DNA from: Candidatus Cloacimonadota bacterium | Lineage (GTDB): Bacteria; Cloacimonadota; Cloacimonadia; Cloacimonadales; TCS61 | NCBI GenBank assembly: GCA_021736135.1 | Contig: JAIPGO010000009.1 | Span: forward strand, 704-64,703 | Direction of reading: 5' to 3' | Length of the DNA: 64,000 nt | Shown: positions 1 to 64,000 of the stretch, piece by piece | Layout: each line of letters opens with the position of its first letter | How positions within the stretch are numbered: the first letter of the stretch is position 1 | Made by a program: the position numbers and the translations under genes | The notes under the pieces: generated by a model | Told to the model about the DNA's origin: nothing | Database searches by the model: none | The model's input: the letters and a program-made list of their open reading frames with translations, nothing else

Positions 1-409
1 ATAAAATAACTGTATAACTACCAGCTAATAACAAACCAGATATAAAAAAGATTATCGCTAAAAAGATTAACAATAAAGGTTTTGTATGTCCTGTTCTTGT
101 CTCAGAAATAGAATCTAACGGAATAGATATAATTTCTTCTCCAAACATACTCCTTTCTTCAAAATTCAGTTCATCCTGTTTTAATATAAGTTCATACCTG
201 TTACTTATATTCAATTTGTGCATTATCCACGAAAAAAAACCCGCTCTTCTTCCTACTAAATGGATAATTGTTTCGCCTTCCAGTGATTCATCTAAATCGT
301 ACTTTGTCATTACGAGAAAGGGTACTTTTGACTTTCTATTAATGAAATAAGCAATAAAAAAGAAAATAACAAAGTAAATTATTAAACTTAAAAAAGAACT
401 AGCAATCAT
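1..409 (-). CDS. Hypothetical membrane protein, runs off the left window edge
   Basis: Hand-translated: ATG at 409 with AGGAGG RBS; MIASSFLSLIIYFVIFFIAYFINRKSK...PLLLIFLAIIFFISGLLLAG; no stop before position 1. Confidence 0.7.
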   Translation of the reverse strand, partial: MIASSFLSLIIYFVIFFFIAYFINRKSKVPFLVMTKYDLDESLEGETIIHLVGRRAGFFSWIMHKLNISNRYELILKQDELNFEERSMFGEEIISIPLDSISETRTGHTKPLLLIFLAIIFFISGLLLAGSYTVIL

Positions 410-717
410 ATTACCTCCTAAGTTTTAATTTAATTTATTTATTAACAAGGAAATTGTCAAGAAAACTCATTTTCCGTACGAGTATGCGCGGGAGTGAGGG
501 GGAGAAAATGAGAGGGTGTGAAGATGTGATATAAGAGTAATGTAAAATGTAAAATTTTTTAACCCAAAGTAAGAGAAAAAATAGTAATATAAATCTCTTA
601 TCCGTGTAAATCCGTGTAATCCGTGGCTAAATACTCTTTTCTTCTTTTCCAGAATCCTGATTCCGAGTTTCGAATTCCGAGTTACGAATAAGGACAAACG
701 ATTAACTATTAATTTTT

Positions 718-2709
718 TCATAAAATTGCATTCTCAGTAAAGCATTTCAATAGATCCTGATATAATCCCGGCTGATTGATAAGATCAGCGTGTTTTCCGC
801 TTTGCGTTATTTTCCCGTTTTGCATTATATGAAAAGTGTCAGCCAGGTTCATTAGTGCATTAATATTATGTGTAATTAAAAGCCCCTTTTTGTCCTTTAA
901 ACTACTTTTTAACACTGCCAGAAGTTCGCGTTCAGTGATGAGATCAAGACTGGTAAATGGTTCATCCAGTATTACAAATTCAGGCTCTTCTCTCAACAAA
1001 AATCTTGCCAGCGCCAGCCTTTGTTTTTCACCGCCAGATATGGAAATTCCATCGCTTCCCAGATTTCTGCCCTGCAATTCTTCAATACCAGCCAGATGGA
1101 TAATATCGTTAAGTTTTTCTTTTTCGACGTAATTCTGCTCAAAACTTATCCTGCTTATCTCCTGGACAATGGAATCAATATTCCTGACCAAGGTCTTAAC
1201 ATATTCAAAATAATCATTTACCCTATCATCAGCAGGCCTGAATATTCCTATTAACTCCAGACAGGGCAGCATTTCCTTTTCCTTTTCCAGCCACTTATGT
1301 ATTTGCAAAAAATTCTCCGTTTCAATTCTATCACTAAGTTCCGCAAATATTCGTCTGAAATCTTGTTCATAATCTTTCATGATCTTATCTTTTTCTTTAA
1401 GTGGAATCACTTGTCTATTTAGCGTGAGATTAAACTCCAGATCATGATTAAATATCTCTATTACTTGCGGCAAAAGGTTGATCTTAAATAGGTAATACCT
1501 CAGAGGAAAATGCTTAACATTTTCTCCATCAACACTGATCAATCCGTCTTTTAACTGTATCTCCTGACACATACTCTTAATTAGAGATGATTTCCCTTCA
1601 CCTGATAATCCTACGAGTCCCGTTATGCCATCCTTAATTCCAAAAGAAAGTTTATCAAAAACAGGCTGGAAATCTTTATAAGAAAAATCTAAATTCGATA
1701 CCTTGATCTCCCCCCAGTGGCTTTCCGGAAGAAGTTTTGGTACATTTCCATTATCCTCAAGATAATTATTCTCAATATTGTCCAAGCGCTTAATACTTAC
1801 GGTAGCAAACCTGAATCTTTGTATTGTATCAACAATATTATTCACAGGATTAATTATTATCATGTAGTATGACAACATAGCTAAAAGGGTTCCAAAAGTA
1901 ATGTTCTTATTTAGCAGTAAGTCTATTGAAACAAGCAAAATTAGTACTAATCCCGTTCCACTTAACAATCCGAGTAATGCTGACGGAAGCGATTGTAAAT
2001 TCAGAATTTTTAGCAATCCTTTCTGCATCTTTTCATAGCGTGCCCTCATACTATTTTCAAGCTTGTGACTTATAGACAGGTGACGGATAATCTGGGTATT
2101 GGATAGTTGATCAATTAATTCATTATACATTTCTCCGGAAGCAGACCGGTTATCACTGTAGGCTTTGACCTGGCTTCTGGAAAAAAGTAAGCTAATTAGC
2201 AGGGCAAGTCCCATATATCCAATACAAATAAAACCATAGGTTGTTGACCATCTGATCACAATAAAGAAAACTAACACTGATTGTATGATACTAAAAACCA
2301 GGTCAAAGAGCGCTAGATTAAATATTGAGCTGGTTAATCTGTTGATATCACCAAACATCATATCGGCATATTGACCGCTGCCCCAGTTTGATATCCTGCT
2401 TTTCTTCTGATTCACGATCAGTTTCAAATATTGAAAAAAGAAATGATTATCTATTTTCAACTTAAGTCTGCTATAGACCAAGTTACTCAAAATACTCACT
2501 AAAGGAATGCCTATCTGGGTTCCCATAAACACAAATAGAAAAAAATAATTTATCCTGCTCTCTTCTATGACGGTATCTAATAAATACTTTTGATAAAGTG
2601 GTGATATCAATTGAAATATGTAAACAAAAGAATACAACAGTCCTAAGCACAAAAATATTACAAAATGTATGCTTTTCACACGCTTGATTATACTAATCAA
2701 GTTCTTCAT
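718..2709 (-). CDS. ABC exporter, fused permease + ATPase (candidate peptide exporter)
   Basis: N-terminal TM domain; Walker A GLSGEGKS, signature ISGGEKQ, Walker B VILDE, H-loop ITHN; no C39 peptidase domain seen. Confidence 0.9.
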   Translation of the reverse strand: MKNLISIIKRVKSIHFVIFLCLGLLYSFVYIFQLISPLYQKYLLDTVIEESRINYFFLFVFMGTQIGIPLVSILSNLVYSRLKLKIDNHFFFQYLKLIVNQKKSRISNWGSGQYADMMFGDINRLTSSIFNLALFDLVFSIIQSVLVFFIVIRWSTTYGFICIGYMGLALLISLLFSRSQVKAYSDNRSASGEMYNELIDQLSNTQIIRHLSISHKLENSMRARYEKMQKGLLKILNLQSLPSALLGLLSGTGLVLILLVSIDLLLNKNITFGTLLAMLSYYMIIINPVNNIVDTIQRFRFATVSIKRLDNIENNYLEDNGNVPKLLPESHWGEIKVSNLDFSYKDFQPVFDKLSFGIKDGITGLVGLSGEGKSSLIKSMCQEIQLKDGLISVDGENVKHFPLRYYLFKINLLPQVIEIFNHDLEFNLTLNRQVIPLKEKDKIMKDYEQDFRRIFAELSDRIETENFLQIHKWLEKEKEMLPCLELIGIFRPADDRVNDYFEYVKTLVRNIDSIVQEISRISFEQNYVEKEKLNDIIHLAGIEELQGRNLGSDGISISGGEKQRLALARFLLREEPEFVILDEPFTSLDLITERELLAVLKSSLKDKKGLLITHNINALMNLADTFHIMQNGKITQSGKHADLINQPGLYQDLLKCFTENAIL

Positions 2710-2720
2710 AAATTCTCCTT

Positions 2721-2749
2721 AAAAAATGGTGGAGAGTTGCCTCTCCACC
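2721..2749 (-). terminator. Intrinsic terminator/attenuator after the small peptide gene
   Basis: Perfect 9-bp stem GGTGGAGAG/CTCTCCACC with 4-nt loop, followed by a T-tract on the minus strand. Confidence 0.7.
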
Positions 2750-2759
2750 TTACGCTTTT

Positions 2760-2897
2760 TTAACCACTTATAGGTGGACAACCGCACAAGAAAGTGCAAA
2801 GGGGCTCACATAGACCATAACAATGAATGTCACGGGCATCTCCAGTAATTAAAACACTTTTGCCCAGATGCTCAACTGCAGGTACTAATACTTTCAT
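2760..2897 (-). CDS. Cys-rich 45-aa candidate RiPP precursor (absent from ORF track)
   Basis: Hand-translated MKVLVPAVEHLGKSVLITGDARDIHCYGLCEPLCTFLCGCPPISG*; AGGAGG RBS; C-x3-C-x3-C-x3-C-x-C; lies between SPASM gene and ABC exporter. Confidence 0.8.
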   Translation of the reverse strand: MKVLVPAVEHLGKSVLITGDARDIHCYGLCEPLCTFLCGCPPISG

Positions 2898-2935
2898 TTT
2901 TCCTCCTTCAAGGTTATTTTTCCATAACCTTTTTT

Positions 2936-3529
2936 TTAAGTCAATATTTGTAATACTGACCTGTTTTTTACATAACAGCTTCTCTTGTTTGTTTTATGAT
3001 AATCAACCGGACATCCTCCAAAACATATTGGGAGATATTTGCATTCCCTGCATTCAATATCTTTAAAAGGATTATTGGAGGCGTAATTAACTACTTTCGT
3101 GAAATCGAGTGTTATCTGTCCCTTCTCATTAATATATCCAATATTATCTAATTCAAATTCTCTATCTGATCCGCATTTCCAGACAGTTAAATCCGGGAAT
3201 AAATGAAAGGTATTAAGCCCTCCATCTCCTTCACAGTAGTAGAAACTACCAGGTTTCTTATGTGTTTCCAAAGTATAAAATCCAATACTTCTTGCTTTGG
3301 CAATAAATTTATCTATCTCTAATAAATTTGAATTTGTCTTTTGAAATTTATCTGTATTAAATATTGGTCTGATTACTAATTCTATCACTTCCTTTTCTTT
3401 TTCAGTGAACTGATTAAGAAAAGTTGCAAGTTCAGAAAGCTCATTATTAAATATGTTTAACCTTATACTTACTTTTGTCTTATTTAATCCATCTAAGTCC
3501 ATTGCGGAAAAGTCTTGACTATTCTGCAA
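2936..3529 (-). pseudogene. Radical SAM/SPASM peptide maturase, C-terminal fragment only
   Basis: SPASM cysteines (YYC..WKC..CRECKYLPICFGGC..C) present; no CxxxCxxC motif and far shorter than a full maturase. Confidence 0.75.
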
Positions 3530-3549
3530 AGTGCTGCAGTTTAGTCGCT

Positions 3550-4686
3550 ATGAAAAGAAATAAAGAAAAAATTATACTCAGCGATTTAGAAAAGAAGATG
3601 GTATTTGTTACTGGCCCCAGACAGGTGGGCAAGACCTGGCTGGCAAAAAAAGTTGCTGAAAGCTTTTTGCATCCCGTTTATTTGAATTATGACAGGTTAG
3701 CTGACAGAAAAATTATCCGCAACGAATCCTGGTTATCTAATACCGATCTGATCATCTTTGACGAGATCCATAAGATGAAAGACTGGAAGAATTATCTCAA
3801 AGGAGTTTTTGATACTAGAGAAGAAAAATTGCGAATATTAATAACAGGCAGTGCCAGGCTCGAAACCTTTCACAAGGCTGGAGATTCACTGGCTGGAAGA
3901 TATTTTCTGCATCATTTGCTGCCCTTTACACCGTTTGAAGTGGCAGGCAGAGCAGAAGATTTGAATCCGAACATCCTTTCAGAAGGAGGATTTCCGGAAC
4001 CGTTACTGTCATATAGCGAGAGGTTTGTGAAAAGATGGCGGAATTTTTATATAAATGGTTTGCTCAGGGAAGACGTCGCTGATTTAACAAAACTGGCAAA
4101 AAACAAAGAACTTGAGCTTCTTCTGGAATTACTCAGGCAGCGGGTCTGTTCGCCCGTATCGTTCAGTTCATTGAGTACCGATCTTCAAATCTCTCCCAAT
4201 ACGGTAAAACGTTACATAGAAATTCTGGAAGCACTTTACATAGTTTTCAGGGTAACACCATTTTCCAATAATATAGCCAGATCAATTTTGAAGGAACCCA
4301 AACTTTATTTTTATGATACGGGAATGGTGATTGGTGATGCTGGACAGAAACTCGAAAACGCCGTAGCTGTTTCTTTGATGGACTATACTTTTAGACAATA
4401 TGAAGAGATGGGAGAAATTTCCGGACTTCATTATATCCGCACAAAAGAGAAAAAGGAAATTGATTTTTGTCTCACGAAATCAGTGAATCCAATCCTCTTT
4501 CTGGAAGTGAAGAATAGTGATTATAACCTCAGCAAAACACTGTGTGATTTTTCTATCAAATACAAGGTAAAAGCAGTGCAACTTGTTGGTAATCTTAAAC
4601 GAGAGCGAATCGAAAATGATATCGAGATCAGAGATGTGACAAGATTTCTGACGGAAGAATTAGCGACTGAGGGTGTAAGGGTGTGA
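3550..4686 (+). CDS. AAA+ superfamily ATPase (AAA_14 + DUF4143 type)
   Basis: GPRQVGKT Walker A, IIFDEIH Walker B, ITGS, GGFP, KLYFYDTG, C-terminal EIDF...EVK; ATG 3550 preferred over 3475. Confidence 0.88.
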   Translation: MKRNKEKIILSDLEKKMVFVTGPRQVGKTWLAKKVAESFLHPVYLNYDRLADRKIIRNESWLSNTDLIIFDEIHKMKDWKNYLKGVFDTREEKLRILITGSARLETFHKAGDSLAGRYFLHHLLPFTPFEVAGRAEDLNPNILSEGGFPEPLLSYSERFVKRWRNFYINGLLREDVADLTKLAKNKELELLLELLRQRVCSPVSFSSLSTDLQISPNTVKRYIEILEALYIVFRVTPFSNNIARSILKEPKLYFYDTGMVIGDAGQKLENAVAVSLMDYTFRQYEEMGEISGLHYIRTKEKKEIDFCLTKSVNPILFLEVKNSDYNLSKTLCDFSIKYKVKAVQLVGNLKRERIENDIEIRDVTRFLTEELATEGVRV

Positions 4687-5151
4687 GGGTGTGAGAGTGC
4701 GACTAAAGGTAATTGAAAATTGGATTCTTTATATTTTGCAGTTCTATTTTCCTTATTCACCAATCACTGGTTCCTCTTTCGCATTTACTCTGTGTTCTCT
4801 GTGGTGAGGTATCTTCTCTTAATATTTCGAGTTTCGGATTTCGAGTCACGGATTTCAGGGGGATGGCAGCAAGATGGGATTAAGGTGTTGACATGGTAAA
4901 GTGGCAGGAATTTTGTCGTTTGTGTCAGGATTATGAGAATGCGGTTTTGAAAGCATTCAGGGCAAATATCCTTAGTGTAATAAAGAGGTAAACTTAACCG
5001 GCTCACAGTTGCTGTGGTTGATAAGTGGAACCGAAATAGTGCGAAAGCAGAGGATACAGGGCTGTGAGATGGTGATTTAAACGATAAATTATGAATAAAA
5101 GTGAAAGGAATGATAGAGAGAAAAATGTTTGACAATTACAGGAGCGGACAG

Positions 5152-6054
5152 ATGAAGATATTGCCATACGGGGCGGCATTGCTGGCGATGTTTTTCTGGG
5201 CTGCCTCCTTTATTGTCATCAAGATCGCTTATTTATATATGGGTGCCTATACTTTAACGTTTTTACGCCTGGTGGCAGCGTCATTGCTTATGCCTATCTT
5301 ATATTATATCAGTCCTCAACGGGACCGGATCAAGCGGAAACATATACTTCATCTGCTGCTGCTCTCCTTTTTCGAGCCATTTCTTTATTTTATTGGAGAG
5401 AGTAAAGGGATGCTTTATGTTCCGGCATCTTACGGCGCTATAATCATATCTTTGATACCGCTTGTAACACCGATAGTTGCCTGGATTTTGATAAAGGAAC
5501 CCATTACAAAGTGGGGAATTGCCGGCACGATCATTTCATTCAGCGGGGTAGCGTTGCTGGTTTCAGGAAATGCAGATGGAACCGTATCTTTGAAAGGCCT
5601 GGCCTTTTTATTTCTGGCAGTATTGGCAGCGGTAGGTTATGGCATAAGTTTGCGTCAGATTGCCCATGAATATAAGCCCGTGACGATAGTGATGGTGCAG
5701 ACTTTCTTTGGCATGCTTTATTTTCTGCCGCTTTTCCTGATTTTTGAGAGCAGGCAGTTTTTTACTGCCATCCCCCCCTGGGAGGCATTTTTGCCAGTAT
5801 TGGGACTGGCAATATTTTGTACTTGTGGGGCATTTCTGCTTTTCACATTTGCTATCCGCCAGATTGGGCTGAATAATGCAAATATACTTTCTAACATGAT
5901 CCCTGTTTTCACGACAGTACTGGCATTTTTCATACTTAAGGAAGCAGTGCCGGTGACGAAGGCGGTTGGTATTTTAATAGTAGTGGGCGGACTTTTTTTA
6001 TCTCAATACCCGCTGCTGGTAAAAGCGAAAAAGCGCAGACATTTATTAAAATAA
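5152..6054 (+). CDS. DMT/EamA family transporter
   Basis: About 10 hydrophobic segments in two repeats; FWAASF and FLRL motifs; AGGAG before ATG 5152. Confidence 0.88.
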   Translation: MKILPYGAALLAMFFWAASFIVIKIAYLYMGAYTLTFLRLVAASLLMPILYYISPQRDRIKRKHILHLLLLSFFEPFLYFIGESKGMLYVPASYGAIIISLIPLVTPIVAWILIKEPITKWGIAGTIISFSGVALLVSGNADGTVSLKGLAFLFLAVLAAVGYGISLRQIAHEYKPVTIVMVQTFFGMLYFLPLFLIFESRQFFTAIPPWEAFLPVLGLAIFCTCGAFLLFTFAIRQIGLNNANILSNMIPVFTTVLAFFILKEAVPVTKAVGILIVVGGLFLSQYPLLVKAKKRRHLLK

Positions 6055-6130
6055 CTGTCTAAGCTTTTGAGAAAGTGGACAGAAAAATGAGAGAAAACAT
6101 AATTTGTCCGAAAATATTCAGGAGGTAGAA

Positions 6131-6679
6131 ATGACGACAAGAGCAAGAATCGCAATTGTAGTAATATTAGTTTTTCTGGCAGGCAGTGCAGTTCTGCTGG
6201 CTGGACCGAAAGTTGTTACAAGCGGCAAGAAAAGTCCCCGAGTTATTCAAAAAGAAACACTGCCCAAAGGTTCCGTGGAAATTGAAGTAGGTGGAGAACG
6301 TTACTATCAGAATCATGGGATCTTTTATAAAAAACACCCGCATGGTTATAAAGTGGTTAAAGCTCCCAAAGGTGCGCGGATCAGACGTATACCTGACGGA
6401 TTCCGGATGGTTCGCCGGCATGACAGAGTGTTTTATGTATTTTACCATACCTGGTATTATTATGATGAACCGAATGATGTATATATAGTAGTAGATGAAC
6501 CGGAAGATGAATACAAAGACAACAGCAGCGATAAAATATACTTGGTAAACGGCTCAGTTCTGGTGGGAATGTTTCTGGGGGGAACCGACGAAATAGTCAA
6601 ATTCCTCTTTGATGATGAAGTACGCAAAATTCCGGTGGAGGAAATAGTTTCTATAGAATTTGCAGCAGCGATGGAATAA
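6131..6679 (+). CDS. Secreted protein, DUF6515-like
   Basis: Signal peptide; YY..GIFY...GYKVVKAPKGA..RIP.G repeat pattern; GGAGG RBS. Confidence 0.6.
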   Translation: MTTRARIAIVVILVFLAGSAVLLAGPKVVTSGKKSPRVIQKETLPKGSVEIEVGGERYYQNHGIFYKKHPHGYKVVKAPKGARIRRIPDGFRMVRRHDRVFYVFYHTWYYYDEPNDVYIVVDEPEDEYKDNSSDKIYLVNGSVLVGMFLGGTDEIVKFLFDDEVRKIPVEEIVSIEFAAAME

Positions 6680-6766
6680 CCCGGTAACCAGTGTTCAGTG
6701 ACCGGAAATAAATTAAACCACAGATTGCAGGGATTTGGGATCTCTGAAATCTGTGGTTATTTTTTA

Positions 6767-6939
6767 ACCCATTTTGGGCAGTAGGATTTGATGAAGAGTA
6801 GTCCCGATGCATATCGGGATGAGTACAGAAGAGTTAGAGAATTTTTATGAATATTATTTTTATATTTATAAAAATTATCTAACTCTCTCTGTGCCAAAAT
6901 CTTACTGCTATTCGCAAATTTCTACTGCACAATATGGGT
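6767..6939. mobile_element. MITE, 173 bp (copy 1)
   Basis: TIRs ACCCATTTTGGGCAGTAG / CTACTGCACAATATGGGT, TTA on both flanks; homologous inverted copy at 27790-27952. Confidence 0.8.
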
Positions 6940-7345
6940 TTAATCCATCTAGTGCAACTCGGATACTTACTACTCTTTGCAAAAGCCTGACTCGGATAAA
7001 CCGAAACCAAAAAATGAAGATTATCAACCGCGAAAAGCACGAAAAGAAGAAATATAGCTGATTTGAGGTTGAGACCTTGCGGATGATTGCAGACCTCCGA
7101 AGGCTTTTACTTAAAATTCTGCCCAAAAAATGTAAGAATATTTTAGCCGCGTACTACGCTAACAACGCGAACGAATACAATTATTATATTATTAATTGCT
7201 TTCAGCAAAAACAGGATGCTACTTAAATATAGCCTAATATTTTTAAAGTATTCTCTTCAGTTCGCGTTGTTCACGACTCATAATCTCTTGTTCTACCAAA
7301 AGAATGTTAGAATATTATTGTTAATGTACTACTGCACAAAATGGG

Positions 7346-7741
7346 TTAATGACAGAAAATATAGAGGTGGCGGGTGCGGGGTCCGTCGAATTCACAGAAG
7401 AATATGCCCTGCCAGGTACCCAGAAAAAGATTACCGTTTTCGATAATAACCTCCTGAGAGCATCCGATGAGAGAACTTTTCAGATGACTGTCGGAATTAC
7501 CTTCCAGATGGCGGAATTCCTTGAGAACGGGAGAGATACGGTTTAAAGCCAATATTATATCCTGCTGAACGGAGGGATCAGCATGTTCATTGATGGTGAC
7601 AGCAGCGGTAGTGTGCGGGACATATAGCGTTATACTGCCATTGAGGAGCGACATATCCGAGACAGCTCTTCGCACTTGAGCCGTTATATCGATCATCTCA
7701 TTCCGGGAATGAGATATGATCGTGATCTCTTTTTTCTTCAT
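7346..7741 (-). CDS. YjbQ/UPF0047 family protein
   Basis: HTTAA..INE, H.EGNSDSHLKS and LGTWQGIFFCEFDGPR motifs. Confidence 0.9.
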   Translation of the reverse strand: MKKKEITIISHSRNEMIDITAQVRRAVSDMSLLNGSITLYVPHTTAAVTINEHADPSVQQDIILALNRISPVLKEFRHLEGNSDSHLKSSLIGCSQEVIIENGNLFLGTWQGIFFCEFDGPRTRHLYIFCH

Positions 7742-7760
7742 AATTTACCTCTTGAATTTT

Positions 7761-7942
7761 ACCCTTTTTGTGCAATAGACTTTTACAAAGAGTTGTAAGA
7801 TCTAATCTGCAATTGGATTTACCCATCACCGTTCACCGTTCACCGTTCACCGTTCACCAATTAAATATTTATGATTATTTTGTAACTTACTCTGTGACAG
7901 AAACCTGATGCTATTTGTGAAATCCTACTGCACAATATCGAT
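7761..7942. mobile_element. Degenerate MITE of the same TIR family, carrying a 7-bp repeat
   Basis: ACCCTTTTTGTGCAATAG ... CTACTGCACAATATCGAT; about five TTCACCG units at 7825-7858. Confidence 0.5.
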
Positions 7943-8114
7943 TCAAATGTGAGTAATTATCTGATTTTGTCAAGTATGCTTATTTTCTGTCGAGATTATT
8001 ATAATTAGCAGCAGGGTAAGTTTTTTTAAGGGAAATGTTGTCTTAAAACTCAAATTCTTTATATTATATATTTATGGGAAGAGCACGTAATAAGTGGTGA
8101 TGGTAAAAAAGCTC

Positions 8115-8148
8115 TTGACTTTTATAATGATTACAAAAATGTAGTCAT
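8115..8148 (+). promoter_or_regulatory. Per-box-like operator next to a -35 hexamer
   Basis: TTGACT (8115-8120) then TTATAATGATTACAA (8122-8136), one mismatch to the B. subtilis Per box TTATAATnATTATAA, directly upstream of the Fur/PerR gene. Confidence 0.7.
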
Positions 8149-8165
8149 AACAAAGGGGAATATTA

Positions 8166-8570
8166 ATGCGAGATGCTAAAAGAATTCTGGAAGAGAAGGA
8201 TATAAGTCCTTCTTTACAACGTGTGATAATATTGAAATATCTTCAGGAACATCCGAACCATCCGACAGTGGAGGATGTATATCACGATTTGATTGATGAT
8301 ATACCTACCCTATCCAAGACGACTATCTATAATACTTTAAAGTTATTTACCCAGAAAGGTATTGTATATCAACTGGCGGTACCGGGAAATGAAGCGCATT
8401 ATGATTATTCAGAGGGTTATCATGCTCATTTGCTGTGTGAGGAGTGTGGTGGTATTTTTGATATTGAGAGTGACATATCCTTGAATATTGAAAATGATCT
8501 GGAAGGTCACCTGATACTGGGAATAGAAGTGATTTACCGTGGTATCTGCCGTAACTGCAGGAAAGAATAA
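8166..8570 (+). CDS. perR: Fur-family regulator, probably PerR
   Basis: HPTVEDVY..TIYNTL helix-turn-helix, HAHLLCEECG, C-terminal CRNC; heads an oxidative-stress cluster. Confidence 0.85.
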   Translation: MRDAKRILEEKDISPSLQRVIILKYLQEHPNHPTVEDVYHDLIDDIPTLSKTTIYNTLKLFTQKGIVYQLAVPGNEAHYDYSEGYHAHLLCEECGGIFDIESDISLNIENDLEGHLILGIEVIYRGICRNCRKE

Positions 8571-9370
8571 TGCCGGAATTGCCAGAAGTGGAAACCATTG
8601 TGCGTGAATTGCGCGGAGAAATAACAGGAAAGGAACTTACAGAAATAATCAGTCTGCGGCCCGGAACAGTAAAGGGAGCATGCAAGAAGGAGTCGGGAAC
8701 CCTGGGCAGGATAAACTCGGTGAGTCGAAGAGGTAAATATATCATTCTGGGAACAGATAGTGACCTGGCAATAGTTATCCATTTAAGAATGACGGGTAAA
8801 TTACAGAAGCGGAAGGAGAACGAAGAGCGCCCAGCCCATTGTCGGGCGGAACTGCAATTCGGAGATGGGAGTGTATATTATTTTGATGATGTGCGAACAT
8901 TTGGAAAGATAGAAATATTAGAAAGCGGCAACCTGTCAGGAGCATTGAGTAAACTGGGAATAGAGCCATTTAGTGCTGAATTTAATGCGGAATATCTCAG
9001 TAACCGGATGCATAACAGGAAAGCACCGATAAAAAGTTTATTATTAGACCAGTCACTAATAGCCGGACTGGGTAATATTTACGTATGTGAAATTCTGCAC
9101 CGCTGCGGAATTGCACCGCAAAGAGAGGGTAACAGTCTCAGAAGAGAAGAATTTGGCAAATTAGCTGCCGAGACAACTCAGGTATTAAGTGAAGCCATTG
9201 AGAAAAACGGGACAACCATCTCAGATTATCGCAGAGTGGATAACAAGCGGGGAGAGTTTCAGAATTTTCTACGTGTTTATGGCAAGAAAGACTGCGTCTG
9301 CGGGAATAAAATTCTACGCATAAAGCAATCAGGCAGGACAAGTTACTACTGTCCGGTCTGCCAGCAATAA
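8570..9370 (+). CDS. mutM: Formamidopyrimidine-DNA glycosylase
   Basis: MPELPEVE N-terminus, RRGKY, HLRMTG, GLGNIY, C-terminal zinc finger. Confidence 0.97.
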   Translation: MPELPEVETIVRELRGEITGKELTEIISLRPGTVKGACKKESGTLGRINSVSRRGKYIILGTDSDLAIVIHLRMTGKLQKRKENEERPAHCRAELQFGDGSVYYFDDVRTFGKIEILESGNLSGALSKLGIEPFSAEFNAEYLSNRMHNRKAPIKSLLLDQSLIAGLGNIYVCEILHRCGIAPQREGNSLRREEFGKLAAETTQVLSEAIEKNGTTISDYRRVDNKRGEFQNFLRVYGKKDCVCGNKILRIKQSGRTSYYCPVCQQ

Positions 9371-9425
9371 GGAATTAATTGAAAACAGAGAAAAAATAAT
9401 TAAGATATAGAACAGGAGGTTATTA

Positions 9426-10598
9426 GTGAAAGCGGTAAGAATAACAGATGACATTTACTGGGTGGGAGCGATAGACTGGGATCTGCGTAATTTTCATGGC
9501 TACCTGACGCAGCGCGGGTCGACCTATAATTCCTATTTAATTATAGATGAGAAAGTGACATTAATAGACAACGTGAAATCCTATATGTTTTCTGAGCAGG
9601 TAGAGCGGATCAGCTCCGTGATAGATCCCGGTAAAATAGACATAATAATCCAGAATCATATAGAGATGGATCATTCGGGCAGTTTACCCTTGATCAAGCA
9701 GTTATGCCCCAACGCAGAGATCTATGCAACGGCTAAAGGTGCCGAGGGATTAAACCGGCATTTCAAGAAGAACTGGGATATTCATGAAGTAAAAAGCGGT
9801 TCGACCTTGAGCCTGGGGAAACGTGAGTTGACATTTGTGCCGACACCCATGGTGCACTGGCCCGATAATATGGTGAGTTATTCCGCAGCCGACAAGATAC
9901 TTTTTTCCAATGATGCATTTGGCCAGCATATTGCCTCGCATGAACGCTTTGATTATGAATATGCCCAGGGGATTCTGGAAGAGGAAGCAGCCAAGTATTA
10001 TGCCAACATCGTTTTACCTTATGGAGCGCAGGTAGTGAAAGCCCTGGAAGCAGTAGGCGGACTGGAAATAGACTGGATACTACCCAGCCATGGGCTTATC
10101 TGGCATGACCGGATACCACGGATGATAGAGCTTTATGATAAATGGTCACATAATAGAACGCAGGAAAAAGCTTTGATCATCTATGATTCGATGTGGGGAA
10201 CCACCGAAATAATGGCAAAAATGATTCATGGTGTATTTGAAGATTCAGGAATAATGGCTCAATTGTTTAATCTGCGTTATACACATATTTCAGATATCAT
10301 GACCAGTATTCTTGATGCACGCTATATATGTCTGGGCTCACCCACATTGAATAACAACATATTACCGACGATGGCATCATTTCTTACGTATTTTAAAGGG
10401 CTGGCACCGAAAAAGCGGATCGGACTTGCCTTTGGTTCTTATGGCTGGGGCGGGCAGAGTATTCCCATACTGGATAGTGCACTGGAAGAAATGAAATTTG
10501 AGAGGCTAAAAGCAATCAAAGTAAAATTTATTCCGGATCCAGAGGAATTGACAGCAGCAGGCGAGCATTTGAAGAAAGAAATTGCAGCTTATAAATAA
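9426..10598 (+). CDS. fprA: Flavodiiron protein (FprA-type O2/NO reductase)
   Basis: GSTYNSY, HIEMDHSG, HWPD, SNDAFG, PSHG plus flavodoxin domain (SMWGTT, FGSYGW). Confidence 0.93.
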   Translation: MKAVRITDDIYWVGAIDWDLRNFHGYLTQRGSTYNSYLIIDEKVTLIDNVKSYMFSEQVERISSVIDPGKIDIIIQNHIEMDHSGSLPLIKQLCPNAEIYATAKGAEGLNRHFKKNWDIHEVKSGSTLSLGKRELTFVPTPMVHWPDNMVSYSAADKILFSNDAFGQHIASHERFDYEYAQGILEEEAAKYYANIVLPYGAQVVKALEAVGGLEIDWILPSHGLIWHDRIPRMIELYDKWSHNRTQEKALIIYDSMWGTTEIMAKMIHGVFEDSGIMAQLFNLRYTHISDIMTSILDARYICLGSPTLNNNILPTMASFLTYFKGLAPKKRIGLAFGSYGWGGQSIPILDSALEEMKFERLKAIKVKFIPDPEELTAAGEHLKKEIAAYK

Positions 10599-10616
10599 TA
10601 AAAGGAGAATGTATTA

Positions 10617-11117
10617 ATGGCAGTAATAAGTTTAAAGGGGAACGTAGTTAACACATATGGCGATTTACCGGTTTTGGACAGCCAGGCCCCGGGATTCCGC
10701 TTAACCAGGAATAATTTAAGTGATGTCGGCCTTCAGGAATATGAAGGCAGCCGGATCGTTATGAATATTTTTCCCAGTCTGGATACATCCGTATGTGCGG
10801 CATCAGTGCGCAGATTCAATGCATTGGCTGAAAAATTACCGGGAGTTTACGTTTTGTGCATATCAGCAGATCTGCCCTTTGCTCAAGCCCGGTTTTGTGG
10901 AGCAGAAGGATTGGAAAAAGTGGAAACGCTCAGCGATTTCCGTTCTCCGCGATTTGGCATTGATTATGGGATCAAGATCAAAGACGGCCCAATGGAAGGA
11001 TTACTGGCAAGAGCCGTGATCGTGATAGAGTTTGATGGTGTGATTGGTTACACGCAACTGGTTCCTGAGATAGTTCAAGAACCTGATTATGATGCAGTAA
11101 TGGCATATTTAAAATAG
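10617..11117 (+). CDS. tpx: Thiol peroxidase
   Basis: FPSLDTSVC and ISADLPFAQARFC motifs. Confidence 0.95.
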   Translation: MAVISLKGNVVNTYGDLPVLDSQAPGFRLTRNNLSDVGLQEYEGSRIVMNIFPSLDTSVCAASVRRFNALAEKLPGVYVLCISADLPFAQARFCGAEGLEKVETLSDFRSPRFGIDYGIKIKDGPMEGLLARAVIVIEFDGVIGYTQLVPEIVQEPDYDAVMAYLK

Positions 11118-11135
11118 AAATATAAGGAGGCAAAA

Positions 11136-11654
11136 ATGAGACTTTCAGAAAAACTTGCCCAGGCAATAAATATTCAGATCAATAAGGAACTGTATTCGGA
11201 ATATTTTTACCTTTCCATGGCAGCATATTTTGAAGCGGAAAACCTGCCGGGATTTGCTAATTTCTTCATTGTGCAGACCCAGGAAGAGCGCTTTCATGTG
11301 ATGAAGTTTTTTCATTATATGCATGAACGCGGAGCACGAGTAAAACTGCTGCCGATAGCAGGTCCGCAGACTGAATTCCAGTCACCGCTGGAAATATTTC
11401 AAATGGCATATAAGCATGAAGTATATGTATCGGACAGTATCAATGAATTGATGGATATTGCCAAAGCAGATAATGATCATGCTTCGCAGGTATTTTTGCA
11501 GTGGTATATAGGCGAGCAGGTTGAGGAAGAAGCGTCAATGGATGATATAGTAAACCGTTTAAGCCGCACAGGAGATAATAACTATGGTTTACTGATGCTT
11601 GACAAAGAGCTGGCGTTGCGGGTATTTACACCCCCGGTAACTCAAACAAATTAA
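11136..11654 (+). CDS. ftn: Non-heme ferritin
   Basis: QINKELYS, EERFH, HE, FLQWYIGEQVEEE. Confidence 0.93.
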   Translation: MRLSEKLAQAINIQINKELYSEYFYLSMAAYFEAENLPGFANFFIVQTQEERFHVMKFFHYMHERGARVKLLPIAGPQTEFQSPLEIFQMAYKHEVYVSDSINELMDIAKADNDHASQVFLQWYIGEQVEEEASMDDIVNRLSRTGDNNYGLLMLDKELALRVFTPPVTQTN

Positions 11655-11665
11655 GGAGGATTATA

Positions 11666-12052
11666 ATGGAAAACACGGCATTAAGAGAAGTTTATTACTG
11701 TGAATTGTGTGGAAATGTGGTGGAAGTGCTAAATGCAGGCGCTAAAGATTTGACCTGCTGCGGACAGAAAATGAATTTACTGGAAGCAAAGACGGAAGAT
11801 GCATCCACAGAAAAACATGTACCTTATATCGAAGAAACAGAAAATGGTGTTCTGGTGAAAGTAGGTCAGAATACTGCTCATCCTATGCTGGATAAGCATT
11901 ACATCAAGTTCATAGAAGTACATACGGAAAGTGAAGTATATCGTCATGAACTCAAACCCGGAGATGAGCCGCAGGCGGAATTTCCGCTAAAGAAATCCAG
12001 GATAAAATTTGCCCTGGAATGGTGTAATCTGCATGGATTGTGGAAGGGTTAA
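11666..12052 (+). CDS. dfx: Desulfoferrodoxin (2Fe superoxide reductase)
   Basis: CELCGN..CCG desulforedoxin domain; EKHVP, HPM, H, CNLHGLW. Confidence 0.95.
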   Translation: MENTALREVYYCELCGNVVEVLNAGAKDLTCCGQKMNLLEAKTEDASTEKHVPYIEETENGVLVKVGQNTAHPMLDKHYIKFIEVHTESEVYRHELKPGDEPQAEFPLKKSRIKFALEWCNLHGLWKG

Positions 12053-12053
12053 A

Positions 12054-12233
12054 ATGGATAACAAGCAGAAAATAATCGAGCTGATGCGCAAGGCGGGACA
12101 GCCCTTGAAAGCAGGTGAAATTGTTGAATTAAGCGGACTGGAAAAAACAGTAGTTGACAAGGTAATGAAGGAATTACAGAAAGAAGAAGCAATAGTATCC
12201 CCAAAACGTTGTTACTGGGAAGCTAAGAAATAA
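12054..12233 (+). CDS. Small winged-helix protein (59 aa)
   Basis: MDNKQKIIELMRKAGQPLKAGEIVELSGLEK...SPKRCYW; tightly packed between dfx and rbr. Confidence 0.75.
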   Translation: MDNKQKIIELMRKAGQPLKAGEIVELSGLEKTVVDKVMKELQKEEAIVSPKRCYWEAKK

Positions 12234-12246
12234 GACAGGAGAAGAC

Positions 12247-12834
12247 ATGGAATTTAAAGAATCAAAAACAGCACTTAATCTGATGAAAGCATTTGCCGGA
12301 GAATCTCAGGCGCGTAACCGTTATTCATATTACAGCCGTATTGCTAATAAAGAAGGCTATCAGCAGATAGAGGCAATCTTTAATGAAACAGCAGAAAATG
12401 AGAAAGAGCATGCCAAGCTTTTTTTCAAAATGCTGTTAAAATATGGAATGAATGAAGAAGTGATCGAGTTGAACGGCGCCGGTTATCCGGTAGCAATGTC
12501 AAGCACACTGAAGAATCTGGAGTATGCAGCCAACGGTGAGAAAGAAGAATGGTCGGAGCTGTATCCGGAATTTGCCAGAATGGCGGCCAGCGAAGGCTAT
12601 AAGGACGTAGCGACTCTTTTTACTTTGATTGCGGCAATAGAAAAGCATCATGAAGAGCGTTACCGTCAACTCTGGAAGAATGTAAAAGACCTGAGTGTAT
12701 TTAAGAAAGATGGCAAAGTTTTCTGGAAATGTCGCAAATGTGGTCATGTTGTAGAGGCTATCGAAGCGCCGGAGAAATGCCCGGTGTGTTCGCATGAACA
12801 GGCGTATTTTGAGATTTTAATAGAGAATTATTAG
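12247..12834 (+). CDS. rbr: Rubrerythrin
   Basis: AFAGESQARNRY, EKEHA, EKHH, C-terminal CRKCG..CPVC. Confidence 0.95.
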   Translation: MEFKESKTALNLMKAFAGESQARNRYSYYSRIANKEGYQQIEAIFNETAENEKEHAKLFFKMLLKYGMNEEVIELNGAGYPVAMSSTLKNLEYAANGEKEEWSELYPEFARMAASEGYKDVATLFTLIAAIEKHHEERYRQLWKNVKDLSVFKKDGKVFWKCRKCGHVVEAIEAPEKCPVCSHEQAYFEILIENY

Positions 12835-12846
12835 ACAGGAGGAATT

Positions 12847-12987
12847 ATGCAAAAGTATATCTGTGATGCCTGTGGTTATATCTATGACCCGGCAGAAAAC
12901 AACAACGTACCGTTTGAAGACCTGCCGGAAGACTGGACTTGCCCCGAATGCGGCGTTGGTAAAGACCTGTTCAGTCCGATGGATTAA
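12847..12987 (+). CDS. Short rubredoxin, 46 aa (absent from ORF track)
   Basis: Hand-translated [46 protein letters not shown]; AGGAGG RBS. Confidence 0.95.
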
Positions 12988-13022
12988 ATGGGATTTCTTT
13001 CAGTATGTGATTTAATGGAAAT

Positions 13023-13052
13023 AGAAAATGCTGCTTTCGGGCAGCATTTTCT
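13023..13052 (+). terminator. Stem-loop after rubredoxin
   Basis: AGAAAATGCTGC-tttcgg-GCAGCATTTTCT, 12-bp perfect stem. Confidence 0.65.
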
Positions 13053-13097
13053 AAAAGAAAAATTTTAAGATAATATATATACGGAGGATTTTAAAGT

Positions 13098-13550
13098 ATG
13101 AAAAGAGAAGATTTTAAAGCCATAATCGAGTTTGCGATTGAAAGAGAACGCGAGGCAGTAACATTTTACCAGGAATTACAGGAAAAAGTGAAATTCAAGA
13201 GCCAGCAGGAGATGCTAAAAGAACTGGAAATGATGGAACGAGGACATATAACGGTTTTAACCAACATCCTGGAGAAAGGAGCCGAAAACATAGTCCCCAA
13301 AAACGTGGAAGATCTGCACATTAGCGAATACCTGGTTAAGGGAGAGCCATCAGGAGAACTTACATATCAGGATATTTTGATAGTGGCAATGAAGCGTGAG
13401 GAGGCCTCCACGAATCTTTATAAAGACCTGGCGAAACGTTTTAAGGGAACGGAAACAGAAGGCTTATTTCAGAGACTGGCAGAAGAAGAAGGCGGTCATA
13501 AACTGAAATTTGAAAAACTATATGATGAGGAAATTCTGAAAAACAATTAG
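13098..13550 (+). CDS. Ferritin-like/rubrerythrin diiron protein without rubredoxin domain
   Basis: AIERE..FY, E.GH, AMKREE..LY, EE.GH. Confidence 0.85.
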   Translation: MKREDFKAIIEFAIEREREAVTFYQELQEKVKFKSQQEMLKELEMMERGHITVLTNILEKGAENIVPKNVEDLHISEYLVKGEPSGELTYQDILIVAMKREEASTNLYKDLAKRFKGTETEGLFQRLAEEEGGHKLKFEKLYDEEILKNN

Positions 13551-13560
13551 GAGCGGATCG

Positions 13561-14538
13561 ATGTTAGATTTGCAGGTGAAATATGCCGGCTTGACTTTGC
13601 CAAGCCCTGTAATTGCGGGCTCCAGTGGTTTAAGCAGAAACCTGGAGACAGTGAAAGCTTTAGCAGCGGCAGGTGCAGGCGCGATTGTATTACCCTCACT
13701 ATTTGAAGAGCAGATAGAAAGGGAAATTGCTACCCTGGAAACAGAAAGCGCTTATACGGAAGGACAGGAAATGCTGGAATATTTCCAGAAACAGCATGCC
13801 CTGGAAGAATATCTGGGGATGATAAAAAGAACGAAAGAGGCTGTGGAGATTCCCGTAATTGCCAGCATCAATTGTTATCGAGCAGGTTCCTGGATGGAAT
13901 TTGCACATCGGATTGCTACGGCAGGAGCAGATGCTCTGGAACTGAATATTTTTTATTTAACCAGCAATCCGGATATAACAGATAACGAGATCAGGAATAA
14001 TTATCTGACAATTGCCCGTCAGATTGTAAAGGAAATAGATATTCCTGTGATACTCAAAGTTAGCTCCAGTTTTACAAATCTAACCGGGATTATGCGGGAA
14101 CTCTCATTTACAGGAATCGACGGACTGGTGCTTTTTAACCGGTTTGTGAGACCGGATATTGACGTGGAACGCCTGGAAATGCGAACAGCAGAAGTGATCT
14201 CATCCGTTTCTGATATGAGTGCATCTCTGCGCTGGATTGGTATTCTGAGCGATAAAGTTGATTGCGACCTTTGTGCCTCATCAGGAATAAAGAACGGCGA
14301 AGACGTGATAAAGATGCTGCTTGCCGGAGCAAATGCCGTGCAGATGGTGAATGCCCTTTATCTGGAAGGTGCATCTGCAGTAAGCAGCGCTCTTGCTTAT
14401 ATCCGTAAATGGATGGAGCGACATAATTTTTCTGATATTGAGGAATTTCGCGGCAGATTAAGCCAGGATAGCCTTACTGATGCTACTTTATATGAGAGAG
14501 TGCAATTTATAAAGTATTTCTCTGAATATAAAAAATAG
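13561..14538 (+). CDS. Dihydroorotate dehydrogenase-like FMN protein
   Basis: SPVIAGSS, GAGAIVLPSLFEEQ, ADALELN, VLFNRF, SSGI..GEDVIKMLLAGA. Confidence 0.85.
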   Translation: MLDLQVKYAGLTLPSPVIAGSSGLSRNLETVKALAAAGAGAIVLPSLFEEQIEREIATLETESAYTEGQEMLEYFQKQHALEEYLGMIKRTKEAVEIPVIASINCYRAGSWMEFAHRIATAGADALELNIFYLTSNPDITDNEIRNNYLTIARQIVKEIDIPVILKVSSSFTNLTGIMRELSFTGIDGLVLFNRFVRPDIDVERLEMRTAEVISSVSDMSASLRWIGILSDKVDCDLCASSGIKNGEDVIKMLLAGANAVQMVNALYLEGASAVSSALAYIRKWMERHNFSDIEEFRGRLSQDSLTDATLYERVQFIKYFSEYKK

Positions 14539-14554
14539 TCCGAACAGGTAATCA

Positions 14555-15463
14555 ATGTTAAAAAAGCTGTTTCTACAACAGAAGATAATGGACAGGGTGC
14601 TTTATGCACTGATACCCCTTGTCATCTATGGTATATTTCGCTTTGGCTGGCAGGTTCTGGCAATAGTGCTTGTCTCCAATGTTTTTGCCGTATTAACTGA
14701 ATATCTGTTTATCCGCCAAAAGAAAGGCGGCAGGATAAGTGGAGCAGTATGGGTAACGGGGACATTACTGGCTTTGATATTACCGCCAACCTTACCCCTT
14801 TGGATGGCTGCTTTGGGGGCGATAGTGGCAGTATCCTTTGGCAAGATGGTATTTGGCGGATTTGGCATGAATATCTTCAATCCAGCCCTGGTAGGAAGAA
14901 TATTTCTTTTCGTGACATTCCCTCAGCAGATGGGAGCGAGCTGGCAAAATCCCTTTAGGGGTTTTCCGGGAGGATTGGCAGCCTGGAATCATTCTGCAGC
15001 TTTAACATCTGCCACACCGATTGCCGCATTAGGAAACGGGCAGACCAGTTTCTGGAATTTATTTTCAGGTAATACAGCAGGATGTATTGGAGAAGTATCC
15101 ACGCTTTTGATCCTTCTCGCAGGTGTATATCTGATCCTCACCAAAACAGCAAAATGGCAGCCGATGGCTGGAGGGATTATTTCATTCCTGGTTTTCACAC
15201 TGCTTTTTTATGGAGCGAATCCTTTTTACTATTTCGCTGCCGGAGGTGTTGCCTTTGGAATGGTTTTTATGATCACAGACCCGGTGAGTATGCCCAAGGA
15301 TAAAAGAGTGATCTGGATAAATGCTGCCCTGGTAGGTTTTCTGGCGGTAGTGATCCGAAAATATTCCAATTTTGATGAAGGCTTCATGTTTGCGCTTCTC
15401 TTGGGAAATACGTTTTCTCCGCTACTTGATTATGCCTGGGGAAAGAAAAAGGGCGTTAAATAA
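14555..15463 (+). CDS. nqrB: NqrB/RnfD family subunit
   Basis: GKMVFGGFGMNIFNPAL, FMN-attachment SATP, GCIGEVS, FMITDPVS. Confidence 0.85.
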   Translation: MLKKLFLQQKIMDRVLYALIPLVIYGIFRFGWQVLAIVLVSNVFAVLTEYLFIRQKKGGRISGAVWVTGTLLALILPPTLPLWMAALGAIVAVSFGKMVFGGFGMNIFNPALVGRIFLFVTFPQQMGASWQNPFRGFPGGLAAWNHSAALTSATPIAALGNGQTSFWNLFSGNTAGCIGEVSTLLILLAGVYLILTKTAKWQPMAGGIISFLVFTLLFYGANPFYYFAAGGVAFGMVFMITDPVSMPKDKRVIWINAALVGFLAVVIRKYSNFDEGFMFALLLGNTFSPLLDYAWGKKKGVK

Positions 15464-16140
15464 TGAGCAGCCGCACAGCTTTGAAGGAGAAACGGTTATA
15501 TCCGGTTCTTTTTATGCTGATTTTGTCCATAATCCTTACTTCCATTCTAGCACTTTTTTTCGAATTATCAAAAGAAAGAGTTGCTGCTTATCAGGAGCTC
15601 AGTTTTCGACGTGACCTTATCGGATTATTTCAGAAACAGATAAGCGGAATTGACAATAGTAATCTGGCTATGATGGATATTAAGCAGATAAACAGCATCT
15701 ATGAAAGTGCAGTAACTGAGCTGCACATTGCGCCAAAACAGGAGATAATATATTACCAGGTAAAAGACGGCAATCAGCTGATAGGATTCTGTTATCCCTT
15801 CTCAATGAGCGGATTGTGGGGTACTATCAGTCTTCTTGCTGCTGTTGACGTGGATTTTAGCACTATAATGGGAATCAGGATCACTAATCAGAATGAAACT
15901 CCGGGGTTAGGAGGAAGAATTTCCGAAGACTGGTTCCAGCAGCAGTTTGCCGGGCACAGGTTCCGAGCCGGAAATGAATTTCTTACCTGGGAACTGATTC
16001 CGGAAAAATCAGTCCCGCAAAAGGAAGCAATCAGGCAGATAACAGGTGCCACCATCAGCAGTCGTTCAGTTACAGATGGATTGTTAATGAGGTTAAAGCA
16101 GATATATCAATTACAGGTTCCGGCAGGTTCAGATAAATGA
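15463..16140 (+). CDS. nqrC: NqrC/RnfG family FMN-binding subunit
   Basis: N-terminal TM helix, GLWG, ETPGLG, ITGATISS. Confidence 0.85.
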   Translation: MSSRTALKEKRLYPVLFMLILSIILTSILALFFELSKERVAAYQELSFRRDLIGLFQKQISGIDNSNLAMMDIKQINSIYESAVTELHIAPKQEIIYYQVKDGNQLIGFCYPFSMSGLWGTISLLAAVDVDFSTIMGIRITNQNETPGLGGRISEDWFQQQFAGHRFRAGNEFLTWELIPEKSVPQKEAIRQITGATISSRSVTDGLLMRLKQIYQLQVPAGSDK

Positions 16141-16736
16141 AAAAAATTGAAATTTTCCGGCAAAGTGCTTTTAAAGAAAATGCTATTATAATACAAATTC
16201 TGGGGATCTGTTCTGCCCTGGCAGTTACTAACCTGATGCAGAACAGTCTCGTGATGGGGCTTGGCGTCACTTTTACGCTGGCGCTATCCTCAATGACTGC
16301 TTCCCTGATCCGCAATCTCATTCCTTCCCGGGTGCGTATGATGGCACAGACCTTCATCATCGCCTTTTACGTGATCCTGGTTGACCTTTTTCTAAAAGCT
16401 TTCTTACCCGAGGTCAGTCGTCAACTGGGTCCTTATGTTGGGCTTATTATCACTAATTGCATCATAATGGGCAGGCTGGAAGCTTTTGCGGGGAAAAATC
16501 CGCCGCTGGAAAGTTTAGTGGATGGCATAGGCGCCGGAACGGGTTATACGCTGATTCTGCTGACCATATCTTTTGTGAGAGAGCTATTTGGCAATGGGAC
16601 TTTATTTGGCTATAAGATTCTTGGTGAGTGGTGGATCGGCTGGTCGATAATGTCGCTGGCCCCGAGTGCTTTTTTTCTGCTCGCGCTGTTGATCTGGATA
16701 GTGGAATCCCATAAAAGTAAAGCAGGGAGTAAATAA
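16137..16736 (+). CDS. nqrD: NqrD/RnfE family subunit
   Basis: QILGICSALAVT and LIITNCIIMGR.EAFA. Confidence 0.88.
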   Translation: MKKIEIFRQSAFKENAIIIQILGICSALAVTNLMQNSLVMGLGVTFTLALSSMTASLIRNLIPSRVRMMAQTFIIAFYVILVDLFLKAFLPEVSRQLGPYVGLIITNCIIMGRLEAFAGKNPPLESLVDGIGAGTGYTLILLTISFVRELFGNGTLFGYKILGEWWIGWSIMSLAPSAFFLLALLIWIVESHKSKAGSK

Positions 16737-17323
16737 TGGAAATCAACGCTTTTGTCATCTTTTTTGCAGCTATTTTCACGAGTAATATTCTGCTTACTAA
16801 TTTTCTGGGAATGTGTTCTTTTCTCTCTGTTTCCAGGGAAGTTGAATCTGCTTTCGGACTGGGGCTGGCAGTACTTTTTGTGATGATCTTTACAACGGCA
16901 ATAAACTATGCCGTCTATTATCTTATACTTGTGCCTTTTGATATTATTTATCTGCAATATATTATATTTATAATAGTGATAGCCGCTTTTGTGCAGTTGA
17001 CTGAAATGATCCTGGAACGTTTTTCTCCGGTTCTATATTATACACTGGGAATATTTCTGCCCTTGATCACAGTAAATTGCGCCATTCTGGGAGTATCATT
17101 ATTTATGGTCATCCGGCAGTATTCCTTTCTGCAGTCCATAGCTTACGGTGCCGGTTCCGGTCTTGGCTGGCTGCTGGCAATAATGGCTTTGGCCGGGATT
17201 CGTCAAAGACTCAAGATCAAGCAGGTGCCCACCGGTTTACAGGGTGCCGGAATAACGCTTATAATTACCGGCATTATGTCTCTGGCTTTTATCGGATTTT
17301 CCGGTATAGCAGTTATTCAATAG
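16736..17323 (+). CDS. nqrE: NqrE/RnfA family subunit
   Basis: FLGMCSFL and LGIFLPLITVNCAILG. Confidence 0.88.
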   Translation: MEINAFVIFFAAIFTSNILLTNFLGMCSFLSVSREVESAFGLGLAVLFVMIFTTAINYAVYYLILVPFDIIYLQYIIFIIVIAAFVQLTEMILERFSPVLYYTLGIFLPLITVNCAILGVSLFMVIRQYSFLQSIAYGAGSGLGWLLAIMALAGIRQRLKIKQVPTGLQGAGITLIITGIMSLAFIGFSGIAVIQ

Positions 17324-17332
17324 GGAGATGCA

Positions 17333-18433
17333 ATGCTGATACTGATTCTGCAGACAACCGGATTAACGGCACTAATCGCCGGGCTGCTGTCTTTGATACT
17401 CGTAATTGCGGAACGCTATCTGGCTGACTATGGCGAGTGCAAAATAGATATCAATGGTAAACGCAAGGAAGTTGTTAAAGGTGGTTCATCCCTGCTGGCT
17501 ACCCTTAATGAAAAGAAAATTTATCTCGCTTCCGCCTGTGGCGGCAGAGGTAGCTGCGGTTTCTGCAAATGCCTGGTTCTCGATGGTGGCGGGCCCCTGC
17601 TGCCTACGGAAAAACCGTTCCTTACAACTGATGAAATTTCTCAGAATATCCGCTTAGCCTGTCAGGTAAAGATCAAGCAGGATATTAAAATCCAGATACC
17701 GGAAGCCATATTCAATATCAGAAAATACAAGGCTGTTGTGGAAAAGATTGTTGATTTTACTTACGACATCAAGGAGTTGACCTTTCGTCTGCTCGAACCG
17801 GCAACAATTGATTTCAAAGCCGGACAGTATGTGCAACTGCATACCAGAAGTTACGAAAAGATCAAAAATCCTGTTTCCCGAGCTTATTCCATTTCATCTA
17901 ATCCCAGTCAAAGCAATCTACTGCAATTGATAATACGCCGCGTGCCTGAGGGCATCTGCACCACCTGGGTACATGATTACCTGAAAGAAGGCGAAGAAAT
18001 AGAATTCACCGGACCTTTCGGGGATTTTTATATTCGGGAAACTGAGGCAGATATGCTGTTTATTGCCGGAGGTTCCGGGAAAGCGCCCATAAAATCCATG
18101 CTCGAATGGCTGGCCGAAAATAAAAGCCAGCGTCGCATGGTTTATTTTTTTGGTGCCAGGGCGGTACAGGATCTTTATCTGACTGAATATTTCCATGACT
18201 TTGAAAAAAAACTGGCTGATTTTAATTATGTACCGGTTCTTTCACAACCCCTGGAAAATGATAAATGGGAAGGCAGAACAGGTTACATCACCCAATATCT
18301 GACGGAATTTGTGCGGGATTGCGCTAATACGGAAGCATATCTCTGCGGCAGCCCGGCAATGATCAACGCTATGGTCAAAGGCCTGAAGGAATGTGGTATT
18401 AAAGATGAGAAAATCTATTATGACAGTTTCTAA
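17333..18433 (+). CDS. nqrF: NqrF-like membrane-anchored 2Fe-2S/FAD/NAD(P)H oxidoreductase
   Basis: N-terminal TM; SACGGRGSCGFC..RLAC; RAYSI; GGSG; YLCGSP. Confidence 0.85.
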   Translation: MLILILQTTGLTALIAGLLSLILVIAERYLADYGECKIDINGKRKEVVKGGSSLLATLNEKKIYLASACGGRGSCGFCKCLVLDGGGPLLPTEKPFLTTDEISQNIRLACQVKIKQDIKIQIPEAIFNIRKYKAVVEKIVDFTYDIKELTFRLLEPATIDFKAGQYVQLHTRSYEKIKNPVSRAYSISSNPSQSNLLQLIIRRVPEGICTTWVHDYLKEGEEIEFTGPFGDFYIRETEADMLFIAGGSGKAPIKSMLEWLAENKSQRRMVYFFGARAVQDLYLTEYFHDFEKKLADFNYVPVLSQPLENDKWEGRTGYITQYLTEFVRDCANTEAYLCGSPAMINAMVKGLKECGIKDEKIYYDSF

Positions 18434-18447
18434 TTGAGAGGTGAGAT

Positions 18448-18906
18448 ATGAAGCAGACTCCCGATGAAAAAAGCATTCAGCAAAAAATGCAGCCCGGAAA
18501 CCTGACTCTGAAGGGATTTCTGGGAAATGACCAGCGTCACTATCACGAGATCATTGCCGAGGATCTTAAAAAACTCAGCCAGCTGGGTATCACAAAAGAA
18601 CAGGTGGCAGATAAACTTCAGGAACTGACGGAGATGGCTTATGAAAATTTTGAAGGTCTGGCAGAACCGGAACCGGGAATTTCTGTGGAATATATTTCCG
18701 TACGAGGAAAAGTGCTTAGCCCCTTCAGCGGTCAGAAACCTGCTCACAAAGGCGTGATTCACTATCACGACAGCATTCGCAATCTCAGTTTCTGCTGGAC
18801 TCCTCTCAATATTAAAATGATTCGTGATTACGGATTTTTCGAGGGAAAAGGCTCTGACAATCGCCTGGATCCTGAAATTATTTATCTGGCGTTCTTTAAA
18901 GATTAA
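18448..18906 (+). CDS. Hypothetical protein
   Basis: RBS, co-oriented 14 bp after nqrF; motifs GFLG.D.R and GFFEGKGS..RLDP. Confidence 0.7.
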   Translation: MKQTPDEKSIQQKMQPGNLTLKGFLGNDQRHYHEIIAEDLKKLSQLGITKEQVADKLQELTEMAYENFEGLAEPEPGISVEYISVRGKVLSPFSGQKPAHKGVIHYHDSIRNLSFCWTPLNIKMIRDYGFFEGKGSDNRLDPEIIYLAFFKD

Positions 18907-18951
18907 TAAATCAGATTAATCGAAATTCAATTTAAAGGAGTATATGGATTA

Positions 18952-19530
18952 ATGAAGTTAGCTCTTCGTTTTTTTATGCTTGTTATGCTCAGTATTATTC
19001 TGAGTGGCTGCCTGAATACAGAATTTAAGGAATATTACTTCCTGATCAATGATGATGGCTCAGGTTCCGGCTCGATAACGTACTATAATCTTGTTTCTAG
19101 TGAAGAAGATGGTGTAGATGTTTCCGAAGACGATTTTGCCAGACTGGTCAATAATTGGCTATATGGTGATTCCTTCGAGTTGGATAATCCTGATATGACG
19201 GTGACCTGGAAAGAGATTTATGCTGATGAAGTTCAATTGAACGGCTACGTGGAATTTACTTTTACCGATTATCTGAAAATCGGTTTTTCGCGTCTGGAGA
19301 TTGCTGATGGTTATGTGTTAGAATATTATCTTGATGATATAACCGAAACAGTCATTGAGTCAAATGGTGATTTTTATACTGATGAGGATGCCCTTCCGGT
19401 TGTTAACTGGCCTGTTGACACTAAAGAACTTAGTGTTAAAACATTAGTAAAAAAAGATATGAAAGGAGCGCATAGTCTTCTGGGACTTTATCAAGAATGG
19501 TTAAAGTCAGGGAAAGAGCAGCAGGATTAA
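18952..19530 (+). CDS. Lipoprotein, paralog 1 of 3
   Basis: Lipobox LSGC; INDDGSGSGSI motif shared with the next two genes. Confidence 0.85.
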   Translation: MKLALRFFMLVMLSIILSGCLNTEFKEYYFLINDDGSGSGSITYYNLVSSEEDGVDVSEDDFARLVNNWLYGDSFELDNPDMTVTWKEIYADEVQLNGYVEFTFTDYLKIGFSRLEIADGYVLEYYLDDITETVIESNGDFYTDEDALPVVNWPVDTKELSVKTLVKKDMKGAHSLLGLYQEWLKSGKEQQD

Positions 19531-19626
19531 TTTATTTACAGAAATGCTTTTTCTGGACTAAATATTTCCTTAATTCTAATTTTGTTTGTGATCATTTTCC
19601 TCAATATATATTTTAAGGAGTAATTT

Positions 19627-20199
19627 ATGATGAAAAATTTTGTTCCCAGACTTTTTGTTCTTATCCTGGTAAGTTTTTTACTAACTGGCTGTTTAACTTC
19701 TGAATTTAAGGAATACCGGTTTCGGATTAATGCCGACGGTTCGGGTTCCGGCTCTATTAAATTTGTGAACCTGGTATCTGAAGAAGATGATGGGAAAGAT
19801 GTTTCCTTCTCAGATTTTGATGAACTGGTTAACAACTATCTGCAGGGAGATACTTTCGAAAATGATAATCCCCTCAAATCAGTTACTTCCAAAATCCTGT
19901 TTGAAGAAAACGGTGTGCTTTGCGGAAAAGTGGAATTTACCTTTGCCAATTATCAGGAAAATGGATTTTTCAAATATGAGGGAAACAGCTGCGCTCCGGT
20001 TATGTATTATCTGGGTGATCTGGGTGAAACATTTATAGAATCAGATGGTGAACATTATGCCGGTGATGCTGACATTCCCATTATTATCTGGGCACCTGAC
20101 ACTAAGGAATTTTACTTTAAAACTAATGTAAAAGACGATATGACAGATGCTCATAATCTCCTGGAGCTTTATAATCTCTGGAAATTGACTCAGGATTAA
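19627..20199 (+). CDS. Lipoprotein, paralog 2 of 3
   Basis: Lipobox LTGC; INADGSGSGSI. Confidence 0.85.
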   Translation: MMKNFVPRLFVLILVSFLLTGCLTSEFKEYRFRINADGSGSGSIKFVNLVSEEDDGKDVSFSDFDELVNNYLQGDTFENDNPLKSVTSKILFEENGVLCGKVEFTFANYQENGFFKYEGNSCAPVMYYLGDLGETFIESDGEHYAGDADIPIIIWAPDTKEFYFKTNVKDDMTDAHNLLELYNLWKLTQD

Positions 20200-20217
20200 G
20201 GTTTAGCTTCAGCTTGA

Positions 20218-20251
20218 AAATAGCCCTGATGCGAAAACAGAAGGGCTATTT
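20218..20251 (+). terminator. Stem-loop after paralog 2
   Basis: AAATAGCCCT ... AGGGCTATTT. Confidence 0.5.
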
Positions 20252-20348
20252 AGTATTTACCTGTTCGGTTTTATCTTTTTCTGGACTTAATTATTTCAAA
20301 ATCCAGTTTTGTACATTATGATTTTGTGAGAAATTATTGTAAGGAGGT

Positions 20349-20939
20349 ATGAAAATGAAAGTGTTCTATATCAGAATTTTTATCCTTATCCTGGCAAGTC
20401 TACTCGCCAGTGGCTGTCTTAGCTATGAATTTAAGCAATATACTTTTAAGGTTAATGATGATGGTTCAGGTTCGGGTTCTATTAAATTCATTAATCTGGC
20501 TTCGCAGGATGAAGATAGTCTTGATGTGTCACTGGCGGATTTTGACAAACTGATAAACGATTATCTTCAGGGGACCAGCTTTGAAGAAGGAAATCCCTCC
20601 TTTAAGGTGAATAATAAAGAGCTTTACGAGGAAGATGGCGTTTTGTGCGGTATTGTGGAATTTACTTTTGATGATTACTTTGAGGCTGGATTTTACACTG
20701 ATCTGAATTACTTTAACGATTCCGTTACGGACAGTGTTCTGATCTATTATGATGGTGAGTTTGATGAAATAGTATGGGAATCTAATGGTGATGACTTGTC
20801 GGAAATCCTGGATATGCCCGTGATTTCCTGGGCTCTTGATACAAAGTTTTTCTATATAAAAACACAATCAATCCAGGATGATACAAACTCTCACGAACTA
20901 TTGGATATCTATAATATCTGGCAGCAGTCGCAGGAGTAG
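20349..20939 (+). CDS. Lipoprotein, paralog 3 of 3
   Basis: Lipobox ASGC; VNDDGSGSGSI. Confidence 0.85.
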   Translation: MKMKVFYIRIFILILASLLASGCLSYEFKQYTFKVNDDGSGSGSIKFINLASQDEDSLDVSLADFDKLINDYLQGTSFEEGNPSFKVNNKELYEEDGVLCGIVEFTFDDYFEAGFYTDLNYFNDSVTDSVLIYYDGEFDEIVWESNGDDLSEILDMPVISWALDTKFFYIKTQSIQDDTNSHELLDIYNIWQQSQE

Positions 20940-20958
20940 AAGAATCGTGAGTCGTTAA

Positions 20959-21060
20959 GAGTTAAGACGGTACTCCGGATTGACTTAAGGGTGACACCAA
21001 AAACCACCCTGCCAACCCATCCCCCAAATCTTAAGTCAATCCGGAGTACCGTCTTAACTC
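20959..21060. repeat. Perfect 31-bp inverted repeat with 40-bp spacer
   Basis: GAGTTAAGACGGTACTCCGGATTGACTTAAG at 20959-20989 and its exact reverse complement at 21030-21060. Confidence 0.9.
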
Positions 21061-21076
21061 AATATTTGCCACTCAC

Positions 21077-22222
21077 CTATTTCAATGCCTCCACCGGACT
21101 CATCTTAGATATCCCACGCACCGGAAGATAACTCACCACAAGCAATATCAACATAATGATCACAACAGTCAATGCAACCAGCCCCAAGGTATATTTCGGA
21201 TACATAGCATCCAGAAGCCCATCCATTCCATAACTGTCCATCATCTCCGGCAGCCTCATTCCAGTTTCCTCAAATTTCCTCAGTAATGGTATCCCCCATA
21301 TGGCTCCCAGTCCCACTGCCAGAAACCCGGAAAGCAGTCCTTCCAGCGTAAAAATCCTGATGATCTGCCCTCTCTGCATTCCCAGCGCCATCATCATACC
21401 CACTTCCTTTTTACGTTTAAAAAGCGCCAGTACCTGAGTATCGAATACTGCTATCATCGCCAGAAAGACCAGCAGGATATACATAAATATACCTCCTGTC
21501 AACTCAGTGGCAAACACTGCTCTGAATTCCGCCAGCAGGTCATCCTGCGTTTTATGCTCCCAGCCGGCGCTCACAACAGGTTTCACTCCCTTATAACTAA
21601 AATAAGTTACTTCTCCCTGCCTATCCAGCATTCCCCACATCTGCTGCAACCCCAGCCAGACCATTCCCTGATCTATCGTAAGTACCGTTGTTTTGAATAT
21701 ATGCACGATTTCAAATTCCCGAGCATCGAAACTGCCATGACTGTTCCGCCATCTCAGCATCACTTTATCGCCTTCCTCCAGTTCCAGTTTCTTAGCAGTC
21801 CTGTGCCCCAGCATCAGTTTATTTTTCCCGGCTTCATACTTCAAATATTCAGTCGGCAGTTCCAGTATATCCTGTTCTTCCTCAATCCCTTTTAAAATAA
21901 TATTCTGCATCCGTCCCTGCGGATAGATAACTCCCTGACTCACCAGAAATTCCACCGACTTCTCATCTGCAATCCCTGCCGGCATCACACTCCGGCTCTT
22001 CTCAAAACTGAAAGCATCATAAGGATCATAATCCTGCTGCCAGAACTGCCCATCAGCAATATGCCACTTGATCATCGCCGTCTCTGCATCACGCTGCCAC
22101 CCGATATAAAGCCCATGAAACCCGATTATTGCCACCAGTACTATCGATAATATAAAAACATTCAACCACGTCCTGATCCCGCCCCCGATAATATTCCGCC
22201 AGGCCAGCTTAAGCATCATCAC
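21077..22222 (-). CDS. ABC permease, FtsX/LolE/MacB-like
   Basis: KLAWRN N-terminus, periplasmic domain, KRKKEVGMMMALG, SPVEALK. Confidence 0.9.
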   Translation of the reverse strand: MMMLKLAWRNIIGGGIRTWLNVFILSIVLVAIIGFHGLYIGWQRDAETAMIKWHIADGQFWQQDYDPYDAFSFEKSRSVMPAGIADEKSVEFLVSQGVIYPQGRMQNIILKGIEEEQDILELPTEYLKYEAGKNKLMLGHRTAKKLELEEGDKVMLRWRNSHGSFDAREFEIVHIFKTTVLTIDQGMVWLGLQQMWGMLDRQGEVTYFSYKGVKPVVSAGWEHKTQDDLLAEFRAVFATELTGGIFMYILLVFLAMIAVFDTQVLALFKRKKEVGMMMALGMQRGQIIRIFTLEGLLSGFLAVGLGAIWGIPLLRKFEETGMRLPEMMDSYGMDGLLDAMYPKYTLGLVALTVVIIMLILLVVSYLPVRGISKMSPVEALK

Positions 22223-22275
22223 AACCTCTCATTATATAAGTCCCATAAGTCCTATTAGTCCCATATTCCCAAAAA

Positions 22276-23424
22276 TCACTTAAGAGCACTCACCGGACTC
22301 ATCTTAGATATAGATCTCACTGGCAGATAACTCACCACCAGCAATATCAAATTGATCAGCACTATCGTCAAGACCACTATTTTCAGTGAATATTGCGGAT
22401 ACATGGCATCCAGAAATCCGTCAATCCCATAATTATCCATCATTTCCGGCAGCCTTAAACCATACTTGCTGAATCTCAGCAGCAGCGGAGTCCCCCATAA
22501 TGCACCTAATCCAACAGCCAGCAATCCTGATAGCAGTCCTTCCAGTGTAAATACCTTTATTATCTGCCCAGAACGCAGCCCCAGCGCCATCATCATACCA
22601 ATTTCCCGCCTGCGCTTGAACATTGCCAGAACCTGAGTATCAAAAACCGCTATCATTGCTAAAAAGAGCAGCAATACATACATGAAACTCACACCCGCCA
22701 TCTTGGCTGCAAACAGCGCTCTGAACTCACTCAACAGTTCGTCCTGAGTCTTCCAGATCCAGCCTGCTCCCAATTTTGGTCTCAAACCACGATAACTGAA
22801 ATAAGTAACCTCACCAGGTGCATCCAGCATTTCCCGCATCTGCTCCAGTCCAAGCCACACCTGCCCTTGATCTATGGTCAATACTGGAGAAGTGAAAATA
22901 TGCACGATCTCAAATTCACGTGCATCAAAACTCCCATGAACATCCCGCCACCGCAGCATTAACCGGTCTCCCTCGCTCAAACCCAGCTTTTTTGCTGTAC
23001 GGTAGCCCAGCATTAATTTATACCTGCCTTCTTTAAATCTCAAATATTCCGTCGGAAGTTCCAGCAAAACCTGTTCTTCCTCTACTCCCTTCAAAATTAT
23101 ATTCTTCATCCGTCCCTGCGGATATATCACTCCCTGATCAATCAGAAATTCCACACTGGCAGCATCATTAATCCCTTTTGGCATCGCACTCCGCGCTACA
23201 TCAAAACTGAAAGGATCATAAGGATCATAATCTTTCTGCCAATACTGCCCATCTGCTATATGCCAGCGTATCATCCCATTCTCAGCATTTCGCTGCCACC
23301 CCACAAAAAGCCCATGGAAACCGATAATTGTCACCAGCACCACCGAAAGTATAAACACGTTCAGCAGACTCCGCACTCCCCCACCCACCAGGTTCCGCCA
23401 CGCCAGCTTAAGAACCATCAGCAT
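22276..23424 (-). CDS. ABC permease, FtsX/LolE/MacB-like (close paralog of the neighbour)
   Basis: Same motifs and long near-identical stretches; ATG 23424 preferred. Confidence 0.9.
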   Translation of the reverse strand: MLMVLKLAWRNLVGGGVRSLLNVFILSVVLVTIIGFHGLFVGWQRNAENGMIRWHIADGQYWQKDYDPYDPFSFDVARSAMPKGINDAASVEFLIDQGVIYPQGRMKNIILKGVEEEQVLLELPTEYLRFKEGRYKLMLGYRTAKKLGLSEGDRLMLRWRDVHGSFDAREFEIVHIFTSPVLTIDQGQVWLGLEQMREMLDAPGEVTYFSYRGLRPKLGAGWIWKTQDELLSEFRALFAAKMAGVSFMYVLLLFLAMIAVFDTQVLAMFKRRREIGMMMALGLRSGQIIKVFTLEGLLSGLLAVGLGALWGTPLLLRFSKYGLRLPEMMDNYGIDGFLDAMYPQYSLKIVVLTIVLINLILLVVSYLPVRSISKMSPVSALK

Positions 23425-23776
23425 TATCCTTTTGTTTTGCACTTTTCACAATTGCGATTAACATTCGTATTATAACTTTCATATCGCCTTCAATTTCTAA
23501 AAACTGCTTCTCAGTTAAAAAACCAGTCCTCTTCATTAATATTAGCCAATAATCAGTCTCATAAGCTTCTTTTAGCGCGATAGACATCTTATGGATAAAA
23601 TCCGCCTTGCTTTCTCCATGCTCTGCTTCTCTTACCATCGCCCCAATAGAAGTTCCGCTTCTCAATACCTGTTTCGATAAGACATACTCCTTCTTCTCGC
23701 TACATAAATATTGATACATCTTCACAATCCTGATTGCAAAATCCAGGCTTCTCTCTTCAATCTCATTCTTCTTCAT
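23408..23776 (-). CDS. Four-helix-bundle protein (23S rRNA IVP / bAvd-like family)
   Basis: FAIRIV..Y, KQVLRSGTSIGA..REA, ESKADFIHK.SIA.KE..ET.YWL; GGAGG before ATG 23776. Confidence 0.92.
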   Translation of the reverse strand: MKKNEIEERSLDFAIRIVKMYQYLCSEKKEYVLSKQVLRSGTSIGAMVREAEHGESKADFIHKMSIALKEAYETDYWLILMKRTGFLTEKQFLEIEGDMKVIIRMLIAIVKSAKQKDNADGS

Positions 23777-23807
23777 CTTTTTATCCTCCATCGTCCATCG
23801 TCCATCG

Positions 23808-24494
23808 TCAATTGTCTTCCACCACTCTTCCATCAACCAGAGTTATCTTCCGTCTTAAATATTCGATAACTTTCGCGTCATGGGTGCTAAAGATAAAAGT
23901 CGTCTTCAACTTCTCATTCAATTCCACCATAGTTCTTAAAATGTGATGTGAGTTTTCTGCATCCAGATTCGCCGTCGGTTCGTCTGCCAGAACGATCTGC
24001 GGTTCTTTCACGATCGCCCGGGCAATTGCCACCCGCTGGCATTCACCTCCCGAAAGCTGTGCCGGCCGGCTCTTGCGCTTATCTTTTAAACCCACCCATT
24101 CAATAGCTTTATCAACCATCTCTTTCCGGATTCCTGGCTTTACATCCATCAGCAGTAACGGGAATTCCACGTTCTCAAATACGGTATAAACCGGCAGAAG
24201 ATTATAAGTCTGAAAGATGAACCCGATATGCTCCGAACGCAATCTTGCCGCTTCTTTCCGGGTAAGTTCACTAACTTCCCTGCCCATAACCTTCACTTCG
24301 CCCTTACTCTGCACATCCAGTGAACCGATTATATTCAATAATGTCGTCTTCCCTGAACCGCTCGGACCCACGATCCCGCTGAACTCTCCTGCCTCGAAAT
24401 CAAGATTGATGTCTTTTAAAGCCGTAAACTTGCCCAATCCTATCGGGTAATCCTTAAACATATTCCTGATGCTGATCAATTGCTCCATATCCAC
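23808..24494 (-). CDS. ABC ATP-binding protein, LolD-like
   Basis: [43 protein letters not shown]. Confidence 0.93.
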
Positions 24495-24496
24495 TC

Positions 24497-25618
24497 CTAA
24501 TAATCTAATTGCAATAGTATCTGAAAAGAGCTCCCGGTATTATAAACTCCGGTTTCCCTGCCGGAATACACTCTTTCCTGATTTATCGATAAATTGAAAT
24601 TTATACTCAGATAATCATAAGTCAGTCCATAACTGAAAAACCAGTTCCACACCTCTGCCTGCCTGTCATAAGCAACCACACCCAGCACTTTATCATATAT
24701 CCCCAAAGGCATATCTGCTGCCAGTATATGATATTGTCCATACCGGTTTTCCTGACCCCAGAATTCATCTCCCTCATGCCAGAACATCGTTTCCCAGAGC
24801 AGATGTAATCCACCTCCAATGCCCACCGTATAATCCGCTCCCAGTGTATAGACTTCACTTCTCGGCGCAACAATCTTAACGTCTTTCCTGACATTCAAAG
24901 TGCTCTCAAACCAAAAACCGATAAAGGAATCCCATCTGCCATCAATGCCATAACGCTGTTCCTCTCCCGCAGAATTCCAGTTGGCATCTATCTGCTCCTC
25001 CAGTTGACGCGTATGATAGCTGACTCCGCAATCTCCTCCCAATATTGGCAATTGCAGCCTCCCTCCCGGTTCTATGCTCTCAGGTTTTGACCTTATCAAT
25101 GCCTCTTCAACGCCTTCATCTTTATTGTAAATGCCCCAGAACCAGAAATTGCTGTTGTCTAATAAATAGTAGCGTGCCAGAGCTGACCACACTCCTGGTG
25201 TCTGCTGCCTTTCATCCAAAGGATTCAACTGATCAAACCATTGCAGACTCCGTAAATATGCTGCCGGACCAAAATTTATCTTTTGCAAACCCACGCGAAG
25301 TTCCGATTGTTCCGTCGTCGAACGCAGCCAGCAACGGTAAAATTCCGCATTAAATTCTTTCTCTGTTGCCCCTGTTCCCCAGCTTATCCGCTCACTTAGT
25401 TCATATTCCCCAAATATATCCATGCCAATATTCGACTGCTGAAAAAGTGGCAGCTTGAAGCTCGGATAATATTCCAGCAGCATAGCCCCCGTATCATTGC
25501 TTTCAGTATTGCTGTAACTCCCCAGCAGATTGATCCGGTGACTCAAATCCCAGCCATAAGCCAGTCCTGACCAGAATGCTATCAACAAAAAAACTGCTAT
25601 TCTTTGTGTCTTGTCCAT
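24497..25618 (-). CDS. Putative outer-membrane beta-barrel protein
   Basis: Signal peptide, R.GLQKINFG, alternating aromatic strands, C-terminal LQLDY. Confidence 0.65.
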   Translation of the reverse strand: MDKTQRIAVFLLIAFWSGLAYGWDLSHRINLLGSYSNTESNDTGAMLLEYYPSFKLPLFQQSNIGMDIFGEYELSERISWGTGATEKEFNAEFYRCWLRSTTEQSELRVGLQKINFGPAAYLRSLQWFDQLNPLDERQQTPGVWSALARYYLLDNSNFWFWGIYNKDEGVEEALIRSKPESIEPGGRLQLPILGGDCGVSYHTRQLEEQIDANWNSAGEEQRYGIDGRWDSFIGFWFESTLNVRKDVKIVAPRSEVYTLGADYTVGIGGGLHLLWETMFWHEGDEFWGQENRYGQYHILAADMPLGIYDKVLGVVAYDRQAEVWNWFFSYGLTYDYLSINFNLSINQERVYSGRETGVYNTGSSFQILLQLDY

Positions 25619-26199
25619 ATTCCCCTCAATGCAATGTTGATCAGGGCAACCGTAAAATCTGCCATATCAGGATAGAATTCCGCCAGCTTCTCATCCTCTA
25701 TAAGCTTCTGCAGACTCATAAAATACATACTCAAAAACTCCGCATCGTATTCCCCACAAATATTGCCCTGCTTCTGCTCTCGCTTTAGAAATTCGACAAA
25801 ACTCCTGCTGATTTCCGCCTGGATTTCAGTTAATGCCACCCGATATTCTTCATCTGCCAGGATCTCTTTGATGAAAATCTCGCCCATCTCCTGAAGTGCT
25901 GCCAGCTTCGATTCCGTGATCATGGTCAGTTTCGTCTCAAATGACAGTGTTTCATTATCCAGCTCATTCATCAAGGCTGTTGCCCGTAATCGCATTGCTC
26001 CCAGAAGCCGCATCACTATCTCCCGCTTACTGCTAAAATATTTATATAATGTCGTCCGCGATATTCCCGCTTCTCTGGCTATATCCTGCATCCGCACCCG
26101 CCGGATGCCATACAAACCAAATAACTGGTAAGATTCAAAAAGTATCTCTCCTATAAGTTCCTCTTCACTATATTCCCGCTTCTTCTGAAGTTGCACCAT
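25597..26199 (-). CDS. TetR/AcrR family regulator
   Basis: MQDIAREAGISRTTLYKYFSSK helix-turn-helix. Confidence 0.92.
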   Translation of the reverse strand: MVQLQKKREYSEEELIGEILFESYQLFGLYGIRRVRMQDIAREAGISRTTLYKYFSSKREIVMRLLGAMRLRATALMNELDNETLSFETKLTMITESKLAALQEMGEIFIKEILADEEYRVALTEIQAEISRSFVEFLKREQKQGNICGEYDAEFLSMYFMSLQKLIEDEKLAEFYPDMADFTVALINIALRGIWTRHKE

Positions 26200-26362
26200 A
26201 ACAGCTTTCTCCTGTTCTCTGATTTCAAATAAGCTTGATAAGCCTTATACGCCTGATAAAAAAAACCCTTAGTATTTAAGATATGCCATAAGCCCCATAA
26301 GACCTATTAGTCCCATATTCACTTTTCCCACTCTGAACAATTCCATCGAAGTACACATTTTC

Positions 26363-26406
26363 TGTCAACCTGAACAATCCTTGTCCACTTGAACGCATTT
26401 TGTTCA
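26363..26406 (-). promoter_or_regulatory. -35 hexamer with two candidate TetR operator palindromes
   Basis: TTGACA on minus strand (26363-26368); TGAAC-N7-GTCCA (26371-26387) and TGAAC-N7-GTTCA (26390-26406). Confidence 0.45.
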
Positions 26407-26638
26407 TTTATCTAATTTATGTCCACTACTTTTTTTCTTTTTATTACTTCTTTCCTTTTTTTCACTGAAATCCTAAGGATTCGTTTCTCCTCATCTCAAT
26501 GACCTGACCCTCCTCCACTTATTGATCTAATGATCATCATATTACCTTATTACAATATCTTACGCAATTTCAGCCCAGCCTGGTTCTCTCCCGATCAGAT
26601 ATTGTCAGCTATTTCTCCACATATAATCTTCTTCCAGA

Positions 26639-26740
26639 GAAGCAGAACCGTACTATTACCGTGCCTTACCCTACATACGCATAACAAAAAAGTGTTATGC
26701 GTATGTAGGGTAAGGCACGGTAATAGTACGGTTTTGCTTC
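26639..26740. repeat. Long palindrome: 48-bp arms, 6-nt loop
   Basis: GAAGCAGAACCGTACTATTACCGTGCCTTACCCTACATACGCATAACA and its complement, 47/48 paired. Confidence 0.9.
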
Positions 26741-27185
26741 CTTTGAGTTGGTGTTAATTCATCAGAAGTTCTTTTGTATTATTTTTCTGATAGTTCCGAT
26801 TTAATGTAGGAAAAATAAAGAGATCAGGAAAAAATAATATGGAAATTTGAGAAAGAGTTTTGCCCTGATAAAATCGTAGAAGTATATTAAGCAGTATAAA
26901 GGAAAGTTGTTCATGGATGTTATTCATTTATTTATCAAAGAGTACAGCATAATAGCGATCTTCCTGAATACACCTATCTTTATGCTTCGTATTATCTTAG
27001 CTCAAATCGGAAATATTAGCAGTAAATAAATCCGGTTCAGATTCCCGGCTTCTTACAAGCTAAGTTGTTAGAGATTGCAGCTTGAACAGTCTCGCAGAAT
27101 TATTTTGTGTCCAAAAAAATTCTTATTGACAAGTTGTAGAAAAATACTGTCATTTGTCATAGAAAAACGAATTGAAGAGGGAACT

Positions 27186-27668
27186 ATGAAAATTGTTAAA
27201 CTTTCTTTTCTGTTGTTGATTGTTGTGCTTATTCTGTGTACTTGTGATAATAGCAGTTCCGGACCGGGTAATACAAATCCCAAAGAGAAATGGGATATTG
27301 AGATAGACGATGGAGCTGGAAATGGCTCATTCACCCTGGAACTACTTCCTGACTCAACGATTACCATCTATGGCTCATGGGAGTATAACTATTACGAACG
27401 AAACATGGTTACCTGTAATTTTTCTGATGGTATTGCCGTCATAGATGGTTCTGATTTTTACTGTTATACGGAAGGGTCGGCGCATGATCATACTTATAAT
27501 GAAAATTCCGATTTTCATTTAGAATTAGGTGGTATTTTATTTAATGGAGCAGGATATGGCGTTTCTGTAATGCAATATTTTGCGCCAGGATGGGAAGATT
27601 ACATTGAAGGAACCTGGACTGCGACGCTGGTTAATGGAGAAGGTATAACAATGACAGAGGGAGAGTAA
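27186..27668 (+). CDS. Putative lipoprotein/secreted protein
   Basis: MKIVKLSFLLLIVVLILCTC signal; RBS before ATG 27186; TTGACA near 27126. Confidence 0.7.
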   Translation: MKIVKLSFLLLIVVLILCTCDNSSSGPGNTNPKEKWDIEIDDGAGNGSFTLELLPDSTITIYGSWEYNYYERNMVTCNFSDGIAVIDGSDFYCYTEGSAHDHTYNENSDFHLELGGILFNGAGYGVSVMQYFAPGWEDYIEGTWTATLVNGEGITMTEGE

Positions 27669-27789
27669 ACAAATTAGTCGCTTACCACTAATATTCATAC
27701 AATTCTCGGCAGAAAAAGAATTTATGAGCCGCGAACAAACGCTAACAAACGCGAACTAAAGAAATTAAAGATAATGATATTTGCTTTAA

Positions 27790-27952
27790 ACCCATATTGT
27801 GCAGTAGAAATTTGCGAATAACAGCAATCTTATAGCACAGAGAGAGTTAGATAATTTTCATAAATATAAAAGTAATATTCATAAAAATTCTCTAACTCTT
27901 CAGTACATAAAATCTTACTACCCCTCATCAAATCCTGATGCACAAAATGGGT
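27790..27952. mobile_element. MITE, 163 bp (copy 2, inverted relative to copy 1)
   Basis: TIRs ACCCATATTGTGCAGTAG / CTGATGCACAAAATGGGT, TAA on both flanks; interior matches the reverse complement of 6767-6939. Confidence 0.8.
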
Positions 27953-28246
27953 TAAAAGTTCGCGTTTGTTAGCGTTTGTTCGCGGCTAAAGATATTCTAA
28001 TCCTCTATCCGTGTAATTCGCCCAATCCGCGGTTTAATTTCTTCCTTTTTATTTCGGTTTATCAGAGTTAGTCACTTACCACTGAATACTCTGAACTCAC
28101 TGAAAATTAAAAGCAAAAAGATAAATCTCTTCTCTTCCTTCCGTGATTTCAGTGCTTTCCGTGGTTGAAAATCTTCTTTTGGGGGTTTCGTTTTATCCGA
28201 GTTAGGAATTTGCGAATAGCAGTAATCTCTACTGCACAAGATGGAT

Positions 28247-29095
28247 TTAATCCCAGCCAATTGAAATGACGATGATATTATTATCTTCAATAACCTGATT
28301 GAATAACTCCCTCAATTTATTTTCTTTAAATTGGAAGTCTTTGTCAGTTTCAGTTGATAATATATCCACATCAATGTGATGCCGGATATATTGGAAATAT
28401 TCCAGGGCATGATACACCTTAAATTCATTAACATACATTTGCGTATCAGTCATATAAATTAATTTACGATAAAATTCTAACAGTTCGTCCTCGTTAGGTG
28501 GTCTTTTCATGAGATCATTCTTGATGATTTCAAGATAATTATAATCAATTAACATTCTATTTGTTTCATTTGAAAGCGGATGGTCGATCAGGATATAATG
28601 TTTTACAGCCATAACATCTTCATCATCTATAATGAATTTTTGCATAGAACCGCAGTTTCTCAGACGTTCTATATCTTTTACAGACATAACGATGAATCCA
28701 CTATATTCGCAAGCTCTATAATCCAGCCAGTCGATATATTCAATGCTTGTTATGTTTTGGAGGCTGTCTAAAGGAGTAATTTTGTCTGCGGGTACAACTC
28801 CCAGCATATCAGGTATATAGAAAATCTCTTCAGCGAACTTTCTTCGATGCACTTCATCTGAAAAATAGGGAAGAATATCAGTACCGGGAAGTAATTTATA
28901 TATCTTACGGCTATCAACTCCAATTGCAGACATTTTAGACACATCCCAACCATGAAGCGTTGTATATCCATATAAAGGTTCATCGTTTTCGAAATTTATC
29001 TTAACTCTCAGACAACCGACACAAGCCCAGGGTGCATCAGCGGAAAGAGAAAAGGTCAGTAATAGAAAAAGAACCCCGATTAATAATATCTTCAT
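28247..29095 (-). CDS. Hypothetical secreted protein
   Basis: AGGAGG RBS, signal peptide ending SLSA, CVGC near the mature N-terminus. Confidence 0.7.
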   Translation of the reverse strand: MKILLIGVLFLLLTFSLSADAPWACVGCLRVKINFENDEPLYGYTTLHGWDVSKMSAIGVDSRKIYKLLPGTDILPYFSDEVHRRKFAEEIFYIPDMLGVVPADKITPLDSLQNITSIEYIDWLDYRACEYSGFIVMSVKDIERLRNCGSMQKFIIDDEDVMAVKHYILIDHPLSNETNRMLIDYNYLEIIKNDLMKRPPNEDELLEFYRKLIYMTDTQMYVNEFKVYHALEYFQYIRHHIDVDILSTETDKDFQFKENKLRELFNQVIEDNNIIVISIGWD

Positions 29096-29199
29096 AACAA
29101 TATCCTCCTTAAGTTTTTGGAATACCCTTAAATAAATATCTGAAAATAGATATTCACGTCAAGCATATTCATTAATTCAATATCACATAGTATTTGTGA

Positions 29200-30850
29200 G
29201 ATGTTTATCGTTAGTCGTCAGGAATCAGGTGTGAGTCATTAAAGAAGCATGCCTCCGGTTAAGCTTCCGCCCTGCTGCGCAGTGTTGTATAAAGATGAAA
29301 CTTAGTGGATTTCTTCCAAAATTGGGATTTTACTTCTGAATACTCCAATATCCAGCTTCATTCTTTTGCTTTACAATCTCATATTTGTATTTAAAAAAAG
29401 GCTTTGCGTATTTTCACTCAAACCAAATCATAAAAATACGCAAAGGAATAACTAATGGAAAATGTTAAAAAGTCCCGTAACACAGTCAAGAAAAATGTTG
29501 TTTTTAATGGTTTATCAGTTAAAAATCCTAATTCAGCAGGAATTGATCTCGGATCAAAAGACCATTGGGTTGCCGTATCTCCACACTTAGCAAAAGATCA
29601 TATTAAAAGATTTCCTACTTTCACCTGTAACCTACATGATATCAGCAACTGGCTAAAAAAATGCAATGTAGATTCTGTGGCAATGGAATCTACTGGAATC
29701 TATTGGATACCACTTTATGAATTACTCGAAAAAGATGGTTTTGATGTCAATTTATGTAATGCTCAACACGTTAAGAATCTTCCTGGACGTCAGAAAACAG
29801 ATGCAAAGGACTGTGCCTGGATACAAAAATTACATTCATTTGGATTATTAACCGCTTCTTTTGTACCCAAACTGGATATTCTTGCTCTTCGTACGTTGAT
29901 GAGATATCGTGAAAGGTTACAAAGCGAAAATTCCAGACATATTTTAAGGATGCAGAAAATACTTACTCAAATGAATGTTCTACTTCCCAAAGTACTAAGT
30001 GATATTACTGGAAAAACAGGAACAGATATCATGAAAGCCATAATTTCAGGTAAAACAGATCCCGAGTATTTGATGCAATTCAAAAATAAGCAAGTCAAAG
30101 CATCAGATGAAAATTTTCTGAAAGCACTAAATGGTAATTATCAATATTTCTATATCAAAATTCTATCGTATGAGCTAATACACTACGAATATTTTGTAGA
30201 AGAAATCGAAAAGATCGATAAAGAGGTATCATCTCTTTTAACCATAATGATTAAATCTGAAAATGATGATTACGATGATTCTATCATTTTCACAGAAGCT
30301 GAAAAGTTGATTTCTTTAACTGGTGTTGACCTTACTCAAATACCTGGCTTAGATATATTGAGTATTAGGAAATTAATCGGTGAGACAGGTCTTGATATGA
30401 GTAAATGGAAAGATGCTAAACATTTCGCTAGCTGGTTGAAGCTTTCACCAAATTCAAGAATAAGTGGCGGAAAAATTCTCAGCAATAATAAAAGTCGGAA
30501 GAAACCAAAAGCTGCCATATATTTTAGGATGTGCGCCGGTAGCTTAAGAAACAGTAAAACTTATCTTGGTGGCTTTCTAAGAAGAAAAACAGCTCAGACT
30601 GATTATACAAATGCTCTTACTGCAACTGCTCGCAAAATTGCTGTAATTTACTATAACATGCTTAAAGACAAGTCTTCTTATATTGAATTAGGGAATGATT
30701 ATTATGAAAAGCAGCATAGTGAAAGGGTAACGAGAAATCTAAGGAAATCAGCAGAACGGCTTGGTTTTACTTTGGTTAAGAAAGATGAGTAGAATTCGTA
30801 AACTAATTGGTGTAATTGCTCCAAGGCTTTTAGTACATTGGTGTAAAACC
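29200..30850 (+). mobile_element. IS110-family insertion sequence (ends approximate, not located)
   Basis: Transposase ORF with long non-coding flanks; no terminal IRs found, as expected for many IS110 members. Confidence 0.6.
29455..30792 (+). CDS. IS110 family transposase/recombinase
   Basis: DEDD RuvC residues GIDLG, AMESTG, KTDAKD; IPGL helix-hairpin-helix; SGGK serine loop; A.ARKIA. Confidence 0.95.
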   Translation: MENVKKSRNTVKKNVVFNGLSVKNPNSAGIDLGSKDHWVAVSPHLAKDHIKRFPTFTCNLHDISNWLKKCNVDSVAMESTGIYWIPLYELLEKDGFDVNLCNAQHVKNLPGRQKTDAKDCAWIQKLHSFGLLTASFVPKLDILALRTLMRYRERLQSENSRHILRMQKILTQMNVLLPKVLSDITGKTGTDIMKAIISGKTDPEYLMQFKNKQVKASDENFLKALNGNYQYFYIKILSYELIHYEYFVEEIEKIDKEVSSLLTIMIKSENDDYDDSIIFTEAEKLISLTGVDLTQIPGLDILSIRKLIGETGLDMSKWKDAKHFASWLKLSPNSRISGGKILSNNKSRKKPKAAIYFRMCAGSLRNSKTYLGGFLRRKTAQTDYTNALTATARKIAVIYYNMLKDKSSYIELGNDYYEKQHSERVTRNLRKSAERLGFTLVKKDE

Positions 30851-31305
30851 CGCGGTTAAGCATAGTTGCCTGTATTGCCGTTTATATTATTGGTGGGTTT
30901 GGTAACTATAATTTACCAGATACCCCGTATAGGAGAGTCAAGCTTTTGAATACAGGTGGGCAATTACTATTTGATTTGTTATTATCATAGGATTTCGTTT
31001 GTCTTATAATTATACTATAATGTGCATATTTTGGAGCTACTATAGTTTAGATTAAAACAATTTTAATTTTTTAGCATACACTATCATAGTATCCAAAAAC
31101 CGCTTCATTTCCCCAATATATTGGCAAAATTGGGTGATAAAGAAAAGTTAGTTTCATAGGAGGTATTCCGCAACCGGAGGCTAGGCACCTTTTTTCTCTG
31201 GCGGGGATATAAAATAAATATTTTATGAGAGAAATAAAAGAAGTTGAATGCCAGATCAAAGCGATAATCGATTGACATATATGCCTGGGAAATATTCCTG
31301 CAGCT

Positions 31306-32355
31306 ATGAAATTGAATAAAACATTGCTGGTTGTTGTTTTTTTACTGTCGCTGGTGCTTATGCTGCAGGGCAAGGGAGATAATCTCTGCCTTATGGCTGT
31401 GGGTGACATTATGCCTGGGACTAATTACCCTTCTGAAAGGTATTTACCTGTGGGTGACGGAAGCGGACTGGTCAGTCATAAAGTCAGGGGACAATTGCTG
31501 GGGGCAGATATTTTGTGCGGGAATCTGGAAGGCTGTTTTCTGGATGCGGGAGAACCATCAGAACGGAAGAAGGGAAAGTTTTTATTCCGGATACCGGAAA
31601 AACTGGGGAGTGTTTTAACTTTTAACGGTTTTGATCTTTTATCTTTGGCTAATAATCATGCCGGTGACTTTGGAGATGAGGGTCGCTATAATACACAGAG
31701 AGTACTGGATTCTCTGGGAATTGAGTATGCGGGATTTCTGGAAAAGCCTGCTGCGATAATAGAACATGATGATTATCGGGTAGGATTTCTGGCTTTGGCA
31801 CCTTTTCGCGGGTGTCTTTCGGACTGGCAAAGATATTTCGTGGAAGCAATTATTGATTCACTATCACTGGAGACTGACCTTATTATAGCCTCAATACATT
31901 ATGGCGGGGAAGGTGAAGATTTTCTGCATATTAAAAACGAGGATGAGATATATATGGGCGAAAACCGGGGAAATCCGGTGGCAGTAGCACACTGGCTGGT
32001 GGATTGCGGAGTTGATCTGATTAATGGGCATGGACCGCATGTGCCACGGGCTATGGAATTATACAAGGGCAGGCTGATCGCTTATTCTCTGGGAAATTTT
32101 ATCACCTGGGGAAGATTTTATCTGGAAGGTGAATACCGTCCGCTGGCACCGGTACTGCAGGTTTATTACGATAAAGAGGGCAATTTCATATATGGCAATA
32201 TCATCAGTTGCCGGCAGAATTATGAGCAGGGAGTGGATATTGATGCTGACCGGAAGGCTGCGCAAGTATTGCAGGAATTGAGTGAAACAGATTTTCCCGG
32301 AACTAAATTGCGGTTTCTGGTGGACAAGCGGGGTTTCTGGTTTTATGGGATTTGA
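31306..32355 (+). CDS. CapA/PGA_cap family metallophosphoesterase
   Basis: VGDIM, GNLE, LANNH, IHYG.E, GHGPHV, YSLGNF. Confidence 0.9.
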   Translation: MKLNKTLLVVVFLLSLVLMLQGKGDNLCLMAVGDIMPGTNYPSERYLPVGDGSGLVSHKVRGQLLGADILCGNLEGCFLDAGEPSERKKGKFLFRIPEKLGSVLTFNGFDLLSLANNHAGDFGDEGRYNTQRVLDSLGIEYAGFLEKPAAIIEHDDYRVGFLALAPFRGCLSDWQRYFVEAIIDSLSLETDLIIASIHYGGEGEDFLHIKNEDEIYMGENRGNPVAVAHWLVDCGVDLINGHGPHVPRAMELYKGRLIAYSLGNFITWGRFYLEGEYRPLAPVLQVYYDKEGNFIYGNIISCRQNYEQGVDIDADRKAAQVLQELSETDFPGTKLRFLVDKRGFWFYGI

Positions 32356-32418
32356 GAGGCATTTAAAATGGGACGTATAGGACTTATGGGACGTATAAGC
32401 CCTATACGACGGTAATTT

Positions 32419-34488
32419 TTATTTCAGCAGGAGCATTTTCCGGATGGTGGTGCTGGCTGGAGTCCGGAATTTCAGGAAATATATGCCGGATGTTTCTTTG
32501 GCGGCATTCCAGTAGATTTCGTAAGATCCGGCATCACAGGTTTCGTTCAGGAGTTCTGTGACCAATTGCCCCTTGAGATTATATACGCTGATGTTTACCT
32601 GTTGACTTTCGGATAACTGATATGATATGGTGGTTTGGGGATTAAAGGGATTGGGATAATTACTGAGCAGATGAGTTTGAGTGACTATTTCATTTTCGTC
32701 TCCCGCAAGCAGGGGATCAAAGTAGAAAGTTTCTTTTCTGCTTTCCAGGTAAACGTCATCAAATGCCGCAGCAATAATGAATTCGTAATAATCTGCTTCT
32801 GTGATCTGCTCAACAATATATTCGGAAGTTTCCGAAGGTAATTCTATAAACGTCCAATCCGAAGCGGGAGCATCAACCTGCTTATATTTAACCCATAAAG
32901 TATCGGGAATAGTGATATTCAACCAGTCAAGCTTCAACTGATGATAATAATTCTGCACATATCTGATAATCGGTACTGAAGGTGAATTCATATAAGCAGT
33001 AAGATCAAAACCTGAGTTATAAAAGTCTATTGCTGCAGCGCATTTTTCATCCAGATCATCACTATCAGTTCCAATGAACATGACGGCATACAGGTCTTTT
33101 GTTTCCAGAGGTGCCAAATCATATCTTTTAAAGTATTTCCCGTTTTCATCGGTTTCCAGGTAATCGAGTATACCGTTATTATCACGGTCACCGGTATGCG
33201 GCATTGCTCCATAGATGGAATACATAAAACGGGTATCCTGCGGACAGGTTTGAGCAGTGGGGAAATCCCACAGGGACAAAAATTTATCACCGTTGGGATT
33301 GGCATAATGGGTCATCAGCCAGTATTTTTCATTATGAGTAATAGTACCGGAAGGCAGATCAAAAGCCTGGGAGTCAGAGTCATCAGGACCATCTCCCACA
33401 GCCCAGGTCCAGCAGGAAATGCCATAATCGCAATTCAGCATCCTGGCACCCAGAATACTTTGAGAAAGGCCATCATCGCCATCATAATCGTAACTAAAGG
33501 CATAGTCGTAATCCGGGTCTCCATTATAATTGCTGCCATCATCATTATAAATAGTGTCCCATTCAGCAGGACCGATATCGGCATCAACCATTAAACCATA
33601 ACTGAGATATTTCAGGGTATCTATGGTGGAAGTATTATGTATTTTCCAGTTAACAAAGACCATATCCTCCAGTCCGCAAATAGGATAGCTCCAGGTCTGT
33701 TGTTCAATAGCCAGATGCAGCGGATAATGCGAACTCTGGCTTTTTCCATCTCCCCAGTCCCGTTCAGTGATTGTTCCGAAAGGGCTGTAATCATAATAAT
33801 AGGCAAGGGTAGTTTCAAAACCAGGAGAATCCCAGTCTTCATCACAAATCCCATCCCCGTCATCATCATAAGGAATAGTAAAACACCAGTTTTCTTCGGG
33901 ATCATCAACGGCAAATGGTCTGCCCGGGCTATCCTCATCAGTGAGACCATCATTATCATCATCTGTTCCGGAGAATTGACCATAATTATGTAGAACAACA
34001 TCGCTTAAGTTATATAAGTCGAAAATATTGCAGGCAATCGATTCCAGAGGATTAAAAGCCGGTAAGAATTCCATAACATCGCGGTCACCTTCATATCCGG
34101 TAGTAGTGAGAGTATCTATAACCACATCCAGATCAGGAGTCCACTGGGGGTCAGATTGAGTAACCACATCTTCATTGCTGGATGCATCCGGCAGCCAGTA
34201 AAGCAATTCATCATTGCCATTTCGGCGGTAGCGGGTTGCACTTACCCAGAGATTTGCCTGAAAAAGATGCTCACAATATCCTGCACTTGTAAGATTAGGC
34301 CAGATCAAGCCATCACCATAATTGCCAACATTCCCCAGACAACCGAAATTACTTACTTTTAACCCGAGGTTGCTTTGCTGCAGAACAACCTCATCATCAA
34401 GACCGCGAGTATTCACCTGTTCATTGAGATTACGGGCAAATAGCGAAAATACTGCTAAAAGGGTAACGACTAAGATGATCTTTTTCAT
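32419..34488 (-). CDS. Secreted protein with C-terminal sorting (T9SS/FlgD-type) domain
   Basis: Signal peptide, DDD.DG..DED acidic repeats, NYPNPFNP...IYFL...KMLLLK tail. Confidence 0.85.
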   Translation of the reverse strand: MKKIILVVTLLAVFSLFARNLNEQVNTRGLDDEVVLQQSNLGLKVSNFGCLGNVGNYGDGLIWPNLTSAGYCEHLFQANLWVSATRYRRNGNDELLYWLPDASSNEDVVTQSDPQWTPDLDVVIDTLTTTGYEGDRDVMEFLPAFNPLESIACNIFDLYNLSDVVLHNYGQFSGTDDDNDGLTDEDSPGRPFAVDDPEENWCFTIPYDDDGDGICDEDWDSPGFETTLAYYYDYSPFGTITERDWGDGKSQSSHYPLHLAIEQQTWSYPICGLEDMVFVNWKIHNTSTIDTLKYLSYGLMVDADIGPAEWDTIYNDDGSNYNGDPDYDYAFSYDYDGDDGLSQSILGARMLNCDYGISCWTWAVGDGPDDSDSQAFDLPSGTITHNEKYWLMTHYANPNGDKFLSLWDFPTAQTCPQDTRFMYSIYGAMPHTGDRDNNGILDYLETDENGKYFKRYDLAPLETKDLYAVMFIGTDSDDLDEKCAAAIDFYNSGFDLTAYMNSPSVPIIRYVQNYYHQLKLDWLNITIPDTLWVKYKQVDAPASDWTFIELPSETSEYIVEQITEADYYEFIIAAAFDDVYLESRKETFYFDPLLAGDENEIVTQTHLLSNYPNPFNPQTTISYQLSESQQVNISVYNLKGQLVTELLNETCDAGSYEIYWNAAKETSGIYFLKFRTPASTTIRKMLLLK

Positions 34489-34490
34489 AA

Positions 34491-36701
34491 TTACTCCCCC
34501 TCAATAAATATTTCATTGAACATAGCCTGCAGATCAGCTATTTCCATAAAGGAAAGATTGAAGCCAAAGACAAATGCCTGACTATCCCGGAAGTTATGAT
34601 GAATGGCAATGGGGCTTTCATGGAATTCGGCATACTGTTCTTCGGTAGGTGGATAAAATTCGCAATCGACAGGTTTACAATCATAGCGATAGATTATATC
34701 TGAAGTAATACCTTCCTCTAAAAAGCGGCAGCAGGGGCCTAATCCTGCTCTTGAGGTCACAAGAGAGTTCCAGCCTGGAAGCTGAAGATCAAGATGCGTT
34801 TCCATACCACTGGCAGGAATGGCTCCTATCAGGAAAGGATTAGTAAGAGTACTTGAGGAAATACACTCAACATATTGTTCGGACGAAGAGACGTCTATTC
34901 TCCAGTAATCTTCGAGCACCTTCTCCAGTTTTCCGGAATCATTATACAGGCAATTTGAACAGAGATATGCCAGATTAGCACCAGCGCTCAGGATCAGATT
35001 GCTTTTCTGAGTATGAATATCATAGAGATTATCACATAAACTCCGGTGAAAATATGACCCGGAAGCGCTATCCACGTGTAATATTATCCATTTATAATCA
35101 ATGAGATCACTATGCGCAATCAAAGCTCTCTCAAAATGCATATTGCTGTTATAAGTTCGATATTCCGCAGAAATGATTGATTGATCTTCCAGGTCAATCA
35201 CGCTGACAGCATAAGGGTAACCGGAAAGTGCGTCCAGGTAGATATCGTCAATAGTGTCATCGGGACTCATTAGGTTATCCCTGTCAGCATCAATGATCAA
35301 GAGTGCCTGACGGTCTTCCGGTTCAATATAATCATAAATCCTGAACTGAAAAACTGCCGGTTCCGGATCAATATTACCGAAATTATCGGCAGCACGAACG
35401 GAGAAAGTATGCCAGCCCGGCTCCAGGTTTTCCAGCATGATCTGCCTGCAATGCGGGTGCAAAGCTCTGATCCTTAACCAGCCCGGCGTAAGTTCTTCAG
35501 CAGCGGAACCATAATAATCTGTTTGCACTGCCTGCCCATCAAGCTGCATTTCATACCATTCGATTTCGGCAGAATATTGCGTTGTGCCATCAGGATTTGT
35601 AAGTAAGCCGATTTCTTTATCAAAAGGGTTATTCGTGATTTCAGGAGGCCATCCATGAAATCCGGGTTCACCATATTGTCCCCAATATCCCCATTCCAGA
35701 TAAAACTGCAGGTCGGGGCTTTCCAAGGCAGTATAATCTCCTTCGAAATTAATATCAAAAGGAGCAGCATAGTGCGTTTCACCGGCTACTGTTTTCTGAG
35801 GCAGATCGTAATTAATATTCTTTAAAGCGCCATGCCGTTCCAGGTCATAGTGGTGTTCTCCCAGAAGCCAGCAACGGTTATAATCCCAAATAACGTTCAT
35901 ATCCGTACCGGGTTCAATGCCGTTATAAATAATAGTTTCGGGATGATTAAATTCATCCTGACAGGCGAAACTCAGGGAAGCTGGATTATCACTATCAGCA
36001 AAACCGGAACGGGTTACCACATAAACTTCCAGTTGATAGAGTTCATTTTCTGAAAGAGGCAACAGGGCAGGAGTGCTCACTGTGGATAATTCCAGAGCTC
36101 TGATATCCGTTTGCGCCAGAGAATTATACCATTCACCAGTAGATTGTAGAATCCCGTCAAGATCAGTAACATTGAGACGATACATGAAATGATCGGCATA
36201 GAAGCCATCTGTAAAGAAATTACTGATAGTTTCCGTTACTTTGAACCGATAACAGTTTCCCACGCTCAATCCCTCAACAGGAGCGAGGATCAAAGTGCCC
36301 ACCAGTCGCCGGTCACAAATCTGCAAATTCTCCTCCTGCTGGTCAGGAGTGCGATATTCTATATCCAGAAACTGGATGGCATCAGTCAGCTTACCCGAAG
36401 TTAGAGAAAATTCAAATAAGATATCCTTTTCCGTAAGCCAGCGACTGCCTTTTTTTATGTACCAGCCATCCTGATCATACTCTCCTGAAACAGGTAATTC
36501 CCCGGAAAAAGTATGAGGTTTGATGGAATATTCCAGCAGGTTTTCCATATCGACAATAAGCTGCTGCTGATAATAATCTTCCGATTGAACTCCTGAAAAA
36601 TCAAATGACGATATAATGGGCAAATTTTCACTTTCTGCCGTGTTTCTGAAACTGCACCCCATTATAAGTAATAGACTAATTGCTATAATTATCTGTTTCA
36701 T
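34491..36701 (-). CDS. Large lipoprotein of unknown function
   Basis: IMGC lipobox after ATG 36701; Ig-like LEPGWHTFSVRAAD.GN.DP motif. Confidence 0.75.
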   Translation of the reverse strand: MKQIIIAISLLLIMGCSFRNTAESENLPIISSFDFSGVQSEDYYQQQLIVDMENLLEYSIKPHTFSGELPVSGEYDQDGWYIKKGSRWLTEKDILFEFSLTSGKLTDAIQFLDIEYRTPDQQEENLQICDRRLVGTLILAPVEGLSVGNCYRFKVTETISNFFTDGFYADHFMYRLNVTDLDGILQSTGEWYNSLAQTDIRALELSTVSTPALLPLSENELYQLEVYVVTRSGFADSDNPASLSFACQDEFNHPETIIYNGIEPGTDMNVIWDYNRCWLLGEHHYDLERHGALKNINYDLPQKTVAGETHYAAPFDINFEGDYTALESPDLQFYLEWGYWGQYGEPGFHGWPPEITNNPFDKEIGLLTNPDGTTQYSAEIEWYEMQLDGQAVQTDYYGSAAEELTPGWLRIRALHPHCRQIMLENLEPGWHTFSVRAADNFGNIDPEPAVFQFRIYDYIEPEDRQALLIIDADRDNLMSPDDTIDDIYLDALSGYPYAVSVIDLEDQSIISAEYRTYNSNMHFERALIAHSDLIDYKWIILHVDSASGSYFHRSLCDNLYDIHTQKSNLILSAGANLAYLCSNCLYNDSGKLEKVLEDYWRIDVSSSEQYVECISSSTLTNPFLIGAIPASGMETHLDLQLPGWNSLVTSRAGLGPCCRFLEEGITSDIIYRYDCKPVDCEFYPPTEEQYAEFHESPIAIHHNFRDSQAFVFGFNLSFMEIADLQAMFNEIFIEGE

Positions 36702-37057
36702 GTTTGCCTCCAGCATAATTCACTTATAATATAATTATCTGTCAATAATATAATTTTCCACCATAGTCAGGTAACAAATTGTGAGTGGTTACAACTGTGT
36801 AGTTGGTAGTTATAATGACATAATTATCATCGATAGCAGGAAAAATGCAGGCTTTTATAGGACTTATGGGACGAATAGGACTAATACAGTTTTGGGATGG
36901 GGAAATTCTGCTTGACATCAGGTAAAATTAGGGAAAATAGGGAATGTCGCCTTTAATAATGCACAGCACTGATTCCTACCCTGGAGGGAGAGTCTGCTTT
37001 CTGCGCTGAGCAGAAAGGGTATCAGAATTATATCAAAAAAGAATAAAGGAGCATGGT

Positions 37058-39229
37058 ATGGATGTAAAAAACCTGAAAGCCAGTCACAAGCTGCTGAAAG
37101 AACAATCTTACGAAGTTGTTGAGTTAGAGCGCGGTTATGCCGGAAAGACGCTTTATATCAATCTTGATGACAACACTATTTTGGAAAAACCTGTGACTGC
37201 TGAGATGAAAGAGAAATTCATTGGAGGCAAGGGATTTGGACTGCGCCTGTTATGGGATGGGACGCGTCCGGAAACAAAATGGGATGATAATGATAATGAG
37301 ATCATCATCGCCGGTGGACCAATTTGCGGGATCACGCAATATGCCGGAGCAGGTAAAAGCCTGGTAGTAAGCATCTCCCCCACTACGGATGTGGTAATTG
37401 ACAGCAATGTGGGCGGATATTTCGGACCTTACCTGAAATTCAGTGGTTTTGATGCCCTCGAAATCCAGGGAAAAGCAAAGAAAGATGTGATCATTGTTAT
37501 TGACGGAACCACGGGTACCGTGAGTATTAAAGAAGCAGGCGGAGAAGCAGCAGACAGCCATATTATGGCGGAGCAGTTGACTGAGATGTATGCCTCCAGC
37601 GATAAACCGATTGATAAAATGAAAGTTGCCGTTGTCAGTGCCGGTTCTGCCGCAGACCACAGTTATATTGGCATGCTTAATTTCAGTTTTTACGATCTGC
37701 AGCGCCAGGTTTGCCGGCTGAAACAGGCAGGACGTGGCGGCATCGGCAGCGTTTTCCGAAACAAAGGGATACGCGCCATCGTCTGCAAGAGTAACGGCGT
37801 GAAAGGTGATATGAACCATGTGGTCAATATGGAAGCCATTCAGGAGCGCGGTAAGAATTTCACCAAAGAAATGAATGACTTTGATGATGAACAGTGCCAG
37901 ATGCGGAAAGTGGGTACAGCCCACCTGATGGAGATCATGGATGCTTATGACCTGCTGCCCACGCATAATTTCCAGTATGGCAAGGCAAGAGATGTGCATA
38001 AGAATATTGACGATATCAATAGTCACGTATGGACGGATAAATTTACACCGCGCAGCAGTGACGGCTGCTGGCTGGGCTGCACGATGGCTTGCGCAAAAGT
38101 ATCGGAGAATTTTAAGGTACGCACGGGACCTTATAAGGGGAAAACGGTGCATGTGGACGGACCCGAATATGAGTCAGCAGCGGGACTTGGCTCTAATATG
38201 GGAAACTTTGATCCTGATGCTATATTGGAATTGAATTTTTACTGCGATACTTATGGAATTGACACTATTTCCTTCGGCACGATGACGGCGTTTGCCATGG
38301 AATGCTATGAAAAAGGGATCATAAATAAAGAAATAACCGGTGGACTAGAGCTTAAATTCGGCAATGCGGACGCAGCGCTGGAAGCCATGCATCAGATGGC
38401 ACGCGGTGAAGGTTTTGGTGTGATTTTGGGTCAAGGCACTAAAAGAATGACAAAGATATTCCATGAACAATATGGTGGCGACCTGAAATTCATGCAGGAT
38501 ATTGGTATGCAGAATAAAGGACTGGAATACAGCCAGTACGTATCCAAGGAATCACTCGCTCAGCAGGGCGGATATGCCATGACCAATAAAGGTCCGCAGC
38601 ATGATGAAGCATGGCTTATCTTTATGGATATGGTCAATAACCAGATACCTACATTTGAAGATAAAGCGGAAGCCCTCCACTATTTCCCCATGTTCAGAAC
38701 CTGGTTCGGACTGATGGGACTCTGCAAACTACCGTGGAACGATGTGGAACCGGCAGGAAATGCCAAAACTGCTGAACCGGCAAAAGTGCCGGAACACGTT
38801 GATAATTACGTTACCATCTATAATGCCGTCACGGGGAGTAACATTGATAAGGTAGAAATGGTGCGTCAGAGCGAACGGGTATATAATTTCCAGAGGATAT
38901 TCAATATCCGCCGCGGATATGGACTCAGAAAGAATGATGCCCAGCCATATCGCGCCTGCGGACCGGTAACTGAAGCTGAATACTTGAGCAGAAGTGCCCG
39001 ATATGATAAAGAACTGACCGAAAAAATAGGTCTTGATCCCGCGAAAATGAGCCTGAAGGAGAAAATGGCAGCAGTGCGCAAATACCGCGAAGACAGATAT
39101 GAACAGCTTCTGGATGCAGTATATTTACGCAGAGGCTGGAACAGTAACGGTGTACCGAAAATCGAGCACTTACAGAATATAGGAATGGTTCTGCCGGAAC
39201 TTATCGACGTAATAACTCCGCTGCAGTAA
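37058..39229 (+). CDS. aor: Aldehyde:ferredoxin oxidoreductase family (tungstopterin) enzyme
   Basis: FIGGKG, SNVGG.FG..LKFSG.D, AGRGG.G, GC..GC..AC, GPEYE, CD.YGIDTIS, Y..RGW. Confidence 0.93.
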   Translation: MDVKNLKASHKLLKEQSYEVVELERGYAGKTLYINLDDNTILEKPVTAEMKEKFIGGKGFGLRLLWDGTRPETKWDDNDNEIIIAGGPICGITQYAGAGKSLVVSISPTTDVVIDSNVGGYFGPYLKFSGFDALEIQGKAKKDVIIVIDGTTGTVSIKEAGGEAADSHIMAEQLTEMYASSDKPIDKMKVAVVSAGSAADHSYIGMLNFSFYDLQRQVCRLKQAGRGGIGSVFRNKGIRAIVCKSNGVKGDMNHVVNMEAIQERGKNFTKEMNDFDDEQCQMRKVGTAHLMEIMDAYDLLPTHNFQYGKARDVHKNIDDINSHVWTDKFTPRSSDGCWLGCTMACAKVSENFKVRTGPYKGKTVHVDGPEYESAAGLGSNMGNFDPDAILELNFYCDTYGIDTISFGTMTAFAMECYEKGIINKEITGGLELKFGNADAALEAMHQMARGEGFGVILGQGTKRMTKIFHEQYGGDLKFMQDIGMQNKGLEYSQYVSKESLAQQGGYAMTNKGPQHDEAWLIFMDMVNNQIPTFEDKAEALHYFPMFRTWFGLMGLCKLPWNDVEPAGNAKTAEPAKVPEHVDNYVTIYNAVTGSNIDKVEMVRQSERVYNFQRIFNIRRGYGLRKNDAQPYRACGPVTEAEYLSRSARYDKELTEKIGLDPAKMSLKEKMAAVRKYREDRYEQLLDAVYLRRGWNSNGVPKIEHLQNIGMVLPELIDVITPLQ

Positions 39230-39242
39230 GAGAATATTAATA

Positions 39243-39774
39243 AACCGTGGACATATCTGATTAAGTGGAAAAAAGAAGATGCTGAAGAGTTCAGGTTTTT
39301 TTATCCGTTTAATCTGTGTGATCCGCGGTTAAATTATAAGTGTAATAATAGCTTAACAAAGATTATGAACCGCGGATAAAACGGATTTAACGGATAGAAG
39401 AGGAAGATGATAATATATTATATTAGGTCACTTTCTTTTTTGTCTCTTATCCGTTTAATCTGCGTTATCCGCGGTTAGTATATTTAAGTGTAACAAAAGC
39501 TTAATAAAGAATTTGAACCGCGGATAAAACGGATTTAACGGATAGAAGAGGAAGATGAGAATATATTATATTAGGTCACTTTCTTTTTTGTCTCTTATCC
39601 GTTTAATCTGCGTTATCCGCGGTTAGTATATTTAAGTGTAACAAAAGCTTAATAAAGAATTTGAACCGCGGATAAAACGGATTTAACAGATAGAAGAGGA
39701 AGAAGTAAAAGAATTTAATATGCTAATACTTTTCGTTCTGTCTTTTATCCGTTAAATCTGTGTGATCCGCGGTT
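39243..39774. repeat. Left array: four palindromic units (first degenerate), 148-bp period
   Basis: Units at ~39243, 39367, 39515, 39663: GAACCGCGGATAAAACGGATTTAACGGATAGAAG...TTATCCGTTTAATCTGCGTTATCCGCGGTT. Confidence 0.95.
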
Positions 39775-39803
39775 GAAAAATATTCGTTTTCAAAGGAGTT
39801 TCT

Positions 39804-40190
39804 ATGGGGCAATTACTATTTGAGAAAGAGAGTTACAAGATCAGAGGTGCTGCTTTTCAGGTTTATAATACTATGGGATGTGGATTTTTAGAAGCTGTTT
39901 ATCAGGAATGCCTGGAGAGAGAACTTTTAATCAGAAATATTCCTTTTGCTGCAGGTGTAATATTGAACCTGGAATATGATGGTTATTTGCTTGAACAGAA
40001 ATATGTCTGCGATCTTATCTGTTATAATGAGATCATTGTTGAGATCAAGGCTGTAAAAAGTCTGGAAGATATACACCGTGCTCAAGTGATGAATTATTTG
40101 AAGGCAACCGGGTTAAAACTAGGATTATTGGTAAATTTCGGAAGTTACCCAAAAGTCACAATCGAACGTATAATCTGGGAAAAAAAGTAA
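39804..40190 (+). CDS. GxxExxY family PD-(D/E)XK nuclease-like protein
   Basis: GFLEAVY signature, CDL...VEIK, AQVMNYLKATG..LGLLVNFG; 128 aa; AAGGAG RBS. Confidence 0.95.
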   Translation: MGQLLFEKESYKIRGAAFQVYNTMGCGFLEAVYQECLERELLIRNIPFAAGVILNLEYDGYLLEQKYVCDLICYNEIIVEIKAVKSLEDIHRAQVMNYLKATGLKLGLLVNFGSYPKVTIERIIWEKK

Positions 40191-40203
40191 AAAAAAATTT
40201 TAT

Positions 40204-40751
40204 GAACCGCGGATAGAACGGATTGAACGGATAGAAGAGGAAGAAGATAAATATACTATTAGGATTATTTTCCGTATTGTTTTTTATCCGTTTAATCTGC
40301 GTTATCCGCGGTTTGTATATTTACTTGTAATTATAGCTTAATAAAGAATTTGAACCGCGGATAGAACGGATTGAACGGATAGAAGAGGAATATGAGAAAT
40401 ATACTACTCGTGATCACTTTCCGTATTGTCTTTTATCCGTTTAATCTGCGTTATCCGCGGTTTGTATATTTACTTGTAATTATAACTTAACAAAGAATTT
40501 GAACCGCGGATAGAACGGATAGAAGAGGAGAAAGATAAATATAATATCCGTGATTAATTTCTATATTGTCTTTTATCCGTTTAATCTGCGTTATCCGCGG
40601 TTTGTATATTTACTTGTAATTATAACTTAACAAAGAATTTGAACCGCGGATAGAACGGATTGAACGGATAGAAGAGGAATATGAGAAATATACTACTCGT
40701 GATCACTTTCCGTATTGTCTTTTATCCGTTTAATCTGCGTTATCCGCGGTT
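40204..40751. repeat. Right array: four palindromic units, 140-149-bp period
   Basis: Units at 40204, 40352, 40501, 40641: GAACCGCGGATAGAACGGATTGAACGGATAGAAG...TTATCCGTTTAATCTGCGTTATCCGCGGTT. Confidence 0.95.
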
Positions 40752-40778
40752 TTAAACTCTTTTATTTTTTCCTGGGGG

Positions 40779-41804
40779 TTAATATCCCAGTTTCAGGAAC
40801 GTGAATCCTATGATCAAACCGACTATCAGGTTTATCACTTTTACAAAAACAAATCCGCGTCTGCTTTCTGCCAGCATCGGTATCATGCCGTGTCCATCCT
40901 GGACTATGGAACTGGCAAGAAGAATACTGAAGGGGATAGTACCCTCGAAAAAAAGCGTTACAAAGATCAGGTGTGGACCGGATTCGGGAACTAAGCCGAC
41001 GAGAGCGGCAATCAGCAGTACAATATAGCTGTTATTGGAAATCCATGATTCCACGGCGAAGAAGTGCATTAGAATGTGAATAAACAGTAATGCTCCTAAA
41101 GTCCAGGCAAAAATGGTGGGCAGATGCACTTTAACAATGTGATCCCAGAGATGCTCGGTAAGGAAATGCTCAGGCACCGTAACTGCCACAAACATAAGGA
41201 AAAGTGTCACCAGCACCACAGTGACCTTCATCCAGAGCATAAGATCATCTGCGACAACACCGGAAGCATATCCGATAAGGATAAGTAATAAAACCATGAT
41301 CAGCAGCACTCTCTGCATGGATGGTTTTTTCATGTAAACCAGCAGATTACCCTTGGGCAGACACTGGCATTTCTCTTCTAGATGAAGGGGAAGTTTGCGG
41401 TGTGATTTATGAAGATCAAGATGGGGAAATATTTTATCAGTAGCAAAACCGGCAATGATGCCAATAACGAAAGTGAGGGCGATAATAATTAATGCCTGGC
41501 TGGGGATCATAGCCAGCATTACGAAGGTCTCATCACCGCTGGTGGCGATCATGGCAGCAACCACAGCCCCTATGGAAACGATACCATGCGAATACATGGC
41601 AACAATGGTAAATGCACCCAGACAACCTGGAAATGCGCCTAATCCGGCAGCAATGAGATATTGCATCAATGGTTTCTGTTTGAGAAAATGTAGCCATACA
41701 CCCCGTGTCTGCACATTAACATACTCGATCAGAAGCATCATAACAAATACGAAACCCGTGATCATCACGGCATGTTTGAGAACTTCCATTAGAAGATTTA
41801 TCAT
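40779..41804 (-). CDS. Putative metal (Mn) transporter, DUF2899-like
   Basis: PGCLGAF, IATSGDE, PESGPH, QDGHG motifs; His-rich loop; many TM segments. Confidence 0.75.
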   Translation of the reverse strand: MINLLMEVLKHAVMITGFVFVMMLLIEYVNVQTRGVWLHFLKQKPLMQYLIAAGLGAFPGCLGAFTIVAMYSHGIVSIGAVVAAMIATSGDETFVMLAMIPSQALIIIALTFVIGIIAGFATDKIFPHLDLHKSHRKLPLHLEEKCQCLPKGNLLVYMKKPSMQRVLLIMVLLLILIGYASGVVADDLMLWMKVTVVLVTLFLMFVAVTVPEHFLTEHLWDHIVKVHLPTIFAWTLGALLFIHILMHFFAVESWISNNSYIVLLIAALVGLVPESGPHLIFVTLFFEGTIPFSILLASSIVQDGHGMIPMLAESRRGFVFVKVINLIVGLIIGFTFLKLGY

Positions 41805-42065
41805 TATTTATTCCCCCATTCGCTGATTTATAAAAAATATAAGCAAAATTATGTCAAAAGAAAAAAAAACAGAAATTCTCACTGAACAGCCACAACAAAA
41901 AGCATATCCTCAAAAAAATACGTGTATGCTTTTTTGTTGTGTCTGATTGACGGCATTCACAAAATTGGAAGCACACGATACTGATTTCAGGAAAAATGCT
42001 TTGACATGAATAAAAGCAGTTAGATTATTAGTTTAATGTAAATAAAATATAGCAAGGAGTGATTT

Positions 42066-42269
42066 ATGGCGAGAATGACCGTTGATCCGAACTATTGCAA
42101 AGGTTGCGGACTGTGCATTGATGCCTGTCCCAAGAAGATTATCCGGTTTTCCGAAAAGATTAACAAGAAAGGCTATCATTATGCTGAATGTTTTGACCAG
42201 GAAGCTTGTATAGCCTGCAAGATGTGTTACACCACCTGTCCTGACGTGGCGATAACGATCGAGAAATAA
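42066..42269 (+). CDS. 2[4Fe-4S] ferredoxin (delta subunit)
   Basis: CKGCGLC...CP and CIACKMC...CP. Confidence 0.93.
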   Translation: MARMTVDPNYCKGCGLCIDACPKKIIRFSEKINKKGYHYAECFDQEACIACKMCYTTCPDVAITIEK

Positions 42270-42278
42270 GGGGGTAAC

Positions 42279-43361
42279 ATGTCAGAAAAAGTATTAATGA
42301 AAGGAAATGAGGCAGTGGCAGAAGCAGCGATCAGAGCTGGCTGCCGTTTATATTTTGCCTACCCGATCACACCGCAAAGCGAATTGATCGAATATATGGC
42401 GCGTATGATGCCGAAAGTAAAGGGCACATTCGTGCAGGCGGAAAGTGAAATAGCAGCCATTAATATGGTTTATGGAGCTTCCGGCTGCGGCAAGCGGGTG
42501 ATGACGTCATCATCATCACCGGGCATAGCTTTAAAACAGGAAGGCATATCTTATATGGCAGGCGCAAATCTACCGGGAGTGATCGTAAATGTGCAGCGTG
42601 GTGGACCTGGTTTAGGTGATATCCAGCCGGCGCAGGGTGATTATTTCCAGGCAACGCGTGGTGGCGGTAATGGTGATTATTACACTCCCGTACTGGCACC
42701 GAGCACTGTGCAGGAGTTTGCTGACATGGCATCACTGGCATTTGATCTGGCAGATAAATACCGCAATCCGGTATTGATACTGGCAGACGGGCTTTTAGGT
42801 CAGATGATGGAGCCGGTGGAATTTCAACCCTATAAAACGGAAGAAGAGCTGAAAGTTCTAGATAATCAGCATCTGGACTGGTGCTGCTGTCCTAATGAAG
42901 ACGAACCGAATCATCATCATCATGAGATCAATTCTCTGGAAATAGACCCGGTAGTGCTGGAACAGCATGTATTAAAATTAGGCAGAAAGTACGAAGAAAT
43001 CACCCGCAATGAGCAACGCTGGGAAGATTATGACGTAAACGCTGATAATGAAATTCTGGTTGTAGCCTTTGGCACGGCATCACGCATCTGTAAATCTGCA
43101 GTTGATGATCTGAATGCGGCAGGACATAATATCGGACTCGTGCGTCCGATCACGTTGTGGCCCTATCCTTATGATGCAGTGGCAAAAGCTGTGGGACCCA
43201 AGGTAAAGAAAGTAATCGTTTTTGAGCTGAATCTGGGACAAATGGTTCAGGACGTGAAGTTAGCAGTAAATGGCAAAGTTCCGGTAGAATTTATGGGTAA
43301 AGTAGGTGGCATATTATTTACTCCGGAAGAAGTTCTAACAAAAATCAGGGAAAATCTTTAG
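42279..43361 (+). CDS. 2-oxoacid:ferredoxin oxidoreductase alpha subunit (Vor-type)
   Basis: GNEA, YPITPQ, QAESE, TSSSSPG, QRGGPG. Confidence 0.93.
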   Translation: MSEKVLMKGNEAVAEAAIRAGCRLYFAYPITPQSELIEYMARMMPKVKGTFVQAESEIAAINMVYGASGCGKRVMTSSSSPGIALKQEGISYMAGANLPGVIVNVQRGGPGLGDIQPAQGDYFQATRGGGNGDYYTPVLAPSTVQEFADMASLAFDLADKYRNPVLILADGLLGQMMEPVEFQPYKTEEELKVLDNQHLDWCCCPNEDEPNHHHHEINSLEIDPVVLEQHVLKLGRKYEEITRNEQRWEDYDVNADNEILVVAFGTASRICKSAVDDLNAAGHNIGLVRPITLWPYPYDAVAKAVGPKVKKVIVFELNLGQMVQDVKLAVNGKVPVEFMGKVGGILFTPEEVLTKIRENL

Positions 43362-43369
43362 GAGGAAAC

Positions 43370-44116
43370 ATGCAGATAATAGCAACGAGACCAAAAACAC
43401 TTACCGATTTGAATTTCACCTATTGTCCCGGCTGCCTTCATGGTGTGGCACACCGGCTGATAGCGGAAGCGATAGATGAACTAGGCATGAGAAACCAGAT
43501 GATGGGCGTAGCGCCCGTAGGATGTTCCGTATTTGCATATAAATTCTTTAATATAGACATGCAGGAAGCAGCCCATGGCAGAGCGCCGGCGCTGGCAACC
43601 GGCATGAAGAGAGCGCGTCCTGATATGCACGTTTTCACTTATCAGGGAGATGGCGACCTGGCAGCGATAGGCACGGCAGAAATAGTGCATGCAGCTAATC
43701 GTGGAGAACATATCACCGTATTCTTCGTTAATAATGCGATTTACGGCATGACAGGGGGTCAGATGGCTCCAACAACCTTACCGAATATGAAAACCACAAC
43801 ATCACCTTACGGTAGAGATGTGGATGATATCGGTTACCCGATCCGCGTTTGTGAATTGCTTGATTCACTGGTGGCACCTTATTTCATCGAAAGAGTAAGT
43901 TTATTATCACCCGCAGAGATCATGAAAGCCAAAAAGACAGTACTTAAAGCCTTGCAGTATAATAAAGAAGAGCGTGGATTCACGTTTGTGGAATTCGTCT
44001 CCACCTGCCCCACGAACTGGGGACTTGATGCTCTGGAATCACGGAACTGGGCACGGGAAAATATGCTTCCCTTCTTCAATGTGAAGAATTACCGCGATAA
44101 AGGCAAGGAGGCATAA
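43370..44116 (+). CDS. 2-oxoacid:ferredoxin oxidoreductase beta subunit
   Basis: YCPGC, HGR, GDGD..NN..YGMTGGQ TPP motif, CPT. Confidence 0.93.
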   Translation: MQIIATRPKTLTDLNFTYCPGCLHGVAHRLIAEAIDELGMRNQMMGVAPVGCSVFAYKFFNIDMQEAAHGRAPALATGMKRARPDMHVFTYQGDGDLAAIGTAEIVHAANRGEHITVFFVNNAIYGMTGGQMAPTTLPNMKTTTSPYGRDVDDIGYPIRVCELLDSLVAPYFIERVSLLSPAEIMKAKKTVLKALQYNKEERGFTFVEFVSTCPTNWGLDALESRNWARENMLPFFNVKNYRDKGKEA

Positions 44117-44656
44117 ATGAAATCTGAAATGATCTGCGCAGGATTTGGAGGACAAGGTGTATTGACCATTGGCAAGTTTATGGTCAAAGCAGGCATGGTG
44201 GAAGGCAAAAATGTTTCCTGGCTGCCATCTTACGGACCGGAAATGCGGGGTGGAACGGCAAATGTATCCACAGTTATATCCGATAAACCTGTTGGTTCAC
44301 CCATAATATCTTATCCGGACATCGTGATTGCTCTTAATCAGCCATCCATAGATAAATTTGGATATAATATCAAAGCCGGAGGACTATTGATCTATAATGA
44401 AGATATGTGTCCTAACGGTATAGACAGAGACGACATTGACATTGTGAAAGCACCGATGTCTTCCATTGCCATAGAGATAGGTAGTGCCCGTGTGCTGAAC
44501 ATGGTGGCAATTGGCATCATAATCGGTAGAACGGGACTGGTGAAGATTGAAACGATGCTTGATTCCATCGCCCCTTTAAAGAAAAAGGCACCTGAGCTTT
44601 ATGAAATGAATGTGTTAGCAATCGAAAAGGGCTTTGAAATAGGCAAAAAACTTTAG
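44117..44656 (+). CDS. 2-oxoacid:ferredoxin oxidoreductase gamma subunit
   Basis: AGFGGQG and SYGPEMRGG. Confidence 0.93.
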   Translation: MKSEMICAGFGGQGVLTIGKFMVKAGMVEGKNVSWLPSYGPEMRGGTANVSTVISDKPVGSPIISYPDIVIALNQPSIDKFGYNIKAGGLLIYNEDMCPNGIDRDDIDIVKAPMSSIAIEIGSARVLNMVAIGIIIGRTGLVKIETMLDSIAPLKKKAPELYEMNVLAIEKGFEIGKKL

Positions 44657-44664
44657 TATAAACC

Positions 44665-44688
44665 GGCAGGATTCTACGGGATCCTGCC
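44665..44688 (+). terminator. Stem-loop after the oxidoreductase operon
   Basis: GGCAGGATTC-tacg-GGATCCTGCC; no clear U-tract. Confidence 0.45.
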
Positions 44689-44719
44689 TGATATTCAATT
44701 AAAAGAAAGAGAGAAAATT

Positions 44720-45328
44720 ATGAAGAAAATCATCTATTTCGCCATCGTATCCCTTGTTGTATTTATGCTGAGCGGCTGCGCCAGCAGTACACCTCAGGTA
44801 AAACGCGTCAGTCTGGATGAAATTCCCGATTATTCCTGGCGCTGGGGTGAAAATGATAACAGAATAGTATCCGAACAGATAACTATGGAAATGCTTTCCT
44901 CACCGTGGTTGCCCAGTTTCCGAGAGGAAGAAGGCAGAAAACCGGTACTTATCGTTGGCACAATAAGAAACCTGAGCAGTGAACACATTGAAACGCAGTC
45001 ATTTGTAAAAACCATTGAAACCCAGATCACTAACAGCGGCAAAGTAAAATTAGTAGCTTCACGCACAGAAAGAAAAGAAATCCGTGATGAACGCATGGAA
45101 CAACAAAACTATGCCTCTGATGAAACAGCAAAGGCTTTAGCCAGAGAAACAGGCGCTGATATAATGCTGCAGGGAAGCATAAAATCCACACGGGATACCA
45201 AAGGTGGAAAATCCGTGATCACATACCAGGTGGATATGGAACTGATCAATCTGGAAACCAATGAGAAACTCTGGATGGGTTCCGTCCCGATATCAAAGAT
45301 TGATTCTCCTGCTAAGGCAAAGTGGTAA
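44720..45328 (+). CDS. LpoB/CsgG-like lipoprotein
   Basis: LSGC lipobox; N.SSEHI, GAD.ML.GSI, Y.V.MELI..ET.E..W. Confidence 0.75.
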   Translation: MKKIIYFAIVSLVVFMLSGCASSTPQVKRVSLDEIPDYSWRWGENDNRIVSEQITMEMLSSPWLPSFREEEGRKPVLIVGTIRNLSSEHIETQSFVKTIETQITNSGKVKLVASRTERKEIRDERMEQQNYASDETAKALARETGADIMLQGSIKSTRDTKGGKSVITYQVDMELINLETNEKLWMGSVPISKIDSPAKAKW

Positions 45329-45332
45329 TATA

Positions 45333-46721
45333 TTGAATTTTCGAAGCATAAGTTTAATCTTACTGAGCATTATCCTTTTAAGCTGTTCCTATATGGGAAC
45401 GAATAAGACATTTTTTTCAGATACAACGGAAATGGCCTTTAATGGAGATTTTGGCACAGCAATAACGGCAACAGAGAATGCTAAAGATATAGTATATAAG
45501 CTCAAGGACAGGGTAATGTATTTTCTTGATCTGGGTATGCTGCTGCATTACCAGGGCGAATATGAGCGCAGCAATGCGATGCTGGAGCAGGCGGAAAGAG
45601 CAATTGAGGAACTATATACAAAAAGCATTTCTAAAGCGGCACTTTCCCTGCTGCTGAATGATAATGCGCTTGATTATGCCGGAGAAGATTACGAAGACAT
45701 CTATATCAACATCTTTAAATCATTGAATTATATCCATTGTAAAGACAATGAAGCAGCCTTTGTAGAAGTGCGCCGGGTTAATGAAAAGCTGACTGCCCTG
45801 GAAGATAAATATGCCAGATTAAGTTCAGGACTTAACACTTCCAAAGATGCCAAAATCAAACTGGAAGCTGGTAAGAACCGTTTTTTCAATTCAGCGCTGG
45901 CAAGATATTTAAGCCTTCTTTTATACCGCAACAGTGGAAAATGGGATGATGTGCGCATTGATGCAGACAGATTCAGAGCTGCCTGGGAAGAACAGGGCAG
46001 CATCTATAATTTTGATGCACCGGATATATCGGCAGGACTGCAACCTGATGGAGCTGCGCATCTGAATCTTTTCTGCTTCACGGGATTATCACCAGATAAG
46101 CGCTCAAAAACCTGGTGGATACGTACTTTTAAAGACCATATCTTCATTGGAGAATCTAAGGAAAGTTTATCCGGTGAGGAAGTGCTTAATTATGCAGATA
46201 TGTTTTACTGGAAAGACGTGGAGGATAATCTATTCTTTAAATTCGAAATCCCGCTTTTTCAGCCGCGCCCTTCGAATATCTACCGAATGGAAGTATTGAT
46301 CGACGAGAAAAGTTACCGAACTCATAAAGTTGAGAGTATTGATAAAGTTGCAGAAGCAACTTTTGCAGTAAAAAAACCGCTGGTTTATCTTAAAACCATC
46401 CTGCGCACAGTATCCAAAGGCTTGCTGGCAAAACAGGGTAAAGACAAGATGGATAAGCAGTTCAATAACGATTTTCTTTCTTCACTGGCGGCAATAGGTA
46501 CAGATATTGCCGTATCCGCCACGGAACAGGCAGACCTGCGCATTTCGCATTTCTTTCCAAAAGTTGCTTACATTGCAGATATACCTTTGTCCACAGGTAC
46601 TCACCAGATTACGATCAACTATTATAATAAATTTGGCAGTATTATTTATTCAGATAACCGGGGAAAAGTGGAAATTACTCCGGATAAACTTAATATCATA
46701 GAATCAATATGTCTGCAATAG
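45333..46721 (+). CDS. TPR-like lipoprotein (COG3014-like)
   Basis: LLSC lipobox, LLND..DY.GEDYE, A.VE.RR, ADLR; TTG start at 45333 inferred. Confidence 0.7.
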   Translation: MNFRSISLILLSIILLSCSYMGTNKTFFSDTTEMAFNGDFGTAITATENAKDIVYKLKDRVMYFLDLGMLLHYQGEYERSNAMLEQAERAIEELYTKSISKAALSLLLNDNALDYAGEDYEDIYINIFKSLNYIHCKDNEAAFVEVRRVNEKLTALEDKYARLSSGLNTSKDAKIKLEAGKNRFFNSALARYLSLLLYRNSGKWDDVRIDADRFRAAWEEQGSIYNFDAPDISAGLQPDGAAHLNLFCFTGLSPDKRSKTWWIRTFKDHIFIGESKESLSGEEVLNYADMFYWKDVEDNLFFKFEIPLFQPRPSNIYRMEVLIDEKSYRTHKVESIDKVAEATFAVKKPLVYLKTILRTVSKGLLAKQGKDKMDKQFNNDFLSSLAAIGTDIAVSATEQADLRISHFFPKVAYIADIPLSTGTHQITINYYNKFGSIIYSDNRGKVEITPDKLNIIESICLQ

Positions 46722-46732
46722 AGGTAATAAAA

Positions 46733-47767
46733 ATGAAAAGAGCTATTATAATGATCCTTGCCTTATTACTGGTGATGACTTCCTGCGCCGGCAATAAGAA
46801 AAGCGCAGGGGAGCCTGAATGGCTGACCAATCCGGAAAGCCGCTATCCCAGCCGTACTTATATCACGGCCATCGGTTCCGGTTTTTCACGTTCAGATGCA
46901 GAACAGGATGCAGCAGGAAAACTGGCGCGTATCTTTCGTTCTGATGTGCAAACTTCCGAAATAACTGAATTACGTTATGAGGAATTAACCCGTGGTGCAG
47001 AAACAGAAACTGAGGATTATGGAAAAGTAACACGTAATATTCAGCTTTCAGCAGAAGAATCCCTAATCAACATCCAGTTCGGTGAAAGCTTTACTGATGA
47101 AATGGGCAAAGTGCACAGTATTGCCTATCTGGAGCGCTTTTCCACTGCCACGATCTATGAAGAGATGATCTCCGGAAACAGCGAAAAAGTTAACTATTAT
47201 CTTAAGCAGAGCTCAATTCTCGCTGACCCTCTTGACAAATATGCTTACGCAGGAGCGGCCTGGACTATCGCCATCAAAAATGAAGACCTTCTGCGTCAGG
47301 TAAAGATAATTTCCCCCTCTCTGGGTGACATGATCAGCGCAGATTACGAAGTGAGAGAAGTGGAACAGACATACCATGATCTGGCGCGCGGGATAACCTT
47401 TACCATAATAGTGGAAAACGATGAAGATCAGAAGATTACCAGCATCATAAAGAGGCTTTTGACCCAAAAAGGATTCCGGATTTCAGATACGGAAGGCTAT
47501 CTCACCTGCAGCGGGAAAATTATCATCGAAAAGACTGACCTTAATCGAGCTGATGAGACTATCTTTTATCGCTGGGAACTGGCACTTGATCTTACAAATC
47601 CGCAGGACGAGAACATACTCACATTTAATCCCAAGGGTCGTTCGGGTTCAGTTTCTGACTCGGAAGCAATTTCCAGAGTCTATCGTGACTTGGAAAAAGA
47701 ACTGAATAAAACTCTGCTCAAAGATCTGGACCGCTGGTTTGACAATATTGTTTTGCAGGCAAAGTAA
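46733..47767 (+). CDS. LPP20-like lipoprotein
   Basis: TSC lipobox, PEWL, AIGSG...A...A...LA pattern. Confidence 0.7.
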   Translation: MKRAIIMILALLLVMTSCAGNKKSAGEPEWLTNPESRYPSRTYITAIGSGFSRSDAEQDAAGKLARIFRSDVQTSEITELRYEELTRGAETETEDYGKVTRNIQLSAEESLINIQFGESFTDEMGKVHSIAYLERFSTATIYEEMISGNSEKVNYYLKQSSILADPLDKYAYAGAAWTIAIKNEDLLRQVKIISPSLGDMISADYEVREVEQTYHDLARGITFTIIVENDEDQKITSIIKRLLTQKGFRISDTEGYLTCSGKIIIEKTDLNRADETIFYRWELALDLTNPQDENILTFNPKGRSGSVSDSEAISRVYRDLEKELNKTLLKDLDRWFDNIVLQAK

Positions 47768-48184
47768 ATGAAATCATATCGCAAAGAACTCTGGTATAAT
47801 ACTGCCGTTCGCCGGCAACTGCTCAATATCACTCCCCAGATAAACGATTGCCTGCGGGAAAGCGGAATAAAAGAAGGCTTATGCCTTGTTAATGCCATGC
47901 ATATCACAGCAAGTGTATTTATTAATGATAATGAGAGTGGACTGCATAGCGATTTCGAGCGCTGGCTGGAAAAACTTGCCCCGGAAAAACCTTATTCCCA
48001 GTATGCACATAACGGTTTTGAAGATAATGCCGATGCTCATCTGAAAAGAACCATTATGGGGCGCGAAGTAGTGGTTGCCATCACGGAGGGAAAGCTTGAT
48101 TTCGGACCCTGGGAGCAGATTTTCTATGGCGAGTTCGACGGCATGCGCCGCAAAAGAGTGCTTGTAAAAATTATCGGAGAATAA
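47768..48184 (+). CDS. YjbQ/UPF0047 family protein (second paralog)
   Basis: [33 protein letters not shown]. Confidence 0.9.
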
Positions 48185-48189
48185 TAATA

Positions 48190-48632
48190 ATGGAAACTAG
48201 AAAAATTGGCATTATAATCTGCGACCGCTACCGTAGATGCGCTGGAGGAAAATGCCTGCGAGCTCTAAAAAACAGGGAAGGCGCCTTTGGCAGATATGAA
48301 AATTGTGATGTGGAACTGGTTGGTTACACTTCCTGTGATGGCTGCCCCGGAGGAAACATCGAATACGCAGTTGACGAAATGCTGAAAAATGGCGTGAACA
48401 CTGTCCATTTTGCCAAGGGCTGCTGGTCGGATATCCGCCATGTCCACGCATCAGTTATTTTCGTGATTATATTCAGCAGAAATATGATGTAGAAGTAATA
48501 TTGGGAACTCATCCAATTCCCGAGAAATATTTTGATGTACATGAAAAACTGGGAACCTGGAACAGCGACCAGTGGCAGGAATTTATTAAGCCGGTTATAA
48601 CAGATCCGGCAACACGAAAAAATTACGATTAA
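48190..48632 (+). pseudogene. CGGC-domain protein with a 1-nt frameshift near 48415
   Basis: CAGGKC and CDGCPG, then a shifted frame continues LLVGYPPCP..GTHPIP.KY..H to TAA 48630-48632. Confidence 0.8.
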
Positions 48633-49333
48633 CCGATAATCTCACGCAGATCGCGTACAGCTTGTCCCAGTCCCGAAAAAATAGCACGCGCCAGCAACGT
48701 GTACCCAATGCGGAATTCATCAATTCCCTTAATTTCCACCAGCGTTCTGATGTTTCGGTAATCAATGCCATGCCCCACGGCACAAATCTTATGATACTGT
48801 TTCACGATATCTACGGAACGATGAATGTTCTCTATTTCGAGGTTAATTTCCTTATTATCGGTTAAAAATGCGAAGTTTCCCGTACATATTTCAATCATCT
48901 GGATGTCCAGCCTGGCTGCCTGTTTGATCTGTTCCGGGTCAGGATCCATCAGAAAACATACTTTAAAACCTTTTTCACGTAATTCGGAAACTGTTTCGTC
49001 CAGGTTTTTATTCATTTTGAGACCCTTCTGGATCACATTGTTTTCATGATAAGTCGGAATTATAGTGATCATATCGGGTTTATAGCTTTGTGCCAGTTCA
49101 ATATAATCCCGGCGATTGGATATTTCCAGATTTAGGCAGGTTTGCACGGTCTCTCTTAAAAGCTTAATATCCCTCGGTTGAATGGCAACTTGACCTGAAC
49201 TGAGACGCACAGAAATACTATCGGCACCGTTAAGTTCGCAGATAGCGGCAGCAGTAACCGGATCCGGCTCAAGTGAATCCCTGAGATTTCTTAATCCGGC
49301 TATTCTATCCAGCTTTACGCTAAGTTTTCTCAT
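48629..49333 (-). CDS. pdxJ: Divergent pyridoxine 5'-phosphate synthase (PdxJ) homolog
   Basis: PDPV.AA...GAD, LNLE, F.DPD..QI, GHG..Y.N, RAI..GL..AV align to PdxJ; many active-site residues differ. Confidence 0.75.
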   Translation of the reverse strand: MRKLSVKLDRIAGLRNLRDSLEPDPVTAAAICELNGADSISVRLSSGQVAIQPRDIKLLRETVQTCLNLEISNRRDYIELAQSYKPDMITIIPTYHENNVIQKGLKMNKNLDETVSELREKGFKVCFLMDPDPEQIKQAARLDIQMIEICTGNFAFLTDNKEINLEIENIHRSVDIVKQYHKICAVGHGIDYRNIRTLVEIKGIDEFRIGYTLLARAIFSGLGQAVRDLREIIG

Positions 49334-49361
49334 TATTCTCCCCTTAATTGTAAATTATGGA

Positions 49362-50198
49362 TTATTTTATATCAATATCAGCCTGCTGGCGCAGTTCGGC
49401 ATAGTGCTTCTCAACATTCAGTTCAAAAAACATCTTTTGACGGTAACGCTTCAGGAGATGCTTAACTTCCAGGAAATCAAGTCTCCGGGCAGGCTCATAT
49501 TCTTTGATATAAAAGATATGGTAGCCAAAAATTGTTTCGATAATATCACTTACTTCACCTTTATTGAGCTTGAAGATAGCTTCATCCAGCTCCGGCATTA
49601 GTTGTCCGGGAATAACATACCCCAGATCGCCGTTCTTCAGAACACTGGGACAACAGGAATTATTTTGAGCCAGTTCTTCAAAATCCTTTTCAGTCTTGAT
49701 CTTTTTTCTAATATTTCTGGCAGTCTCTATAGCGTCAGGTAAATTGTTACTTATCAAAATGTGGCTTACCCGAGCTCTATCTTCTGTAATAAACAGGTCG
49801 CTGTTGCTCTCGAAGAACTTTAGCAATTTTTCTTCGCAATCATCATCATCGCAGTCAAATCTGTTATGCAGGTATTTGCCGACGAGAATGTGTTTCTCCA
49901 GCCGGTTTCTCAATTCGGTTTCGGTGAGATGGTATTCCTCCAGTTTTGCCTTATATTTCTCTTCGGTACAAAAATGAGTGATCACATCCACAAAACCTTC
50001 ATCAACTTCATATTCCTCAACAATGATCCCTAATTTTTCAGCAGCTTGAGTGACCAGCTCAGTATTAATCAGGCTTTTCAATGCTTTCCTAGTAGTCTCC
50101 TGGGCTGAAATATCTTTACAGCGGAGGTTCATAAAAATACTTTCACAATCTAACTGTCTGGAAGTGATTTCCTTACCATTAATTCTTGCTACTATCAT
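49362..50198 (-). CDS. Parvulin-type peptidyl-prolyl isomerase (SurA/PrsA-like, no signal peptide)
   Basis: SHILI, FEELA..S.CPS...GDLG, ET.FGYHI. Confidence 0.85.
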   Translation of the reverse strand: MIVARINGKEITSRQLDCESIFMNLRCKDISAQETTRKALKSLINTELVTQAAEKLGIIVEEYEVDEGFVDVITHFCTEEKYKAKLEEYHLTETELRNRLEKHILVGKYLHNRFDCDDDDCEEKLLKFFESNSDLFITEDRARVSHILISNNLPDAIETARNIRKKIKTEKDFEELAQNNSCCPSVLKNGDLGYVIPGQLMPELDEAIFKLNKGEVSDIIETIFGYHIFYIKEYEPARRLDFLEVKHLLKRYRQKMFFELNVEKHYAELRQQADIDIK

Positions 50199-50204
50199 AT
50201 CCTG

Positions 50205-51128
50205 TTATTTTCTCCAGTACTCTTCAATTTTTTCCTGTACATGATATAGGTTAAGAGAATCCAGATCGATTGTCAAATGAAATTCCTGTTTTCTATACCA
50301 GGTTAGTTGTCTTTTTGCATAATTACGACTGTGCTGCTTCACTTTTTCCACTGTTTCGGCAAGTGAAACCTCGTTTTTCAACCAGGGAAAGAACTCTCTG
50401 TAACCAACCGAATTCAAACCGGGATCACTTTCTTTGTAGCCATTATTCAGCAGCCACTTTATTTCTTCAGTCAATCCAGCCTCCAACATAAGATCAACGC
50501 GTCTATTGATCCTGTCATATAGCTTGATTCGATCCCGTGTGAAGAGGATATTCAGATAGTTATATTCAAATTTATTTTGACCTGCTTTCCAGAATGCGGA
50601 AAGCGGGGTTCCCGTCTCTGTAAAAACCTCCAGCGCTCGTTGCTGCCGATGCAGATCATTCATCTCAATACCGGCTGCCGCTTCCGCGTCCACCTGACGG
50701 AGAAAACTATAAATTTCCGTAGGGGAAGAATGCTCAATTAAAGTGCTTACCTGCTTTCTTGTTTCACTGCTTATGGGGGGGATTGCAGCAAGTCCATTGA
50801 CTAAAGCTGAGATATAAAATCCTGTTCCTCCAACAACGAAAGGAATTTTACCTCGCCCCCAGATATCATTCAGGCATTCCAGGGCATCAAGCCGGAATTG
50901 TCCGGCATTGTAATCCTCATCAGGCGATACAATATCCAGTAAATGGTATTTTATTCTGTCTCTTGTTTCACTGTCCGGTTTGGCCGTTCCAATATCCAGA
51001 TAGCGATACACCTGCCGGGAATCAGCAGAAATTATTTCCCCGTTAAATTTCAGTGACAGAGCTTCAGCAAGTGAGCTTTTACCCACACCTGTAGGACCCT
51101 GCATTATGATTAGAAACTTTTCCTGCAT
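50205..51128 (-). CDS. miaA: tRNA dimethylallyltransferase
   Basis: GPTGVGKS, ISADSRQVY, GTAKP, VGGTGFY, YAKRQLTW. Confidence 0.97.
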   Translation of the reverse strand: MQEKFLIIMQGPTGVGKSSLAEALSLKFNGEIISADSRQVYRYLDIGTAKPDSETRDRIKYHLLDIVSPDEDYNAGQFRLDALECLNDIWGRGKIPFVVGGTGFYISALVNGLAAIPPISSETRKQVSTLIEHSSPTEIYSFLRQVDAEAAAGIEMNDLHRQQRALEVFTETGTPLSAFWKAGQNKFEYNYLNILFTRDRIKLYDRINRRVDLMLEAGLTEEIKWLLNNGYKESDPGLNSVGYREFFPWLKNEVSLAETVEKVKQHSRNYAKRQLTWYRKQEFHLTIDLDSLNLYHVQEKIEEYWRK

Positions 51129-52975
51129 CAGGTTTCAATGCGTTTGAAACGCCGTTCCAGTTCATGAATGGTCATTTTAATGATAACAGGTCTGCCATGA
51201 GGGCAGTAGTAAGGTATATCGCAGGCAAAAAGGTCATTAATCAGCGCCAGCATCTCTTTTCTACTCAGCTTTTGACCGGCTTTGACTGCAGATTTGCAGG
51301 CTACTGACTTGGCAAGCCCATCCCGAAAATCCTCAGTTTCACCCAATTCATCTTCCAGTTGCTTGATTATCGATATAAATATCTCTCCCCCATCCCAGTT
51401 TTCCAGTTCCGCGGGAATTTCGTCTATCACGATGGAATTACCGCTGAATGATTTTATCCCGAATCCTATATTGTAAAATAAATCCTTCTTTTCTTCCAGC
51501 AATTGCGGAATGGTGGAACTCATATATGGTGGCAGTTCCACAACTATCGGGAAAAGAAGTTTCTGGCTTTCAGCCGGGGCACCATGAATGCGCTGCAACA
51601 GTTTTTCATATACTACTCTTTCATGAGCCGCGTGTTGATCAATCACCAGCATCCCGTCTTCAGTTGCCACAAGTATATAGCTCTGGTGTAATTGCCAGGG
51701 ATTAACAATTTCCTCTTCCGAAGGCAAAAGCGCTTGGCGTTCTTCCCGTTGGCGGTTTTCCACAAACCGGCGCTGCAGCTCTTCCGTTGATGCTTCTCTT
51801 CCCTTAAAAATATCCGGTTGATAAACATCCTTCAGTTCTCGTTCCACCTCCGAAAAACGTTTCTTATCAGTTTTATTATTAAAGATACGTGCTTCCACCT
51901 TATTAATTCCTTCCGAAGCGGAAGTTTCGCGTATCTTTTCCTTGATCACGCTGTATTTGGCATCCTCATGTTCCAGTAACTTTCCTGTTAATACTGCTTT
52001 CACGAAACTGTGCACCATCCCTGAATCTCGAAATCTTACTTCTGCCTTTGCCGGATGCACATTATAATCCACTTGAGCAGGATCTATTTCCAGAAAGAAT
52101 ATGTAAGGCGGTATTTTACCATGCTGAAAAGTGCGGTATTTCTTTAAAAACGGCTCATAAGATGATTTTATGCTGTGGTAGATTATCCTGTCATTAATGA
52201 AACGCCCGTTAACGAAAAGATAATTCTTATCAAAACCGGTTGCTTCTTCATCAATACCTCCCATATAACCGTAAAGACGAATATTATCTTTGCTTTCATC
52301 TACCCGTAAGAGATTCTCCTTAAAAAAACTGTCACCAAAAACTGCCCGGATACGTTCTTCCAGGCTTTCTACCTGCGGGTAATGCAGTTTCTCTCTGCCA
52401 TTAGCAAGCAGCCGAAAGGAAATATGCGGATAAACCAGCGACTGGTAATGTATATAGCGTAAGATATGATTAAATTCCACAACTTCTGATTTCAGGAATT
52501 TACGCCTTGCCGGAACATTGCCAAAAAGCTGCCGAACTTCAATAGTGGTACCCGGATTTGAAGATGTTTTACTCACTTCCACTAGTCTGCCACCCTTGAA
52601 TTCGATCCTGGTGCTAACTTCATCTTCACTGGAGCGGGTTAATATGGTTAAATTACTCACAGAGGCTATACTTGGCAAAGCTTCACCCCGAAAACCCAGG
52701 GATGATATGCTGAAAATATCCGTTACCGTGCGTATTTTGCTGGTTGCATGCCTTTCAAAAGCAGTCAGGGCATCATCCTCACTCATACCGCAGCCGTTAT
52801 CAACGATCTTGATCAGAGTCCTGCCCCCGTTTTCTATGGTTACAATGATCTGGTCTGCCTCGGCATCAATGGCATTTTCCACCAGCTCTTTCACCACGGA
52901 AGCAGGTCGTTCAATTACTTCACCTGCCGCTATTCTGTTACTTACTTCTTCTGATAATATTCTGATTTTACCCAA
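51128..52975 (-). CDS. mutL: DNA mismatch repair protein MutL
   Basis: IAAGEVIERP, GFRGEAL, DQHAAHER, CPHGRP. Confidence 0.98.
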   Translation of the reverse strand: MGKIRILSEEVSNRIAAGEVIERPASVVKELVENAIDAEADQIIVTIENGGRTLIKIVDNGCGMSEDDALTAFERHATSKIRTVTDIFSISSLGFRGEALPSIASVSNLTILTRSSEDEVSTRIEFKGGRLVEVSKTSSNPGTTIEVRQLFGNVPARRKFLKSEVVEFNHILRYIHYQSLVYPHISFRLLANGREKLHYPQVESLEERIRAVFGDSFFKENLLRVDESKDNIRLYGYMGGIDEEATGFDKNYLFVNGRFINDRIIYHSIKSSYEPFLKKYRTFQHGKIPPYIFFLEIDPAQVDYNVHPAKAEVRFRDSGMVHSFVKAVLTGKLLEHEDAKYSVIKEKIRETSASEGINKVEARIFNNKTDKKRFSEVERELKDVYQPDIFKGREASTEELQRRFVENRQREERQALLPSEEEIVNPWQLHQSYILVATEDGMLVIDQHAAHERVVYEKLLQRIHGAPAESQKLLFPIVVELPPYMSSTIPQLLEEKKDLFYNIGFGIKSFSGNSIVIDEIPAELENWDGGEIFISIIKQLEDELGETEDFRDGLAKSVACKSAVKAGQKLSRKEMLALINDLFACDIPYYCPHGRPVIIKMTIHELERRFKRIET

Positions 52976-52978
52976 TTA

Positions 52979-54508
52979 TTACTCTCCGCCCCTGATGCCG
53001 GAAAACCTGCCTTGCCAGCTTCTTTCTTCGTTGCATAAGATCAATTTATATTCGTAGAGAGCTCCGTTTTCCAGTTCCTCAAGCCTGATATCTTCAATTT
53101 CCGCCCATTTCCAACCCTGTTCAGGATAATCCGGCATTTCACTAAAACCTTCTGAGATTCTTCCCATTAAATTGCGGGTATAATTACGTTCCATATCTTC
53201 AATTATCTCCAGAAACTGATGCAGATTCTCTTCTTTTTGCCAGTTCTGTCGCAACACCCGGTAATCGATGGGTTTCATACCCAGCCAGACGCCACTGATG
53301 CGGTTACTACGATCCGTTTTTATAACCAGGTTACAGTCAGCTTCTATTTGCCCTGCAAAATTTATGCCAATTTTAAATCCCCGCCAGATGCGGAAAGAGG
53401 CAGTTTCTTCTACTTTGATCCTTCCGCCCGTTAACAGGTTGCGGATGTCAAGACTTGCCAGCAGACTTGCCGTCTCCTGACGCACGCCTTCACTGCTGAA
53501 TATTCCCGTGTTATGTTCTTCACCATACTCGATATTTTCCAGAAATCCACTGAGATTAGCTTCCACTTCACGCTGTGAAGTACTATCTGCCAGCAACGGA
53601 TAAATCTGCTCATCCCAGTAGAGAAATTCTGCTTTTTTCTGCGGCAGTGGTATCGACTTGCTGGCTTCAAAAGCATTCATTCCCGTGATCTCGCCTAATC
53701 GCTTTATCCTTTCTCCCCATACTCCCGTCAGCCGGTCCTGCAGGTCTATCATAAATGAAAGATTGGGTAATTTTTCAAATTCCACCCCGAAAAGGTCTAT
53801 CTCTAAAAAACGGTCTTCCACAGAATACCCCTGATTTCCCTCCGGCAGTATTATTCCCAGCCGCAGATCATTTACCGGGCGGTTCTCATAAAGCACATGG
53901 AATAGCAATCGCCGCATTCCCAGATGATATTCGTTCCCTTTAACTTTGATGAATAAATTCTCCACGACTTCGCTGATCTCGTCAATAAAGCGGTCACGAT
54001 TCCAGATTGATCCAGCGACTTCTATTTCCAGATCCGGGATAATATCACTAAGGATCAATGCCCAGTAAAGATTCCTGAGATAAATACCCAGCTTGTTATA
54101 TTGCATAGCTTCTTCAGCTTTTACGATCTTATCCCTGATCTCTTTTTTCAGTGTATTATAATGTTCCTGAACTGCTGATTTTTCCAGATATAAAAACACT
54201 TCACCACTTTTGCTGACCTCTGTTATATCTGCTATAAAATCATCCAGCCAGACTTTTGTTAAACGTCCCAGTTGTGCCTTCCGCCCGTAACTGAATTTTT
54301 CTTTCAATCCATTACTAACCAGGTACCAGTTGCTGATGGTACTTGCCAGTTCCTCGACCGCCTGCTCCCGTGCAGTCACTTCAGCACTGTCTTCCCCATA
54401 TCCCCAGACTATATCATCACGTTCCTGCAGCTTAACAATTTCCCTGTCCACACAACTGGCAGTTAATGCAAACTGTAGAAAAAAAATTATAACCAATATC
54501 CGCTTCAT
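52979..54508 (-). CDS. Hypothetical exported protein (LPP20-like N-terminus possible)
   Basis: MKRILVIIFFLQFALTASC signal/lipobox from ATG 54508; WGYG...A...A..ELA. Confidence 0.65.
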   Translation of the reverse strand: MKRILVIIFFLQFALTASCVDREIVKLQERDDIVWGYGEDSAEVTAREQAVEELASTISNWYLVSNGLKEKFSYGRKAQLGRLTKVWLDDFIADITEVSKSGEVFLYLEKSAVQEHYNTLKKEIRDKIVKAEEAMQYNKLGIYLRNLYWALILSDIIPDLEIEVAGSIWNRDRFIDEISEVVENLFIKVKGNEYHLGMRRLLFHVLYENRPVNDLRLGIILPEGNQGYSVEDRFLEIDLFGVEFEKLPNLSFMIDLQDRLTGVWGERIKRLGEITGMNAFEASKSIPLPQKKAEFLYWDEQIYPLLADSTSQREVEANLSGFLENIEYGEEHNTGIFSSEGVRQETASLLASLDIRNLLTGGRIKVEETASFRIWRGFKIGINFAGQIEADCNLVIKTDRSNRISGVWLGMKPIDYRVLRQNWQKEENLHQFLEIIEDMERNYTRNLMGRISEGFSEMPDYPEQGWKWAEIEDIRLEELENGALYEYKLILCNEERSWQGRFSGIRGGE

Positions 54509-54594
54509 TAATACCTCACTCACTGATAATGACACACTTGCCAAACCTCTCTCCTGCTGGCAAGAAAAAAGTCATTCCATTCACTGTTCACTAT

Positions 54595-55647
54595 TCACCG
54601 TTTACTTTTCTTAATCGAGTGACGAATAAAAAGTATCTTGGCACCCTTTATCTCTCCTCCTTTCAACTCCAGCAGCGCTTTATTAGCTTCTGCCAGTTCA
54701 TATTCCCGCACTTCCGGTTTTATCCCTGCTTCAGCAGCAAGTTGTAGAAACTCGCTTACATCCGCCCGAGTTACATTTGCCACTGATTTCAACTCTTTTT
54801 CCTGCCAGAGATGTCTGGCATAGTCAAGGTGTAAGAGATAATTTTGATCCAGACTCTCTTTTCGTATAGCATTGATCACCAGTCTGCCACCAGCTTCCAG
54901 ATTTGCTAAAGCTTCCACTACCGGTTTCCATGCCGGAGTTGTATCTATTATTGCCCGGCATTTATAAGGTGACCGCTCATCCGTATCACCAGCCCAACTG
55001 GCACCAAGTCTTAAAGCAAATTCACGTTCCTGAACATTTCGGGCAAAAACCATTATCCTGCTTTCCGGATACAGAAAACGCACGACCTGCAAAACAAGAT
55101 GACCGCTTGCCCCAAAACCGGTTAAACCTAACACGTCCCCATTTTTTATCTCTGCCAGCTTCAAAGACCGATAGCCTACACTTCCAGCACATAATAACGG
55201 CGCTGCTTCACTACTGCTGAAAAATTGCGGAATCATGTGCACAAATCCTGCCGGTGCAATCATGTATTCTGCATATCCCCCATTCCTGTCACGACCGGTT
55301 GCCAGAAATTCCCGACACAGATTCTCATTGCCACACCGACACCAGGAGCATTTTCCACAAGCTGAATATATCCAGGCTACCCCGACCCTGTCGCCATTCT
55401 GCCAGCTCTTTACTGCAGAACCCGTCTTTACGATCCGTCCAACTACCTCATGCCCCAATATCACCGGAAACACTGGCGGTGGCGTGCGGCCTTCGATCTC
55501 GTCCAACTCTGTATGACAGACTCCACACACTTCCACCTGAATGAGCACTTCGTCATTCCCAGGTTCCGGAACTGCCATCTCCACCAGTCTCAATGGCTTT
55601 AGTTCCTCCTTCAGATCACAAATCCTTTCCAGTATCATTGCTCGCAT
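54595..55647 (-). CDS. Zinc-dependent alcohol dehydrogenase
   Basis: CGVCHTE, GHE, C..C..C.....C structural zinc site, GFGASG. Confidence 0.93.
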   Translation of the reverse strand: MRAMILERICDLKEELKPLRLVEMAVPEPGNDEVLIQVEVCGVCHTELDEIEGRTPPPVFPVILGHEVVGRIVKTGSAVKSWQNGDRVGVAWIYSACGKCSWCRCGNENLCREFLATGRDRNGGYAEYMIAPAGFVHMIPQFFSSSEAAPLLCAGSVGYRSLKLAEIKNGDVLGLTGFGASGHLVLQVVRFLYPESRIMVFARNVQEREFALRLGASWAGDTDERSPYKCRAIIDTTPAWKPVVEALANLEAGGRLVINAIRKESLDQNYLLHLDYARHLWQEKELKSVANVTRADVSEFLQLAAEAGIKPEVREYELAEANKALLELKGGEIKGAKILFIRHSIKKSKR

Positions 55648-55775
55648 ACTATCCCTCCCTAAAGGTATTCCACATATTTCCTGACCAGCCTGTCAACTTC
55701 TTCCTGCCAAAACATGGCATCCCCTCCATTTTTTTTTCTTAATATTGAGTCATTCCCTGATTCTTACGCATTCTC

Positions 55776-55969
55776 TCATTAGCCCCCATTTTTAAATAGG
55801 GGGTTCAATATTGATACTAACGTATAGTCGCTTCAGCGAGTTCAGCTTATTTGATAATAAGATAAAATAATATTATTATTATTCAGACAGATAAAGAGAA
55901 GTGGCTGAAGCCATTGGACATCCTTTCTTTGGCTATAAAAAACACCCAGATGAATCTGGGTGCTAATGA
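55776..55969. repeat. REPIN-like element with terminal hairpins
   Basis: TCATTAGC/GCTAATGA ends; hairpins CCCCC.ATTTTTAAAT.GGGGG and CACCCAGAT-GA-ATCTGGGTG; inner GCTTCAGC/GCTGAAGC pair. Confidence 0.65.
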
Positions 55970-56201
55970 AAGAATAAAAAGAATAAATCACTAATACATC
56001 GTACACCTATAATTATATATTTCAAGAGAATACAATCATCATTTCTGTAGAAAACCGGGGGATGACAGCTTCCTGCCAAAACTGAGATTCGAGTCTCGTG
56101 TTTCGTATTTCGGATTTCGAGTCTTGTGTCACGGCTTCACGTTTAATTTGACAAAATTCCTCAAAGTTCATCATTAACAACAAATCTGGTTCAGGAATAA
56201 A

Positions 56202-57719
56202 ATGAGCAATAAAATATTAGCGCGGAATATAGGTTCCATGGGCATTGCGGTTTTTATCAGCCGCATTTTCGGTTTACTGCGAGATGTGATCATGACGGCT
56301 GTTTTTGGCACAAGCTGGGTTGCTGATGCTTTTCAGGTCGGCTATCAGATTCCTAATCTTTTGCGTAAACTCTTTGGAGAAGGCGCTCTTTCTTCCGCTT
56401 TTATCCCGGTGTATAATGAAATCGGCATCCGGGACGGCAGAAAAAACCAGATCAATTTCGCACTGAATATCATCTCTATTCTTAATCTTTTACTCCTGGT
56501 CCTCAGCATAATCGGCATACTCGCTGCCCCGCTAATTGTACGCCTGCTGGCTCCGGGTTTTGATACCGAACGCTTTCTGCTCACGGTAAAACTAACACGT
56601 TTGATGTTTCCCTATCTATATTTTATCGGCTTTTCTTCCACACTCATCGCTATTCTCAATTCTCACGACAGGTTCTTTCTGCCAGGACTTTCCTCTGCTT
56701 TCCTGAATATCGGCATGATTGGCGTTCTCGCTGCCTATATTATCTTCAATCCCGCCAGTTCTTTGGAAGATAAGATATTGGCAACTGCTGCCGGAGTTGT
56801 CCTCGGTGGACTGTTGCAGACCATAGTCAATTTACCTCTTTTGAAGAAATTAGGCTATAAAATGCGCTTTTACCTGAACTTAAAGGATAAAAGCGTTTCC
56901 ACTGTCGGCAGATTATTCCTGCCGGGTGTTTTCGGGCTTGCTATACGGCAGATCAACCTGGCTGCCGATCTCATCATTGCTTCCTTTTTACCGGCTGGCA
57001 GCATTGCTGCGCTTAATTACGGCAACCGGCTCATGCAGCTTCCACTTGGGATTATCGGAGTTTCTGCGGGGGTGGCCGTTTTACCGCTCTTCAGCCGTTA
57101 TGCTGCTGAGAAAAAATGGGATGAACTGCACAACAGCCTGCGCTTCAGCCTCATAACTCTCTGCTTCCTTATGATCCCCATCACGGGTATAATTTTTGCT
57201 CTGGGCAGAGATATTACCGGCGTGATATTTATGCGGGGTGCTTTTAATGAAAAATCTCTGCAAATGACCAATATGGCGCTTGTCTTCTATTCTACGGGTC
57301 TTATCTTTTATTCTCTGAACCGTCAGATCATCCCCATCTTTTATGCCCGAAAAAATACTAAAACACCCGTAAAAATCTCGGCTGTAATTGTAGCCCTTAA
57401 TATTGTGCTAAATATCATTCTTATGCAATGGCTGCAGCATGGCGGTCTGGCTCTGGCAACCTCACTTTCCTCCCTGGCGCAGTTCCTTATTCTCATGCAC
57501 TACCTGAAAAAGCTCTACCCCGAAATGATACTTCCCAATATCTTACCCGAAGTACTAAAAATTGTCATCATCACTGCCACCATCTATATTATTCTCCTCT
57601 TCCTGCAGACGCTATACACTCCTGTGAACTTCTGGCAATCCGCCCTCCGACTCATCATCCTGCTCGTAATCAGCGGAATTTTACTTTTCCCCTCCCGGAA
57701 ATTGATCAAATTTAAGTGA
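56202..57719 (+). CDS. murJ: Lipid II flippase MurJ
   Basis: SRIFGLLRD, IPNLLRKLFGEGALS.AFIP, RLMQLP.G, FYA....TP. Confidence 0.95.
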   Translation: MSNKILARNIGSMGIAVFISRIFGLLRDVIMTAVFGTSWVADAFQVGYQIPNLLRKLFGEGALSSAFIPVYNEIGIRDGRKNQINFALNIISILNLLLLVLSIIGILAAPLIVRLLAPGFDTERFLLTVKLTRLMFPYLYFIGFSSTLIAILNSHDRFFLPGLSSAFLNIGMIGVLAAYIIFNPASSLEDKILATAAGVVLGGLLQTIVNLPLLKKLGYKMRFYLNLKDKSVSTVGRLFLPGVFGLAIRQINLAADLIIASFLPAGSIAALNYGNRLMQLPLGIIGVSAGVAVLPLFSRYAAEKKWDELHNSLRFSLITLCFLMIPITGIIFALGRDITGVIFMRGAFNEKSLQMTNMALVFYSTGLIFYSLNRQIIPIFYARKNTKTPVKISAVIVALNIVLNIILMQWLQHGGLALATSLSSLAQFLILMHYLKKLYPEMILPNILPEVLKIVIITATIYIILLFLQTLYTPVNFWQSALRLIILLVISGILLFPSRKLIKFK

Positions 57720-57974
57720 AAAGTAAATAGTGAGAAAAAAACGTGAACAGTGAACGGTGAATGGTGAATAGACAATGAATATAAAAGATCCAATATCCCA
57801 AAGTAATTCCAATAAATCTTATCCGTGTAAATCCGTGAAATCCGCGGCAAAAAAATCTTCTCTTTATCTTTCGTCTTCATTTTCCATCATCAATCGTCCA
57901 TCATCCATTTATTATAAGTCCCATATTCGTCTTTCGTTTCTCGCATCACGCATCACGAATCACGAATCACGCTT

Positions 57975-59783
57975 ATGACCTCCTCTCCCATCCGGAAAAA
58001 ACTCGCGCTCCTACCTGATAGACCGGGCTGCTATCTCATGAAAAACGCCGACGACAAGATCATCTATGTCGGCAAAGCAAAAAATCTGAAAAACCGCATC
58101 CGCTCTTATTTCAATAACAGTGCCAAAGATCCGAAAACCACCGAACTGGTCAGCCGTATAATTGATTTTGACTATATCATCGTTTCCACCGAAAAAGAAG
58201 CGCTCATCCTGGAAAGCAATCTCATCAAGGAACATTATCCACGCTACAATATAATGCTCAAGGATGATAAGCAGTTTCCTTTTATTGCCCTTACGCCGGA
58301 GCCTTTTCCACGCATTTTTGTCACACGTCAGACGCCACGTAATGGTTCGCATTATTTTGGACCTTTTACGGATGTGAAGGCTCTCAGACGTACTCTGCGT
58401 CATCTGGAATGGATTTTCCCGCACCGCACCTGCAAACGCAGTATTCCGTCAGACGAAATTAAATATAGAAAAGCCTGCATTAATTTCCAGATGGGCAAGT
58501 GTCCCGCACCCTGTATCGGCAAAATCTCGCTGGAAAGTTACCAGATAATCATCAAACGTATTATGCAGTTCCTTACAGGCAGAAATGAAGAAATTATCAC
58601 CCAACTCACAGCTGAGATGCTGCAGGCCTCAGAAGAACTCAATTATGAACTCGCTGCCCAGTTACGTGACAAGATCCAAAGCATCCAGCGCGTAAACCGC
58701 AAGCGCACGCTTTTTTTTGATGACCAGAAAGACCGTGATTTCATCGGCATCTATAAAGAGAACAATAAAGCAGCAGTTACCGTAATGAAAATCGTGGAAG
58801 GAAAACTTCTGGCTAAGGAAAGCTACCGTATGCAGCTCGAAGAAAAGGATACTGAATCCGAAATTCTCAGTGCTTTCCTTTCACAGTACTACGAAAGCCG
58901 CCTGGATAAATTGCCCTCAAAAATCCTGCTCCAGATCGAACCTGCCGACTTTGCCGAACTTAATGAAATGCTGGATAACAAACTCCACGTACCCCAGCGC
59001 GGGGACAGCCTCAAACTTATCAAAATCGCTGCCGATAATGCCTTCAACCGCGTGGAAGAAGATAAACTTATGCACCTGCGCTCCAAAAACCGCACGATCT
59101 TCCCCGTTAAAGACCTCAAAGATAAACTGCAACTTACCAGGCTCCCCCGTAAAATGATCTGCATAGATATTTCCAATATCCAAGGCACCGATGTTGTTTC
59201 ATCTTTAGTCTATTTTGAAAATGGTAAACCAAAAAAGAAAAATTACCGCAATTTCATTATGCGCACCTTTGAAGGTCAGGACGATTTTGCCGCCATGCGC
59301 GAAACCATGCAGCGCTATTTCAGCAAAGTGGAAACAGACGACAAACCCGACCTCATCGTTATTGACGGCGGTAAAGGACAACTGAATGCCTCCACTAAAA
59401 TTTTGCAGGAATTAGCAGTAACAGACATCGAGATCATCTCACTCGCCAAAAGACTCGAGGAAGTATTCCTGCCCGGTAGAAATGATTCCGTTATCCTCCC
59501 CCGCAGCAGCTCCGCATTGCGGCTGCTCATTAACATTCGTGATACCACTCATGACGCGGCAGTTGGTTTTCACAGAAAACGCCGTAAAACCAGAACCCTG
59601 CAAAGCGAACTGGATACCATCAACGGGATCGGACCCAAAACCCGGTTCCTGCTCCTCAAACACTTCGGCTCCGTCCAGAAAGTAAAAGAAGCAACCATTG
59701 AAGAACTGCTAAAAATAAAAGGAATAGGGCCTAAACTGGCGAAAGAGATAATAGAAAAGGTGAGCAAAGAACGTGAGTCGTGA
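57975..59783 (+). CDS. uvrC: Excinuclease ABC subunit C
   Basis: GIY-YIG (PGCY..IYVGKAKNL..R), UVR domain, DISN, DGGKGQ, tandem HhH. Confidence 0.97.
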   Translation: MTSSPIRKKLALLPDRPGCYLMKNADDKIIYVGKAKNLKNRIRSYFNNSAKDPKTTELVSRIIDFDYIIVSTEKEALILESNLIKEHYPRYNIMLKDDKQFPFIALTPEPFPRIFVTRQTPRNGSHYFGPFTDVKALRRTLRHLEWIFPHRTCKRSIPSDEIKYRKACINFQMGKCPAPCIGKISLESYQIIIKRIMQFLTGRNEEIITQLTAEMLQASEELNYELAAQLRDKIQSIQRVNRKRTLFFDDQKDRDFIGIYKENNKAAVTVMKIVEGKLLAKESYRMQLEEKDTESEILSAFLSQYYESRLDKLPSKILLQIEPADFAELNEMLDNKLHVPQRGDSLKLIKIAADNAFNRVEEDKLMHLRSKNRTIFPVKDLKDKLQLTRLPRKMICIDISNIQGTDVVSSLVYFENGKPKKKNYRNFIMRTFEGQDDFAAMRETMQRYFSKVETDDKPDLIVIDGGKGQLNASTKILQELAVTDIEIISLAKRLEEVFLPGRNDSVILPRSSSALRLLINIRDTTHDAAVGFHRKRRKTRTLQSELDTINGIGPKTRFLLLKHFGSVQKVKEATIEELLKIKGIGPKLAKEIIEKVSKERES

Positions 59784-59920
59784 ATCGTGAATCGTGAGTC
59801 GTAATAAAAAACCAGACCAGGATGGTCTGGATACAAAACCTCCATCTCATCCTGGTCTAGTTAAATTTCAAATCACGAGTCACGAGTCACGGATTACGAT
59901 TCACGACTCACGACTCACGT
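59772..59920. repeat. Inverted 7-bp repeat tracts enclosing a 15-bp inverted repeat
   Basis: (CGTGART)n 59772-59802; AACCAGACCAGGATG 59810-59824 / CATCCTGGTCTAGTT 59848-59862; (TCACGAN)n 59873-59920. Confidence 0.8.
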
Positions 59921-59922
59921 TC

Positions 59923-62900
59923 CTACTTAAACATCAGACATTTCCTGATCGCCATCGCTCTTCCATCAACCCGTAATTCATAGAAATATATCCCGGAACT
60001 AACCGTCTTTCCCGCAGCATTATTACCATTCCAGATTACACTATGATTTCCTTCCGGTTGATTTCCATGTTCCAGAGTTTTGATTTTCTGACCTTTTACG
60101 TTATAGATCGTGAGCTCAACCAAAGCATCTTCCGGCAGATAATATGAAATCGTCGTAGTCGGATTGAATGGATTCGGATAATTTTCAATTTTCCATTTTC
60201 CATTTTCAATTACCCAATCGTCGTTGATTACCGGAGCAAAGGGCGTTCCAATAGTCCAGAGGGCATTATGGATTGTGCAATCATTACCATTAACGGTCTC
60301 ATCACTTGCTGTTGCTCCCATTGCGTCATTTAATTTCCAGTAGCCTTTTAGTCCGGTCTCGTTTCCTGCCAGATATTCTGTCATATTAGCTGCAATATTT
60401 TCTCCGGATACCACGGTGTCCCACAATCGAAGTTCATCCAGCACTCCCTGGAAAGTATAACCTCCGGAAACACTGTTGCCAATGTATAGATCATCAAACA
60501 GATTGCTTTCTATATTTCCGGACGGAGCATTAAGATATGTTAATTCCTGATCAACGCCGTTAATATACATTTTCACTTCGTCAATACCATCGTAACTTAC
60601 GGCAACATGCTGCCAGGTATTTAAAGTAATCGAATTTTCCGGGGTTCCTGCAAAACTGTTGCCATCCTCGGTTATCAGATATAGAACCAGACTGTGATCG
60701 GCAAATGTTCCCTGAGAATTGATCAGATAAATTCTGAATTTATTTTTATCAAAGATCCTTCCGTAACCGGCATTTGCGTCTTCGCCCCAACCCGTGGGAT
60801 TGATCCAGGCTTCCAGCGTAATTGCTTCGGTTATATCCAGCCCTGCATGAGAAGAACATTCCAGATAACTGTCAATTCCATTGAATTCCAGGGCACTTTC
60901 ATCTACAAATACACGGATATAATCCTCCATGACCACAGTTTGTGTCTGATACCCGTTATCAATTGTCAAACTTACATCGTAATACCCCGGCTCATAATAT
61001 ACCCAGATCGGCGTTTCCTCATTTGAATCGATCACCCCGTCATTTTCAAAATCCCAAGCCCAGGCAATTACTTCCGGCAGTGCCAGGGAATTATCGAAAA
61101 ATATCACCGGCAACGGGGAGAATCCTGAGTAAGGCTGACCCTCAAACATCGCTGTCATGGAAGGTATGCCAAAGAAATCGATAAGCCTGATCAGAAATTC
61201 CTCTCTTGTAGAAGGATACCCGTTATCAACCAGTTCCGCCAGAGAATAAGCAAAGGCAAATGTCTTCTGTCCATAAATCCCGCTTCCCTGAAGTCCCACA
61301 TTACCGAAACCCGATTCCGAAAAAGCTATCGAACCATAACCATTGGCAAAATATTTATCTATATACCAGTTATTAACCTGAGTTGACGAAGTATAGGTCA
61401 TTCCGTCTGCTACTGTTCCATTTAACCCGCTGAGTTCATTGATCGGATTACTCCCCTGGAAAAAATTCTGAGCACTCTGCATCCCGAATAGCTGCCTGAG
61501 TAACTGATAGTTCGGGTAACCAATATATTCCATCCCGCCAAAAAGTGAACCGCTTTCCAGATATACTTTCCCGCCGGATTGCAGATAATCTGCTATTGCA
61601 AAACCATCTTCAAAACTGGGAAAGGTTCCTGAATCAAAATTCGCTCCCAGATTACCATAAGAAAGAAATACCGCCGAAAAACCCTCCAGTGAAGAAGGCA
61701 ATGAATTGGAGTAACTGGATACAATGCCCAACTCGGTTAAAGTTTCATAAATATATGTCCCGCTGAAATCAATACCACCGGGAATCCCCTCGTAAACCAG
61801 CACTCCTGTATTTACGGAAATATAGTTTTCTCTCAAAAGCGTATTAGAGTTTTCTCCATCGGAAATGGTAAATGAAACTGAATAAAGCCCTGCTTCCGAA
61901 AATGTCCAGGTTGGATTTTGTTCATAAGAATCAATTTCTCCGTCATCGTCAAAATCCCATTCCCAGCTTGTCAGCGGACCAGGATAAGCAAAAGACACAT
62001 CGGTAAAATTTACTACTACCGGACTGGGACCACCTGTCACGTCACATTCAAAAAGTGCTGTCAAGGGACCCGCAATATAACCTCTGTCTGTAAAAACGGG
62101 AATGATCTGTTCCATATTTTCACCGTCATTCAGTTCTATATCCGCCTGCATAAAGGCATAAGCAGCATCTCTCTGATTGGTGTTCGCGTCAGTCATGGAA
62201 ATACTTTCCCACAAATCACGGTCGCAGTATTCCCTGCCGATGAGATCATAGATCGACATCAGCGATGATGACCATAACTGACCATCATAGTGCACTTCTC
62301 CTGCCAGCCCTTCCGGATAATGGTTCGGAATATTTGTCACTCTCATGTGACTGCCGTTCAATTCAGGTTGCAAACCCCAAAGCCCAAACCAGTCATATTC
62401 AGTATCGTCTGACTCATAAATGCCCAGGCTTCTCGTATATGATTGCGCCCAGTAATCAGCACAACCTTCGCTTAAACCTTCCACCTGCGATAATTGGCCA
62501 AAAGTTATCCAGTCATGAATGGCATGCCCCAATTCATGAAGTACGATCGCATGATCTTCGGCAGCATCAACCGCGTTGGGCGCACTCCCAAATGCCACAT
62601 GCCCGGTACTAGGAGAATAATGCGCATTAACGTCACTATTAAGTCCATGCGGATCAAAATGAACTCCCCCGTCATACTGATACGGCATAATTTCATAATC
62701 CATAAGTTCCTGCAGATAGCGCATCGTATGGTCAATGTGGTAATAAACATTTACCGCTTCAAAGTTCGGCACGCTCCTGGTATAATGAAATTCACCGCTG
62801 TCTTGAGTATAAAGCCCCGTAAATGGCGCTTCATTATCGATTATAGAAGCAAAAGGTCCTTCCAGAGAATATATTCCACCATCTTCAGTTATTTCCAGAA

Positions 62901-63717
62901 GTTCAACTTCCTTTAATTGTGCCGTCAACGAGTCTGAATCATCGTCACCGTTATCGATAAAACCAACGGCACCATAAACTGATTGGGCATTAGTTATCGG
63001 ATCAGGATCAAATACCCAGCCGGAACCGGTTTCCCGGAAATAACATGCCTTGTCTTCCACCCTTAATATTGTACCTGTGCCGGCATCCACCAGAATTTCC
63101 CAGTCTCCAAAACTGCTTTCTGCCGGGACCAGCACTACTTTCTGCACCAGCATGCCCTTAAATAAATTCGGGACATAAACCATGGTCTCGGTTTTCTGAT
63201 AATTTAGTTTACCGCTGATATTCAAATAATTCCGGGCGATCTGCAATGCTGCCGACTCCGAAATATTCAGGTCCATAGTCACATTCCCGGTTTTCTGATA
63301 ACCATTCATTACAAAAATAACTCTATTATTATTTATGTTGATCTTGATACTGGAATGATATAAAGGATAACCTTCAAAAGTCTGCCGAAATTGAACATGA
63401 TAACCAGTGGCAGTCTCAGATGAATTAACAAATTCTATATCAGCAAGCCCTTTATCAATATGCAGCTTATCAGCATTTTCCCGCAAATACTGCCGCGCCA
63501 TAGCTTCCGGTTCTGCTCTTTGCACAGGATAATTAACATTATACAATGCCGCAGGTATTCCTGTAACTTGATCTACTCTCATATTTCCCATAACTTCAGT
63601 ATTATCATCAATTACAGGAATAATTTCCAGGCTTTTATTCGCTTCCGGTTTACCAGCATAAGGAAATGCTGCCGCAATCAGCAACAACATTATCAATACT
63701 AAAATTGTCCTTCTCAT
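59923..63717 (-). CDS. Secreted M36/M4-like metalloprotease with propeptide, two PKD, LamG and C-terminal sorting domains
   Basis: Signal peptide; HELGH and EGCADY zinc ligands; W.WDF..DG PKD repeats; WQHVAVSY..DELRLW LamG; NYPNPFNP tail. Confidence 0.9.
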   Translation of the reverse strand: MRRTILVLIMLLLIAAAFPYAGKPEANKSLEIIPVIDDNTEVMGNMRVDQVTGIPAALYNVNYPVQRAEPEAMARQYLRENADKLHIDKGLADIEFVNSSETATGYHVQFRQTFEGYPLYHSSIKININNNRVIFVMNGYQKTGNVTMDLNISESAALQIARNYLNISGKLNYQKTETMVYVPNLFKGMLVQKVVLVPAESSFGDWEILVDAGTGTILRVEDKACYFRETGSGWVFDPDPITNAQSVYGAVGFIDNGDDDSDSLTAQLKEVELLEITEDGGIYSLEGPFASIIDNEAPFTGLYTQDSGEFHYTRSVPNFEAVNVYYHIDHTMRYLQELMDYEIMPYQYDGGVHFDPHGLNSDVNAHYSPSTGHVAFGSAPNAVDAAEDHAIVLHELGHAIHDWITFGQLSQVEGLSEGCADYWAQSYTRSLGIYESDDTEYDWFGLWGLQPELNGSHMRVTNIPNHYPEGLAGEVHYDGQLWSSSLMSIYDLIGREYCDRDLWESISMTDANTNQRDAAYAFMQADIELNDGENMEQIIPVFTDRGYIAGPLTALFECDVTGGPSPVVVNFTDVSFAYPGPLTSWEWDFDDDGEIDSYEQNPTWTFSEAGLYSVSFTISDGENSNTLLRENYISVNTGVLVYEGIPGGIDFSGTYIYETLTELGIVSSYSNSLPSSLEGFSAVFLSYGNLGANFDSGTFPSFEDGFAIADYLQSGGKVYLESGSLFGGMEYIGYPNYQLLRQLFGMQSAQNFFQGSNPINELSGLNGTVADGMTYTSSTQVNNWYIDKYFANGYGSIAFSESGFGNVGLQGSGIYGQKTFAFAYSLAELVDNGYPSTREEFLIRLIDFFGIPSMTAMFEGQPYSGFSPLPVIFFDNSLALPEVIAWAWDFENDGVIDSNEETPIWVYYEPGYYDVSLTIDNGYQTQTVVMEDYIRVFVDESALEFNGIDSYLECSSHAGLDITEAITLEAWINPTGWGEDANAGYGRIFDKNKFRIYLINSQGTFADHSLVLYLITEDGNSFAGTPENSITLNTWQHVAVSYDGIDEVKMYINGVDQELTYLNAPSGNIESNLFDDLYIGNSVSGGYTFQGVLDELRLWDTVVSGENIAANMTEYLAGNETGLKGYWKLNDAMGATASDETVNGNDCTIHNALWTIGTPFAPVINDDWVIENGKWKIENYPNPFNPTTTISYYLPEDALVELTIYNVKGQKIKTLEHGNQPEGNHSVIWNGNNAAGKTVSSGIYFYELRVDGRAMAIRKCLMFK

Positions 63718-64000
63718 TTCATTTCTCCGATTTTTTATTTAACACGATCCATCATTCATCGACATTTCTTATACTACCTCCCCCAAAAACAGTCAAGCAT
63801 TATCTGTAAACTTCGCATCACCCCGAAATTAAAACGAAAAATTGACCTTAAGTAGACTTGCACCGCTGGTGTACTCACAAGTGGGGCGAGAATACAACCA
63901 CCAGCAACCAGTTTATAAAATTTTTCCTTACTTTTACATTCTTGAGATAATGACTTAATAAGACCGGAAGTGATTAGCCGTTGTTCTCGCCCCACTTGCG

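Follow-up and report, generated by a model that had tools for sequence, protein, structure and literature searches.

The locus described here, a GxxExxY nuclease gene set between two arrays of hairpin-forming repeats, is probably (we would put it at about 60%) one copy of a hairpin-bounded selfish mobile cassette resembling the intervening sequences (IVSs) of 23S rRNA, together with eight gene-less, MITE-like derivatives. It lies in a 64,000-nucleotide stretch of Cloacimonadota DNA, the whole of which was analysed and is called the window below. In the openly accessible literature we found no paper that links GxxExxY/PF13366 to flanking repeats or describes such an element, and the part of a survey of PD-(D/E)XK proteins available to us enters the function of PF13366 as 'Unknown' (PMC3424549).

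Between positions 39243 and 40751 four hairpins stand on each side of the gene, all on the + strand. Their arms are composed of three 9-nt units following the pattern AACCGCGGAT-nnnaCGGAT-nnnaCGGAT, which confirms the internal ACGGAT periodicity reported in the first-pass annotation. On the left, hairpin 1 (39243..39330; fold -15.5 kcal/mol, z -5.3) combines a degenerate 5' arm (AACCGTGGACATATCTGATTAAGTGGA) with an intact 3' arm ending ATCCGCGGTT; hairpin 2 (39368..39476; -28.1 kcal/mol, z -8.7) runs from the arm AACCGCGGATAAAACGGATTTAACGGATAG through a loop to the complementary arm and is matched by the arm HMM; hairpin 3 (39516..39624; z -7.1) is followed by hairpin 4 (39664..39774; z -7.3), whose 3' arm ends 29 nt ahead of the GxxExxY start codon. 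On the right, hairpin 1 (40205..40313; z -6.5), with the arm AACCGCGGATAGAACGGATTGAACGGATAG, begins 14 nt past the GxxExxY stop codon and is followed by hairpin 2 (40353..40462; -27.9 kcal/mol, z -7.5), again matched by the arm HMM, hairpin 3 (40502..40602; z -4.9), whose 5' arm has only two 9-nt repeats, and hairpin 4 (40642..40751; z -7.3). Copies of the 3' arm lie at 39299, 39445, 39593, 39743, 40282, 40431, 40571 and 40720 (n=8). When folded as single-stranded DNA, all eight hairpins form long stems (z -4.9 to -8.7), and for each of them none of 200 shuffles folded as well. Rfam searches of 39000-41000 under an E-value threshold gave 52 matches, none reaching the gathering score and most of them to plant or animal microRNA-precursor models, as expected of generic hairpins; at the gathering threshold, 15 related loci gave no match.

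Tandem Repeats Finder assigned a period of 148 to 39301-39703 (94% matches) and of 149 to 40203-40752 (88%). The spacing falls to 140 nt at right unit 3, because this unit lacks one 9-nt repeat, and right units 2 and 4 are 97% identical over 201 nt. The side-specific repeat sequences and the near-identity of these two units had been noted beforehand and are upheld. Of the claim of four repeat units per side, the eight hairpins and the periods are confirmed but the exact number of units is not, since short-read contigs break in the arrays: public data covering the stretch consist of three short-read DNA runs from one study, and their contigs end inside both arrays. No single piece runs through the whole array region, but one contig spans 39658-40232, that is an arm, the gene and the start of the next arm, and depth over the repeat pieces is 4-5 times that of the flanks, which is what several copies would produce.

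The gene itself (39804..40190, + strand) encodes 128 aa that match PF13366 (PDDEXK_3; E 2.8e-41, 141 bits against a cut-off of 22, profile positions 2-117 of 117) and TIGR04256 (GxxExxY; E 4.6e-41, 139.8 bits against a cut-off of 35). Eleven residues are invariant in 37 relatives, and the protein keeps every one of them (G25, G27, E30, Y33, D70, E80, K82, Q94, Y98, G107 and N111). These include the GxxExxY motif (G27-x-x-E30-x-x-Y33) and the catalytic D70 and E80-I-K82, invariant in 37 of 37 aligned relatives, and the earlier description of a lone GxxExxY gene with an intact D...EIK signature was thus correct. We take Q94xxxY98 to resemble the QxxxY motif of the RecB family. An AF2 model of the protein (pLDDT 95.3) has an alpha-beta core, and its best fold match is the Cas4 protein SSO0001 (E 1.5e-5, TM 0.60), with lambda-type exonucleases also among the best; a PDB sequence search returned no match at E <= 1. 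The predicted product is a minimal PD-(D/E)XK nuclease of the RecB/Cas4-like kind. PADLOC gave one weak match (PDC-M36A, E 0.0012, 15.8 bits) and PHROGs none, lending no support to a known defence role for GxxExxY.

The convergent arrangement of the flanking genes was also read correctly at first pass. Upstream lies an aldehyde:ferredoxin oxidoreductase gene (aor, 37058..39229, + strand, 723 aa; PF01314 E 3.4e-104, PF02730 E 2.4e-44), with the first hairpin beginning 13 nt past its stop codon; downstream, the last hairpin ends 27 nt from the stop-codon end of a gene for an ArsP_2-type metal exporter with 10 transmembrane segments (40779..41804, - strand; PF11449 E 3.3e-39). The GxxExxY gene stands where the array would otherwise have a linker, flanked by the outer ends of the neighbouring hairpins, and is itself enclosed by inverted arms at 39741-39790 and 40189-40238 that are 76% complementary.

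The pairing of gene and arms is no peculiarity of this locus. We compared GxxExxY genes with other ORFs in 558 kb of loci fetched around GxxExxY genes from relatives and from many phyla; control ORFs were few per genome because the loci had been chosen around these genes. Among 87 GxxExxY ORFs, 45 lay inside an inverted repeat scoring at least 12, as did 10 of the 400 remaining ORFs of these loci; a periodic 5-mer upstream whose reverse complement is periodic downstream was present at 25 of the GxxExxY ORFs and at one of the 400 others (Fisher p 1.8e-19). With a strict definition of an arm (an exact 5-mer occurring at least three times at a lag of 8-10), 122 of 209 arms lay no more than 120 nt from a GxxExxY gene; sequence this close to the genes makes up 5.3% of the bases. 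Conversely, 76 of 110 GxxExxY genes had at least one strict arm within that distance, 35 of them on both sides. The proposed enrichment of arms near GxxExxY genes is therefore strongly positive: the hairpins and the gene belong together. A stricter detector, based on lag autocorrelation, separated the two groups only weakly: it flagged 18 of the 87 GxxExxY ORFs and 25 of the 400 others, and of these 25, 15 adjoin a GxxExxY gene. It missed most arms because their spacers vary.

Local alignment showed inverted arms enclosing 70 of 113 GxxExxY genes. The commonest layout, in 43 of the 70, is arm-gene-arm with the gene in the loop, whereas the layout of the window (3' arm, gene, 5' arm) was seen in only 4. 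That the window gene lies between hairpins rather than in a loop is counted against the cassette explanation. Of 177 spacings between the arm repeats, 137 are 9 nt long. Mismatches within the arms, scored over 1294 alignment columns, comprised 41 G.T/T.G, 35 A.C/C.A and 78 others, with no clear asymmetry of the kind RNA wobble pairing would leave, and so give no support to selection on an RNA-level stem. Neighbouring genes were co-directional upstream in 80 of 102 cases and downstream in 86 of 113; any bacterial gene shows about as much, and orientation is consequently uninformative.

Elsewhere in this genome, the arms are dispersed. An nhmmer arm profile found 131 arms in 84 clusters, against a single PF13366 gene. 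By far the largest cluster is that of 15-16 arms around the GxxExxY gene, leaving about 115 arms outside the focal locus; one of these, a lone CGGAT-family arm, lies in the window at 28001..28042 on the - strand (C109:28704-28745, 28 bits; exact 10-mer at C109:28728). The midpoints of 124 of the 131 arms fall outside ORFs of at least 90 aa. The arms sit 0-50 nt past the stop codons of many unrelated genes, with a 5'-type arm following the stop at 22 of 32 ORF ends, and single arms are common (36 of 55 tested singles had no partner). Within the profile, the CGGAT cores are conserved at 0.66-0.96 and the spacers at 0.3-0.6, a pattern such as a recognition site would show. The GxxExxY element is not alone in having periodic repeats: this genome contains about 800 short ones, of many motif families, against 55 in shuffles. 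Among other ORF families in the genome, six candidates for enclosure by arm pairs were ordinary genes or non-coding stretches. We did not find the exact CGGAT pattern in any of 30 relatives, which all belong to other genera, and judging from this absence it is young or fast-evolving.

At the level of whole genomes, in contrast to the level of loci, our sample does not support a dependence of the arms on the gene. In random DNA of 13 relatives we counted 52 periodic segments (lags 7-10) in 798 kb, with one inverted pair, and their density was similar with and without the gene (30 in 400 kb and 22 in 398 kb, respectively). Furthermore, the relative G020, whose genome is complete (99%), has no PF13366 match and yet carries 10 canonical arms. 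The expectation that repeat counts would track gene presence thus finds no support in this sample. The roughly 130 arms for one gene in the genome under study, like the gene-less arms of G020, count against the cassette explanation.

Beyond this lineage, the gene and its arms appear to have travelled together. Of 604 candidate stretches, taken from one-genome-per-species contigs with two peptide patterns of one subclade, 599 encode GxxExxY relatives. This search was built on a 7-sequence alignment, and the best 80 of the 599 loci represent the window protein's own subclade only; these 80 span many phyla, among them Desulfobacterota, Planctomycetota, Verrucomicrobiota, Bacteroidota, Chloroflexota, Proteobacteria, Spirochaetota and Acidobacteriota. 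Close homologues, at 54-67% identity, are likewise scattered over many phyla. In nearly all of the 27 loci inspected by eye, arms of the CACG(G/A)AA type abut the start and stop codons, and the arms GTCCACGAAAAnCACGAAAGGCACGAAAA are common to sister proteins, in a quick tree built without support values, from Geobacter, Methylobacter, Methylomicrobium, Gallionella and Nitrosomonadales records. Near-identical arms accompanying related genes in different bacterial classes demonstrate their joint transfer.

Insertion polymorphism is seen at the purCE|purD junction, which was visible in 16 genomes. The junction is empty in seven; in four it holds arm-gene-arm cassettes of three different arm types, in three the arms are composite or relics, and one genome has an inverted-repeat insert of another kind. 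In G007 it is occupied by a gene-less hairpin whose CGAACAA arms are the same as those of the cassette found there in G013. No target-site duplication or exact ends could be defined at purCE|purD, where empty and filled junctions belong to different genera and are too diverged, and no excision or insertion between close strains was seen, which counts against the mobile-cassette reading. Across relatives, GxxExxY genes occur at 1-10 copies per genome, in clusters, as fragments and with in-frame stops, each with its own arms. Such a pattern of copy number and decay is the turnover typical of selfish genes.

The same design surrounds an unrelated family, S23p (PF05635). In relatives, 14 of 26 PF05635 genes are enclosed by inverted periodic arms; in the genome under study at least one of four is enclosed, and periodic repeats flank all four. 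Of 62 spacings in these arms, 43 measure 7 nt and 16 measure 8 nt, and the repeat period is therefore specific to the ORF family, at 9 nt for GxxExxY versus 7-8 nt for PF05635. S23p is the protein encoded by IVSs of 23S rRNA. In the accessible text of a 2016 paper on Coxiella, the IVS is described as having a 28-bp stem of terminal repeats, with three tandem heptamers ahead of the S23p ORF, and as being excised by RNase III; IVSs are there called selfish, their origin and mode of spread being described as unclear (PMC4990558). The GxxExxY cassettes are similar in size (~430-500 nt), in their stem of ~28-30 bp with a ~120-aa ORF in the loop, and in having arms and a leader made of short tandem repeats of varying number (2-4 repeats of 9 nt), and S23p genes located outside rRNA in this lineage carry the same kind of periodic inverted arms. 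They differ in that the ORF is a PF13366 PD-(D/E)XK nuclease and not the four-helix bundle of S23p, and in that the site lies between protein-coding genes (aor and the transporter) and not in helix 25 or 45 of 23S rRNA; indeed, no rRNA match was found in 39000-41000 or in 15 related loci. Moreover, gene-less hairpins of the GxxExxY type have multiplied and form arrays, and their period is 9 nt and not 7-8. As the S23p cassettes share the design without encoding a nuclease, spread may not depend on the chemistry of the ORF.

The explanation that we favour takes as its unit a cassette of ~440-500 bp, consisting of a 5' arm, a short leader, an ORF of ~125 aa for the RecB/Cas4-like PD-(D/E)XK nuclease and a complementary 3' arm. 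The 5' arm is made of 2-4 purine-rich repeats with a 9-nt period, starting (A)ACC(A/G)CG, and the two arms serve as the terminal inverted repeats of the cassette. Loss of the ORF would leave a hairpin of 100-115 bp that behaves like a MITE. In the genome under study, the CGGAT-core hairpin would have multiplied to ~130 arms, mostly right after the stop codons of host genes, and beside the sole gene copy it may have built up two tandem arrays whose 148-bp unit is a hairpin plus a linker. By analogy with the S23p IVSs, the arms of a read-through transcript would form a ~30-bp stem cut by RNase III, and such cutting might make insertion into operons tolerable. The unit structure, the gene-arm association, the joint horizontal spread, the insertion polymorphism, the gene-less derivatives and the conserved catalytic residues are the established parts of this account. 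Its least secure part is the action of the nuclease on the arms: the enzyme could cut arms or extruded hairpins, with repair then copying the element into related hairpins or new sites in a homing-like manner, a tentative proposal that we hold at somewhat less than even odds. Also counted against the cassette explanation is that, to our knowledge, a nuclease of ~125 aa cannot join DNA by itself.

Several features recall MITEs: the gene-less hairpins of 88-111 bp have the arms of the gene but no coding capacity; the G007 hairpin shares its arms with the G013 cassette at the same purCE|purD site in a sister genus; and the hairpins are intergenic, number about a hundred and persist in G020, where no autonomous copy was found. 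Unlike MITEs, they lack a transposase belonging to any known family; target-site duplications could not be made out, and many arms are single. Free-standing homing endonuclease genes, including those of the PD-(D/E)XK type, are small selfish nuclease ORFs that are patchily distributed, horizontally spread and often decayed. On this general background the GxxExxY genes compare well, being patchy and horizontal in their spread, frequently decayed and found to reoccupy the same site, but their cassette has inverted-repeat arms of its own and gene-less copies, and it lacks an intron or intein context or a recognised target site.

Since the arms are so numerous and the gene single, the locus could instead be a domesticated system of the REP/RAYT kind, in which a host-kept GxxExxY protein makes, spreads or maintains hairpins that are useful to the host, for example as stabilisers of RNA 3' ends. 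One PF13366 gene against 131 arms with the largest cluster at the gene, the intergenic position of 124 of 131 arms at 0-50 nt past stops, and conserved cores with free spacers would all suit it. The likeness to REPs and REPINs is considerable, with about a hundred dispersed extragenic palindromes in regular clusters and one gene flanked by its own repeats, which in REP systems too lie in 3' regions of genes according to the portions available of the papers describing them (PMC2817692, PMC3116915, PMC3337134). However, the arms here are periodic repeats of 27-33 nt and not G+C-rich palindromes of 20-40 bp, and they begin AACCGCGG, without the GTAG or CGTC tetranucleotide tag reported for REPs in the available part of PMC3733652. 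The enzyme is of the PD-(D/E)XK and not the HUH type, and GxxExxY genes elsewhere are multi-copy, horizontally mobile and located inside the inverted repeat. Identity with REP/BIME-RAYT was rejected, the locus having no HUH enzyme and the gene being PF13366; the genome's nine Y1_Tnp (PF01797) matches lie no closer than 10 kb to any arm, or on different contigs. Of the analogy drawn in the first-pass annotation, the single gene amid ~130 dispersed arms thus survives, whereas the missing HUH enzyme, the cassette layout, the multi-copy mobile genes of other genomes, the like design of the unrelated S23p genes and the gene-less arms of G020 speak against the rest. The domesticated system is, in our judgement, quite improbable: in relatives the genes reach 10 copies, are clustered and often broken, and each has its own arms; homologues 54-67% identical over many phyla are the reverse of what vertical inheritance of a host gene would leave, and already suggest a gene phylogeny at odds with the host tree; G020 has arms without the gene; and the exact CGGAT pattern is missing from all 30 relatives of other genera.

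The recurrence of the architecture around S23p also raises the question of whether the arms form an all-purpose vehicle, mobilised in trans by another enzyme, host recombination or replication slippage, with GxxExxY, like S23p, as cargo for, e.g., addiction, defence or nucleic-acid processing. That an unrelated non-nuclease family is so enclosed (14 of 26, and at least one of four here), that G020 has arms without the gene and this genome many single arms and arrays, and that the window gene lies outside the hairpins all fit. We nevertheless consider this unlikely, because a period specific to the ORF family (9 versus 7-8 nt) and an arm motif that follows the protein clade across phyla in the quick tree are easier to reconcile with arms that belong to their own ORF, or with two separate lineages, than with one vehicle common to both; in addition, no candidate trans-acting enzyme adjoins the arms (Y1_Tnp lies elsewhere and there is no integron integrase), and the PADLOC and PHROGs results support no known defence role for the cargo. 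An integron-type origin, with attC-like hairpins, the array as a CALIN and GxxExxY as one cassette, has in its favour the hairpin-gene-hairpin layout and eight hairpins of 100-115 bp in one orientation, imperfect, arrayed and following small ORFs, whose outer ends (..AAC/GTT..) we take to be loosely like attC R boxes. It is very improbable all the same: no IntI was found, the best TIGR02249 integrase match reaching 82 of the 265 bits required; each arm consists of three 9-nt repeats in place of R/L box pairs (attC being judged by reading only); the whole ORF lies inside the inverted repeat in 43 of 70 cases; and the insertions are solitary and within housekeeping operons such as at purCE|purD, not in arrays next to attI. 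Least credible of all is a chance neighbourhood of ordinary intergenic repeats or terminators in a repeat-rich genome, with arrays perhaps inflated by assembly. The ~800 periodic repeats, the arms after many unrelated genes and the contig breaks in both arrays would allow it, but the association recurs, with different arm sequences, in further genomes and phyla, one contig spans arm, gene and arm, and the repeat pieces have 4-5 times the flanking depth.

Returning to the selfish cassette, the association recasts the GxxExxY family as the ORF of a mobile mini-element, and the design shared with S23p genes ties these cassettes to the IVSs of 23S rRNA. A far-reaching version, which we regard as speculative and on balance doubtful, would see GxxExxY proteins as the dedicated endonucleases of an unnamed, domain-wide class of mini-elements, whose 9-nt-repeat arms the nuclease itself would recognise and which would spread by cutting related hairpins or stop-proximal sites followed by repair copying, and give rise to MITE-like hairpins in up to hundreds of copies, with the S23p IVSs as a sister class. 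If true, it would provide a first function for a large orphan family and explain the origin of rRNA intervening sequences. For annotation, the element accounts for intergenic hairpin repeats that fragment assemblies and for small ORFs wedged into housekeeping operons. PF13366/TIGR04256 is a large family, and the arms that travel with it offer a testable substrate, as duplex, hairpin or cruciform. Bench tests are feasible since several cultured carriers appear among the named records, including Nitrosomonas halophila Nm1, Sunxiuqinia dokdonensis DH1, Phaeodactylibacter xiamenensis KD52 and Desulfamplus magnetovallimortis.

A single ORF lies in the gap between two convergent genes, one for an aldehyde:ferredoxin oxidoreductase (37058-39229, + strand, upstream) and one for an ArsP_2-type exporter (40779-41804, - strand, downstream); it encodes a 128-aa GxxExxY protein (39804-40190, + strand; PF13366, E 2.8e-41; TIGR04256 'GxxExxY protein', E 4.6e-41). 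Four hairpins lie on each side of it, at 39243-39330, 39368-39476, 39516-39624 and 39664-39774 on the left and at 40205-40313, 40353-40462, 40502-40602 and 40642-40751 on the right. This layout, first noted from the sequence alone, is borne out by Tandem Repeats Finder (array periods 148 and 149 nt), by the repeat copies and by the folds; also correct are the unit variants peculiar to each side, the single short unit and the identity between right units 2 and 4. Long stems are predicted for all eight units upon folding with DNA parameters (z -4.9 to -8.7). Each arm, that is, one half of a hairpin, consists of three 9-nt units, AACCGCGGAT / nnnaCGGAT / nnnaCGGAT, and the opposite arm is the complement, terminating in ATCCGCGGTT; the 3' arm occurs in eight in-register copies. 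The gene occupies the position of the 39-nt linker of the other units; on its two sides are the outer ends of a 3' arm and of a 5' arm, which form an inverted pair (39741-39790 / 40189-40238).

The arms are widespread in the genome carrying the window (G000, with the window at C109:704-64703; 4.14 Mb in 148 contigs, 41% G+C, completeness 98%), in which AACCGCGGAT occurs 39 times and ATCCGCGGTT 62 times. A profile built from 99 arms (E <= 1) recovered 131 arms in 84 clusters; the focal locus holds 15-16, the next largest clusters eight and six, and 65 clusters consist of one arm. Midpoints of 124 of the 131 arms fall outside ORFs of at least 90 aa, and a 5'-type arm follows the stop codon at 22 of 32 ORF 3' ends (ends -30 to +80 nt from an arm). 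Downstream sequence provides a pairing partner for 19 of the 55 single arms tested, and the remaining 36 appear to be true solo arms. Among the copies, CGGAT cores are conserved at 0.66-0.96 per position and spacers at 0.3-0.6, the first ten profile positions being set by the seed and therefore uninformative. An exact match to the CGGAT pattern is found at 47 places here and at none in 30 relatives, and only one PF13366 gene is present. The first-pass annotation had likened the locus to a REP/RAYT system with a PD-(D/E)XK nuclease; none of the nine Y1_Tnp (RAYT or IS200-like) matches in this genome lies near an arm, and a search for an integron integrase gave nothing above cut-off.

PF13366 genes are carried by 19 of the 30 relatives (same order, all other genera), with up to ten per genome and with clusters, fragments and in-frame stops. 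Reading the flanks of 40 intact genes by eye, we found arms of the same build on other cores at nearly all of them; the cores recorded are CACGGAA, CACGAAA, CACAGAG, CGCAGAG, GCAAAGG, GCAGAT, CACCGAA, CGAACAA and CGGAT, and they differ between paralogues of one genome. The complete chromosome of one relative has, in a single 42-kb segment (G021:C1:786000-828000, loci L021-L023), about ten GxxExxY genes and fragments, among them near-identical tandem copies, each bearing arms of the GCAGAT type. At locus L011 (G022:C391), a small ORF that looks HEPN-like in translation lies immediately 5' of the cassette. More broadly, 599 of 604 candidate stretches, found in one-genome-per-species contigs with an alignment of the window's subclade, encode relatives. 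The best 80 of these 599 share 54-67% identity and come from many phyla; in their flanks, (A)ACCACG(G/A)AA-nn-CACG(G/A)AA-nn-CACG(G/A)AA abuts the start codon and a complementary arm ending ..CGTGGT(T) abuts the stop codon, with gene-less hairpins (arms without an ORF) frequently close by.

To quantify this association, every ORF of at least 90 aa in the fetched loci was handled identically as a control. An ungapped inverted repeat between the flanks (score >=12) was found for 45/87 GxxExxY ORFs and 10/400 others, several of those ten being direct neighbours of a GxxExxY gene; a periodic 5-mer upstream with its periodic reverse complement downstream was found for 25/87 versus 1/400 (lag 8-10, p 1.8e-19). 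Strict arms (an exact 5-mer, at least three occurrences, lag 8-10) numbered 209 in 558 kb versus 6 in shuffles, and 122 of them are no more than 120 nt away from a GxxExxY gene, a zone of 5.3% of bases. For 110 genes both flanks were available: a strict arm is present at 76 of these, and on both sides at 35. The test for enrichment near GxxExxY genes that the first-pass annotation proposed is thus strongly positive. Gapped local alignment showed inverted arms enclosing 70/113 genes: 43 of the 70 have the order purine-rich arm, gene, pyrimidine-rich arm, four have the reverse layout, as in the window, and 23 have an unclear layout or a gene between complete hairpins. A stricter autocorrelation detector, which performed poorly, gave a weak contrast (18/87 versus 25/400). 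Random DNA from 13 relatives (798 kb) contained 52 periodic segments (lags 7-10) and one inverted pair. In this sample the density of periodic segments differs little between genomes without the gene (22 in 398 kb) and with it (30 in 400 kb).

In a quick tree, sister proteins from different classes (Geobacter, Methylobacter, Methylomicrobium, Gallionella and Nitrosomonadales records) have near-identical arms, which indicates, at the level of sequence comparison, joint movement of gene and arms. An insertion hotspot, the purCE|purD junction (loci L121-L137), could be inspected in 16 genomes of the order: it is empty in seven, including the window's genome, and is occupied by an arm-gene-arm cassette in four (three arm types), by composite or relic arms in three and by another, unrelated inverted-repeat insert in one, and the G007 junction carries a gene-less hairpin whose CGAACAA arms are those of the G013 cassette. 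No target-site duplication was found at these junctions of diverged genera, where element ends are not definable to the base. Arms can also be nested (arm-arm-arm-gene-arm-arm-arm, e.g. L053) or form tandem arrays (L016, L014, L036 and the window).

The same design is known from 23S rRNA intervening sequences (IVS). The report on the Coxiella IVS (PMC4990558) describes a selfish element of 428 nt that is cut out by RNase III; its terminal inverted repeats pair into a 28-bp stem, and three tandem GACAGAT heptamers, variable in number, precede the S23p ORF. The Coxiella IVS, the GxxExxY cassettes and the PF05635 (S23p, four-helix-bundle) genes studied here share one design. All four PF05635 genes of the window's genome are flanked by short periodic repeats of other kinds; one gene is clearly enclosed by inverted TTGATAAT repeats, and inverted periodic arms enclose 14/26 PF05635 genes of relatives. 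One of the four, annotated '23S rRNA IVS protein', lies inside an ABC-transporter operon of the window (23456-23773, - strand; G000:C109:24159-24476) with GACGATG three times immediately before its start codon; flank motifs of the other three are TTGATAAT, GATTAAG/GATTATG and GATGAAG. The arm period differs between the families: 9 nt in 137 and 10 nt in 23 of 177 spacings for GxxExxY, whereas it is 7 nt in 43 and 8 nt in 16 of 62 spacings for PF05635.

Eleven residues of the GxxExxY protein are invariant across 37 relatives, including the GxxExxY motif, D70, E80, K82 and Q94xxxY98. Its AlphaFold model is confident (pLDDT 95.3), and the top solved-structure match is Cas4 SSO0001 (E 1.5e-5, TM 0.60), with another Cas4 and lambda-type exonucleases among the further top matches and Holliday-junction resolvases ranking below. 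By its predicted fold, the protein thus falls within the RecB/Cas4-like branch of PD-(D/E)XK nucleases, whose members act on DNA ends and single strands. In a PD-(D/E)XK survey the PF13366 entry reads 'Unknown' (PMC3424549), and PMC8934634 names 'GxxExxY' in passing. We found no published account of repeats flanking the family in a search outside which lay subscription journals and the family-model curators' comments, where a prior mention could still exist.

In the best-supported account, to which we give a probability of about 0.6, the cassettes form a family of small selfish elements, each combining a nuclease ORF with inverted periodic arms; the focal element would rather probably belong with IVS-like hairpin-ORF cassettes with MITE-like offspring. 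The window would then hold one copy with the gene and eight derivatives without it, the gene-less form having been amplified in this genome. By analogy with the IVS, read-through RNA may fold at the arms and be cut by RNase III; the mismatch spectrum of aligned arms from GxxExxY loci has no RNA wobble signature. Within this account, action of the nuclease on the arms of its own cassette is an attractive but less likely step. The conserved active site, the restriction of arm conservation to the cores, a repeat period specific to the ORF family and the nested and adjacent insertions would all suit this tentative role; however, S23p cassettes do without a nuclease, some 130 arms accompany a single gene in the window's genome, and G020, a complete genome without a PF13366 match, has ten canonical arms.

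These ten G020 arms are of the ACGAAAnnnACGAAAnnnACGAAA type, four of them identical (examples at C1:187800, 2021815, 2999948 and 3266889); the reversed control pattern, also common in that genome (22), shows that it contains a further repeat family. In the window's genome, Y1_Tnp matches of weak-to-moderate strength lie in seven open frames of 118-229 aa (C147:27730, C26:2248, C58:15459, C106:4779, C141:23473, C32:25255 and C25:7416). The frame at C26:2248 has its own palindrome, GGAGTACATTAAGAATTCTTAATGTACTCC, on its flanks and may be a genuine REP/RAYT-type system, separate from the CGGAT arms. A repeat containing CCTAACCTGGACAAGCCAGAACCGAAAAAGAAGAATTTG, in at least 12 copies, is joined to a CGGAT arm, often at contig ends (e.g. 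C12:290-400, C25:35510-35620, C143:1-110 and C131:52000-52182), and is probably part of a longer repeat responsible for the assembly breaks. Another motif, GGGGAATGAACACG, adjoins arms at C148:3500-3600, C1:7040-7060, C41:20095 and C66:55520, one copy following a structured-RNA-like stretch (..GGTCTAAAGACCATCCGCAAGG..). The same genome is unusually rich in intergenic periodic repeats, with about 800 short segments (5-mer at least three times, lag 7-10) versus 55 in shuffles, a density of 19 per 100 kb (sampled relatives, 0-23); the segments (e.g. C59:11394-13012, C64:12189-13818 and C66:30583-31200) fall into many motif families, including TCACT, CACGA, GTGAG, CCGAGTT and ATGTAAA.
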